64,000 nt of DNA from Heptranchias perlo. Its lineage: Eukaryota. This document shows, in pieces, positions 1 through 64,000 of the stretch. The position numbers and the translations under genes were made by a program. Location of the stretch: the NCBI RefSeq assembly GCF_035084215.1, contig NC_090355.1, forward strand, positions 15,934,001 through 15,998,000, read 5' to 3'. Under the pieces are notes generated by a model. It did no database searches. It saw only the letters and a program-made list of their open reading frames with translations, and was not told the origin of the DNA. Numbering within the stretch: the stretch's first letter is position 1; every line of letters starts with the position of its first letter.

Positions 1-1776
1 ACATCGACAAGTCTGTGAGCTATCGGTTTCAGTTTTCTTTTTGGCAGTTACCATTTGATTCCTGATATACCTTTCACTGGTGAGTACAGTGCACTCGGTG
101 CAGCTGCTGTTGGAGAGGATTTGTCAGGGTAACCTATTACATCATTTAAAACAGCAATTCTACCCGTTCTGCTTGCAATTACTCCAAAAAGATTGCTGGA
201 AACTCATCAATAATGTTTCAGTGTTGACATTTATTTTTCTAATTGAACACAAAGAGGTCATTAACTTCAAAATGTTCTGGAAAGCCAGCGTAAACAAGCT
301 TTTGGGCTTAGTAGGCTATACTGTAAAACAAAAAATAGTATTTAAACAGCATAAACCAACAGCATCTCATTAATTCCATGGCTTTCAAAATTAATAACTG
401 AACATGAGCTTTGTATGGCAATTTGGAAAATGCATGTAGCAACATGTACCCTTCAAAATAAGCACAGACTGCAGACACACCAAAAGCCTGAATAGATAAA
501 GGTGTTGATAAAACACTGATCATGTCATAGTTGTAGCTGTATACAATGTGTAGAATTCTTCTACAGTAGTTTGTGGTCAGCACTCAACCTCAAAATTATT
601 GATGAAAATATAAGGCCAGTTTTTGTCAGGATTAAAGTTACCTTAGCAACAGGTCACCGGGTCTTGTCTGCACAATTTACTTCAGCAAAATACAGCACCT
701 TCGTTACTTTCTCGTATCCTCTCTACCTTCTCTGTATGTATGTTAACCACTCCCACGCAGGCAGGGGAGTGGGACCAGCTGGATTGCTCTTGCATAGAGC
801 CTGCATGGTCTTGATGGGTCAAATGGCCTCCTTCCATGCTGTAACCTTTCTATGATTCTATCTTTCATTTCTTGATTCACAACCATAGTAATCATTATCC
901 TTGTTCTTCAGTGCAGATGAAACATCAACTTACATTTATATGGTACCTTTCATGTAATAAAACATGTGTTTTATAGGAGAAGTGATAGACATCAAAGAGG
1001 AAGTAGAGTCGTTAAAAGGTGTGACTGCTTGAAGAGGTAAGTTTTGGAAGATGATTTTAAAATTGAGAGAGGTAGCAAGATGAAGATATTTAAGGAGAGA
1101 GTTGAAGGGTGCAGGGGCATGATGGCTGAAGGCTCTGCCATTGATGATGGAGTGGAGGAAGTTGGAGGCATTTTGGAGACCAGAATCAGAGAAGTAGAGG
1201 ATGCATTTGGAACGTGGAGCCCAAGAACAAACTCCCTGCTCTTCTTCCAATAGTGCCATAGGATCTTTTACATTCACTTGAACTACTAGAACTAGCAGAT
1301 GCAGCTTCAGTTTAATATCTCATCTGAACTACGGCATCTCCATCAATTCAGCACCCTTGGTGGGGGGACCAAGCTTATATAGGTACTTATGTTATAGTCA
1401 AGAGGAGCTTGGGATTATCAGAATGAATCTGGGATTGTGGGATATTTTGAGTACTGAGACGACAAGGTGAATCCACTCGAGGTGCTCTGGTCAGATGTTG
1501 GGGTGACAATGAGGCCGGTCGTGAGCCATGGGCATTTAAAACTGCAGCCCTTGGGTTTGATAACTAAAGCTTTAGGTAAATCTTGGTGAATTTTTTTTTC
1601 AACCTGCAGCTTCTGATTATTGACACATTTATATGTGAAATAGTTTACTTTTTAATACTCCTCAAGACAAAATTTGAGCACTAAATATTTGTCATGGACA
1701 TTTTTGCTTCTTCCTTTTAGAATCCAGTTGTCATTGCTCAAATGCACATTAAACAAATGCTGGAAAACACTGGGAA

Positions 1777-2258
1777 ATGCAGCTCCAACAACACTCAAGA
1801 AGCTCGACACCATCCCAGGACAAAGCAGCCCGCTTGAATGGCACCCCATCCACCACCCTAAACATTCACTCCCTTCACCACCGGCACACAGTGGCTGCAG
1901 TGTGTACCATCCACAGACTGCACTGCAGCAACTCGCCAAGGCTTCTTCGACAGCACCTCCCAAACCCGCAACCTCTACCACCTAGAAGGACAAGAGCAGC
2001 AGGCACATGGGAACAACACCACCTGCATATTCCCCTCCAAGTCACACACCATCCCGACTTGGAAATATATCGCCGTTTCTTCATCGTCGCTGCGTCAAAA
2101 TCCTGGAACTCCCAAACAGCACTGTGGGAGAACCTTCACCACACGGACTGCAGCAGTTCAAGAAGGAGGCTCACCACCACCTTCTCAAGGGCAATTAGGG
2201 ATGGGCAATAAATGCTGGCCTCGCCAGCGATGCCCATATCCCATGAACGAATAAAAAA
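1777..2258 (+). mobile_element. 3' end of a second CR1/L2-group LINE family with an A-rich tail
   Basis: AAPTTLKKLDTI..., SWNS; tail cccatgaacgaataaaaaaa. Homologous copies at 33 kb, 38 kb, 56 kb and 61.8 kb. Confidence 0.85.
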
Positions 2259-4305
2259 AATAATTAGTAATATTCAAACTGTTGAAACTTAAAGTTAAAA
2301 GCGCTCTATTATATAGACAGGTATTAACATTTACCACTCTGGTCTGAGCTGGGCCACCTTTTCTTGAGTATCTATTGGTCCAGCACAAATAAAGTAACAG
2401 AGAGCAAAACTGGAAAACATAATAGCTCTCCGTTGTGGTTTTTAAATGGTGTAGCCTGCAATTACTACAGATATCGGTCTGGTATTGACCTAACAGTGCT
2501 CTGCTCCATTTTAGTTTTGTTAAAGAGAAAATCATATTTTAGTGAAAAGCTGCTCTGATGACACAAGAACTCCCGATTAGATCCATTACATTTCATTACT
2601 GATAGATCTTTACTCATGAAAAATAATCCTTATCCATAGGATTCCCTGTGGAACCAATGAAACTGCTATTTCACCCAACCCCACACAAAGGAGATGTCCT
2701 GTGCTGATATTTGCCATAATATGAAGTGAATGGGAGTGTTTTCAAAAGTAAAATATGGCCCACACCATTCGTGAAAAGGTCAACTAATCAGCAATCACAG
2801 GGCACCAGCAAGGATCTCTTCACTCGCTGTCAAGAGAGCATTTCCACTTGAATGAACAGATCAATCTCCTGGGGATTCTTCTTCAATAGTAGAAATTTAC
2901 TAGAACGAAGTCATGTCAGGCATACGCACCTCACTTCAACAGCTCCCCTACAACACTGACCTCTTTTAACTAAAGCGATAAGAAAATGTAATCTTCTTGT
3001 GAATCATTCAGAGAATCACTGGTGAATTTGATGCTTTTGTTGAGATTGATCTCCTGCAGTGTGTACTCGCAATTCAGCAGTGCAATCCATGCTGCAACAT
3101 TTAACCAGGCTTTAGTCAAGTGCATTTTATCCCATAACTGTAAATCAATGTGGCAGCCTGACGCACCATGAATGAGTGACATTTAAAGTGATAAACAGGC
3201 CATTCATTTAAAAGAGATACCGTCATGCTCGCAAAGCTTTCTTTTGCGATATGGTCTGATATTCTTCAATTTCACCCAGTTACTACATCAGATTAAAGGC
3301 TTGAGCTATTACATTTGTTTGACCCTTTCAGCAATGAAATATTTTGTTAGTTTCAAAGTAATAAAGATGTTTCATATCATATTATTTTCTAAAATTATGT
3401 TCTGTACAAATTTACTCAGTTGTATAAAAAACCGTTCAGTAAAATTACTGTTTGCAATATGCTCATGTTTTAATGAGTCCAGTGTCAGGAAATTGCTTAG
3501 AAGCTTGATTATAATCTAATTAAATCTTACACTAAATAAGGTCACTCGCCCACATATTCAAATATATAACTGTACATTTTCCAGCAGTTTCATATCAAAA
3601 AGAACCAAATGTCCAATGATGGCAAGTCTCTTATCAACAATAACTTGCATTTCTATAGCCTTTAACAGAGGAAATCGCCAATGGTGGGATGAATGGAGGG
3701 GAGTGCACAAGTCAGAGCCAGAGGAAGAGAAATTGGGGGGAGTTGTAGCATTGGAGAAGGATATAGATAGGAAGGGGTGCGACTATATAGGGATTTAAAT
3801 GCAAGGATAAGAATTTTAAATTTGGTTTTAAATTTTATCAAGTTGAACAACAAAAAAAAGAATAATCCTTTCACGTTACTGAGGTGACAACAGCTCAAGT
3901 ATAAAATCTTTGAGACGAAGAATTCCTCAAACTGTACCAATGACGATTGGTGAAAGACGTAAAATCGAAGCACATGGATTTGTGTGGGAATCTGGAAAGG
4001 GATCCAGCACTTTCCTCGAGAACTTCATTACATCATGGATAACGTAGCAAAATGTTGAGCTTTGAGTCCCCTTGTCAGTACTACTATAATAGAGTATCCT
4101 AAGACACTACTAAGATATGTGTATGAGTGCATAATGGCCCAGATTTTCCCACAAAGGCGAGTTTGGCGACACACACCGTGTATCACGCCGTCTAGTGCGC
4201 TGATCTCACCGAAGCTTCAAATTTTGCTGGTTTTCTAAAACCCACCTCTTTGACCAACCTTTTGGTTACCCCTCCAAACATGTCCTTCTTTGGCTAGGCA
4301 TCCAT

Positions 4306-4974
4306 ATACGTGCACAAATCTTTGAAGGTGGCAGGACACGTTGAGAAAACAGTTAAAAAAGCAGACGGGGTCCTGGGCTTTATAAACAGAGGCATGTGGT
4401 ACAAAAGCAAGAAAGTTATGTTGCACCTTTAAAAAACACTGGTTTGGCCACAACTGGAGTATTGTGTCCAATTCTGGGCACCAGGCAGAAGGCCTTAGAG
4501 AGGGTGCAGAAAAGATTTACTGGAACGATTCCAGGGATGAGGGAGTTCAGTTATGTGGGTAGACTGGAGAAGCTGGGGTTGTTCTCCTCAGAGCAGAGAA
4601 GATTAAGAAGAGATTTGATAGAAGTGTTCAAAATCATGAAGGGTTTAGATAAAGTAAATAAAGAGAAAGTGTTCCCATTGGCGGAAGAGTCAAGAACCAG
4701 AGGACACAGATGTAAGGTGATTGGCAAAAGAACCAAAGACGACATGAGGAAAAACTTTTTTATGAAGCAAGTAGTTATGATCTGGAATGTGCTGCCTGAA
4801 AGGGTGGTGGAAGCAGATTCAATCGTGGTTTTCAAAAAGGAATTGGATAAATATTTGCAGGGCTACAGGGACAGAGCGGGGGAATGGGACTAACTGGATT
4901 TCTTTTGCAAAGAGCCAGCAAGGGCTCGATGGCCCGAATGGCCTCCTTCTGTGCTGTAACCATTCTATGATTCT
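4306..4974 (+). mobile_element. CR1 LINE 3' fragment, nested in an L2-type tail (about 4235-4300 and 4975-5045)
   Basis: ALERVQKRFT..IPGMREFSY..RLEKLGLFSSEQRRLRRDLIEVFKIMKG...RTRGH; ends in ttctatgattct. Confidence 0.9.
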
Positions 4975-6351
4975 GCTTACACCTCTGGGAAGCGCCTTGG
5001 GTCATTTTTCTACACTAAAGGCACTGTGTAAATGCAAGTTCTTGTGGTTTTGCTGCCATTCTTCAACAAGTGTGGAATCCATTCAACAAACCACTTCTTA
5101 ACACTTTCAATAAGTGAAAACATCAAAAATCAAATCTGGCACCATTCCACATTTACTATATCACAGTAATCTGGCAGTATAAAAATAAACTCTTCATATC
5201 TGATTGAAAATCATATGCCAAGTAATTATGGTGCATAATTTAACATTGTGCTTCTGGCAGTTTTACAGAAAAGCACTAAGAAATGCCAATGTATCTCCCA
5301 AAGTTCATTCCAATACCTTAAAAATGTTAATAATGTTATCTGCATTTTGATATTTTGGATTTGAAACATCCAATCACTTAACCTGATGCTCATTCCTACA
5401 ATGTCAGGTTGATTTATGGCACAGAATGGAAGAAAAGGAAATATTGCATTAAAGCAGAAGCAATACTGCTGAGGAAATGTTCCTACTTAACTCTGACTGT
5501 AAAGTATAACATAGGGCCTAGAATTATATGACAAACTCATACGAAACAACAGGAACTCTCAAAGAGCTGGGACAGGCTTTGCATATTTGAGAGAGACATT
5601 GGCATCAAAGTTTTTTTTATAACCTTCAAAGGATTTCAGTTGAGGTCACTCAATAATGTTTTTGTCTGCTGAAGGTGCCTGGTATTTCAATATTGCGTAT
5701 CCCGTCATCACAGTTTCTTACGGCATGGATACGCAAAATGGATTCGGAAAGCTTTACCAGGATGAGACTGAAAGCTACCGACAAGGAGAGTTAAAAAGCA
5801 AGTAGATTTAATTGCACAGATCGACGTGAGATGGGCTTCTGAATGCTCTGATTCCCCTCAAACAACAGTGTCTGAAGAGATACACAGCTGTTATGTTGTT
5901 AAGTACATGCCTAAGAATGTCCAGTAGCACTCCGGGTTCCAGAGAAAACTAGGACACTGCTTACTATAAAGATGGTAGCCATGCATCGAGTCACATGCAG
6001 CAACAGTTTAACACAACTTACTCAACACCAGCCCTTTTAGTGTAATGTTCATATTTGAGTTTCCTGTGGGAGATAGGATGCTGGCAGTCACAGATGTGTT
6101 ATGTAGGTAAATGACCAGGTAAGTGTCTTCCCACATCATTCAAGCATGGATGTTTAGCAGCCAACCAGGAATAAACAAACAATCAATGTGCATGTGAAGA
6201 TAGGACTGAGCAGGATAGTGTCGATTCAAGGAACAAATGTGGGTTAAGAAAATATGGGAAAGCATTACAAATTTCAAAAAGTGCCTTTTAAAAATGGAAA
6301 AGCTCTGCTGCCTCTCTGCTATCCCACCCATTAATCTCATCTCACTGATCA

Positions 6352-6795
6352 ATGTGTCGGCCATGGCTCAGTGGTAGCACTCTTGTCTCTGAATCAGAAA
6401 GTAGTGGGTTCAAGTCCTACTTCAGAGACTTGAGCACAAAATCTAGGCTGACATTTCAGTACAGTTCCTAAGGAGTGCTGCATTGTTGGGCGTGCAGTCT
6501 TTCAGATGAGATGTTAAACCGAGGTGCTACCTGCCCTCTCAAGTGGATATAAAAGATCCCAAGGCACTATTCGAAGAAGAGCAAGGGAGTTCTCTGGGTG
6601 TACTGGCCAACATTTATCTCTCAACTAACATCACTGAAACAAATTATCTGGTCATTATCTCGCTGCTGATTGTGAGACCTTACCGGGTTTCCTACATTAC
6701 AACGGTAACGACACTTGAAAAGTATTTAATTGGCTTTAAGTGCTTTGGGACATACTGAAGTTGAGAAAGGCATGCATAAATGCAAATTCTTTCTT
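6352..6795 (+). mobile_element. tRNA-derived Deu-domain SINE (SacSINE1/AmnSINE-like)
   Basis: A box TGGCTCAGTGG, B box GGTTCAAGTCC, central tctttcagatgagatgttaaaccgagg...aaaagatccc core, and an L2-like tail. Confidence 0.8.
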
Positions 6796-6799
6796 TTTA

Positions 6800-7160
6800 T
6801 CTACATTGGCTCCTAGTCCTACAATGCCTCAGATTTAAAATTCCTACCCTTGTGTTTAAATCCCTTCTTGGCCTCAGCCCTACAATGCCGCCCACAAACT
6901 CTCCATTCTTCTGACTCCAACCTCTTGAGCATACCCTTCTCCAGGTCTCACTCTCTAGAATTGCTTTCCTAAACCCCTCTGCCTTTCCACCTTATTCTCC
7001 TCCTTTTAGCCTCTCTTCAAAACCCACAGCTTTGACGAAACCTTTGGTTATTCCTCCTAATTACTTCCTTTTGGCTTGGTATCCATTTTTCTCACCTCAC
7101 TGTGAAGTGCTTTGGGACATTTTTCTATATTAAAGGCGCAATATGAATCTAAGTTGTTGC
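6800..7160 (+). mobile_element. Old L2 3' fragment
   Basis: ctacattggctcc...tttaaaatt...tttaaatcccttc..ggcctca followed by an L2-type tail. Confidence 0.65.
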
Positions 7161-8853
7161 AAATGGCCTTCTGTACAATCAAACTGTATTAATGAGCAAG
7201 GACGTGAACTGCACCACAGCTCAGCTTCAGCCCACGGTTAAATAAAAACACACATAAACCCTCATTAATTACTGCCATTAATTTCATACTTATTTAGTTT
7301 TTAAATTCAATCTATTCTAAATTGGGTTTCTAGGAAGAATTCCAACAGTTTTATCCTTGACTGACTTCAAATCATCCATTTTAACTTTTATATCCACTGA
7401 TATCTGGCATGACTTTGAAATCTAAGTCATAAGCCTGGCCAAATTGTAACATAATTTATGATGTCCAGTTATGATGTTTTGGATCCCATTGATTCCAAAT
7501 CCATAAATCAAACTGATGCCCTGAACCGGTATTCATTATTGATAATAGCATTACCTCATTTGACATCAACTGAACTAAGTTAATACTTAATACAAAAGAT
7601 TTTGGAAGTTGTTTGTTAAAATTCCATCAATTTCCTTTCCTCTGTTTTCAAATCTTGCTCAGTGTCAGCTTTCCAAAACATTAATGGAAAAGAAACATTG
7701 AAACAAAATAACTCCCACACTATTGGGTCTCTGATCGATTCTCAAACAACTAAAATAAAAAGACAAACAGTTGATTCTAGCTAAATGGGACACGGTAAAT
7801 GGAAAGATTATTTTGTAGTGGATTTTTTCAGACACTGATTTTCATTGTATTAAAGTCTGTTTACATGAATTTGGCCAGGTCTGAACAGCCTGATAACATT
7901 TTGCTTACAGATTCAATGTTATCTGATCAGGGTTCATGGACTATCCAGTGTTGCCAATAATTATCCCCAACACCATCTAATTTAATTGGTTTTAGTGTCC
8001 CTGGATTAGGGATGGGAAACTTAATCAGGAAACTCAAACTTAGTCTTGGTCACCAAGCAGCCAAGCCGGCTGGATGTACTTGTATTAGACATAGAGTGAG
8101 ATGGGGGGGTTAGCAGTGTGGTAAAATGGCATGCAACGAGTCACTGTAAAGGCCCACATATGAATAATGGGCACTTGGGCAAGGTACGCAGAAGGAGTTA
8201 TTGGCTTCAGGAGAGGAGGTGGGCAGAAAATTGAAGAGAAAAAAATCCCACAAAGCTATTATTTAAAAATGCATTGCAAAATCTTGTACTACAGCAGATA
8301 TAGGGCTCGATTTTCGGACATCCGAGCCGGCGGGATCGTGGCAGGGGGGCTCCAAAAATCGGGGATTCCCAGGGCGGGTCCGGAGCCCGGCTCCAACCCG
8401 CCCACTTCCGGGTTCCCCAGAGATGCGCTTACATGCGCGCGCAGCCCCCACATGTGGGACTCCCGCCGGCAATTAAAGCCGGCGGGATGGCACTTAAGGT
8501 AATTATTTTGATACTTCAGGTCATTAGCAGACCTGATTGACATGATATTTTAGGAGGGGTGGGATTTTCACCTCAACTGAGACTGTTTCCCGTACTGGGG
8601 GAAACACGCCCAGTTCAAATGGACATGTTGCAGCCATTAGCCTGTGGCAGCTGCAAAGGTCCATTTGACAGGTGGGGGGGGGGGGGGGGGGGGGAGACCC
8701 TCACTCATTGCAGGAGGCCACTCTGTTACTTGGGACAAAGTTTGGCCTCCACCACCCTCCTCCTAACAATCAAATTCACAAACTTGCACACTTACCCCGG
8801 GGTGCAGATACATTTACCTACCTTGCGGACCCCCTCAAACGTACATCTTCTGG

Positions 8854-9203
8854 ATGGGGGCCGCCGTAGCTGCAGTCATGACCTCCTCGGAGGACGAACA
8901 GCATCACCATCCACGCCGTCCACCTCTGACACGTGGAGCTCCACAACACAGTGCTGTGACACATCCACCTGCACAGCAGGAGGGAGGGCAACCACAGAGA
9001 GGGATGCGTCACAGAAGGCACTACCCTCACCACATGTAGTCGTGGACAGCTGCAGCCTCCTTCGAGCTGCTCCCGGCTGGCTCGAGCACCATCTTCTTAC
9101 CTGTCGCTGTCAAAGTCACCACTGCCCTCAACAGCTTCTCCTCCACATCCTTCCAGGGTGCCACCGGGGACATCGCCGACGTCTCTCAGTCGTCTGCACA
9201 AAA
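8854..9203 (+). pseudogene. HARBI1-like Harbinger transposase, N-terminal remnant
   Basis: Frameshifted pieces ...MRHRRHYPH, VVDSCSLL and ELLPAGSSTIFLPVAVKVTTALNSFSSTSFQGATGDIADVSQSSAQK match the Harbinger HTH region. No DDE core. Confidence 0.8.
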
Positions 9204-9765
9204 GAGCCCTGCAAATACACCTACACCCACTCTGCAGTGACACAATGGGTGTCATCAGTTGTGGGTCTTCATGGTGATCCTCAGGAAAGGGCATTATTGC
9301 ACAAACCAGACAAGATTTTCAAAGACATGGCAGTAGTGGTGCCAATATAATATGTGATGTGAGTTGGTCAGAAATGAAATACAAGTAAAAACCATGACAA
9401 ACCCTCAAACACCCTTGTGCATCCCCTTCATGCTCATGACATGTTTGCCTTATGCTTCCGACTGCACATATGTGATGCATGCCCTGTGGCTGCAGCACAG
9501 GTAGTGGCAGGTTGAGTGAGGCTGACCATGAAAGAGATGTATGAGAGGGTGAGTATGAGATAGAGCTATGAGATTGTATGAGGATTGGGTTGAGTGGTAG
9601 TGGTGGGATGAGTACTGGCGAGGTGAATAAGTGCAGGTAAGATGAGGATGAGGTTTGAGTGGGTATGAGGAGTGATGTGATAGAGTAGTGTTGGCAGTGC
9701 AGAAGGAGATGTGGGATGGGGGCGGTGATGTGGCAGACGGAGTGCAGGGGAATAAGTGTACTCAA

Positions 9766-10011
9766 TTCGGCTGACCGACTTAGGTTATTGAAGCGCCTCC
9801 TGCACTGTATGCAGGTGCGTGATACGTTGGTGGTGGCAGAGGAGGTCACCTGCACCTCGAGCCAGGCCTCCGTGGTGGCAGAGGCAGGCCACTTCCTCCC
9901 GTCCGCCAGGGAGAAGATCTCTGTCCTCCCCCTCCTCCTCACCCCATCCAATAAGACCTGGAGAGAGGCATCATTAAACCTGGGAGCAGCATTCCCCCTG
10001 GGCTGCTCCAT
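9766..10011 (-). pseudogene. Harbinger Myb/SANT-like (NAIF1/MYPOP-type) accessory protein, first exon remnant
   Basis: MEQPRGNAAPRFNDASLQVLLDGVRRR...EAWLEVQVTS...RTCIQCRRRFNNLSRSA is the typical trihelix/Myb motif. The presumed donor is degraded to TTGAGT. Confidence 0.8.
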
Positions 10012-11441
10012 GCTGTAACTTTGCATATATTCTGCAGCATCAGTCAGTGGAGGACTGTCCCTTTAAATAGGGCTCCTCCAGCTGACAGCCTATGCTGCGG
10101 CTGCGCAGTCCGCCGGCTGAGCGGCTTTCGAGCTCGAAACCCGGAAGCCAAGTTAAGTACCTTCAATTAAGCTGCGATTGCGTGCGGAGCACCCCAAATT
10201 CACTGGGCACGTTACCCACGTGCCCAGTCGACCCCCGCTGCCAGCCCGCCTCCCTCCTAATATCGGGCCCATAGTGTCTGTTCAACAATATAACTTTGAG
10301 AACTTCTAACGCTTCATTGGCTTTATTCATTTTATTTTGCTCAGTTGATATAATCCTATTTTATGCAGATTTAAATTGCCACAGGTCTCCTGTAAGAAAA
10401 TAGAAAATTTAACTCGAAAAATTTTTTTTTTTCACTGAACGGATTTTTTTTCCAGTTTCTTCTGTTCAAGATTATACAAGAGCTACTGTCTGTCTTAAAG
10501 CAAAAGCAGCAATCAGCACTAAGTAAAATGGGAGATGTTAGCTGGCAATCAGCCGTGGTTGGATAAAAATAGGGTGACTTCAGCTAATTTTTGAGCCAGT
10601 TATTGACTTCTGAATCTAAGGAAATTAGTGTTTCCAACTGTATGGTTTACAGTAATGTTAATGTTAATGTCATAGGACGATGGTCACTTTAATCAGAAAA
10701 TGATTGCAATAACAACTTCTAAAATCTAAAGTTTCTGAGCAGTTGACATCAGTGATTGTATAAATTACAGTCACATAAATAAGTAAAGGACCAGAAAAGA
10801 CTGCAATCCATCTCGCTAGTCCCAAAAATCACATTCACTCAATAATAATTACATAGAAATTGTGCACATGGAGAAGTGAGGTACAAAGAATCTTTGTTGA
10901 TTTCACTTGGAATTTCATCTTTGGGGCATTATTAGGTGTTCCTCATGAATGATCTAAATTTTATATTCAATGGCTCCCCCATTTATTAATATGTTCATGC
11001 ATGTTTTAATATCACAAATGAGAAGTTGTATAAATTTTGCAAATAATTAAATGTGTGACTTTGCTTTATCACCATACAATTTGTACACAAATATAAACTG
11101 GCTATATCCAAGGCAGTCCATTGACAACTCTTGACTCCAATGATAATGTAGTTAGGACAAGGTTAGGGATCATCTGATGTAGATTTAATCTCTGCCTGTG
11201 GAACAGCTACCATGTAGCTGTATAGATATTGTATCCAACATTCTGTAATGAATATCACTCTCAAAGTGGAACCTGGCGTCCAATGGGTTAAATATATGAA
11301 TTCTTCCAGCTTTGAGAAAAAGTATATAAAGAATACCCATTTTTAACAGAGAGTCAATGTTACAAAAACTGGAAAGGATTGACTGGCATGTTTTGTTGAC
11401 CTTGTATCAGCGTGTATTGTTATTTCAAATGAAGGACTTAC

Positions 11442-11753
11442 CTTAACAGCTTCCCCGTGGGTGACTTTTTCAAAAACCTTGTCATTCACTCGCAAGATCT
11501 GATCTCCTACTCGAAGTCCCTCTTTTTCAGCCAAGGAGCCTTGTTCAACAAGAGACACGTAGATCCCGACCCCATGTTCAGACCCTCCTCGGATACTGAA
11601 GCCCAAACCCTCATTCGTTTTATTTCTTTTCAATGCCACCTGCCTGATCTCTCCATAATTTTCTTTCATCACCAAGCTTTCATAGAAAGGAGCTCTCCGC
11701 TGTTCGGTGCTGAAATTTACTTGCACTGGTCTGGAAACGTGGGACTCCAATGG
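11442..11753 (-). CDS. WHRN: Whirlin coding exon 2 (linker and most of PDZ1), 104 codons
   Basis: GEIRQVALKRNKTNEGLGFSIRGGSEHGVGIYVSLVEQGSLAEKEGLRVGDQILRVNDKVFEKVTHGEAVK is whirlin PDZ1. Acceptor tctttctttcttcccatag| and donor AAG|GTAAGT; phase 0 at both ends, in frame with exon 1. Confidence 0.95.
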
Positions 11754-12427
11754 CTATGGGAAGAAAGAAAGAATAATAATTGTACCGAGACAATCCAATG
11801 TATAATGAAATGCAAACTACAAAAGAAAAATGCAACAAAGGAGAGATAGCAAATGCACAATGCATTTTAGAACATATTCTCAAATACAATTGTTGGAAGA
11901 GACAAACTGAAATTCTACTGTAAAATTTTCAAGTCGGATGTAATGCAATCAATCAGATTGAACTGATAGTAACATATTTATTTTAAAAATTCCTTCAGGT
12001 TTGCACTGTGCAGAACTTCATCAGACAGAAATTTTGGTACACTGTTATTCTTTTACATATTCCAAATGTAGTGCTTTATCCAGAAGGAACACATGTGCAG
12101 TACACTTAGTATCTGAAACTCTTCACATTCAGAGCTGTCCAAGAACTGTACAAGAACTTTCTCATTTTCAAAACTGTTTTATCTCGAGGGAAGCTCTCAT
12201 TTTAAAAGGTATTATGTTGTGGTTTTCGTCTTTCAATAATTCTTTATGTACTTTTAAATTGTATTTTCAAACCAATTTCTTAAAGAATCAAATGAGTCAG
12301 TTGTCTCAATCCCACATATACTTCATTATCCCCTTCTAAACATAGCTTTGTTTTGCCTTCATTCCCCTCATTTATTCTCCATTGCAGATGTTCCCAGCAA
12401 GTCCACAAGCTCCACCTTTAGGGGTCT

Positions 12428-12835
12428 GCCTTGCCTCAGTGGTAGCACTCTTGCTTCTATGTCAGATGGTTATGGGTTAAAGTCCCACTCCAGAGACTTG
12501 GACATACAGTCTAGCCTGACACTCCAGTAAAGCACTGAGGGAGTGCTGTGCTGTTGGAAATACCATCTTTCAGATGAGACATTAAACAGAGTCCTTGTCT
12601 GCCCTCTCAGGTGGATGTAAAAGATCCCATGGCAAGAGTAGGGGAGTTCTCCTGGTGTCCCAGCCAATATTTATCCCTTAACCAACAACCAGATTATCTG
12701 GTCATTATCTCATTGCAGTGGGATCTTGTAACATTACAACAGTGATTACACTTCAAAAGTAATTCATTGACTGTAAAGCACTTTGGATCATCCGGAGGTC
12801 ATAAAAGGTGCTGTATAAATTGCAAGTTCTTTCTT
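12428..12835 (+). mobile_element. Deu-domain SINE copy in WHRN intron 1
   Basis: Colinear with 6352-6795. Confidence 0.8.
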
Positions 12836-15800
12836 ATTTGTGTTCATGGAGATGGAGGGGAGGAAGGGAAAGATTAACATTTTAGTGTGCCTTCCTTTGA
12901 GAACATATCAAATTTTTCTTAGATGATTGCTTTGCAAGGTATTCATTTCTCAATTAGCACGAATTAGTTGTTGAATAGTTATGATATTTGTGGTTGCACC
13001 AGCTTCAATTTTCACATCTCACTGGAAAAGAATTCTCTGGTTATTTGATATTGGCAGCAGTTTCTCACTTGCAACTGAAAATTAACTTGGAATTGAAGCT
13101 TACAAATTATGGTTGGTGATAAAAAGTAGACCAATGCTTAACACATTTAAATGACATTCCTCTCTCTGCTATTTATTGGAGGCTATAACCTATTTGCTTT
13201 AAACACATTCATGCCTCCATTAAAACTTGGACAGAGAAATGCCATACAAATGTTAAATGTTTACCTATGATTGTCAGCAACAATCTCTATCCCTTCACAG
13301 ATTGTTAGCAATGGGGTTTTATTTTAAGTAGATGATTATGATGCACAAACTAAAAGGATTATTTTATTAATAATAATAAAAAATGCATTTTGTGTTCATC
13401 AATGTAAAAGATATTGGCGTTGAGGAATAGAAAATGCTTTCACCTTTTGCACTCAGTTCTCCGCAAGATCAGTTCTCACATGTGTTAAATAGAGGGAATA
13501 CCTCCCTTCAGGCTGCCCAAAAAACATGCCATAAGTCCAGGCTCAAAAGACCACTCTATCTGCACGAATCCGATATTTCCATTTCCCCTCTTCCATCCTT
13601 GTAGCTTTTTTGAGGGAGGCTACCAATTTATTATTAGTCTTGTGCCAAAATGTAGCCAATTTTGCACCAAAGAATCTAGAAACTAAGTTAAGCTGCTCAA
13701 ACTCATGTCATTCGTGACTTTTTTATAACCAGCAGACAGGAGAGATTACCCTCCCATCAATTGGAGTTGGATTAAAATCCAAGGTCTGTAGAAGAAAAGG
13801 ACAGTGTGCTAATCCAAAAGATGAAACCACATCGGTGCAATAGATAAATAAATGAGAGTCAAAACCACCCTCTCCTTGACTCCCTTCCTTGTTTATTGAT
13901 TGCACTGATATGGTGTACTCCTTTGGTTCTCCTGTCTCGTTGGACTGGGTGACAAATAGAGTCTGAACCCTTCTAAATGCTATCTTGTAAGTGACCAAAA
14001 AGAAGTTGCTAGGTGCCCAGACCAAGTCCTATCATTGTAATTCCCCTTCTTCGGGTGTTCAGCAATCTGTTCCTGCACAATACTCCACCTATTGGCCCAG
14101 GTAGAAGATTGGGTATATTTTGCAATTACAATGGAGGCTGGAGTTCAAGCAGGCACACCTCTCGATTGCAGTGCGATATTTTGTAGCTGTGGAGATGCTT
14201 CCCCTGATTCTATTTGTCAGTGAGATTAACTCAAACTGCAGACCACAATAACCATCAAAGCATTCTCATGAAATTGCAATAAGTATGTTTAAGCTTATTT
14301 TCCCAAATTTGTTACAAATATTATATACACATCCAATTTATGTTGCTTGCCAATTACTGTGATGTAACTGCCTGTGTTTCTGAAGATACAGTACACAGAT
14401 AAAAGCTAAGAATTCACAGTAGAGTTCACATGTACCTAATATCAAACCTGCATGTGTGCTTTCAGTTCAGGAAATTGTACACCCACTATAACCGATATTT
14501 AAGGGTACAGCAAGTTGTGTTGCTTCCAATTGAATTCTTAATTTGTTAAGTGTCTCAGGTAGTTATAGTAACTGTATAAAATGTATACAATGACCACATA
14601 AATGGTCGAAACTACCTGTATACTTGTGTGAATTGGTGTCAGCTTTTACCCAGTCTGTACCATTTGCAAGTCATCATTTACTTGTCAAATATAAATCCTA
14701 AGAAGATAAGCCAGTCCAAAGCTCTGGTATTTCACTTCCGTAGTAAATATGTTAAAAGGACAAAACCAATGCAGCAGATAAAACTGAACTAAAATCTAAA
14801 GGTTCAATCCAGAAAAACAGCTGCTTTCCAGCATCTTAACGTGATGTGAAACTTCCTTAGACACGTTGCAAATGATTCTCGTTACAGAACCTACACGGAT
14901 GCCCCATTCATTTGCTCGGTTGCTCTGATCTCTTTGATTTTAGACACTCAATTCTCCCGACACTGAGCGTTTCAAATGACTTTCTGCTCGTCGTTGATCA
15001 GACAGCCCTTGAAAAGACACATCTCGTTCCTACGAGTTCCCGTCAATACTTAAGGTCACGAAGGGTCTTTTTGTGAATTCATAAAAATGAAAATTCTTCT
15101 CACGGTCGGGCATTAACCCTGAATCTTGGGCTCGGGGGTGGGGGGTTAGATACATTTATACCGAGTGACAAATATTGGCGACTTTTCTAGTGACATAACT
15201 GATTCGACAGCAGTAAGAGCTGAATGATCATACTCTTCCACTTGAACAATACTTAACCTTTTGATTATTTTCCGCACTGGTATTTGTTTATTCTGAACGC
15301 TTCACTGCAGTGACTGGAGCTCATTCGGTCTTTCCGATCAGCTTCGGTCCCCGTGTTGTCTTAAAAGGATTCATTAAATACAGAACATTTTGAAGTTATT
15401 GCTTTTAATTCTATCTGAGTCTTCCGAATGGCTGTTTGGTGCCATCCAGTCAGTCCCTGGGAAGTCACAAGCACCGCATCCACTCACTGCGCCATTAGAA
15501 CATTTTACAGAGACCCTTCTCTCGACCAGAATATCGTCGCCAAGAATGAAAGGTTTCAGAGCATTAATAAAATGGTCCATGCATAAATAATAAAGTCAGC
15601 TGCTGCGCTCTGTTGGATTAGACACGAGTTTCCTGGCCAAGCTGATTCGTGTTAAGTAATTGGTGCAAATGTTTGTAACAGGTAACTGCATTGTGACATT
15701 TACTCAGTGTGACATTACTCACCATGACATTACTCATGGGGGGTCATTTGAGAGAAGTAAAACTGGAAATATAAACGTTAAATGTAAAATCAACTGATCT

Positions 15801-16081
15801 CAAAACTTCTGCTTATCTCTAAAATATTCAACACGGTATTTTATTCCATTATTAGTGCACTTAGGACCAACATAAATATTAGTAGGAACATCTGAAGTTC
15901 AGTACAGGCAAAACTGAATTTAGAAATAGCATCTTGTGACAGGCGGACAGGACAAAAAAACTTTTTTTTAAAGTGTTTGGTTCCGGATGTTGGCACTTTA
16001 AATTAAGGAGTTTAATCTGGTTTTTTTGTTTTATTTTCCCCATCAAAGTTGTCTCTGTGGAACAGAACGGGTCGCACTTAC

Positions 16082-16492
16082 GTGGAGGTGACTGGAACCG
16101 GCGGACGGAGCTTCGCTGAAGCTTTCGGTGCCCAGAGTGCCACTGTTGGGCAGCAGGTCGGTTTTCAGATAGAGTCCCTCGGAGGTGTATTGATCGAAGA
16201 GCAGCTGGTCCGACCTGGGGATGACGAGCCTCAACATGGGCAGCAGTTGCCTCTTGTTCTGGCTGTTGAGGATAACTTTCAGAGTCTGCACCAGGTCGAA
16301 GACGTTCCTCTTGGAGTGATAGACGTTCAGGCAGTGGATGAACTGCTCCCTCTCGTAGTCGTTTAATAAAACATTAAGAGCGTTGTGCAGCTTCCTCACG
16401 TTGGACGATAAGGATCGCCCGCTGGATCCAACGCCCGAAACCATAGAGTTAGCCGAGGAGTTGAGGGACATCCGTTCGAGATCGGTGGACAT
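16082..16492 (-). CDS. WHRN: Whirlin coding exon 1 (N-terminus and harmonin-homology domain HHD1), 137 codons
   Basis: MSTDLERMSL...NVRKLHNALNVLLNDYEREQFIHCLNVYHSKRNVFDLVQTLKVILNSQNKRQLLPMLRLVIPRSDQLLFDQYTSEGLYL matches the whirlin N-terminal domain. ATG is in an ACCATG context at 16492. Donor CAC|GTAAGT at 16081, phase 0. Lies in a CpG-rich region. Confidence 0.95.
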
Positions 16493-16990
16493 GGTGAGAA
16501 ACGCCGGGGGTGGGGGGGGGGGGGAAATAAAAGTATCAACAGCAGATGTGCAGTTTCCCCAGTTTGCAGAATCTCCCCGGACCGGGACGGATTGCACTGC
16601 AGATGGGATCAGGGGCAGTGAGCAGCGCAGTCCCCGGGCTCCGCTGAAGTCTCTACTCCTGCCTCCGTCTGCATTTCGCCGACGAGTTGCCCTCCCCGGG
16701 GACTGGCTGCGTGTGGCATTGATCGCCCAGTTGAGCTCCGGCTGCCGGCCCGCCTCCCTCCACTTTCACGGCTTCTCTCCCGCGCGCTCAGCTGCACTTG
16801 TCAATTTCATCGTTGCTTGTCATTCCGCGCGGAAATGACGCAGCCCGACGTTGTTGCCAGGAGACGGCGGCTACATCCAGGACGCGTCGGCCGGGCACGT
16901 GCGGGATGGGGCAGTGGGGTCTGCACCCGTGCAGACCCTGAAATGGGTTCAGGTGCTCAGGGAGCAGCTTTGTTCCCGGTGAAGAACCTG
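16493..16990 (-). promoter_or_regulatory. CpG-island promoter / 5'UTR of WHRN
   Basis: GC- and CpG-rich stretch immediately upstream of the ATG in an otherwise CpG-poor window. Contains an X-box-like motif (16853-16865), the palindrome TTCCGCGCGGAA (16823-16834) and a CRE-like TGACGC. Confidence 0.75.
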
Positions 16991-17109
16991 CCCCACCCAC
17001 TTCTACATCGCTGATAACTGTTAAAAGTCATAAACTTCCATTCAAAATTCAGTGTGAGTGCAATTCAGCAACTTTAATCCACCTTCTTTTCTTCTGTTTG
17101 TCAAGCATG

Positions 17110-17692
17110 GAACAGCTATACAAAACCCTGGTTAGACCGCACCTGGGGTACTGTGAGCAGTTCTGGGCACCGCACCTTCGGAAGGACATATTGGCCTTGG
17201 AGGGAGTGCAGCGTAGGTTTACTAGAATGATACCCGGACTTCAAGGGTTAAGTTACGAGGAGAGATTACACAAATTGGGGTTGCATTCTCTGGAGTTTAG
17301 AAGGTTAAGGGGTGATCTGATCGAAGTTTGTAAGATATTAAGGGGAACAGATAGGCTGGATAGAGAGAAACTATTTCCGCTGGTTGGGGATTTTAGGAGC
17401 AGGGGGCACAGTCGAAAAATTGGAGCCAGACCTTTCAGGAGCGAGATTAGAAAACTTTTCTACACACAAAGGGTTGTAGAAGTTTGGAACTCTCTTCCGC
17501 AAACGGCAATTGATACTAGCTCAATTGCTAAATTTAAATCTGAGATAGATAGCTTTTTGGCAACCAAAGGTATTAAGGGATATGGGCCAAAGGCAGGTAT
17601 ATGGAGTTCGATCACAGATCAGCCATGATCTTATAAAATGGCGGAGCAGGCACGAGGGGTTGAATGGCCTGCTCCTGTTCCTATGTTCCTAT
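17110..17692 (+). mobile_element. CR1 LINE 3' fragment (relatively young, open frame)
   Basis: LYKTLVRPHLGYCEQFWAPHLRKDILALEGVQRRFTRMIPGL...RRLRGDLIEV; ends in cctatgttcctat. Confidence 0.92.
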
Positions 17693-17967
17693 TTTGTTAT
17701 GAACATATTCTGCTTCAGGGAGTTGACTAATATTCTCCTGAGGAAAGATTAAACACCACTATAAAGTGCAAATATAGTAAATATTCCAACTTCATCTAAT
17801 GGATGGATGGAGGTCTTTAAGCATTAGACATTGTTCCAAATTTTCTAGTTAATTGGAAGTAAAACTACAAAAATACACCACCTGCAGCAGGAAAATGGAG
17901 GAAGAATCAATGAAGGATGGAAGATGAAGGAAGAAATGAATTGCTTGTTTTTCACAGAAGCTAAAGG

Positions 17968-18398
17968 GCTGCTCCTCAACTTCTGGCTGCACTTCCATCC
18001 CACGCTCCTGATCTTTGGTCACCCAGCGCGGGGGGCACGGGCAAGTCGGAGGACTTTCTTATGGGTCTGCTCCTGGGCCTGGCCAAGGTGACCATCCAAA
18101 GGTCCAGGTTGGACGCGGCACGTGGGGGTGGTCGCTCTGGTGGCTTTTTCCGGGCCCGGGTGGCCCTGGAGAAGAAGCATGCATGCGCCAGTATGCTTGA
18201 GGCCTTCCGTGACCGGTGGGTACTGCAGGGACTGGAGTGCATAGCGGACGGTGTAAATAATATTCTGATCTAATTTGATAAGTTTCCTTTGTTTTTTATG
18301 ATTTGGGTATTTATTGTTCGTGCCCCTCTAAAAAGGGGGCAATTTTGTTAATTTATTTGGGGCAACCCAGTGTCTCCTAATTGGTTCAATAAAAGAGT
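17968..18398 (+). mobile_element. Tx1-like non-LTR retrotransposon 3' end
   Basis: LLLNFWLHFHPTLLIFGHP...LLLGLAKVTIQRSR...RARVALEK...EAFRDRW...NNILI* resembles the Tx1 ORF2 C-terminus. The 3'UTR has a TGCCCC..GGGGCA hairpin and AATAAA. Confidence 0.7.
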
Positions 18399-19279
18399 AG
18401 AAAGCAACTTGCTGGAGGAATTTTCAGCTCTGGTGAAAGTGGAAACATGGAAAAAGTGCTGAGAGCACAACAATTAAAATGTTTCAGATTAGTTGCAGGT
18501 TCTGCTCCTGTTGGACATCTTGTCCCCATGACAATTTTGATCAGTAAATAAAATCTTAAATCTCATAATCCCACCATTTGATATCAGTGATGGACCGGCG
18601 AATGGGATATGCAACTGAAACCCCTGTGAAAAACCCTATTCATACTGAAAACAATGGTAAGAATGTATTTGAAACAAAAAGTGCAGAAAACCTCAGTCGA
18701 AGTTGAAGATGGTCATATTACAATTGAATTACTAAGAAAACAGTATTAAAATCTTAAGATACACTTCATTCATTTCTATTACTGACTTTCCGAATAGATA
18801 CTACAATGTTATTAGAAACCCCAATGTACTTAATTACTGCAGGAAAGTGGCAAGTCAAATATAATGAAATCAGGGTTTAAGAAGTGTTGTGTGCTGACTG
18901 ATCGATACAATAACATTAGTGTCAGGAGTGGTGGATGTGTCTGTGATCTATCTTTTGCTCTGTCTCTCCCTCCCAAGCAGAACAGTACCTGCAGATTGGC
19001 AACTGTGGAAAGCTGCTCTTAAAAAAACTGAAATTGTTCTTGTTATCTGTTGATTGAAATGGCACCAAAGGACCAATATGATCGTGAAGCGTCTCTTTTA
19101 AAAATCAGATTCAAGCCATTCTGATTGACGGCTTAAGCCAAACACTATGAAATAGTGAATGAACATTCGTGAGCTATTTTATATTACTTTTGTGCTTCTT
19201 TAGGTTGGATTGATTGCAAGAGACTTTTTTCATGTTTCTGCTGCTCGGATCGGGGATCTGGATTAGTGTAAATATCAAA

Positions 19280-21497
19280 GGGGAGATTTTCCACTTCACC
19301 ATTCCTGGTGCATGCTGTGAGTGTACATTGGGAAACCATGCTCCATCAGCCCGTGATTTTCTGTTTATTACGGATGCAAAAATCACAGGTTTGGGTGCAC
19401 AATTTTTGTAAAATGCATACCCAGCACATAAACAGCCCTGAAACAGAAAATCTCCTTTCAGGAGCTGACTCACAGGGCAAGATTTTAGCATGGAGACGGG
19501 AACTCAGCAGGTGGATAAATAATCGCATGGGAAACCTGGAAGTGACTTGAACGCATTGGATTGAGCGATCGCAACTCAATTGAAGGCACTTAATGTTAGC
19601 TCTGGGTTTTGCGCAGCGGGCATACTGAGCACTCGCATAACGTGATTTAAAGCCCAATATTTAAGGGGCCAATGCAAAAATGGATTTTGAAGGAGAAAGG
19701 AGTAAAAAGCGAAATGGAAGGACATAGGGGAAATTCAACACCCAGGTTCTCAGACTCTTCCCTTGAGATACTACTGGCTGCTGTGAGAAGCAGGAGGGAG
19801 GTGATATACCCAGGTGATAGGAGGACGAAACCTGGTTCTGCCATCAGGAAGGCATGGCTGGAGGTGGCAGAACAGGTCAGCAGCAGGAGCACAGTGCCCA
19901 TGTCTTGGCTGCAGTGGAGGAAGCGATTTAATGACCTAACCAGGTCAGGAAAAGTGAGTACAGTTGCTGATTCACCCACATCCAGTGAAATGCAACACCG
20001 CCCCCCACTCCCCACCACTGTGTTAGCACGCCATCACGTAACTTCTCACATCCACTTAAGTTTCAGCATCAACCGCCCTTCACTTTGTATGCACTTCCTC
20101 ACCTCCCCATTTATTCACCCACCACTGCCACTCACCCCAATCCTGATGCAATGTGCTGTATCTGTCTGATAGTCACCCTCTGATGCATCTGTTTCATTGT
20201 CAGCCTCACCCAAAGCAATACGTCCATCAGGTGAATAAGTCACCTTCAGTCACTCACGGGTCTGATCTTTCTTCACTTGAGGGGAAGAGAGTGCAAAATG
20301 CAAAGGAGAGGATGAGAACTGGAGGTGGTCGACCGCATATAGTGGAGTTGATAGATGTGGAGGAGGAGGCCGTAGAAATAAGTGGGACAGTTGCATGCCT
20401 ATCCATCGGAGATGGAGAGACTGGCAACCCGCAGATGGCTGGTGACAGAATTTTAACATCTTTCACACACATGATGAATTGATTTTATCAACCTCAGTAT
20501 GGTCATTCGAAAGATTGTCACTTTTCCGATGAATAATTCATATCGCTTTCTGTTGTCTTCCGGGGCCTTCACGATTTCAAGAATAATCAGGGGAAATGGA
20601 AGACAATGATTCCTCAGAGGACTTCATTCCTTCTGAGGGTGCACCGTCACAGGACATACATCCATGCACCAGCGCAGATACTCGCACTTCAGTGGGTCCT
20701 GTTAGACAGATAGTTGGGTTGTCACCTGGTGATTCACCACTCACAAGTATGCACGAGCAGGCACTGGTGGCAGGGGCAGCTGTGGAGAGTCCGCATCGGG
20801 GGGCGCACTCCTCTCCAAGCTCTGCTCAGCTGGGCACAGATGCTGAACCCTGGAGGGCATCGTTGAAAAGGAGAATGATAGAGGTGCAGCAGCAACTTTG
20901 CGAGGTAATGGAAAAAGTGTCACACACACTCTCCACAATACCAGAAATGATGGAGGTGTCCAGCTCCATCACCAGTGGATTGTTGTCACAGGTAAATGCG
21001 AGATTATCTGCAATGGAGAGAGTGGCAGCCTCCAATGAGCTTCAAGCATAGATCTCAAATGAGTCTACGGAGGCCATGACAACGGCTGAGCAAACTTTGG
21101 ATGCCAACCTGTCTGCCGCCTTAAACAGGATGACAGATCCGTGGCCTTACACGCGACACATCTGTTCACCAACCTGTTATCCAGCAGAGTGGTGGGAGTG
21201 ATGTGGCACTGGCCCGGGAGAGGGATGATGGAGAAAGGGGACACCACTCCCACATCTCACACATTGCCCCCCACCCCCCCCCCCCCAACCAATATGCAAT
21301 GCTGCCTCCTCTCCTGATGGCCAAGTCTTCCCCTGCACAGCTGCAGGTGGAGCAGTCTTTGGCCGGGCCCTCAAGGGCTCCAAAATCCAGATGTCGTAGG
21401 TCGAGAGCATCTCAGCAGTCAGGGAAGTTATCTATCTGATCAACCTTCTGCTATCTCTGCTGAAGCCACAGGGGATGCAACACATAGAAACGCTAGA
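19280..21497 (+). mobile_element. Truncated PIF/Harbinger element carrying a three-exon Myb/SANT-like pseudogene
   Basis: TIR-like GGGGAGATTTTCC at 19280. Exon 19714-19953 encodes PRFSDSSLEILLAAVRSRREVIYP...KAWLEVAEQVSSRS...QWRKRFNDLTRSGK followed by GTGAGT. Exon 20282-20441 encodes GKRVQNAKERMRTGGG... The third exon has a mutated acceptor and stop codons. The element ends abruptly at the 21498 insertion. Confidence 0.85.
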
Positions 21498-21655
21498 AAG
21501 CTTTCGGAGGCTTCCTCCTTCCTCACATTTACCTGAGGAAGGAGGAAGCCTCCGAAAGCTTGTAGATTTCAAATAAAAATCGTTGGACTATAACTTGGTG
21601 TTGTAAAATTGTTTACAATTGTCAACCCCAGTCCATCACCGGCATCTCCACATCA
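21498..21655 (+). mobile_element. Short Penelope-like fold-back insertion, family A
   Basis: Perfect 28-bp inverted repeat (21498-21525 / 21534-21561), a hammerhead motif, AATAAA, and the terminal ...ccagtccatcaccggcatctccacatca shared with the 47416 copy. Confidence 0.75.
21527..21567 (+). ncRNA. Minimal type I hammerhead ribozyme motif
   Basis: Stem I ATTTAC/GTAGAT; core CTGAGGA plus an extra A; stem II GGAGG-aag-CCTCC; GAAA; palindromic stem III AGCT; predicted cleavage after CUU at 21561. Confidence 0.65.
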
Positions 21656-22062
21656 GTGTCAGTATGAAAGCAGCTGTGGTGATGTTGAATCGTTCCTGCA
21701 TTTACAATTATACTTTCACTCATAATAAATCATAGCTTTAGTAATTCCTTCAGGGAGACCTCTTCTTTTTAAAAGAGCACTGTTACCAGGGACGAACAGT
21801 CGCATGTCATTTCCATTACAATGAAATTACACATATCTGATTCACTGCTGTTTTCATGACGCAAAACACTCTTTGATGTTATTTATGTCAGCATGTTGTG
21901 TAAATGGCAAACAAATGAAAAAAAGGTTCGACAAACACCTTTGGATGACAATGGTGCTGATCTAAATGGAGAAACGACATTGAAAATTGTTCCGATTTTT
22001 TAAAACAGATTTGCACGATGACATTCACTGTTAACAGCAAAGGAAGTAAGACTACAATGAGT

Positions 22063-22205
22063 CAAAAGCAAAATACTGAGGAGGCTGGAATTCTGAAATA
22101 AAACCAGAAAATGCTGGAAATACTCAGCAGGTCAGGCAGCATCTGTGGAAAAAGAAACAGAGTTAACATTTCAGGTCAATGGCCTTTCGTCAGAACTGGA
22201 AGATG
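22063..22205 (-). mobile_element. Short Penelope-like insertion, family B, with a degenerate hammerhead motif (22161-22197)
   Basis: Minus strand reads AGTT-CTGACGA-A-AGGCC-att-GACCT-GAAA-TGTT-AACT. Flanked by the near-direct repeats ctacaatgagt / ctacatgagt. Confidence 0.65.
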
Positions 22206-22267
22206 TCTACATGAGTACTTGGGGTGGGGATCACAATCAGTTTTCAGGAGACAGCACAACTGTTAAT

Positions 22268-22984
22268 GGGGCAGAAATTGCTTGGAGCGGTGAACCAACA
22301 GTGCTCGACTCTCCATAGATATATACTTATCTCACAAACTTATACTTAGTCTTTTCTTTGGGCACTTCCTCGAATAGGAAGCGGAGAAGAGCCCGGCGTC
22401 AGTTCAAGCGAAGTTAGGACCCATGGGAGAAGCGAGAGGATCGCACTCTCCCTTCGACCAATCAGATCGCAGCATTGATGACAAGTTGCGTTAACTCTCT
22501 CTACTGGACTCGAACGAGAAAACCAGGAAGTGAAAGTTACAACTTTAAAATCCTTGCAAAAACAGTTCTAGACAGCGAAAAAAAGAGTAAGAAATAACTA
22601 AATTAAAGAGACAGAAGGGAAAAGTAAAAAAAAATTTTAATGACCAAAAACTATTAAAATAAGGAGTAATGAGACTCCACATTTTTAAAAGTTAATTTTC
22701 AGTTGTTTGGCAGTCATTAAGTCTTCATTTAGGCCTGGTATTTTTAAGCCTAACTGTTTTGTGGCGTAATTAATTACTTTCCAGCTGGGCAGATGAGCAA
22801 GTTCAGACTTTTTCAATGATTTCTCTGATTACAGTGTGCAATATACCTTTAATGTGAAGTTGTCATTATCACCGGTAAACCAGAAGGACCAAGTTCTGGA
22901 TATCCACGTTTCACTGCGCATTTGCTCCGCCATTTTGCCACTATCTGTTGCGCTGACTGTTATTTCGCAAGCAATTTCTGTCCC
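22268..22984. mobile_element. MITE-like non-autonomous DNA transposon (Harbinger-type TIRs), 717 bp
   Basis: 16-bp TIRs GGGGCAGAAATTGCTT / (rc) GGGACAGAAATTGCTT with 1 mismatch. Flanks are AAT / ATT. No ORF; CpG-enriched ends. Confidence 0.75.
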
Positions 22985-25059
22985 ATTGCATCTCAAGTGA
23001 AGTGCAGCCTGTGAGGACTGTGTTCCTCAGGCATGCCAATCTAGGTGTGCCTCTGCCTGCAGATAAGGGTCTGTGGGTAACAGCGGGTACAGGCGGTCCA
23101 TATCCTCTGCCTGGCTATTTTCCTTTCCTGCTTTTCTTCCTCCTCCAAATAACACAAACACAATGGTATTTCCCTTGACAATATCCATGTTGTACAGTAT
23201 AGCTGCTGCAACTGGAAATATCTTTGCCAAAAACAACAGCTACATCATGGCCATGGGTTCTGCTGAGCCACTTTGTGATTCCAACTGCATGGGCCCACTG
23301 AAGAAACAAAGGAGCCTTCATGAGCAGAACCTTGTGAGCATGTCACCTGTTTCATTGCATGAGACAATGCAGGCTGATCTGGATAGAGTTTGGGATTCTT
23401 CCAACCAATCGGATAATGTTGTGCATCAAGAGTGACAAGTACAATTGGAACATCACATAAAACAGAGTTCCCCTACATTACATCAGTGACAACATTTCAA
23501 AAGTATTCATTGGCTGTCAAGTGCTATGGGACATCCTGAGGTTGTAAATACAAATTCTCTCTTTCTTTCTTTCTCTCTTCCTCTATCATGAATGTTCTAA
23601 CAGGCATTCAGGTTCACAGCCCAAGATGCAATAAAGATTGGACTTGAAATTCTTCAAAACACACTGGAGACAGCCATGCAGGAGGGATCAGAGACCTTGC
23701 AGTAGTGCAATGGTTCCTGTTGACAGAGATCTGTGGCAGCAGTCAGGACTCGACTTCCAATTGTGCCATGCGTGCAGGAGCATAGAAACAGACGTATTCC
23801 TCAAGTTGTCAGAAGTCCCTTGCTACTCAGTGGAAGGAAAAGAACCCCCAAAGGCCTCTAAAGCCATAATAAAAAAAGCCTTTTCCTGGTACAAAGGCAA
23901 GACTGTCTGAGTCTACAACACATGGAGGTCGGTGCCGAGCAAAATTGCAAACATGTTTTCGGGAATCCTTCATTCTTGCTCCTTTCAATTGGAAATTACT
24001 TGGGGTAGTACATGAGAAAGAACATGGCACACGAGTACACAAGGACGAAAGGACGGTACAGCGGCACGTCACATTACACATACTGCAGACGTACACTTTT
24101 ACATTACTAAAACTAAATGCTGAACACAGTAAAGATCAACTATTACTTTTTAATATAAAGTCAGTGCAAAAAATAGTTTAACACATAATATTTGGAGGAA
24201 AACAGCATTTAGTTTTGTGCCCAAAATAAAAGCTCTGGCAATTTTAGTTAAAATGTGTAAAGTTCTGCTTTCTGTTTGCAAAAAGGACCATGCGCAGACC
24301 TTGAGGGGAAAAAATTACTGATCTTGCCCTTTGTACCTGTGCTACTTGGTAAAAAGTACCACAATTTAAGCACAAAGTAATATTTGTTTTGAGTTTTTGT
24401 ACTTTTAAAAATACATTTGGGTCAATGCCAACAGCAGTGAAGTACAACATACCAAACAGAAGACAGATATGACATTTGGAAACCAATCAGAAAGTGCTTG
24501 CAGTAGATAAAATACTTCAGGTTTAGATAAAATGAAAGTGCATTTAGCCCTAAAATAAAGTGTGTTTATCATTCTAGTACAATATCAATAAAGCCCATTA
24601 CTGCTCAAAAAGTAAAGTGATATGCATTAAATTCAAGTATATGGACATTAATTCAACTCATTATCACTCATAAAATTCTTCGCAAATGAACCATTTCTTT
24701 GTTACTTGCGAATGATGCCGAGAGGATGGCATGGATAGAGGCTGGCTGTTGTAAAATGTATTGGCCCAATCTTACCCCAGCAAGTATATATTCTAATCTT
24801 TTTTTAAATTCATGTTTAGTTTCTTGCACCAGATACATTTTCTAATGATCAGGATTGACAGATGAGTCTAGGGGAGAAAGAATATTAAAACATCTTGTAA
24901 ACCTACACAAACTAAAACAAAAGATTAATAAATACATTTTTAAAATAGTAAATGATACTGACAAGATCTTCACACTACATCCAATAGCACTGGCTAACAA
25001 GGTCCCTTTATGTGACTGCAATAAAATTATAGGTACTGGGCAGGCTTTTTATTTACACA

Positions 25060-25221
25060 AAAGCAAAATACTACAGATGCTGGAAATCTGAAATAAAAAC
25101 ATGAAGTGCTGGAATGCTCAGAAACATCAGAACTCAGACAGATCATCGACCTGAAACATTAACCCTGTTTCTCTCCCCACAGATGCTGCCTGATCTGCTG
25201 AGTGTTTTCTAGCATTTTCTC
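25060..25221. mobile_element. Short Penelope-like fold-back insertion, family B
   Basis: Same start as the 22063 copy (aaagcaaaatact...ctggaa...ctgaaataaaa), followed by an inverted segment of the same family. Flanked by the direct repeat tttatttacaca (25048-25059 and 25222-25233). Confidence 0.7.
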
Positions 25222-28029
25222 TTTATTTACACAGTGGCTCCACTTTTATATGACCTCAGACATGAGGCCTCGGAGTCATTTGGTTCAATATTTTAGCCCT
25301 GTTAATTCCACTTTCAATTTCTGAACGTGCAGACAATTTTTCAACACCCTTTTTATTGTTATAATGATTTGTGGCTCAGGACAACATTCCCTGCAATAAG
25401 TAAATCTACTCCACTATAGTGAGACATAACACCTCTCAAGATAGGCAGAACTGAGTGTGACAGCCAGTCAACACTCAAATCCAACTGATGAAGAAACAGC
25501 TCTCAGAAATGGAGCAGCAGCACCTTTATGTAGGCTGCAGACCAAGTGCTAGAAAGTGGGATTAGGCTGGGTAACTCTATTTCAACCGGCACAGACACGA
25601 TAGGCCGAATGGCCTCCTTCTGTGCTATAAATTTTCTATGTTTTTATGTTTACGGGTAAAGAGTAAAATCAATATGTGGGACAGTGCATGCTTGTCGGAA
25701 AGGTTCAGCATACAATCCATGGAACAGTACTTTTATCGGACTAACTAAACAATTTATGTATAGTTAACACATAGAGAAAATTTTATTTCATCGGCAGAGT
25801 AATGCTGTCTGCCAATAACAAATTCCTCCACCTTCAATATTGATATTGGAATTTCTCTCTGCTTTAGTCAGCAGTGACATAGGTTTGACAGCAGCTGATT
25901 GTTCCAGAGATTTTACTGGATGATTTAATTGATTTCTACAGGATATTAAAAAAGGATCATGATATTAATCAGATACTGCAGCCAAGAATACATATACAAT
26001 TGGCACATCTTCTCATATTTTTTTAATCCATTGAGACCAGCATTACCATTTTCAGAGAAATCTGAGGCAAAGTGACGTGGGAGAAAATTGCTCTACCAAA
26101 TGAAGATTGGGGAAAAGTTGAGGGAACATTATCCATTATGAAACATTTTGTGTGAGAACATGATACCGTTGTAAAAGGGGAGGATAGTAGAACAACAACT
26201 TGTAATCAGATAGTATCTTGAAAGTAGAAAATGCCACAATGCACTTTACAAAAACATGAGGAAAACAGACACTAATTCAAAGGAGAGCTTAGGAGGGGTG
26301 ACCAAAATCTTGGCCAAAGACTTGTGTTTTAAGGAGTGTCTTCAAGGAAGAGGGGGAGGTGGAGCGACAGAGAGGTTTAGGGAAAGATTTGTAGAGTGCG
26401 ACCTGGAAGGGGAGTGGGGTCAGTGTGGGCCAAAGATAATGGCTTCAATCTTTGCAATGTTTAACTGGAGGAAGTTACAACCCATCCAAGATGGATGGTG
26501 GCCATGTAGTTTGACACCACAGAGATAGTGAAGGGTTTGAGAGAGGTAGGACTGGGTGTCATCAGCCTACATGTTGAAGCTGACCCAATGTCTGCAGAAG
26601 ATGTCGCTTGCCATCAGCACTCCCCATGCTGCAAAGTATTGTCCATTGTCATTTCTTGTGGATTGTGGGGAAAAATTATGATTCAGTTTGACTGCTAACA
26701 GAAGCAGTATTTTCCAGGCTTTTTAACCTTCCTTTAACTCCTCGGGTGAATGCAGATACAACTGTGCTAATCCTGGTATAAGGACTTCAAAATCCTGGCA
26801 AAAGAAAAGACCAATTGACCTATCAGGCCACAGGCCATCCCTTGTCTGTTGTATTTAATCCATTTCATCTCCCATGAGAAGGCTCTGCAAAGGTTTACTC
26901 TCCTTTCCATCGATCAGAAGCAAAACCCCAGACTATGTATCGAACCTTACATTGTACATCTTGAACCAGTTATTTCTTTGTGTTTTATTACCACGTTTGC
27001 AGCAGTTCAGAAACCATCTTCCACATAGTTTTCAGTTATCACTAATCCCCATTAATCCTCAATCCCTAACCTAATCAGATATTTATCCAGCTCATTTTTG
27101 AAGACATTAAACAACACATTTAAACAACTGACTGAAATTTTTAAAATATATGAAAAAATGGGCCCATGTTTTATCAGCTATTTAAAAAATCCTAAAGTCA
27201 ATTGATTTGAAAACATTGCTAAGTTTTAATCTCATTCCTGTTAGAGATTCTGCAATGCCCTCTACTGGAAAGCAGAAGCACATAGGTGGAATGATTACTT
27301 GATCATCAAAAGAGATTGCTGTATTGTGTCAGTGTTTACAGAGACATGTGGTGAATATAAACTCTTAAAAGCTAAGCATTCAAAAGTAAGACAAAGTGTG
27401 CTGTTACACAGAGCTTTGTGGTTAAAGGACACTTAGAAACAAGTTCTTTATGATTATTAAGATCAGGATTATTGGTACATAAAGGCACGTTTTTATTTTT
27501 CAGAAATCCAAAAATAGTTGGAAATTGTTATTCCCTGATTGTTGTTGTCAAGGCAGGACTCCCTATTCTGTTGTGACATTTTGTATAAGTAATACAATGC
27601 AAGATAGCACCTCACTGTATCTCCTCTTAGACAAGATGACTTTTGAAAGTGGAATTATGCTCTGATTGTTTTCAAATGCAGAAGGGAATTCTAATGTGAA
27701 TTGCTTCCATGACCTAGGCCCGAACAGATAAAAGATTCAGCCTATTTCCTCAAACATGCAAAATTATAGGATAATGAACAGTATGCAATGTGTAAAAAGG
27801 CAGTAACACATCACTGTGTCAGCCTGGCTCAGTGGTAGCAGTCTGACGTAAGTGCAGTACTAAGGGAATGCTGCATGATTAATGATGCCGTCCCTTACAT
27901 GAGACATTATGCCTGTTCAGGTAGATATAAAAGACTGTCCTTCATTCACTAATGTCACTGGAAATTTTGGTATGAATAGAAAGTAGAGAAACCTGACTAA
28001 TGCTCACACCAACTTTACACTATCATTTG

Positions 28030-28560
28030 TTATCCTCTTCTTTATTGTCTATGTACTTTAGTATGCCTTTTTCTTTAGTTTGAACTTTACCCTTATCTCT
28101 TTATTCATCCATGGTGTTTCATTATCGGCTAGTTTGTTCTTGCTTTTTAGAGGAATATATTTCTCCTTCATTCCATTGATCACCATTTTGAATATTATCC
28201 ACTGCTGTTCTATTTCTTTGTCTGTCAACATTTTTTTCCACTTTACCTGCCCTAGTTCTACTTTGATCCCCTCAAAATTAGCTTTTTTCCAATCTATTAC
28301 TTTGATCTTTGTCTTACTTATGTCTTTCTCAATCATTATTTTAAACCTTATTATATTATGATCACTATTGCCCAGATGTTCCCCTAAGCTTACGTCTCTT
28401 AACTGTTCTGGTTCATTTCCCATTACTCGATCCAGCAGTGATTTGTTTCTTGTTGGGCTTCTCACATACTGGGTAAGAAAGGAGTCATGTACACACTGTA
28501 AAAACTCCATTCCCTTCTTTCCTTTCCCTGCCTCTTCTTGCCAGTTTATTTGGGGGGTTA
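28030..28560 (-). mobile_element. CR1 LINE internal ORF2 fragment (endonuclease C-terminus and linker)
   Basis: FLTQYVRSPTR...LDRVM...HLGNSDHNIIRF...DWKKANF...TPWMNKEIR. Confidence 0.85.
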
Positions 28561-29019
28561 AATTTTACAGATTCATAATCCGTGTCTAAAACAAAATGAA
28601 GAAAGTTAATTATCGATCTTTAAGGTTAATTGGCTTTCTTGCCCAATCACACTCCTTTTATTATGTGCCAAAAAGGCTAGAATCCAAAGACACAAACTTA
28701 GCATGGTACCAGTATTACATTGACAAGGGAACTGAAAGGTATTGTTTGAGAAAAGAACAGGGAAACATAAAACAATTGGAGACTTGAAGTGGCATAACTA
28801 AGCGGTTCAGACACTCTCATCAACCCTGAGAATGAACCCACAGAAGTCGTTGTGCTCAACAACAGCAAACCTCTCCTGGGATTTAATTTGTTGTTAGCTC
28901 ACTGGTTGTGCATTGAGTGTTTCCTCCCTTTATTTAATGCACTTGTGAAAATGCACAGGAGTTACTCATTGTGCAATCTTGGTTCTAGGTTGTGTTACAA
29001 TTAAATGTATAACTGAGCA

Positions 29020-29390
29020 GCCCTCACCTACGCTCTTCATCTTTGGTCACCCAGTGTGTATGGGCGGGTGGTGTCGGGCGTGGTGTGGGGCGTGAGTAGT
29101 GGATCTCCCGGTCGCCTGCCACAGGTCCAGGATGCATATAATCGATGGTGAGGGCGTACTCTGAATGCTTTCCCTCCTCCGAGGACTCGTACATGTCCGG
29201 GTGACTCTGGGGCGGGATCATGCGGTGCCCATCAGTTCACTTCAAGCCTTTTGCGGCCAGTGGGCACCACTGGAGTTACCAGTTTTCATTGACTATCAAA
29301 ATAAACTCGCATGCATTTTTGGTTTGTTGGGAGCCAATTGTTTTAGTGGGGCCCTCCTTATAAAAGGGGTCACTTGTCAGAAATTGATGA
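29020..29390 (+). mobile_element. Degenerate second Tx1-like 3' fragment
   Basis: acgctcttcatctttggtcacccag matches about 18003-18027; similar gcccc..aaaagggg hairpin in the tail. Confidence 0.6.
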
Positions 29391-30454
29391 TTATTTTGTG
29401 GCAGATGCCATTTGTTGGTTCAAACAAAATAGAACAACTGAGCAGCCAATCAGTGAAAAAACTGTAATTATCCATGAACCCCTTAATAGGAAAGCAGGGA
29501 CCCTGAATAATGCTCGGTGCGATAGACATTTAGGCCTTGGTGAAGTTCAGTCCAGAATGGCTAAGTTCTAGTACAAGTCCAGCCAGGTACATTTTCTTGA
29601 TTATCTCATTTCCATAATAATTTACAGTTCCCAGTGCAGCTTTAGCCCTGCGCTAGTCTAACAGAGGCACTAGAAAATCATGGTACAGGTAACATTTAAA
29701 CGAGTATGGCTGCTTCAAGGTAAGTTCTTGCATTGGATGGAAACATTTTGAGAGCGTTTAGAAAGACTCAAAAGGCAATTAAACTCATTGGCATGCTGTT
29801 TGATCCATTAGCAGCCTTTACCAAGGCTAAAGGTGCAATAGAGGAGGGTGGGGTGTGGCGGGGGGGAGTGCAAGGCAAAAGTAAAGTGAAAGGGCACCCA
29901 ATGTGGTAGCATGATAGCGACTGAGGTCAAGTGATTGAGTGGTGCACCAATCTCCGAATCATGCTTGGTGAAGTAGACATTATACTGCATGAAATAGGTA
30001 CCAAAAGGGGTGCCTACTCTTCACATAGGCAGTAGTTCAGCATGTCTGCAATAAAGCTGAGACAGGAAAGATAAGGGCTAAAATGAACTTCACAGACACT
30101 AGCAGTTCTGTGCTTATGGTGCAGGTTGGCAGTAGGTATCTTTGCAACAGATAACAAAGCCCTGCAAATGGCTTGCTGCTGATATGACCTCCTTGCAGTG
30201 ATCAAGGGGTTTTATGACATATAATCCCTTTTACTCACTGCCAGCAGTTTACGGCTATCACAGGCTGGGAGGATATACATGGTCTATTGAATGCTGAAGC
30301 TTGTGGAGATGGGACCAATAAAAACAGATTAAGCAGTCATTCATTTCATTGCTATTTGTGGGGTCTTGCCATATCCAAAATAGCTGTTGGATTTTCCTAC
30401 ATAACAGGCACACTGTAGCATAGAAGGTAAGCATTGTGATCATTTTCTCTTAGG

Positions 30455-30640
30455 AAAACTCATTGTGCCTTTGCTGGCTCTTTGAAAGAGCTATCCAATT
30501 AGTCCTATCTAGGTCTTTCCCCATGGCCCTGCAATTTTTTCCCCTTCAAGTATTTATCCAATTCCCTTTTGAAAGTTACTATTGAATCTGCTTCCATCAC
30601 CTTTTCAGACAGTGCAGTCCAGATCATAATAACTCACAGC
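30455..30640 (-). mobile_element. CR1 3'-end fragment
   Basis: Reverse complement of the tail seen at about 4790-4930 and 55320-55470. Confidence 0.75.
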
Positions 30641-32187
30641 GTAAAGTGGTTCAGATGATGTTGCTCCTTGGATGCAGTTGTGGTTCCAGGAGCTTATACA
30701 GATCTCACCCCTGTTGAGACACTGCCTACTTGCATGCTGTTCCTCACTGAGATCTCGGTCGGGTGCACGTTGACAGTAGTCACCTTGCAGTGCTATACCA
30801 AGTTCTGAAACTTTGCTTTCTGTGCCCTTCAACCACCTGGGCCAAGGTTTCCCATTGTTGCTGCTGCTCCTCTAAACTGTACCATTGACAAACTTGATGC
30901 CACACCCATATTTGTGTGTACTACCTGTAGAAAATGATGTAGAGTTCTATTATTGGTAATGTGTTTGACTCTGCTCATGCTGGAAGTCTCCTAGTTCCCT
31001 CCGTAATATGGGAATCAAGAAGATCGCTAGTAAATTTGAACATTCCACGTTTGCAGCAATCAGTAAAATTATCAGAATGCTGAACTGCATTGCCAAGTCC
31101 ATAAAGCATGGGTCTGAGGATGCCGTGATGAAACTCTCAAAATTCTTATCCCGTAATGCAAAATTGGCAGATGTATTTGGTGTTCCTTGGTGTTACAGGT
31201 GCAAGCTGGTTGCCACTTGGCCTTAGTAGAGTTTGTTTATGTTATTAGTAATGTCCACTCATCTTGATAACACTCCAATAATGTATCTTCATGTTATGCT
31301 ATGGATAGAAAGCAGAGCCAACAATCAGTCAATACATCAAGTGAAAAGAAGGAAAAATCTTGACAGAAATCTAATACCCTGAAAAAAACATAGACTGCAA
31401 TCCGCCAATGATATTCCAACATTTTTATATGGTTGAAAAATTCCATAAAGTCAAAAATAAAAATTTATGTGATTGAAAAGGTCATTGGTGGTGAGCAAAG
31501 AAGTGAGATATTGAAAACATCTCTTGGCTTGCAACAGACTTCCTCTGGTCAGGCTTTTCTAACCTGAAGTCACTGTTACACTATTTGTATGTAGTTGGTT
31601 TCAATTATTGAGTGAAGCAATGGTTTAGAAATGCTAATGATCTCTATAACGTGTTGCAATAGAAAATTGAAGTAAAAATTTTCTAACAAAAAAAACAAAG
31701 TTGTTCTAACAACCTGCTTAGTGGGCTATATCATTTCTTCGCTCACTAATTGAGAATGAAAATAAACTTGCAAGAAGTATAGTTCACTGCCTGTACAAAG
31801 TGCTGTTAGAACTGTTCATCTGTGCTTAGCACTGTTCTGAATAGTCCTACACCTCCATAAATGAATTAATGAATATTTGTGAAAAGCCAGGAAAAAAGCT
31901 GCTAATTGCCTGTTAACACCATTAATGAGGAACTTGCACAGTCAAACGGAAAAGTAAACATTGTACTTCTTTTCAGACCTTGAATTAGATGGCTAAATAA
32001 TGCAAATATTTTAAAATTATCAACACGGCAGTTACAGAAATGATTGGTGGACAGCAGTTTCTGTCAGAGAGCATGGGTTTTGCCACCATTTGTGGGTACA
32101 TTGCAGTAGGAGAAGGAGAGAGCAGTTTGTGAATGCAGAGGAAATTAGAGGGGCATGACTCACAGTGGGTGGTATCCCAAGCAGTTG

Positions 32188-32393
32188 GTCCACTGCAACA
32201 GAGTCAACTACCTGGGCATGACAGGGCAATGCATGAGGTGGCTCAGACTCAGCAGGAAGGCTGCGGCTGAAGTGTGCCCCTCTAGTGCACAGAGGACAGT
32301 CACCCTCTGGGATGCACAATGGCAGTGAAGGTCATTACTGTCCTCAACTATCATGCCATCTGGAACTTCCAGTCATGGATAGGGGACACTAGC
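32188..32393 (+). pseudogene. Old Harbinger transposase fragment
   Basis: Translates in pieces to VHCNRVNYLGMTGQCMRWLRLSRKAAAEVC and AVKVITVLNYHAIWNFQSWIGDTS, parallel to AVKVTTALNSFSSTSFQGATGDIA in the 8.9-9.2 kb copy. Confidence 0.65.
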
Positions 32394-32959
32394 CTTTGAA
32401 TAATTGGCATTTTCTTTTCTATACAATATAACAATTACAGGCTACAAGATGTAGTGAAAGAGGATTGATTTATTTTGTGTTTCAGCACGTGTTCAATGTA
32501 TTTTGTTGGTGTATTTTCTCCGAGTCACCACGCTCCTCAGTTGAAGTAGTATCACTGACGGGTGGCTCCCCAGCCAACTGGCAACCTGCATGGGATACAG
32601 AAGATCTACTTACACCTGATGCCAGTTTAAATTTGCCCATAATGCTATTGTGGCTGATGGTGAGACCCAAACCTCTCCAGTATTTTTGGCATTTTTTTCT
32701 ACAATATATTCTTCAGTTTTCCTGTAATTTGTAAATGAAAATGCAGGTACCAAAACCATGACGTTTGTACAGAATTCTGTAATTATATTGGTAACGCCTC
32801 AAGATTTACATTTGCTGTTTATTGTAAGAGTGTGAAATTTGACCTTGATCTGCAACTTTTTGTTTCAGTTTGTAAGAATATGAAACAGAAAAGTAAGGAA
32901 GCTGCCAGGCCAGTCAAAGACATTGTGCCCAGGGCAAAAGATGAATTTCATTTTGTGAT

Positions 32960-33612
32960 TTTTTTTTATTCATTCATGGGATGTGGGCGTCGCTGGCAAG
33001 GCCAGCATTTATTGCCCATCCCTAGTTACTCTTGAGAAGGTGGTGGTGAGCTGCCTTCTTGAACCGCTGCAGTCTCTGTGGTGAAGGTTCTCCCACAGTG
33101 CTGTTAGGTGGAGAGTTCCTGGATTTTGTCCCAGCGACGATGAAGGAACGGCGATATATTTCCAAGTCAGGATGGTGCATGACTTGGAGGGGAATGCGCA
33201 GGTAGTGGTGTTCCCATACATCTGCTGCCCTTGTCCTTCTGGATAGTAGAGGTCACGGGTTTGGGAGGTGCTGTCAAAGAAGCCTTGGCAAGTTGCTGCA
33301 GTGCATCTTGTAGATGGTACACACTGCAGCCACAATGCACCGATGGTGGAGTGTGGTGGATGGGGTGCCAATCAAGCGGGTTGCTTTGTCCTGAATGGTG
33401 TTGAGCTTCTTGAGTGTTGCTGGACCTGCACTCATCCAGGCTAGTGGAGAGTATTCCATCACACTCCTGACTTGTGCCTTGTAGATGGTGGAAAGGCTTT
33501 GGGGAGTCAGGAGGTGAGTCACATGCCACAAAATATCCTGCCTCTGGTCTGCACTTGTAGCCACAGTATTTATGTGGCTGGTCCAGTTAAGTTTCTGGTC
33601 AATGGTGACCAG
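32960..33612 (-). mobile_element. Same LINE family, 3' fragment
   Basis: VTIDQKLNWTSHIN...YKAQVRSVMEYSPLAWMSAGPATLKKLNTIQDKATRLIG. Confidence 0.88.
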
Positions 33613-33812
33613 ATGCTTCATCAATGGATGCTTCATCAATCAGTTCCTGCTCCCTTTTCCAACGAGATCCCTTGTAACTTCTCCAAGTGACTGGTTTGAT
33701 CCTCTGTCCCAAACCTCATGTACACAGCCTTATAAATGCAGAATTCCAATAGATGAACTATGTCATCTCATAGTCCCCCCCCCCGCCCCCCCTGCCCCAA
33801 CATACACTCTCT

Positions 33813-33834
33813 TACACACACACACACACACACA
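33813..33834. repeat. (CA)n microsatellite
   Basis: Direct read. Confidence 0.9.
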
Positions 33835-35043
33835 GTTACCCTTTCCTGGCTGAGTTTGAAAAATAGACATGCACCCACAGTCCTCCAATGTATTTCTCAC
33901 ATGGCACACATTACTGATCAATTTAAGTTGACCTTTGATGGCTCTAGTCATCCACTCAGCTTTCATGTGCTCAAACAATTTATCCAACTTAAAAGAAAAA
34001 AACACCCTGCCTCTTGCTGACAGCCAACCTCAAAGTCCATCACTGTACATTTATTCCTGAAATCTCACTATTCTGACGGAGCCAGCCCATTGATACCGGC
34101 TGTACTGAAAACCAAACAGGCTACAGCAGCACCTGCCATTACTTTTCATTTAAATTATCCAGTCCAAGTGACTGTCGTGGAGAAAAAAACTGAACCGAGT
34201 GTGGGAGGAGTAGAGCTAAAGTGGACTTTGCAGAGATTTTATCTTAAATATCAAATAACTTTAAAAAAAACAATATTTCTATTTGTACATTTTAAGTGAG
34301 TGACTCACTCTTTTTAAATGTGTTTTTCTCCCCTTTCCCCGCTCTCTCCATACCACACAGCATTCCTAACTATGGGGAGCAAGGTTGGTGACCAAACTGC
34401 TCCTCAACTTGCCATTGCTGCTCTGCAGCCACCAACTAGGAAATGTGCACTAAGGGCAGGGGAGACTCTACCCCCAATCTCATTTCCTGACCTGCATAGT
34501 GAGAGCACACCATTATATGGAGTCCCAATTCATCAACTATGGTGGATTATTTTCTCTGTGCACTATGTCTAACAAAAGCAGAGACCCATTGTTAAAGAAC
34601 TGATTTTGTGACACATGATGCAGAGAGGAAATCATTCCCCTAGTTTCTTAATTATAGAAAATACCTGTAGCTGTAGTAAACTGCTAATTGTAGGAAACGA
34701 CTATATGTCTGTTGATGGGTTAACATTTGCCTTGTGCACTTTGTCTGCAGTGCACGCTATTCTTTGTTTCAACTTTTTGTTTACAAATAGTTCTGTGATA
34801 GCCAGCAAGAACACTACTGCACCTGAATGCACTAATGTTACAGTAGTGTTCACCAGTGTGCACCCAAAGAAATGGGCAAGATATTTTAATCGGAAATATG
34901 AGACTGTAAAATATCGTTTCAAAATTACACAAATATCTTCTCAGACTTTGTAACTGTCTCAATAATGTTTCAAATTATGTTGCATCAATGGGTTGCAAAT
35001 TCTTGAACTCTTACTATATGGTTTCAAAGCCTCTGCAGCTGGA

Positions 35044-36678
35044 AATCATGGAATCATAGAAAGGTTACAGCAAGGAAGGAGGCCATTCAGCCCATTGGGT
35101 CCATGCCGGCTCGATGCAAAAGCAATCCAGCTAGTCCCACTATGCTGCCCTATCCCCGTAGCCCTGAAAATTTTTTACTTTCAAGTGCTTATCCAGTTCC
35201 CTTTTGAAGGCCATGATTGAATCTGCCTCCACCACCCCCTCGGGCAGTGCATTCCAGATCCTAACCACTTGCTGTGTAAAAAGTTTTTTCTCATGTCACC
35301 TTTTGTTCTTTTGCCAATCACCTTAAATCTATGTCCTCTGGTTCTTGACCCGTCCACTAATAAGAACAGTTTCTCTCTTTCTACTCTGTCGAGACCCTTC
35401 ATGATTTTGAATACCTCCATCAAATCGCCTGGCAACCTTCTCTGTTCCAAGGAGAACAACCCCAGCTTCTCCAGTCTATCCACGTAATTAAAGTCCCTCA
35501 TCCCTGGAATCATTCCAGTAAGTCTCTTCTGCACCCTCTCTAAGGCCTTCACATCTTTCCCAAAGTGCAGTGCCCAGAATTGGACACGATACTCCAGTTG
35601 TGGCCGAACTGGTGCTTTATAAAGGTTCATCATGACTTCCATACTTTTGTACTCTACGCCTCTATTTATAAAGCTCAGGATCCAGTATGCTTTTTTAACC
35701 GCTTTCTCAACCTGCCCTGCCACCTTTGACAATTTGTGCACACATACCCCCAGATCTCTCTGTTCCTGTATCCCTTTTAGAGTTGTGCCCTCGAGTTTAT
35801 ATTGCCTCTCCTCGTTCTTCCTACCAAAATGTATCACTCTGCATTAAATTTCATCTGCCACGTGTCCACCCATGCCACCAGCCTGTCTATATCCTGTTGA
35901 AGTCTATCACTATCCTCCTCACTGTTTACTACCTTCCAAGTTTTGTGTCATCTGCAAATTTGGAAATTGTGCCCTGTACACCCAAGTCCAAGTTATTAAT
36001 ATATATCAAGAAAAGCAGTGGTCCCAGCACTGACCCCTGGGGAACACCACTGTACACTCCCCCCAGTCCAAAAAACAACTGTTCACCACTACTCGCTGTT
36101 TCCTGTCACTTAGCCAATTCTGTATCCATGTTGCTACTGCCCCCTTTATTCCATGGGCTGCAACTTGATGATAAGCCGACCATGCGGCACTTTATCAAAC
36201 GCCTTTTGAAAGTCCATATAACCACATCAACTACATTGCCCTCATCTACCCTTTCAGTTACCTCATCAAAAAACTCTATCAGGTTAGTTAAACACGATTT
36301 ACCTTTAACAAATCTGTACTGGTTTTCCCTGATCAATCCACACTCATCCAAGTGACTGTTAATTCTGTCCCAGATTATCATTTCAAAAAGTTTCCCACCA
36401 CTGAGGTTAAACTAACTGGCCTATAGTTGCTGGGTTTATCCTGACACCCTTTTTTGAACAAGGGTGTAAAATTTGCAATTCTCCAGTCCTCTGGCACCAC
36501 CCTTGTATCTACGGATGTTTGGAAGATTATGACCAGTACCTCCGCAATTTCCACCCTTACTTCCCTCAGCAACCTAGGATGCATCCCATCCGGACCGGGT
36601 GATTTATCTACTTTAAGTACAGCTAGTCTTTATTTATTTTTAGCCCATCCAATATCTCAACTATATCTTCCTTTACTG
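35044..36678 (-). mobile_element. CR1 LINE fragment (frameshifted RT domain to 3' end)
   Basis: HPRLLRE..VPEDWRIAN..PLFKKG..NYRPVSLTSVVG; GKSCLTNLIEFFDEVT; VRPQLEYRVQFW...RRLPGDLMEVFKIMKG. Confidence 0.93.
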
Positions 36679-37584
36679 AGAAAGCGAAGATTGATGAAAA
36701 AATAAAGAAACTTAAGAAGACGACCTTCTGGTTAACGGTGAATAATCTATCTAAACAGCACAACTGACTTAATTTGCTAATGGTGTCTAACCATATTTGT
36801 CTGAGATTGTTCTTTTTTGGATGGAATCCAGTGATGCAAACATTCTTTGGCCATGTGTTGTGTGTGGAATCTATCCTTGAGTGAAGTTACAGCTCACAGC
36901 AACTGGCAATTTGTCTCACTATTTCAGCAAAGATCCCCCCTAGGACGACAAGACAGAATTTAACTACTCGGATTATTGAAAATGAGCAATTTCTCCACAA
37001 AGTTGACTGCTACTTCACCTGCTACCAACAACAGATTATCTCTTGAGGCTTTATTAAGCATCTTCAGTGAGAGAGTTATATGGCTTGTGCTGCGTCGGTC
37101 CGTCACTATAATTTTTATTGATACTGCTACAATGCACCCAATTCCGATTCGTTAGGCACCGTAAGAAAAATGGAAAACATGTCAACTCTGGTCAAATAAT
37201 GTGAAAAATGGGTTGATCCATTGGCTGCAATTAATTCACTTTTGAGAGTTTAGACAGTATTTCACAATCCAAACAGATGGATTTGGGACTGGAAGTTTTG
37301 AGATCCTTCTTAAATAGAACTGTCAATATTGTCTTGACACTTGCAGTTCAAAGCTGACATTGAAATATTAATGTCTGATGATCTCGCTACCCTTTTTAAT
37401 CACTCCAAAAAAATAACTGCATCCTCAGTATATTCAGACATTACACTTTGACTTCTGTTAACATGCATCGACTGGATATTCAGACATACTATTTTCTATG
37501 CCACTCTTTAAATTGTATTCAATAAACGCAACATCGTGGCACTGCTTTTTGGGGCTCCAATGTGCTGTGCCAAATGTTTTTGAT

Positions 37585-38352
37585 TTAAAAAAAATCTTGT
37601 TGAGATGTGGATGATGCCGGATAAGGCTCCATTTATTGCCCTCAGAAGGTAGTGTTGGACCACCTTCTTGAACAACTGCAGTCCTTGCGCTGATGGTACT
37701 TTCACATCAATGGTGTTGGATAGGGAATTCTAAAATTTTACACTTGTAATGATGAAGGAACACTGATGTATGTCCTCATCAGTGGTGTACGGAGGGGAAC
37801 GCCATTGCTGCTCTTATCCTTCTTGCTGGTGAAGTTCAGCAGGGAGGGTTTATCGTCTAAATAACCTTAGTGAATTGCTGCAGTGCATTATGTAAATCGT
37901 ACATACTGAAGCCACAGTGGGTCAGTGATAGGTACGTTGGCTATTGAGTTCAGTGGCAGGGACAATGATTAAACAAACTGGTCTATCCTGGATGGTGTTG
38001 AGTTTCTTGGGTGTTGCAGCTGCATCCATCCAGGTGAGTGACAATTATTCCATCACACTTCTGATGAGCCTTGTAGATGGTGGAGAGGCTTTGAGGGATC
38101 AGGAAGTGAGCCAATCATCACTGAATACCCAACCTCTGCCCTGCTCTTGTAGCCTTGGTGTTGATAATGACTCGTACAGTTCAGCATCTGGTCAGTGCTG
38201 ACCCCCAAGATGTTGAGGGTAGGAGAATCAGTGTTGGTGGTGCTCTTGAAGATCGGGGGAGATAGCCGAGCTTTCTCTTGTTGGAGATGGCCATTATCTG
38301 GCACTTCTGTGTTGCAACTGTTACTTACCACTTGTCAGCCCAAGCCTGGATA
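37585..38352 (-). mobile_element. Same LINE family, older 3' fragment
   Basis: Degenerate match to 32960-33612. Confidence 0.75.
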
Positions 38353-40184
38353 TTATGCAGCTTCAATGTTAACTCTTTTCAGTTTTCCATACGCAACTGG
38401 ACAGACATGTGGTACTTCCTCAAAATCAGATGAGAGACATGTCTGAACACTCATGTCTTGTTGCAGCTGTCTCAAGCATGGCATGGGCACAATCTTGCCA
38501 GTAGGAAGTTTTATTGACACTAATGCCTTCTTTATATTGCAAAGGCAGGAATGGAAGTGGTTCTGAAATTGTGTCAATTCCTGCTGTTCCAAATTTGCCC
38601 TATTTATGTATTTATTTGGCAGAGCTAATTCAGCACCAAAGGAACAATTATGCACATGGCTCTTTTATTCTGGCTGAGTCTTCGCCTTCGGTCAGGGGAA
38701 GACCTGTACAGGTCAGTAATGACAAAAGCGTAATGTTAGCCAGTTCAGTACAGATCAGTGGCTCAACTAGTTTGTAGCCAGCATCAAGGTGGTGCTGTGC
38801 TAAAGCAAGTGCTGCTGCCAATAACCATTTACATTTGCCACTGCCAGTACTTGCCCACCAGAGGGACTCATGGCAAAGATCTTCCGAGGAAGGTTTCAGT
38901 ACCACTGATGCACTGGTGCGGGGTAATCTATGTTGCCAGTTGCCTGCAAGGGTGGAGTGGTTGTCAGAGCCAACCCTGCAAAACAAAACAGGAAGTCACT
39001 GTATTGCATCCAGAAAATAATAGTCTCAGGCAAATGTGAGATAAGGATGGAGATCATCAAAAATGGTTTGTAAAGGGTGGAGAATTTTTTCTTGAATTAG
39101 CTAAGATAATTTACTCTTGTTTGTCGGAATTCAGAATCTTTTCTTCCAATTTTCTTCCCTCTTCTCTTGAGCCAATTACTCTTGTTGGCTTATGGTTCAA
39201 GGGGGCTGATAGTCATCCTGAACTTTGCCCAAGACGCCGCTCTGAACAGCATTATGACAATAATGACAGCTTACATTTATATAGTATCTTTCATGTAAAA
39301 ATGTCCCATGGTACTACACCGATAGGTGTAAAGGAAAAAAAATGAGAGATAAAGACCTTTACAACCAAACAAGCCCTTCCTCTGAAGTTGCCCACTCACA
39401 TCAGCTAAATGATTCCTGTAGAGGGGACAACCAAAATGGTAGAAATGAAAGTGATGTAGATAACTTTGTGACAACAAATGAAAACATTAAGAATAATAAA
39501 TAATAATTGGATTTATATGACACATGATAATTATGGATGAGAAAGGCCATTCGGTCATTTCAGTTCATCCATCCAGAGAGATTCTAATGCTCACTGCCCA
39601 AACCCTCACCCCCATTATAGCATCAAATTGTTTCTTAAATTGCCTCCAATGATCATTCAGGAAGTTTATTCCACTCATTGATCACTTTTTGTGTGACGGT
39701 GAATTTCCGAACCTCAGTCCTAAAATTACCTTTACACACAATGAAACATCTAAAAGCACTTCCCACAATTAATTACTTCCGAAATGCAGTGACTGTTGAC
39801 ATGTAAGCAAACAAGTGACACTCTTCTACTGCTGGGCGCCTGACCATATTATTGAGGCAATTTGTCAGGACTCAAGTCTTTTTCATACCATAACATGAAG
39901 GTAAGCACCTGCCGAAGGCACACTAGATTGAACAGTCCTACCTGGAATATTCCAAAGCTCATTTCACACTCTGCAAACCTTGTTAAACATTTACAAATAA
40001 TATGTGCTTGAACTGTGGGGCTTTTGAGTAAAAATAGGGTTATAACCTTACTCCCTTTGGCAGTGTAATAAAGAGTGATATGCTGATCATGCTCACAACT
40101 TCACTCTCATCAGTTTTTGAATACTTCTGCTGTATTTAAGGATTTACACCATAATTAAACCTGGCAAGTTTCTCCAAAGAAAAG

Positions 40185-40615
40185 AAGAAAGACGTGCATT
40201 TATTTGGCGCCTTTCACGACCTCAGGACGTCCCTCAGCGCTTTACAGCCACTGAAGTGTAATCACTGTTGTAATGTAGGAAACACGGCAACCAATTTGTA
40301 CAAAGCAAGGTCCCACAAGCAGCTATGTGATAATGAACAGATAATCTGTTTTTAGGTGTTGGTTGAGGGATAAATTTTGGTCAGTTCACTGGGGAGAACT
40401 CCCCTGCTCTACATCAAAATAATGCCATGGGAGAGGGCAGACGGGGCCTTGGTTTAACGTCTCATCCAAAAGACGGCACCTCTGGACAGTGCAGCAGTCC
40501 CTCAGCACTGCACTGGAGTATCAGCCTGGATTATGTGCTCACGTCTCTGGAGTGGGACTTGAACCCACAACCTTCTGACTCAGAGATAAGAGTGCTACCA
40601 CTGAGCTACGGCTGA
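40185..40615 (-). mobile_element. Deu-domain SINE copy
   Basis: Reverse complement of the same family, with A/B boxes at about 40550-40610. Confidence 0.8.
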
Positions 40616-42129
40616 TAAAGCAGAAGTGTGTGCAAGGGGGGAAAATCTCAGAGCATGGTTCAATCAAGGCCTCAAATGGTCATGTTCATGGAACAAAATT
40701 CTGTCACATTAAGGTTCACTGTTGCTAACCAGCCACATCAAATTCTCAACTGCCATCCCCTTATCTCTTTTAGGACTGGATATCCTGTGAAACTTCTAAG
40801 CACACACTTTTTAAAAATCATATAGGGATTGAATTTCTGTGTGGTGAGTTGCATCACTTTTATACCAAAAGAAGATTGGTGCCATCAGTAGTCTAGAGTT
40901 TCCTGGGTCAGCTCATTTGCATACTCATTGGAGTAGTGACTACCATGTAAAACAGATGTAATTTGTTGGAGTGTATGGAAATTAGAGCGTAACCTGTAAA
41001 ATGGCAATTCTGCCTCAACACTTCAGCAGCAGACTGGGGGACAAGCAGGTAATGATGAACCTCTGACGTGCTTCTCACATTTCCTGTAATCTTCCCAGTG
41101 GAACTGGTCACCTTTCTCTCTGCAGGTTTTGTGAAGCCCATTTTTCTTATTTCACTTCTGATTGTTTTGTTGATCCATCCAGGACCATGTTTTTTTCTGA
41201 GTCTACCACTTCTAATCTTAGCTTCTATTTGCCCTTCATGTGTCTCAGTGGGCTTTTGACAGTATCCCATTTGTCCTCAACTGAGGTGTTAATAAACAAT
41301 CTCCCCAGTTAATCAGTTTTAGCTCTTCCTTTCTAGTGGGCCTTTTTGAAATTGTATTCAATCACAGCGGTTTGTTCCAAAAGTTAATACGTTACACATC
41401 GCGTGCACACATTGCTGAATTCCTGTTGGTTATTCACTGCAGGTCACAGATCCATTTAATTTTTTTTCAGTTGAAAGTATCCATGTGGGCCCATTGTATT
41501 CCTTAGTTGTGAAATACTGCCATCTTCTGGCTGGATGCAAAGATTGTCCTAAAAATTGTGGGCAAATTACACAGTCTTTGAATCATTAACTGAGAGAGAG
41601 ATAAGCCTAATAGTGAAGAGAAAGTGTGGTTGAGTAACCATGCATCTATATGTCTCTTTAGATCTCTGTCCGAATGTGAATTCACCCAGATTTTCTAAGG
41701 TGGTTGGTCATTATGTGATTGGGCCATTGTGAAACAATTGCATCACTCACGCACCTATCATTTATACTTTCAAAATTCTAAGACGTTATCAAGTCTGGAT
41801 ATGAAATTGGCTCACAATCAGAGTTGAAAGTTTGCAATCAGAATTGGTCTTCATGGGGAAACATGTATCTACAAGTACTCTCAGTATACCGCAGGTGGTT
41901 TCAGAATGTAACATGCATTTGAGGCAGTGATAGGTAGTCTAGTACTGCTGTGGCTCTCGTTTATTCCTGCCCAGGAGGGGGAAAAAAGTACATTCCATTG
42001 TTAATGGAGGGGAATTGCAGAAACTAAGAAATTTACAAGATATGGAAGGGCAAAAAGTATGTTTGACCTATGAATAAGTGGGATTAGATCATCTTTGGGA
42101 AGCCGAGTTATATTAACTTTGGAATATAT

Positions 42130-42702
42130 GAATGCCAGACATCATTAAGACAGCACACTTCCACTGCTGCAATATTGCCCACCTTCACTTCATCATGCTG
42201 AAATTTGATAAATATGGTGTTAAGCTAAGACTCGACTTCTCAAATACCCCAGCTTCATTAGCTCCTGTCTACACAAACTTAAACTTGTCAAAAACTCCCC
42301 CCCGCCCTGCAGCCTGTGTCCTGTCCAACATTATGTCCAATTCACCCACCACCCCTGTTCTCTACTAGGTACTTAAGCACCAAATTCAGAATCCGAGTCC
42401 TTGTTTACAGGTCTCTTCATGGCCTCATCCCACCATACCTCTGAACCCTTCTCCACACCTACTTCCCAGCCTACACCCGATGGTCTTCTAAGTCTGACTA
42501 GCTGTGCATCCCCTCCTTTTGGCATTTATCATTTAGTGGCAGAGCTTTCAGCTGTCTGAGTCCTAATCTCAGAACTCCCTTCCCAAACCTTTCAGCTATG
42601 CTTCTTCCCTCCCAACTTTTCTGACTGTGCTTTCAGTCAACTGTCCTAATTCTTCTTCTAACACTCAGGCGTACAAGGTGCTATGCAAATGCAAGTTGTT
42701 GT
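42130..42702 (+). mobile_element. Old L2 3' fragment
   Basis: Similar to about 46350-46998; tail aaggtgctatgcaaatgcaagttgttgtt. Confidence 0.65.
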
Positions 42703-45079
42703 TGAGAGTATAATATTCTAAGATCAAAAATGTATTTAACCAATAAATAAGACAAAGTGAGCTTCTTAATCCCTGTTCAAATTTATAACAGCTCAACAAC
42801 TTATCAAGCATAAAGATCATGATCACCAGTAACTACAATTACTAACGTAACTACAGTCACTGCACTCCAAAAAGAAATTAATTGTGTGAAAATGTTTTGA
42901 GAAGTTTTGGCATGATAAGGTTCTAAATAAATAAAAATATCTTCACCTATCCGATTGCTTCATAATCCAAAATACACTCTTTATTAAAATTTGCAAATTA
43001 CAGTTGTTGTCCCAGAATACCCGGACAATAGGTAGTAATCCAAACCTTTGGAGGGTTTGTGGTGTTGCTTCAGATTGTGATTTTGTTTCCTTCTATTGAT
43101 AACAACGATTAATAGTCAGCAAAACCTCAAACCCTTTGATAGGATCCTTTTCACTGCTATTTCTTCATTTTTCTTGCCATAGGCACATTAAATCATCTAA
43201 AACAAGGCTCATTTTGATGCAATGACACTGCCTGTAGGCAGCTTCAATTCTAGTATTTAACAGAAGTGTCACCAGTTTGACAGTAACCAGATTATAGTTA
43301 TAATTTGCTTTGGAAAAGAACATGAGCACAAATATTCCATGCGCTACTGCTCAGAGTACAAAAGTATGCAGTAAAATATTTCCATATCCAGGACAAATAT
43401 AGCCTCATCTCCCTGGTCTATTAGCTGAAGTAATGCAAGTGCAGTGGCATATTTTGTTTCCCATATTCCACAACATACATTAACAAGGATAATGTTCCTT
43501 TGAATCCTGTACGCCTTTGAAGGTTGTCTTGCTATAACCCAAGAAGTTTAAGGATCTTGATGAATAACTCCTCACCCAACAACCTGAGTAGCAGATAGTG
43601 GTAACTATAACACTGTGTACTGATGTATGTTGTTACTTCACACTAACAGTCAATGTCTCCTTCATCTACATGCCTCTCAGAATTCTTCAGGATAATTGCT
43701 ATTTCTTCTTCCTTTTCAGAAGAAACAAACAGTAAAATGTCTTCAGCTTTAGTTTGCATTTTTGTATATTATTATGCTTTTCTGTAAGTTATTATCTCCG
43801 AGCTTCCTCTGGAGGCATCAAAGCCAACCTCAAGAGGGGGTTTTGCTGTTGCTGCCTCTGGAGGCAATGTACCAGCTACTGCCAGTGACATTTGCTATTA
43901 GCTCCCTGATTTATTTTGACTGTGGATGGGGTATGTTCTCTGACCTGCAAGGTGATTTTCCCAGCAATGGTCTGTGGCCAGAGTGATAAAGTCAAACATC
44001 TAACTGCTGCATGAGGAAGATGACATTTCCGCAGCTGTTCTGGTATTGTTCAACCAGCCCACAGTGTAATCTGGGCAAATACAGCACAATAGGAACCAGA
44101 AACCAGATTAAGTCACAAAGTGATTGCAGAACTGCTTTTTATGCTGTAGGTTTCGCCACAATTTATGGGAAATGCGTTCCTGTATCTCTTTTGATTTAAA
44201 AATCTTCCAAAGTTTTTGTTATGGTTGTGTGCAACAGAATTAATTTAAAGAAATAACAAGAACACAGAATGAACCTTAAATCACACACGCAGTGTTAACC
44301 TTAAGTCACATCAGTGGCTGAACCCATTAAACAAGTCCTTAAATCTCCAGGAAGATGGCTGTGTTTGTGGAGGAAGATCGTGAGAGCAGATTGTGGTTCT
44401 GTTGGTGTCTCACGTGATCGCCTCCGTTATTTTGGGAATTGAAAAATATTTGGTACCCTTGTACAATAGAAACCGGGAAGGGGCAGCGAGAACAGCAAAG
44501 GAACTATTGTGTTGTCAATGATTCCTGAAGTGCAAGTAAACTGGTTAATACCCTGGGTAATTCACAATAAAAGGCTTGATTATTTGATGCCAATTTATTG
44601 ACTGAGATTGAACAAATCTTGTTAACTCTAAGCTATACTTTGTAAATAGCAATTTTGTTTCAGATTGCAATTCAAGGGTGTTATCTTTGAAAAGTAATGT
44701 TCGATAACCTGTTCTTTTGTTTGCAGAGAAAAGATTGTGCAATTTTATCATAATTACGTGAGGTGCATATGTAAACAAATGAAGAATGGTTGTTCAAGCA
44801 TGTTTTCATGAGGACATTGTCAATTTATCACTTCATTTATATGATGGAATCATTTTGAGTACATGGCCACCACTATTCACTCATTTTGGTTTGAAAATGG
44901 AAACTAATGGGTGGAAAATCATAACTGCGTGCCCACGACTTCCCAAGATGTGTGTGTTTCCTGCAAGCGCTGCTTCCTGCTGAGATTGCTGCATCTTGGG
45001 ATCAAAGTATATTTGAAATGGATCAATAGACTAAATGTACCATTAATAGAGTAATGAAAGAGCGAGAGTGATCTACTGA

Positions 45080-45240
45080 AGGATACCAAAGTGATAAACT
45101 AAAGGATACAATTCTAAAGGGGGTACAGGAACAGAGAGACCTGGGGGTATATGTGCACAAATCATTGAAGGTGGCAGGGCAGGTTGAGAAAACAGTTAAA
45201 AAAGCATATGGGATCCTGGGCTTTATAAATAGAGGCATAA
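45080..45240 (+). mobile_element. Short CR1 fragment
   Basis: Near match to about 4306-4395 (gtgcacaaatc..tgaaggtggcagg...gggctttataaa.agaggcat). Confidence 0.8.
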
Positions 45241-45379
45241 CAACTCTCCCTGCCCCCTGACCTACAATCAGTGTTAGGATCTCATGGAATTCTCTGTCAA
45301 TAAGGTTCAGACCATTCATTCAGCAGCCTCTGCTGTTTCCCTCCCCGCCCCCCATTCCCAGCAAACCAAATCTCCCCCA

Positions 45380-46998
45380 TGCTCCCCCCTGCCCTAGCCC
45401 CGATCTTGCTTCTTTCTCTATTTTCTCCCCTTTGTCATGCTCTTTCCGAACTCATTTTGTCCAGGAGACCCACCTCCTGCTCTCTTGATCGCATTCCCAC
45501 TAAACTGCTGAACAACAAACTTCCCTTACTGGCTGCCTTGTGAGCAAACATTGTAATTGGTTCCCTCTCAAGTATTGCCCTCCTCAATTTCAAAACCACC
45601 ATCATCGCCCCGCTCAAAAAACCCACCCTCTGTAAACTGCTGCCCCATCTCCAAGCTCCCTTTTCTCTCCAGTCTTTGAATGTGTTGTCGCCTCACAAAT
45701 CTGTGCCCGTCTCTCCTACAACTCCATGTTTGAATCTCTCCAATCAGCTTTCTACCGCTACCACTGCAATGAAACGGTCCTAACCAAAGCACAAATGGCT
45801 TCCTCTGTGACTGTAACCATGGTGCATTATCCCCCCAAGTCTTCTCTGCAGACTTTGACATGGTCAAACACACCATCCTCCTCCAACACCTCGCCTCCAT
45901 TGCCCAGCTCAATTGATTCCACTCTTACCTATCTGATTGTAGTCAGAGCATCTACAACAATGTCTTCTCTTTGTGGCCCTGCACCATTCTCTGATGTCCT
46001 CCAAGGATCTATCCTTGGCCCCCTCCTCTTCTTCTACATGTGGCCTCTTGGTGACATCATTTGCAGACCAGGAGTCAACTTCCACATGTACGCTGACAGA
46101 CACCCAGCTCAACCTGTCTACTGCTTATGTGTGGTTAGATTGTTTGTCTGACATCCAGTCTTGCATGAGCTACAGATTCCTCTAGTTAAACATTGGGAAG
46201 ATCAAAACCGTCGTCTTCAGCCCCCATCACAAACTCCACAACCTCACTACTGCTTCCATCCACCTTCCCAATCTTGAAAGACTGTTCGCAACCTCAATAT
46301 CCTACTTGACCTCAAGCTGAGCATCTGACTCCATATTTTCTCCATCACGAAGATCGCCTACTTCGACTTTGCAACATTGCCTGCCTCAGCCCATTTGTTG
46401 ATGAAACCCTCATCAATGCCTCTGTAACCTCCAGAAATGACTATTCCAATGCTTTCCTGGTTGGCCTCCCATCCTCCATGCTCTGTAAACTTTAGCTCAC
46501 CCAAGACTCTGCTATCCCTACCCTACCCTATTCTATTCCACACCAAGTCCCACTCACCCATGTCTCCTGTCCTTGCTGACCTACATTGGCTCCCAGTTCC
46601 TCAATGCCTCCAATTTAAAATTCTCATCCTTATCTTTAAATCCCTTCAGGGCCTCAACCCTCCCTTGCTCTGTACCTTCTTCCAGCTGTAAACCCTCCCC
46701 CACACACCACCACCAGAACTCTCCATCCTCTGACTCTGGCCTGTTGTGATTCCCTCCTCCCTTTGCCCTGCCATTGGTGGCGATGCCTTCAATCGTCTAG
46801 TTCCTACACTCTAGAACTACCCTTCCATCTCTGCACCTCTTTCTCCTCCTTTCAGACACTCCTAAAAACCAACCTCATTGTCACCTTAACGTCTCCTTCC
46901 TTGGTCCGGCATCCATTTTTGTTTGATTGGGCCTCTGAGAAGATCCTTGGGATGTTTTTCTTTATGAAAGGTGCTATATAATTGCAAGTTGTTGTTGT
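45380..46998 (+). mobile_element. L2 LINE fragment (degenerate RT and 3' tail)
   Basis: VLQGSILGPLLF..YM.PLGDII....VNFHMYAD; SPVLADLHWLPVPQCLQFKILILIFKSLQGL; tail aaaggtgctatataattgcaagttgttgttg. Confidence 0.88.
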
Positions 46999-47415
46999 TA
47001 ACCGATTTTATGCTATTCCTCAGCTCAATACAAATGAATTCTATTTGGACGACACCTCTATTTAAATCCTTATGCTCGAGGGCTACAATATAGTGTCTAA
47101 TAATATCTCCCATTCTTCCTTCCCTCCTGAAAGTTTTATACCCAGAAATATTTAATTGAAAATCTGCAATCACGCTTCAGTTACTGCTGGAACGTCATGA
47201 TTTTACATTTCAATCAGCAACTCTATTCCCCCAATTTTGTTTCTTACAGATTGTGCATAAATATGCACATATGTTAGTTTGGATTGCCTTAGTTTGTTAA
47301 TTTCTCCTTTTTTCACCTCCCTCCACTCTTTTCTTCCTGCTTAATCTCTTTTTCAGCCTTTCTACTTCTTTATTCCCTGTATTCCTAAAACTTACTTTCC
47401 CTTCTGACTTCTCTC

Positions 47416-47572
47416 TGATGTGGAGATGCCGGTGATGGACTGGGGTTGACAATTGTAAACAATTTTACAACACCAAGTTATAGTCCAGCAATTTTATTTT
47501 AAATTCACAAGCTTGTGAATTTAAAATAAAATTGCTGGACTATAACTTGGTGTTGTAAAATTGTTTACAACA
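47416..47572 (-). mobile_element. Short Penelope-like fold-back insertion, family A, containing a perfect 118-bp palindrome
   Basis: Reverse complement of the 21556-21655 tail plus an inverted partial copy. Palindrome 47453-47570 is centred on AAGCTT. Target-site duplication GACTTCTCTC at 47406-47415 and 47573-47582. Confidence 0.8.
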
Positions 47573-47868
47573 GACTTCTCTCTTGCCCTTGCTGTTCCTC
47601 TCTCACCCAGCCCCCCGCCATATTAGTTAAAACCCTGCCACGGGTACTGGTCCCAATTCTCTCACAAATAATGCAGGTCTCCTCATTGCAATAAACGTTA
47701 AAAGAAAACAAACTACCCTCAGTCCTAAAACTGATTTAAAAAAATAATAATAGCGTTTTTGCATTGAGGTGGAAACTTGCCACTTGTTGCAGTCAGTGAG
47801 TGATTCTGCATCAGCTCGTGCCGTCCAAGGGAGTTTGGCCCCACCCCCTTTTCGTCACGGCCGGCTCT

Positions 47869-47878
47869 GTCACGTGAC
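47869..47878 (+). promoter_or_regulatory. CLEAR element (MiT/TFE E-box) GTCACGTGAC
   Basis: Exact palindromic CLEAR consensus about 50 nt upstream of the ATG of a V-ATPase gene. Confidence 0.8.
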
Positions 47879-47927
47879 GCGGAGCAGCAGTCAGCTGAGG
47901 CGCTCGAGCCGAGCGGAACGAGGCGAA

Positions 47928-48009
47928 ATGGCGAGTCAGTCGCAGGGGATCCAGCAGCTGCTGCAGGCCGAGAAACGGGCCGCCGAGAAAGTGGCCGAAG
48001 CCCGGAAGA
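47928..48009 (+). CDS. ATP6V1G1: V-type proton ATPase subunit G1, coding exon 1 (82 nt)
   Basis: Encodes MASQSQGIQQLLQAEKRAAEKVAEARK; donor A|GTGAGT at 48010, phase 1. Confidence 0.97.
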
Positions 48010-48668
48010 GTGAGTGTCTCCCCCAGCCTACCTAACACAGGGCCTTTGCCTTTGGCGGTGGCGGCGGCGGCCTTTGGGTCTCGGAGTTTACCGCCGGCGG
48101 CCTTTGGGGCTCCGGTCGCTGCCGAAGGTTTTTAACCGAGGGGCCGAGTCCGGTTGAGGAGAGCGGCTGGGTCCTCGGATACTGTTAGTCGGTGATGGTC
48201 GGTATATGAGCGTCCGGGGTGGGGGTGGCGGCGGCTCCCCTCGCCCGGAATGAGCCGGCTCCCCTCGCATCACCTGACAGATTGAGTGTTGAAGTAACTG
48301 GCCGTTTACGGTGCACCACATGTAATGACCCAGTTCTGCATTTTGTGGGATTTTGTGGCTATATTTGTTTAAAATGTAAATAGTTAACACAACTTTTCGT
48401 TAAGTTTGTGATTGTTTTAAAGTTCACTCAGTTGCCATACCAAGTTTTATTTTTCTCTTCACTTTTCTCCCCTTCACTGAAGCTCTTGTTCCTTGCTGGG
48501 GTATTGCAGACTGCACTTAATATACTTAATTTAGTTTTGTTTAAGACTAAATTCCCACCCGTTCTGATTATATTAGTTCAAATTATTTGATGATTCAGAT
48601 GTTTTTAGTGCATGAATGTTTTTTGACTTAATTAATCCATGGTTGCTAGTTACCCTCTGATATTTCCT

Positions 48669-49612
48669 ATAAGAACATATGAAATAGGAGTCGGCCACAC
48701 GGCCCCTGGAGCCTGCTTAATAAGACCATGGCTGATCTTTGACTTCAACTCCACTTTCCCACCTGATCTCCTTCTCCTCCTCTCCCCCCCCCCCCCCCCC
48801 CTTGATTTCCTTTAGAATTCAAAAATCTATCGATCTCAGTCTTGAATATACTCAATGACTGAGCATTCATTGCACTCTGGGGTAGAGAGTTCCAAATAGT
48901 CATGACCCTCTGAATGAAGAAATTCCTTTAGTCCTCAATGGCTGACCCCTTATCTTGAGACTATGACTCTCCAGCCAGGGGAAACATCCTCTCAGCATCT
49001 ACTTTGTCAAGCCCTCTTAGAATCTTGCATGTTTGAATGAGATCACCTCTCATTCTTTTAAACTCCAGAGAATATAGGTCCATTCTACTCAATCTCTCCT
49101 CATAGGATAACCCTCTCATCCCAGGAATCAATCTAGTGAACCTTTGCACTGCATCTAAGGCAAGTATATCCTCCCTTAGGTGAGGAGACCAAAACTGTAC
49201 CCAATGCTCCAGGTGTGGCCTCACTAAAGCCCTGTACAATTGCAGCAAGACTTCCTTACTCTTGTACTCCACCCCCTTGCAATAAAAGCCTTCCTAATTG
49301 CTTGCTGTACCTGCATGTTAACTTTGTGTTTTGTGTACAAGGACACCCAAATCCCTCTGAACACCAACATTCAATAGTTTCTCACCATTTAAAAAAATAT
49401 TCTTTTTCTATTCTTCCTACCAAAGTGAATAACCTCACATTTCCCCACATGATACTCTATCTGCCACCTTCTTGCCCACTCACTTAACCTGTCTATATCC
49501 CTTTGTAGACTCTGTGCCCTCCTCACAACTTACTTTCCCACCTAGCTTTGTATTGTCAGCAAATTTGGATACATCACACTCGATCCCTTCATCCAAGTCA
49601 TTAATATAGATT
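48669..49612 (-). mobile_element. CR1 LINE 3' fragment in ATP6V1G1 intron 1
   Basis: YKSKEVLLQLYRALVRPHLEHWVQFWSPHLREDILAL...RMRGDLIQTCKILRG. Confidence 0.9.
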
Positions 49613-50841
49613 AATTAATTAAGTGACTTTTTTTGTGAGAGCCTGAACAGCGATTGTCCGTGGGCTATTGATCATAGGGACATCACAGCTGATTTCCTAG
49701 ACAGGGAAAGGCAGATGAACTGGAATGATCTTTTCTGGTCCAGTACTTTCTGATGAGCTTGATTCTATTCTCACCCACTGTAACACAACTACACTTACAA
49801 CAGGAGTCATTGAGTAATGATTTGGGTTGTGAGCCAGGCTGTAACTCAACATGTATTGGAGATTGATTTGTGATCAATTTGTTATTTGTATTTTTACAAA
49901 CTTGAGTGAACTTATACTGTTTTTTCCTTTTCAGCATTTTCAACGTTTAATATCTTTTCCCCACTTCCCACTCCATTCTTAGCAGAATTTGCTTTTTACT
50001 TCTGAATCAGTTTATATGCTTGTTTTTTTTAAAACTCCCTAAATGTATTTCTTTGAAATATTTCCAGTGCTTGTTTAGTCATCTTGTAAGTGCACAGATT
50101 GTGAAGTTCTGCTTTTTCTGGTGTTGCAGCACTTCAAAAATGTGGGAGCTTCTGTGTAAAAGGCTAAAACCATTATGTAATTTTAAAACATTTGTACTTG
50201 AATATGCTTGTTATATATTTTTGAAGCTGTAACACTGTCTGCAGATTGAGCTATTCTTTGTAGAAGAATATTGCAATATATACAGAAATTGTTCTGCTTA
50301 ATGTTATGGAAAGTTGCTTAATTTTTCCATGCTGCATTATATTCAACATAAACTAGTTGCTCTTCAATAAAGATATACAGTTATATGGCAAATATTGGTG
50401 AGCAAAGTTAATACAGTATATGTTGGCAGTAACTTGTTCTGATCTTAAGTTCTAGCTGTTTTTTCCTTTGGAGTGTCAGCTATGGTAGGTCACTTGTGAC
50501 ATGAGTGGGTGTATGTTCACTCCATGTCTTGTGATTTTTAATAAATTTATACTATAGCAACATTTCTTACAATGGATGTGTATCTGAGTTCACCGAGGCA
50601 TTACATTTCATATTAATCTGACGACCAACAGGCCCAAACCTGTCTGTTAATTTTCAAGATTGATAAATGCACTTCGGAAGCAAAATTGGGTATCAGCGCA
50701 TTTTTTGTAGCTTATGTGCACATACAGTAGCTCAAAATCTGCCTATAAGTTCTATTTTTAAACTTTTTTCTCGTGATGAATTTTTTAGTTCTTATTTGTT
50801 TTAAAAACTAATGGTCTCCTTAAAATTTTCCTCAATTGCAG

Positions 50842-50942
50842 GAAAGAACCGCAGATTGAAGCAAGCAAAGGAGGAAGCTCAGGCTGAGATTGAGCAGTAC
50901 CGTCTACAGAGAGAAAAGGAATTTAAAGCAAAGGAAAATGCT
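50842..50942 (+). CDS. ATP6V1G1: V-type proton ATPase subunit G1, coding exon 2 (101 nt)
   Basis: Acceptor ttgcag|; encodes (R)KNRRLKQAKEEAQAEIEQYRLQREKEFKAKENA; donor |GTATGT. Too short to appear in the ORF track. Confidence 0.97.
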
Positions 50943-52394
50943 GTATGTAGTAAAAGTGCACTGCGTAGATTTTAGTGTAAACTATAAAGATTGTTGCAGG
51001 TCGGGCTCAAAGCTACAAATCCTTGAACATCTAATACTTCAATGAATTGGAGTTCCTTTGCAATATGGTTTTTAAATGCCTCAGTATTCTCCTTGTTAAT
51101 TATAATGAGGTTTTATGAAATTGGGAGTTTGCTGGTTGAGTGCCACTGATTGAGAAGGCAGACTGTTGAGCTTCAGTTAATGATTGCTTTCAACTGACCG
51201 TTTGTGGAAGTTCAGAGTTAATTGAACTGTCTTGGTGTGAAACTGAAATATGTGGTGCTCAGGGCTGTGATTCTGCTTCCAGTGCATTGCAGGCTTCATC
51301 CAGGTGCAATTGCTTAATGAACGGAGGGATTGGTTTCTGTTTGTTCTTGATTTATGCAGTATAGTGATTCGGTGGCTGATAAAACGAAGATCTGAGGACT
51401 AGTTAGTAATTTCCTCATTGCCTTTAATTATTATATAACAAATGAGATTTTCATAAGTCGTTCTTGGAATTACGTATTGAAATACCTACTTGTGCTAAAA
51501 TTAAAAGCTTGGAGGTGAAACCTTTTCTGAAAGATGGGAAAAAATTAGGCAGAAATCCAGGCATTGAATACCTCATTGAGTGAACATGCTGATGAAGGGG
51601 AAGTGGACATTTACATTTCACTCTCTAAATGTTTCCATTGGGTCAATTCTAATTCCCATTTACGAAGCCTTTTCTGAGTTAAATTATCTCAGCCAGGGCA
51701 GAGGTGGGACACGCTGTCCCTGAGTTGGTAGGGAGAAGTTTAGTTGGAGTCTCACTCCTGATCTCAATCCAATAATTTCCATTGTTGGCATGTACACTTC
51801 AGTGGAACTTGAAGATATAGATTGGAGTTAGCTTTCTGAAATGCACTTCACTTTTCACTCCACCCTGACATATGAAGAATGGCCACTTGAGTGAGTTACT
51901 GGAGGCTGTTGGCACCATGTCATGATAACCCTGCATGGGTGGTGTCAAAAGTGGTGGAGGAAACCTGTAACATTGGCACTGTTTACAGTAACATTGCAAT
52001 CTATTTTAAGCTGAGTACAGGATTAGAGCAAAAATTTAAAATCCTTGAGATGCTGAATATACATTGCAAGAGCAAGAAAACAGAAATCAAATAGATGAGT
52101 GGCAAAAGATGGACTTTTTTACATCGGGTAATGGAGTGCTTGCAAAGTGGAAACTGGGATTCCTCCCTCCCCCGGTTAGGAGTAACCATTCAATGTTAAG
52201 GATGGTCTGTTTGATGCTTAAGTTTTGGATAATGTCAATTTAACAGACGAGCAGTCCAAAGAGTAACTTGACATCTCCACACACACATGCAGCTCCATTA
52301 ATAGCTTGGATTTAGAAATGAGGTGGGAATGGAATGCCAATTGAATTTGACAGAAGAAGGATTCATTATGACTCATTTAAAGAAAACTGTTAGA

Positions 52395-52544
52395 TCTGTA
52401 ACCAGATGTGACTGGTTCTGCATTGCATGCCATTCCTGTCACCAAGTCCTGTTCCTGGATTGTCAATGGTCTGTAACCAGATGTGACTGGTTCTGCATTG
52501 CATGCCATTCCTGTCACCAAGTCCTGTTCCTGGATTGTCAATGG
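52395..52544. repeat. Perfect tandem duplication, 2 x 75 bp, in ATP6V1G1 intron 2
   Basis: 52395-52469 is identical to 52470-52544. Confidence 0.95.
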
Positions 52545-52775
52545 TATCATGGTAGTTATTCAACATGATCCAATGAGTCTTCGAGCACCTCCTATTGTCA
52601 AAGAATTTCCAGCTTTCTTAATGTTTTTCAGAGTTCAAACCTGTACTCTGTTACCGATGAATATTTAATGAATGGTATTGCTACTTGAATGTTGTTTACA
52701 ACTCTGGGGAAAGGGGTTAAATAAGGGTACTTATGGAATTGAAGACACACTTGACGTTTTTACTTTCTTTTTCAG

Positions 52776-52949
52776 GCACTTGGCTCACATGGCGATTCAG
52801 CAACTGAAATAGATAAAGACACCGAAGAGAAAATTAAGATAATTGGGGCAAACTATGAGCAGCACAAGGAAATAGTCTTGAATAACCTCCTTACCTTGAT
52901 CTGTGATATAAAACCAGAAATTCATGTAAACTTTCGCATTAATGGTTAG
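52776..52949 (+). CDS. ATP6V1G1: V-type proton ATPase subunit G1, coding exon 3 (174 nt including TAG)
   Basis: Acceptor tttctttttcag|; encodes ALGSHGDSATEIDKDTEEKIKIIGANYEQHKEIVLNNLLTLICDIKPEIHVNFRING*. Spliced CDS is 82+101+174=357 nt = 118 aa plus stop. The G1 paralog assignment rests on the C-terminal RING ending and the WHRN neighbour. Confidence 0.96.
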   Translation, partial: ALGSHGDSATEIDKDTEEKIKIIGANYEQHKEIVLNNLLTLICDIKPEIHVNFRING

Positions 52950-54109
52950 AACTGGAATGTAGTTTTACATTAAACAATACCAAACCACCATAGGGATAAC
53001 AGTATTTTGTACCATGGTTATGCAAACTCTTATTTGTGCAGCATTTTTACCAAAATAAAACCTGCATCAGATGAATTTGAAAAAAGGGCAGATTGCGTTC
53101 CTAATGTTCAAACTATTAAATGTTCCTCCTTTCCACTAGATTTCTCGAGGCAAAACTGAAGGTGCTATAACAGTAATGGTTTTCTATTAAAAATGGGGAA
53201 GGGGCGAGGCTAAACCTTTATTAAATGAAAGATAATTGCTGTATATCTACCAAGAAGTACAAAATGTTAATCCCATTTTCCATATAAATGCCCTTAAAAG
53301 ATTGTATTTTGAAACCTGCATAAAGAGTACATGTTAAACATTGGAAATAACTGAAAAACAAAAGACTATCAAGTACTTAAACATTTTTATACAATATAAT
53401 ATATGGTGAATATTTCCATGCGGATCATTGGAGCTCACAATGTAACAAAGGTATCCTCTGCATTACTGGTGTTCACAGGAATAAAAAGGTGGTCAATGTG
53501 CAGAAGTCTCCACTTGACCAATATGGCAAAAAATAATTCTTTCCATGTAGTGATCTGAAGTTTTGCTCCAACAAAAATGTAGGTGAACTGTAGAAGAACT
53601 GAGGGAAAAGTAACACGTAATTCTGTGCATTTGAAGTATTTGGGGCTGAAAAGGGATATGCTGGACATTTTCTAAAAACAGTGAATTTATTATTGCTTTG
53701 TCAACTGGGTCCAATTTGGAGGTCGACCAAATTGAGACTTTGAGCCTGAAATGGTCTTTAATTGTAAATCATTTAATGGTCCCAGATAAGTTAGTATAAA
53801 GGCTCCAGTTGGAACAGACGTGTCTTTGCATACCATTAAAATCCAATTCAAAAATTAGAACTTGGCCTAGTGAATGATTTTCAGAATCAAAGCTGTTTAA
53901 CAGCTGATAGTTGAAATGATTTTCCAGGTTTGTGTTGATATGTTGATTTAGTATTGTGCAGTACGATGTTATGGCGCACTGGTTCTGAGCAGTTTTATCT
54001 TTCCATTTGAACTCCCATCAGCAATGCTTTATGCTGCTTGCTACGTTTGTTTTCTGTAAACTTTTCTTTGTGTTCGGAAAATAACACTGTCTCTCAATGT
54101 ATCTGTAGC

Positions 54110-54115
54110 AATAAA
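54110..54115 (+). terminator. Candidate distal polyadenylation signal of ATP6V1G1
   Basis: AATAAA followed about 35 nt later by GT/T-rich gatttgtgtttttgtt. It ends a roughly 1.2-kb stretch after the stop codon in which I recognised no repeats. Other AATAAA hexamers occur at 53054 and 53480. Confidence 0.5.
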
Positions 54116-54319
54116 ACAATCACCATCCTCTCAAATCATTGTGTACACAGATTTGTGTTTTTGTTACACATACATGTCATGGGACTTTAACCACTTTCTT
54201 CAAAGTGCTGCATCAGATTGAAAATGTTTGGATATTGTCTGTATTTGATCAGGAAATTAGAATTAATTGGTTTGGTTCTTGTGGCTTGAGTTTTTAATGC
54301 ATATGATACACGCACATGG

Positions 54320-55515
54320 TATGTGGAAATTGCAGAGGCTCTGGCCACAATCTTCCAATTCTCCTTAGATATGGGGATTGCAAATGTTACACTCCTGATC
54401 AAAAAAGGGGAGGGGGATAAACCAGGCAATTACAGTCCATTCAGCCTAACGTCAGTGGTAGGGGAACTGTGAGACAATCCAGGACAAAATTAATTGGCAC
54501 TTGGAAAAATATGGGTTAATAAATGAAAGTCAGCATGGATTTGTTGAAGGAAAATCGTGTTTGACTAACGTGATTAAGTTCTTTGATGAAGTAATGGAAA
54601 AGGTTGATGAGGGTAGTGCAGTTAATGTGTGTATGGACTTTAAAAAGGCATTTGATAAAGTACCACATAATAGACTTTAGCAAAATTAAAGCCCATGGGA
54701 TTAAAGGGACAGTGACAGCGTGGATACAAAATTGGCTAAGGAACAGAAGCAGAGAGTCATGGCAAATGGTTGTTTTTCGGACTGGAAGGAAGTATACAGT
54801 GGTGGTCCCCAGGGGTCAGTGTTCGGACCACTGCTCTTTTTGATATATTAATGACCTGGACTTGGGTAGAGGGTATAATTTCAAAGTTTGCAGATGACAA
54901 AAAACTTGGAAATGTAGTAATGTGGAGGATAGTAACAGACTTAAGAGTACAAAAGCAAGGAAGTTAAGCTAAACCTTTATAAAATACTGTTTAGGCCTCA
55001 GCTGAAGTATTGTTCAATTCTGGGCACCACACTTTAGGAAGGATGCCAAGGCCTTAGGGTGCGGAAGAGATTTACAATATTGGTGCCAGGGATGAGGACT
55101 TCAGTTATGTGGAGAGACTGGAGAAGCTGGGAAGAGAAGAGGTTAAAGGGAGATTTGATCGAGGTATTCAAAATTATGAATGGTTTTGAGAGTAAATAAG
55201 GAGAAACTGTTTCCAGTGGCAGAAGGGTTGGTAACCAGAGGACACAGATTTAAGGTAATTGGCAAAAGAACCAGAGACGACGGGAGGCAAATATATTTTA
55301 TGCAGCAAGTTGTTGTGATCTGGAATGTACTGCCAGAAAGAGTGGTGGAAGCAGATTTAATACTAACTTTCAAAAGGGAATTAGATAAATATATCAAGGG
55401 GGGAAAAAAAATTACAGGGCTGTGGGGCAAGGGAAAGGGACTGATTGGATAGCTCTTTCAAAGAGCTGGCACAGGCATGATGGGCCAAAGGGCCTCCTAT
55501 GCTGTACCTACTATA
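54320..55515 (+). mobile_element. CR1 LINE fragment (degenerate RT to 3' end)
   Basis: QHGFVEGKSCLTN; SKFADD; EKLFPVAEGLVTRGHRFKVIGKR; CR1-type 3'UTR. Confidence 0.9.
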
Positions 55516-55849
55516 TGATACACATCCAGTGCATATGTAACAGGTGTTTTTTGCCCTGTTGATCTGTTACTTAACTGCTATTAAATAAAAGTGATCCAGT
55601 AAATCTTTGAAAATAGACTTGAGATCTCTAACCCACTGTTACAGCAATATCTAGGCCGGGGGGGTGGGATCTGAAAATCATAACTACTCTACATATTCTC
55701 TTTGACTTCAAACAATCAGTATATTTAGATGAGAATGTATGAGTGAGTTTTGCACATGTTGAAATCAGGTTATTTTACTAAAGAACACCTATTCCTTGTT
55801 GGACCAGAGTAGTACTTTCCACTGTAACTTTTCAGTGTCAACTCCCCGT

Positions 55850-56490
55850 CATCAGTTTCGTGGGTGAGGGTCACCATTGACCAGAAGCTGAATTCAACCA
55901 GCTATATAATAGCACTGGCGACAGAAGTAGGGCAGAGGCTGTGTGCTCTGTGATGAGTGGCTGACATTCTGATCCCATCAAAGCATATCCGCCATTTACA
56001 AGGCTTAAGTCAGAAGTGTCATGGAATACTCACCTGGATGGGTGAAGCTGGAACAATACTCAAGATCATCAATACCATCCAGGATAAAGCAGTTTGCTTA
56101 ATTGGTGATTCTGTCACTGAATTCCCCTCCACTACTGATGCATTGTGGCTGCGGTATGTAGTATCTACAGAATGTGCTGCAGCAACTCGCCAAGGTTACT
56201 TTGAAACCTCCTTCCAGCCCCTCGATCTCTACCACGCAAAAGGATAAGCAGCAAATTTATGCATCATTTCCAAGTTTCAAACCAACTCATACACTGTTGT
56301 GATTTGGACATTTATTGCCTTTCCTTCATTGTTACCAGGTCAAAATCCTGCAATCACCCTCTTAACTCCATTGTAGAAGTACCATCACCACAAGGACTGC
56401 ATGGTTCAAGAAGGTGGCCCATCACCAGCTTTTTGGGGAAACGAGGGATGGACAAAAAAATGTGGCTATGCTAGTATCACCCACATCCAA
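55850..56490 (+). mobile_element. Same LINE family, older 3' fragment
   Basis: ILTWMGEAGTILKIINTIQDKAVCLIG. Confidence 0.75.
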
Positions 56491-57877
56491 AAAGCAAATA
56501 CATTTGAAAATATTTCCTGTTTGTGGGATCTGGCTATGTGCAAATTGGCTGCTGCATTTTCCCATTTAACAGTGACTGTAATCCATTGATTGTAAAGGTC
56601 TTTAAGATGTCCTAAAGTTGCGATAAGGTATTTAGATAGATGCACATTATTTTTTGTTCTGTGACCACTGTTGCAAGCATGTGTGTAGGTTGGATGAGAA
56701 TACAATTTGCTTGTGTGATCCCCCCCCCATAGTCAAATAGTTTGCAGGTGCATACTTTCTAAGGCCTGTGAAAAATGACCAATTGGATTAAGTGGAAAAG
56801 GATTGTTAGTGCCCATGGAACCATACCACAACATGTCGTAAAGAATCTGCAGTGGAGGTGGGAAAGGGAGAGAAAATTGGTAGTCAAAAGATCAAAAGCA
56901 CGCTTCTGATCCACTGATTCAGAATAAAACCCACTCTACAGTTCCTCAAAGTGCTTTCACACCAGTTTCAGAAAAGCATTTCCTAATACATCAGTGTGAC
57001 ATTTCCTGTCTGCCCTATCTGTCCTAATAGCCTGTCATTGATGGGTTGGGGTGGCTCCACACTCACCCTCTCCCATAGAAGTATGAACATGTGTCAGTAT
57101 GTATTGTAGCTGCCTGTTGTCTTCCCTGTTTTCAAACCTTGAGCACGTTATAGTACTTAGTGTCTTCCTGAGGGCATTAATGATTTATAAAGACACAGGA
57201 GCCAAGCAAAATAAAGTGACAATAACAGCAATCCCATGCATTATCCCTCCAGCACTCCAGCAGGATGATAAGAGCCTTGTCTGGTTAAATGATTTTCAAC
57301 GACATTATTAACTGAACAACAGTTGGCAACTCCACTTTAGAGCGATAACATGACTTAGACAAAAACATCTCAGATCTGTGTTTACACAAAGCTCATGGAG
57401 TAATCCTGGCAACCTCTGGTAAATCCTTACAAAAGCTGACCTTTGGATTGATTTTTTACACACAGCATGGTTTGGAATGAGTAAGGGGGTGGGGTGGAGA
57501 TCACTGATGTATTGCTGACTGACAGTAATTGGAAGAAGGAAGGATAGAGATGAATTGTACTTGTTGCGACCAAAAAAGACAGATTTGGATTTGTCAGCAA
57601 GAGATTAAGTAAGTTTGAATTTTGAACATTTGATGTTGCTTGCTGAATATATTGGCAAATCTCCCAACATAAATCTAGCTAACATCAGCTACAGGGAAAA
57701 TATCACAGAGCTTGTTTATTTTCTGAAAAGTATAAATAATTGTTATTCTTTTTGATTACATTTGTTCTTAATATTCTGCCTCAAGTACTTCAGCTGTAGG
57801 CAATGACAAAACCTGTCACTGAAAGAAAGAAATCAAAAAGAAACAAATAACATAAATTTGAATGAATTGAAGAATAG

Positions 57878-58250
57878 TCGGACCTGAGCACATGATCTCT
57901 GACTCCAGTGTAATGTTGAGGGAGTATTGCATTGTCAGAGGTGCCCTCCTGTTCAGGAGGAATTAAACTGAGGCCCAGTTTGTCTGTTTAGCTAGTTCAG
58001 CTGGGTTTTAAGGATTCTATAGCACTATTTGAAAAACAGCAAAGAGTTCTCCAAGTGTCCTGGACAACATTCCTCCCTCACCAAACACCACCAAAAAGAG
58101 ATGAACCTGTCACTTGTTTTATTCCTACTTGTTGAATTTTAACTTGGGTAAATGGGCTGTCTCTGTTGCCTACATAACAACGGTACACAGCACTTCAAGA
58201 GTAGTTGATTGGATGTGAACCACTTTGAGACATTTTGAGGATATGACAAG
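57878..58250 (+). mobile_element. Degenerate Deu-domain SINE copy
   Basis: Core and tail similarity; head missing. Confidence 0.6.
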
Positions 58251-58254
58251 AATA

Positions 58255-58255
58255 T

Positions 58256-58289
<34 letters not shown>
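58255..58289. repeat. Compound (AC)n(AT)n microsatellite
   Basis: Direct read. Confidence 0.9.
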
Positions 58290-59395
58290 CACCCCATCAT
58301 TGGCAGCTGTGCCTTCAGCTGCCTCGGCCTCATGCTCTGGAATTCCTTTTTTAAACCCCTCTGCCTCTCCTCCTTTCAGGGGCACTTTAATGCATGGGCC
58401 TACGTGGCCCTGTGCAAATACGCATTGTACAATTGAGGTGTAATGCAGATGTACAAGCTTAGTATGTTGTGATATGATTTGCTTTATTATTAGTGCTGCC
58501 TATTCCTTCATGCATATTACTACAATTTTGTGTTTAAATGGATGGGGAGAGGGTTGTGCGAGGGTGGGTGCTGAAGTGTCCCAAGAATTCTTAATCTGGC
58601 ATCTAGCTCCTTTAAGATCCTCCTTAAAACTCACCTCTATTACCAAGCTTATCATCACCCCTCCTAATTTCTCCATCTTTGGCTTGGCGCCCATTTTTGT
58701 CTGATTATGCCTCTAAAGCACCTTGGGATGTTTTCCATGGTAAAGGCGCTATATAAATGCAAGTTGTTGTGATTTTCTTTTCTTGGTAATTAACTGCTAT
58801 TGAGTTCCTTAACTGGACTTTTTCTTTTACCTTGATATTTTGGCAGAAGATAATTAAAATTGATTATTGTTTGGCTTTATTTGTTAACATACGTGAATTT
58901 TCGTTTAACCAAAGTGAGTAGCTGGAATTTAGTAGTGGAAGATCCAGCCATTGAACTCACATCTAAAACAAGGTTTGCTGTAGTTTCATTGGGTAAATAC
59001 ATGCCACACGATGAAAGTTTGAGTTCGGTGTCATGTGAAATAAACATAAACCGATATTGATGGAATTTTACTGTAATTCATTAGAATAAAACACGACCGA
59101 CAACTATATGTTTGCTCTCCGTCAGATGCATAGATGTCACAAACCAGTTTCGATAAGAATGCAGCTGCAGCATTTTATTTTAAAGTTTGATTCTTCATTA
59201 AGAAGCGATCTGATGTTAATATCTACGTTAATTTACTAAGGCGTGATTGATTTGGACGTTTTGTAGGTTAATACATTCTCAAATGCTTTAGTGGGTGGGA
59301 GTGGACGCGCCTAGTCTGTGGGGGGTGAAAGTGTAACCAGGGTGGGGGCTGAGACGGACACGTCGGGTCACATCCGAAGCTGTAGTCCGAGGATC

Positions 59396-59492
59396 ATGGC
59401 GTGTGCAGCGGGGCTCACTACCGGGCACGATTTACCAGAGTCACCTTACCGCAATACAGCAGAGCGGGACTGCACCGTCCGATGGCAAGAAG
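59396..59492 (+). CDS. TMEM268: Probable first coding exon of transmembrane protein 268
   Basis: CpG-rich patch, ATCATGG Kozak context, MACAAGLTTGHDLPESPYRNTAERDCTVRWQE, then donor AAG|GTCAGA (phase 1). Resembles the recalled human start MAC...WGQE and sits in the expected syntenic position. The conserved core exons were not seen in the window. Confidence 0.6.
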
Positions 59493-59984
59493 GTCAGATC
59501 TGTGCATTTTCCGCATAATTTGTCAAATTTCACTGAACCAGCACTTGAGATATCACCTCTGTTGAAGGAGTTTGGATATTTCAGCACTTTTCTTGATCAG
59601 TTGGTTGAGTTAAATCTATCTTAAAAACATAAAACTTTTTTGTTACAGATAATTATGACTTAGTCTGGCCAAACTACGCAAAAATGTAACAATAATAGAT
59701 AATAGTCTGTGTTCAACTGTCACTGACTGGCAACATTCGATGAAAAGTATTGGGTTGTGATGTTGAGCAGAAATGGAAACCGCTTTCCTACTTGTTAAGT
59801 CTGGGGCGGGGGGTCTTCGATGAATTTGCAATACTTAATAAATGGGCTGTAACTTTCATGAGTGGACGCTGGAACGGGAACTTTGGCAGTTAACTTCGCG
59901 GTTCAACACAAACTACTCACAATTTATTTTATTCCTCGAAATTGCCCTCAAAATGTTATTGAATGTAGTCCAAAGTTTAACTTG

Positions 59985-60370
59985 ATTGGGAACACTCTCT
60001 GATTCAGAAGGTTGGGGGTCCAAGCCCTACTCTAGGACCTGAGCACATTATCCAGGCTGACATTTAAGTGCAGTACAGGGAATTCTGCATTGTTGGAGGT
60101 CTTATGGATGAGGATGTTAAACTAAGGTCCCATCTGCCTGTTCAGGTGCACATAAAGGATCCCATGGTATGCTTCAAATAAGTTCTCCTGGTGTTCTGGC
60201 CAACGTTCATCCCTCAATCAACACCAGTAAAACAGGTAATTTATTTAATTTATTGCTCCTGGGATCTAGCTGCCACGTTTGCCTACATAACAACAGTGAC
60301 TATACTTTAAAAGTAATTCATTAGTTGTGAAGTTCTTTGGGGCACCCTGAGGATTTGAAAGGCACTTTTT
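59985..60370 (+). mobile_element. Deu-domain SINE copy
   Basis: Colinear with 6352-6795 but degenerate. Confidence 0.7.
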
Positions 60371-60759
60371 AAATTAACCCAAAATGGATTCCAATTTCAG
60401 GTAAAACACCACCAGTAGGTTTATAGAAGCATTATCCTTGTCTTCGATTTGAAGCTTTATAACTTTTTAGTGAACGTTAACTTCCAAGCAGTATTGACAA
60501 CATTTGTTTTATAATCAATCCTTTACATTAACTCAATGCCTTATTAAAATACTTCAGAACTGTCGATAATAGTTGTTATCTCAAATTAACAGTTAAAGGA
60601 GTTGCTAGCATTGATGGCAGTGTACTCACTGAAACTATGATTCCATAATCAACGATATATCAATTAAAAATACATTATTTTTAAAAAGTGAAATAACTAC
60701 TTGCAACCCGCGCTTGTGGGTTTACTGTAAGTGAACTGAAACTACATGTTCCTGCCTAT

Positions 60760-61040
60760 TTTTAAGGAGGAAATTACTAAATATCTAGATGAAGAGAAAA
60801 TAATTAGAAGCAGTCAAGATGGATTTCAGAAAGGAAGATCATGCTTTGCAAACCTAATAAAGTTCTTTGAGGAGGTGACAGATATGGTGGATGGGGGAAA
60901 TGCAGTAGACATGGGTGTACATGGACTTTGAGAAAACCTTTGACAAGGTACCAAGGAGACTATTGGAGAAGATTAAGAGGTATAGATTGGAAGGATAGGA
61001 AATTGGATTAAAATCTGGTTATAAGGGAGGAAACAGAGAG
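60760..61040 (+). mobile_element. CR1 RT internal fragment
   Basis: IIRSSQDGFQKGRSCFANLIKFFEEVTDMVDGGNAVD. Confidence 0.8.
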
Positions 61041-61659
61041 GAGGAGGTCTGGAACCTTTCTCAGAGGAACAATTTTCTCCAAGCCTATCTGTAAAGCATC
61101 CTGGAACATTTTTATATTAACAGCACTATATAAATGCAAGTTGTTCATTTTCCTCTCATTTTTATCCTCTTGCAGGTATGATATCTAATGTCTAACGCAA
61201 AAACTTGTTCCATCTTGTTGGACTTACCTTCTGGAGCCCTAAAAGCAATGATCAAAACCTTTCCTTATTTAAATTCTGTGACTTGATGTGTTGTTTGCAA
61301 TCATCGCTGCTGATATCTGGCTTAAAGAAGCTTCTTATGGCTTATGCCTTGTGAAGCGCCTCACCGCAATACCCCTTGGCTTGATTTATAATGATTATTT
61401 GACATTATTGTTGATTGGCTTAACCTTGCCCCAGGTGTTTGGCTCTTATGAATGAACTTGTATTTGAATGTTGCTGTATTGCCATTCTGTATAGAATGTG
61501 ATAATGGCCTCTTTTTTCTTTATTTTATATCACTTTATTTTTCCTTGTATTTTTGCAATGTTTTTTTCTTGCATGTTGCAGCTGTTGGTATATAATTCAA
61601 ACATTCTTTAAAAAAAATTTTAAAAGTGAAAAAGTTAAAGAAGTTTAAAAAGTGAAAAC

Positions 61660-61939
61660 TAGAAGGACAAGGGCAGCAGGCGCATGAGATCACCACCACC
61701 TGCACGTTTGCCTCCAAGTCACACACCATCCCGACTTGGAAATATATTGCCATTCCTTCATCGTCGCTGGGTCAAAATCCTAGAACTCCTTACCTAACAG
61801 CACTGTCGGAGAACCTTCACCACACAGACTGCAGCGGTTCAAGGCGGTGGCTCATCACCATCTTCTCAAGGGCAATTGGGGATGGGCAATAAATGTTGGC
61901 CTTGTCAGCGATGCCCACATCCCATGAATGAATAAAAAA
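61660..61939 (+). mobile_element. Same LINE family, 3'-terminal 280 bp
   Basis: Close match to about 1982-2258. Confidence 0.85.
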
Positions 61940-62103
61940 ACAGTGATGGCTGTATTTTTTAGCAAACTATTGCAATTCAACATTGAGCGCCCCCAGCATC
62001 TGGCTGTTAATTGTGCAACAGAAAAGAGAGGGCAATTTTACAGAATAATGTAGCTAGAAAATTTAAAATATACTTATTATGTATTTTATTTCCACCAATG
62101 TAG

Positions 62104-62175
62104 AGTCTTCACAAAGCAAGAACCCAGAGATTATCACAACTGCATGTCTCTCCAGCCTCCCAGATGAAGAACCAA
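62104..62175 (+). CDS. Candidate 72-nt symmetric (phase 1-1) exon of the putative TMEM268 gene
   Basis: Acceptor ttttatttccaccaatgtag| and donor AA|GTAAGA; open and in frame with 59396-59492, giving (E)SSQSKNPEIITTACLSSLPDEEP. No homology recognised. Confidence 0.35.
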
Positions 62176-64000
62176 GTAAGATGACAGACCAATTCATTGT
62201 TTGGAAAGAGCTCTGGGTGCAACCTATTTCTGTATTAACAAATATATATAGCACAGTTACCTGACCTCAGGGGACTGTAGCCTCTTAACAATCCCTGGAA
62301 AAAAATCTTATCCATCCCATGCTGTATATATATTAGTTTTCTTGTTTTGCATCATGCATTGTCACCAATGTTCATTCTGTGAAACTGCACATTTTACAAC
62401 CAAGCTATCAAAAATGCACTACCTCATTTGTCAAAAGAGCACTGTCACCTGGAAATAAAATCATGCTGTCCATTTTTCCAGGTTTTTAAACTAGGGTTGT
62501 CAAGCTTCCAGGATTTTCTCGGAGTCTCCAGGAATTAAAGATTAGTCTCCTGGATACTGCTGCGAGTAGCCTGGGAGAAAAACCATAGGGACATTGGAGT
62601 AGAAATTGGTCTGTGTTGCGTCCGTTTTTGGGCTTAAAACAGGCGCAAAGCATACCAGCTCAGCAGTGGGACAACCTGTGCCCAATCTGCGCAGGCATTG
62701 GCCCCAGAACTAAATTTGCGGGGCCCAAAAATAATTTTTCATAAGTAATAATTATAGCAGATGAATTTGGCTAGTGAGAGCAATTGTGGAATACTATTCT
62801 GTAGAACTTAATACAACAGATTATGGGGTGATTTTCTCGGTACTCATATTTTTGTCACTTGACATTACAGAATAGCATGTCTACAATTTCCCAATATGGT
62901 GGGCAAGGCTTCTCTCCGCTAGTGGGTACTTGGAAAAATTAGACTCAAACATCAAAAGAAAATCAAAGTGCAGAAGACTAGGGACTAAGTTCTTCACTGG
63001 ATTTTTCAGATAGGGCCCACTGCCATAGTCGCTAAATCTGACAGAGAAAGACAGAAAATTGTGCAAACAATGGCAAATTGCACGGCCAGAGACTGCATGT
63101 GTCTGGGGGCAAAAGTGGAAATTTTGCAAATTGGCAAAAAACAAAAATTTTGTTTTCCTTGCTCTAATAAGCTTGGTACGGCCAATTAAGGCCTGTGCAC
63201 TGCGTTATTTGCTCCCCTCGGTGCTCCCTTTACTAATTATTGCTCGAATACTCAATTTGTTCTTTGCTAACAGAAGTTAAAATAACAGGAATGCAAAAAT
63301 GCAGATCAGTTTTCAAAGCTGAGCCTGTTTTGTCCTCATTCATCATTCACACATGCTCACATTCCAGCAGGCATTATTGAATATGAATCAGGAGCAAGAA
63401 CGCTGGCTGATTTTCCCTTTCAGATCCTTGGATCTTTAAGGTCAGGTATAGACCAGCTCTGGTAGGTGGATTAGATTGACATTCAGTTGCAGTGCCAAAT
63501 GACATGAAGTTGTCACATTACTGACGTGTATCCTTTTGGGAGGAAACCTCATTGTTCCAGTGATGTTCCTTGTTTCATTTGAGGTCAGATTTTGAAGTTT
63601 AGCTTCTGGCTCTTTGAGTTTAAAGAAGATAAACATGAATGGTCCCAGGAAACTGCATATCCTGATGAAAATATATGGATTGCTCTCTGGAGAGTATTTC
63701 ATATTAGGAGGGTCATCCATTCAGTTGCGGGTTTTGTTAGACTAACCCAAAGGTCTGCTTATATTTTTGTTTCTTGGTTTGAAACTTTCAATGAAACACT
63801 CCACACATTAGTCCCCCTTTATTTTTTTTAAAGCAGAATCCACAGTAATACAATTCATATGCTAAAACAAGTACAAAAATCATTTACTATATAAGAGATT
63901 TTACAAAAAATATTTTTCACTTAGTACAAAATTCATATATTGAGATGATATATGTGCTAAAGTTCTTCATACAACAAGGTGTGTCTGCAAACCGAACAGG

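What the first reader, a model, noticed from the sequence alone, without database searches (positions are those of the whole stretch)
21498..21655. Tiny fold-back retro-insertion with an intact-looking hammerhead ribozyme; the inverted arm stops at the predicted cleavage site
Seen: a 158-bp insert containing ATTTAC-CTGAGGA-A-GGAGG(aag)CCTCC-GAAAGCTT-GTAGAT. This gives stem I (6 bp, one G-U), a CUGANGA core, stem II, GAAA and a self-complementary AGCU stem III. Just upstream is a perfect 28-bp inverted copy (21498-21525) whose end corresponds to ...GAAAGCTT, the predicted NUH (CUU) cleavage position. Established: Penelope-like elements carry minimal, dimer-dependent hammerheads in their pseudo-LTRs and often insert with inverted partial pLTRs. 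Inference: this is a non-coding, ribozyme-processed, retrozyme-like family whose junctions record the self-cleaved RNA end.
Basis: partly seen in the sequence, partly recalled or inferred. Interest (0 to 1): 0.72.

Follow-up and report, generated by a model that had tools for sequence, protein, structure and literature searches.

The report
Clipped fold-back Penelope retrotransposon end
This is a short mirror-image scrap of a very common, protein-coding Penelope-type jumping gene that carries an already described self-cutting RNA motif; its short arm ends at the predicted cut site likely because three letters there are shared with the neighbouring DNA, so it is ordinary and does not show that the RNA was cut.

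Summary
The hammerhead motif and the perfect 28-bp inverted arm are real, and stems I and II covary across subfamilies. But the insert is not a non-coding retrozyme. It is the 3' end (pseudo-LTR plus tail) of an autonomous Penelope-like element: 98.5% identical to the end of a copy with an RT + GIY-YIG frame. Close relatives sit in 3.08-kb tandems with an intact 902-aa frame. The core has 18,162 exact copies. The arm's end does not record cleavage. Its last three letters (AAG) also belong to the host Harbinger transposon in 3 of 3 paralogs, so the break can lie at any of four positions. The family's usual 12-13-bp target duplication is missing, and at least 0.9 kb of host is lost. Genome-wide, arm ends at the cut are no commoner than at neighbouring positions (22 vs 15 and 13 hits); 136 of 145 arms end at the two usual sites. 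A weak excess of 5' joints at the cut is not excluded. The scan noted similar shark copies before.

The parts
21498..21525 (-). Inverted, 5'-truncated arm: copy of element positions -28 to -1 relative to the predicted cut; lacks C3 and the 5' strand of stem I, so it is not itself a complete hammerhead
21498..21500 (.). AAG shared by the host Harbinger repeat and the arm (3-nt microhomology; imperfect extension: host CTAGAAAG, element CTACAAG); no target-site duplication
21525..21655 (+). Direct arm: 3' end of a Penelope-like element (end of pseudo-LTR plus tail), 98.5% identical over 130 nt to the 3' end of L154, which carries a 705-aa RT+endonuclease frame; one letter (A 21525) is shared with the inverted arm
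21527..21567 (+). Minimal type I hammerhead; predicted cut between 21561 and 21562 (CUU); palindromic AGCU in place of stem III
   Evidence: numbering from established hammerhead consensus
21619..21655 (+). Optional tail (about 37 nt) after the pseudo-LTR end TTTACAA; the copy stops at +94, the commonest end in the family; in tandem units the ORF's ATG lies at +93
19651..21500 (+). Host: remnant of a PIF/Harbinger-type transposon (Myb/SANT frame 19651-20169); paralogs continue past 21500, one into a DDE_Tnp_4 transposase on the opposite strand, and this part is missing here
21656..22020 (.). Right flank, single-copy DNA unrelated to the host repeat; a contig of a public DNA run covers 21632-22102 without differences

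Best explanation
The insert is a 5'-truncated, fold-back copy of the 3' end of an autonomous Penelope-like retrotransposon (likely Neptune clade), likely made by target-primed reverse transcription of uncut element RNA, and its short arm likely ends where it does through a three-letter microhomology join that removed the target duplication and part of the host transposon. Steps: (1) shown: the direct arm starts at the tail end (+94), one of the two end sites used by 136 of 145 arms, and runs unbroken across the predicted cut to about -36. (2) inferred from PMC11167929: these two end sites are reverse-transcription start sites, so the template was uncut or re-joined RNA. (3) shown: a second arm lies head-to-head, the usual Penelope layout. 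(4) shown: the left joint shares AAG with the host, has no duplication and lacks at least 0.9 kb of host. Inferred: the join arose either at insertion (target end annealing inside the element) or by later deletion. (5) predicted: a transcript of this copy folds as a hairpin that hides the ribozyme core, so this copy is likely not an active ribozyme. The family's hammerhead is likely under selection in tandem master copies, where it would cut as a dimer.
For: 18,162 exact copies of the 31-nt core, control 0, and 33,532 further variants, control 9. RT (PF00078, E 3e-10), DKGG, YIDD, C-x4-C-x2-C linker and VVY...C...C...YIG in a 902-aa frame; GIY-YIG PF01541 at E 4.8e-4 in 1 of 2 copies, below the cut-off. 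Tandem units of 3081 and 3086 bp. Arm ends: 65 at +53..+66, 71 at +90..+101, 1 into the ORF, 8 scattered, 0 at the cut, n = 145. Target duplications of 8 bp or more in 30 of 41 insertions, mode 12-13; 2 bp here. Host AAG in 3 of 3 independent paralogs; two paralogs stay alike for 0.9 and 1.9 kb past the joint. 3' ends at the cut: 22 hits, 5 duplication-flanked; at -4: 15 hits, 3; at +2: 13 hits, 2 with a stricter filter (scaled 11.9, 7.1, 10.7). Stem covariation: 18 cells changed on both sides against 8.4 shuffled, 0/500. Inverted 5'-truncated copies, tails and a microhomology joint without duplication are described for Penelope elements (PMC8557442, PMC3846280, passages).
Against: The furthest possible break does coincide with the predicted cut. 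Five duplication-flanked copies elsewhere also end there, one of them (L082) without shared letters. I could not see the empty site, so insertion-time and later deletion are not told apart; the left joint was not among the listed contig pieces. The controls cover only two positions for 3' ends and three for 5' joints. The 145-arm sample is biased for the 30 loci, whose pattern runs past the cut. The Neptune label rests on the linker motif, not on a tree. The covariation control does not correct for relatedness.
Confidence: 0.85

Rival explanations
1. The short arm was primed on the 3' end of the self-cleaved 5' fragment (ending ...GAAAGCUU), so this joint records ribozyme cleavage in vivo.
For: The longest reading of the arm ends at the predicted cut. 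5 of 22 pattern hits are duplication-flanked short arms ending there. The motif covaries and so is likely functional in the family.
Against: AAG is also host sequence. There is no duplication and host DNA is lost. Neighbouring positions give similar counts (5 vs 3, p = 0.73; 22 vs 15, p = 0.32). 4 of those 5 copies share 1-3 letters with their target. Short arms also end at +13, +16, +40 and +43, three of them with 2 letters shared with the target. In the anole element, ribozyme mutants insert normally and no RNA reads end at the cut (PMC11167929).
Confidence: 0.07
2. The insert belongs to a separate non-coding, ribozyme-processed retrozyme family that spreads through small circular or tandem RNAs.
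For: The insert has no frame, and many relatives are short: median span 217 bp in 41 measured insertions, a sample weighted to fold-back look-alikes. Animal retrozymes are reported to derive from Penelope pLTRs and to occur in one sampled chondrichthyan (bioRxiv 10.64898/2026.07.22.740005, passages).
Against: Short copies have variable 5' ends and the same 3' ends as coding copies. The insert is 98.5% identical to the end of a coding copy. The same-strand arrays read here are 3.08-kb coding units. A monomer defined by two cuts would not give copies that cross the cut once.
Confidence: 0.04
3. The element inserted normally with a full left arm and duplication, and the left part is an assembly or haplotype-switch artefact at a hairpin.
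For: Perfect hairpins inside repeats are hard to assemble (PMC8557442, passage). No listed contig spans the left joint.
Against: The right joint is matched by a contig from a public DNA run. The left joint has the microhomology typical of a biological join. Clipped arms of many lengths occur elsewhere in the genome.
Confidence: 0.04

Closest known systems
Endonuclease-bearing Penelope-like elements, Neptune/Nematis type (Craig et al. 2021, PMC8557442; passages read)
   Same: [quoted passage not shown]
   Different: A shark family with tens of thousands of mostly very short copies; not placed on a tree here. This copy has lost its duplication and part of one arm.
[quoted passage not shown]
   Same: Type I; no helix III but a palindrome at 15.1-16.1; extra base between 9 and 10.1; G10.1-C11.1; covarying families; pairs of motifs on opposite strands 100-700 bp apart; most copies solo.
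   Different: Stem II is 5 bp with a 3-nt loop; the triplet is CUU (U17 is a slow triplet by my recall, not from a call). Sharks are not named in the parts read.
Anole Poseidon element PAc (Frangieh et al. 2024, PMC11167929; parts 1-2 of 4 read)
   Same: Two 3' end sites bounding the tail; inserts made from uncut RNA.
   Different: In PAc the ORF starts inside the ribozyme; here the ATG is 93 nt after the cut. PAc's clade lacks the linker zinc finger.
Adineta vaga Pen2 insertion with microhomology joint and no duplication (Arkhipova et al. 2013, PMC3846280; passages read)
   Same: Penelope copy inserted into another transposon, joined by microhomology without a target duplication; inverted pLTRs.
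   Different: There the microhomology is at the 5' junction; here it is at the outer end of the inverted arm.
Animal non-LTR retrozymes (bioRxiv 10.64898/2026.07.22.740005; part 1 of 5 and passages read)
   Same: Type I hammerhead, non-coding sequence, related to Penelope pLTRs.
   Different: Defined as short tandem repeats with a hammerhead in each unit; this insert is a single head-to-head truncation of a coding element.

Membership tests
EN+ Penelope-like element | Single frame with reverse transcriptase | tested here: met
   PF00078 E 3e-10 to 8e-10 in 3 of 3 copies scanned; DKGG and YIDD motifs
EN+ Penelope-like element | C-terminal GIY-YIG endonuclease with CCHH motif | tested here: met
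   VVYLIRCRKGC...WYIGET at residue 790 with downstream histidines; PF01541 E 4.8e-4, 20.8 bits (cut-off 22.6) in 1 of 2 copies; many homologs carry PF01541
EN+ Penelope-like element | Tandem or partial-tandem units forming pseudo-LTRs, inverted 5'-truncated copies, optional 30-40-bp tail | tested here: met
   3081/3086-bp tandems; two end classes about 37 nt apart in 136 of 145 arms; 19 head-to-head pairs among the first 100 hits (counted by eye)
EN+ Penelope-like element | Target-site duplication | tested here: inconclusive
   Family: 30 of 41 have 8 bp or more, mode 12-13; this copy: none
Neptune clade | CX2-5CxxC linker between RT and endonuclease | tested here: met
   CHGNLCKTC at residue 753; feature from PMC8557442, shared with Nematis
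Neptune clade | RT phylogeny groups with Neptune | not tested
   No named reference sequences were at hand; no tree built
Minimal type I hammerhead | Core CUGANGA ... GAAA ... UH with stems I and II and palindromic stem III | tested here: met
   position 7 varies (G, C, T) while the pairs hold; positions fixed by my search patterns say nothing about conservation
Minimal type I hammerhead | Covariation in stems | tested here: met
   5 of 10 pairs change on both sides in 29 distinct rows; 18 cells vs 8.4 shuffled (0/500) and 0-5 in slid controls; the outer pair of stem I and inner pair of stem II are often unpaired (15 and 9 of 29)
Minimal type I hammerhead | Self-cleavage (as a dimer) | not testable with these tools
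   No assay; only contigs, no raw RNA reads; in this copy the core is predicted to be hidden in the hairpin
Non-LTR retrozyme | Short non-coding head-to-tail repeats with a hammerhead in each unit | tested here: not met
   Single head-to-head insert; the same-strand arrays read here are 3.08-kb coding units; short arrays elsewhere in the genome were not searched for
Non-LTR retrozyme | Circular monomer RNA | not testable with these tools
   No RNA holder on record

The most novel reading that the evidence does not exclude
Not this copy, but a small share of the family's copies (a few tens among tens of thousands) begin exactly at the first base after the predicted cut with a blunt joint. These would be cDNAs that ran off the 5' end of a self-cleaved RNA: a genomic footprint of Penelope hammerhead cleavage in living shark cells, which the anole study did not detect. 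Here 5' joints number 100 at +1 against 32, 87 and 78 at -3, -2 and +2 (about 1.6 times the two nearest controls after rough scaling), and blunt ones scale to about 24 against 7, 4 and 6.
Probability: 0.2. Interest if true: 0.5.

Novelty: new member of a known kind. Interest (0 to 1): 0.17.

Why it matters
As it stands it matters little: it adds a young, abundant shark family to a described class, and shows that a single junction at a ribozyme cut site can be a microhomology coincidence. The family could be a useful test system. It has intact tandem masters and tens of thousands of ends, so a full end profile could settle whether Penelope hammerheads cut the RNA that is reverse-transcribed, which PMC4209133 left open and PMC11167929 answered negatively for one element in vitro.

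Tried and rejected
Rfam: no hammerhead family at E <= 10; only sub-threshold microRNA-type hairpin hits, rejected as any long hairpin scores so. DNA search of the genome with the 131-nt arm returned nothing because common words are skipped; a pattern search was used instead. The right flank was not found within about 10 kb (L157) and 9 kb (L158) next to two host paralogs, so the size of the lost DNA is only a lower bound. Sequencing runs: no RNA holder listed. Contigs of four DNA runs did not show an empty allele or the left joint among the listed pieces. Contigs of three guessed-RNA runs lay along the whole element but cannot show ends or expression. A 5'-joint profile from the first 100 of 1,588 hits (tallied by eye) gave 10 at +1, with 14, 13, 9 and 8 at other positions (p = 0.07 for +1 against a flat profile, uncorrected), so no sharp peak. 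19 of the 100 joints at +1 are GTGA(A) microhomologies with the element's own reverse strand (by eye). The blunt share at +1 (12 of 50) equals that at -3 (7 of 31), so the blunt excess over -2 and +2 may reflect the first base; Fisher p = 0.03 against the pooled controls, post hoc. A first version of that classifier used some wrongly oriented references and was replaced. One script printed nothing because its anchor came from another subfamily (redone). Lunse et al. on dimer cleavage is not held; I saw only its title. A search for 'Penelope', 'shark' and 'Neptune' together gave one unrelated paper; I found no paper on this family, but subscription journals and Repbase/Dfam were not searched. 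Supplements were not read.

Full report
Observation. Arms 21498-21525 and 21534-21561 are 28 nt and fully complementary; the hairpin folds at -56.3 kcal/mol, z = -10.2. The + strand carries a minimal type I hammerhead at 21527-21567 with the predicted cut between 21561 and 21562, triplet CUU (numbering from the established consensus). Rfam does not detect it, and the motif alone folds no better than shuffles.

What family it belongs to. The window lies in a 3.25-Gb genome. The 31-nt core has 18,162 exact copies, backwards control 0. A looser pattern that excludes this stem II finds 33,532 more, control 9. Upstream of long copies lies a frame with RT (PF00078). The direct arm of the insert is 98.5% identical over 130 nt to the 3' end of L154, which carries a 705-aa frame and is about 95% identical to tandem units of 3081 and 3086 bp with intact frames. 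The full protein is 902 aa with DKGG, YIDD, a C-x4-C-x2-C linker and a VVY...C...C...YIG endonuclease; Pfam's GIY-YIG model hits one of two copies just under its cut-off. The closest named proteins are from sharks (80-96% identity). By the features in PMC8557442 (passages) this is an endonuclease-bearing Penelope-like element, likely Neptune (linker motif; no tree built). So the insert is the end of a coding element, not a member of a separate non-coding family.

Is the hammerhead real? Among 231 distinct arms in the loci then held, stem II occurs as GGAGG/CCUCC, GGAGA/UCUCC, GGAGC/GCUCC and GGGGA/CCCCC, and stem I as UUUAC/GUAGA, UUCAC/GUGAA and UUUGC/GUGAA. I aligned 30 hand-picked variant rows (29 distinct). 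There, 5 of 10 pairs change on both sides: 18 cells against 8.4 in shuffles (0/500) and 0-5 in slid controls. Two edge pairs are often broken, and the control ignores relatedness. This matches the minimal, dimer-dependent hammerheads described for Penelope pLTRs (PMC4209133, parts 1-2 of 4; review passages PMC6765202). Activity is untested. In this copy the inverted arm is predicted to capture the core: -72.7 kcal/mol against -33.1 with the hammerhead enforced, and stem II pairing falls from 0.74 to about 0.

The joint at the 'cut site'. The insert sits in a Harbinger-type repeat: a Myb/SANT frame at 19651-20169 and, in a paralog, a DDE_Tnp_4 transposase beyond the joint. Three independent paralogs read ...TAG(A/G)AAG exactly where the arm begins, so AAG at 21498-21500 belongs to both and the break can be at any of four positions. 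Two paralogs stay alike for 0.9 and 1.9 kb past this point, but the window's right flank is single-copy DNA, so host DNA was lost. Relatives have target duplications of 8 bp or more in 30 of 41 measured insertions (mode 12-13; 4 more ran off their loci); this copy has none. A Penelope insertion joined by microhomology without duplication is described in PMC3846280 (passages).

Do 3' ends favour the cut? In 145 distinct arms, 65 end at +53..+66, 71 at +90..+101, 1 runs into the ORF, 8 are scattered and none ends at the cut (the window's own locus left out; the 30 loci were found with a pattern that runs past the cut). These two classes match the pLTR end and the tail end, which PMC11167929 identifies as the two reverse-transcription start sites of the anole element (parts 1-2 of 4). 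That paper also reports that ribozyme mutants insert normally. Whole-genome pattern counts of copies that break off: 22 at the cut, 15 at -4 with the same filter, 13 at +2 with a stricter one. Reading the flanks, duplication-flanked short arms number 5 of 22 (all read), 3 of 15 (9 read, 6 judged from the listing) and 2 of 13 (6 read, 7 from the listing). Scaled for filter capture these are 11.9, 7.1 and 10.7. So such ends exist but are rare (at most about 0.3% against the 18,162) and are not enriched at the cut. Four of the five share 1-3 letters with their target.

Do 5' joints favour the cut? A cut RNA would more naturally leave copies that begin at +1. Counts for the commonest downstream sequence: 100 at +1, 32 at -3, 87 at -2, 78 at +2; roughly scaled 156, 44, 98, 101. 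+1 differs from -3 (p = 2e-9) but not from -2 or +2 (p = 0.38, 0.12). After earlier notes of the scan pointed to a footprint, I classified 50 of the 100, 31 of the 32, 41 of the 87 and 41 of the 78 joints: blunt in 12, 7, 2 and 3. Scaled, that is about 24 against 7, 4 and 6. The blunt share at +1 equals that at -3, the test is post hoc, and -1 and +3 have no whole-genome count. A weak footprint is therefore neither shown nor excluded, and it would not concern this copy.

How it likely arose. Shown: the direct arm runs from the tail end (+94) across the cut to about -36; a short arm lies head-to-head; the outer joint has microhomology, no duplication and lost host DNA. Inferred: the element's endonuclease opened the target, reverse transcription began at the tail end on uncut RNA and stopped early, and the other target end was joined inside the element through AAG, either during insertion or by a later deletion across the hairpin. 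Predicted: the copy is inert.

Verdict. A new member of a known kind; interest low. The one open lead is the weak 5' excess at +1.

Noticed in passing
window 47415-47570: A second fold-back copy of the same family, centred on the AAGCTT palindrome, so both arms begin 6 letters before the predicted cut; it has an 11-bp target duplication. It keeps the letters upstream of the cut, so its template was not cut there.
   Followed up: partly
L203 (G000:C1:4460000-4468000), L204, L205: Tandem 3.08-kb units with intact, nearly identical 902-aa frames; two units in L203 encode the same protein letter for letter, which suggests very recent activity.
   Followed up: partly
L071, L077, L081, L083, L161, L164, L166, L014, L050, L067: Duplication-flanked insertions whose short arm starts inside the pLTR, mostly with 1-3 letters shared with the target: likely a minor route in which the second target end primes internally.
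   Followed up: partly
L052, L072, L075, L078, L159, L165: Copies with repeated template jumps around stem II of the ribozyme, giving two to four partial motifs in a row.
   Followed up: no
L095, L097, L121, L297: Four separate loci share the same inner joint, with one arm starting at +1 and the other at -2.
   Followed up: partly
window 16043-16765 (-): Frame with a harmonin N-terminal-like domain (PDB harmonin E 2e-5, PF21219 E 2e-4), likely a host gene exon; whirlin is my recalled guess, not from a call.
   Followed up: partly
window 9319-10062 (-): Frame that resembles the Myb/SANT frame of the host Harbinger (80% DNA identity over 125 nt); no Pfam hit.
   Followed up: partly
window 16942-17628, 28058-28564, 35181-35843: Fragments that look like CR1-type LINE frames (label recalled; only a weak PF14529 hit for 28058-28564).
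   Followed up: no
window 22060-22205: Very high-copy short repeat shared with other organisms' runs, likely a SINE or LINE end.
   Followed up: no
window 52395-52545: Exact 76-bp tandem duplication.
   Followed up: no
P0016: A shark gene model named epn2 includes a piece 96% identical to this element's protein: exonised element or annotation error.
   Followed up: no
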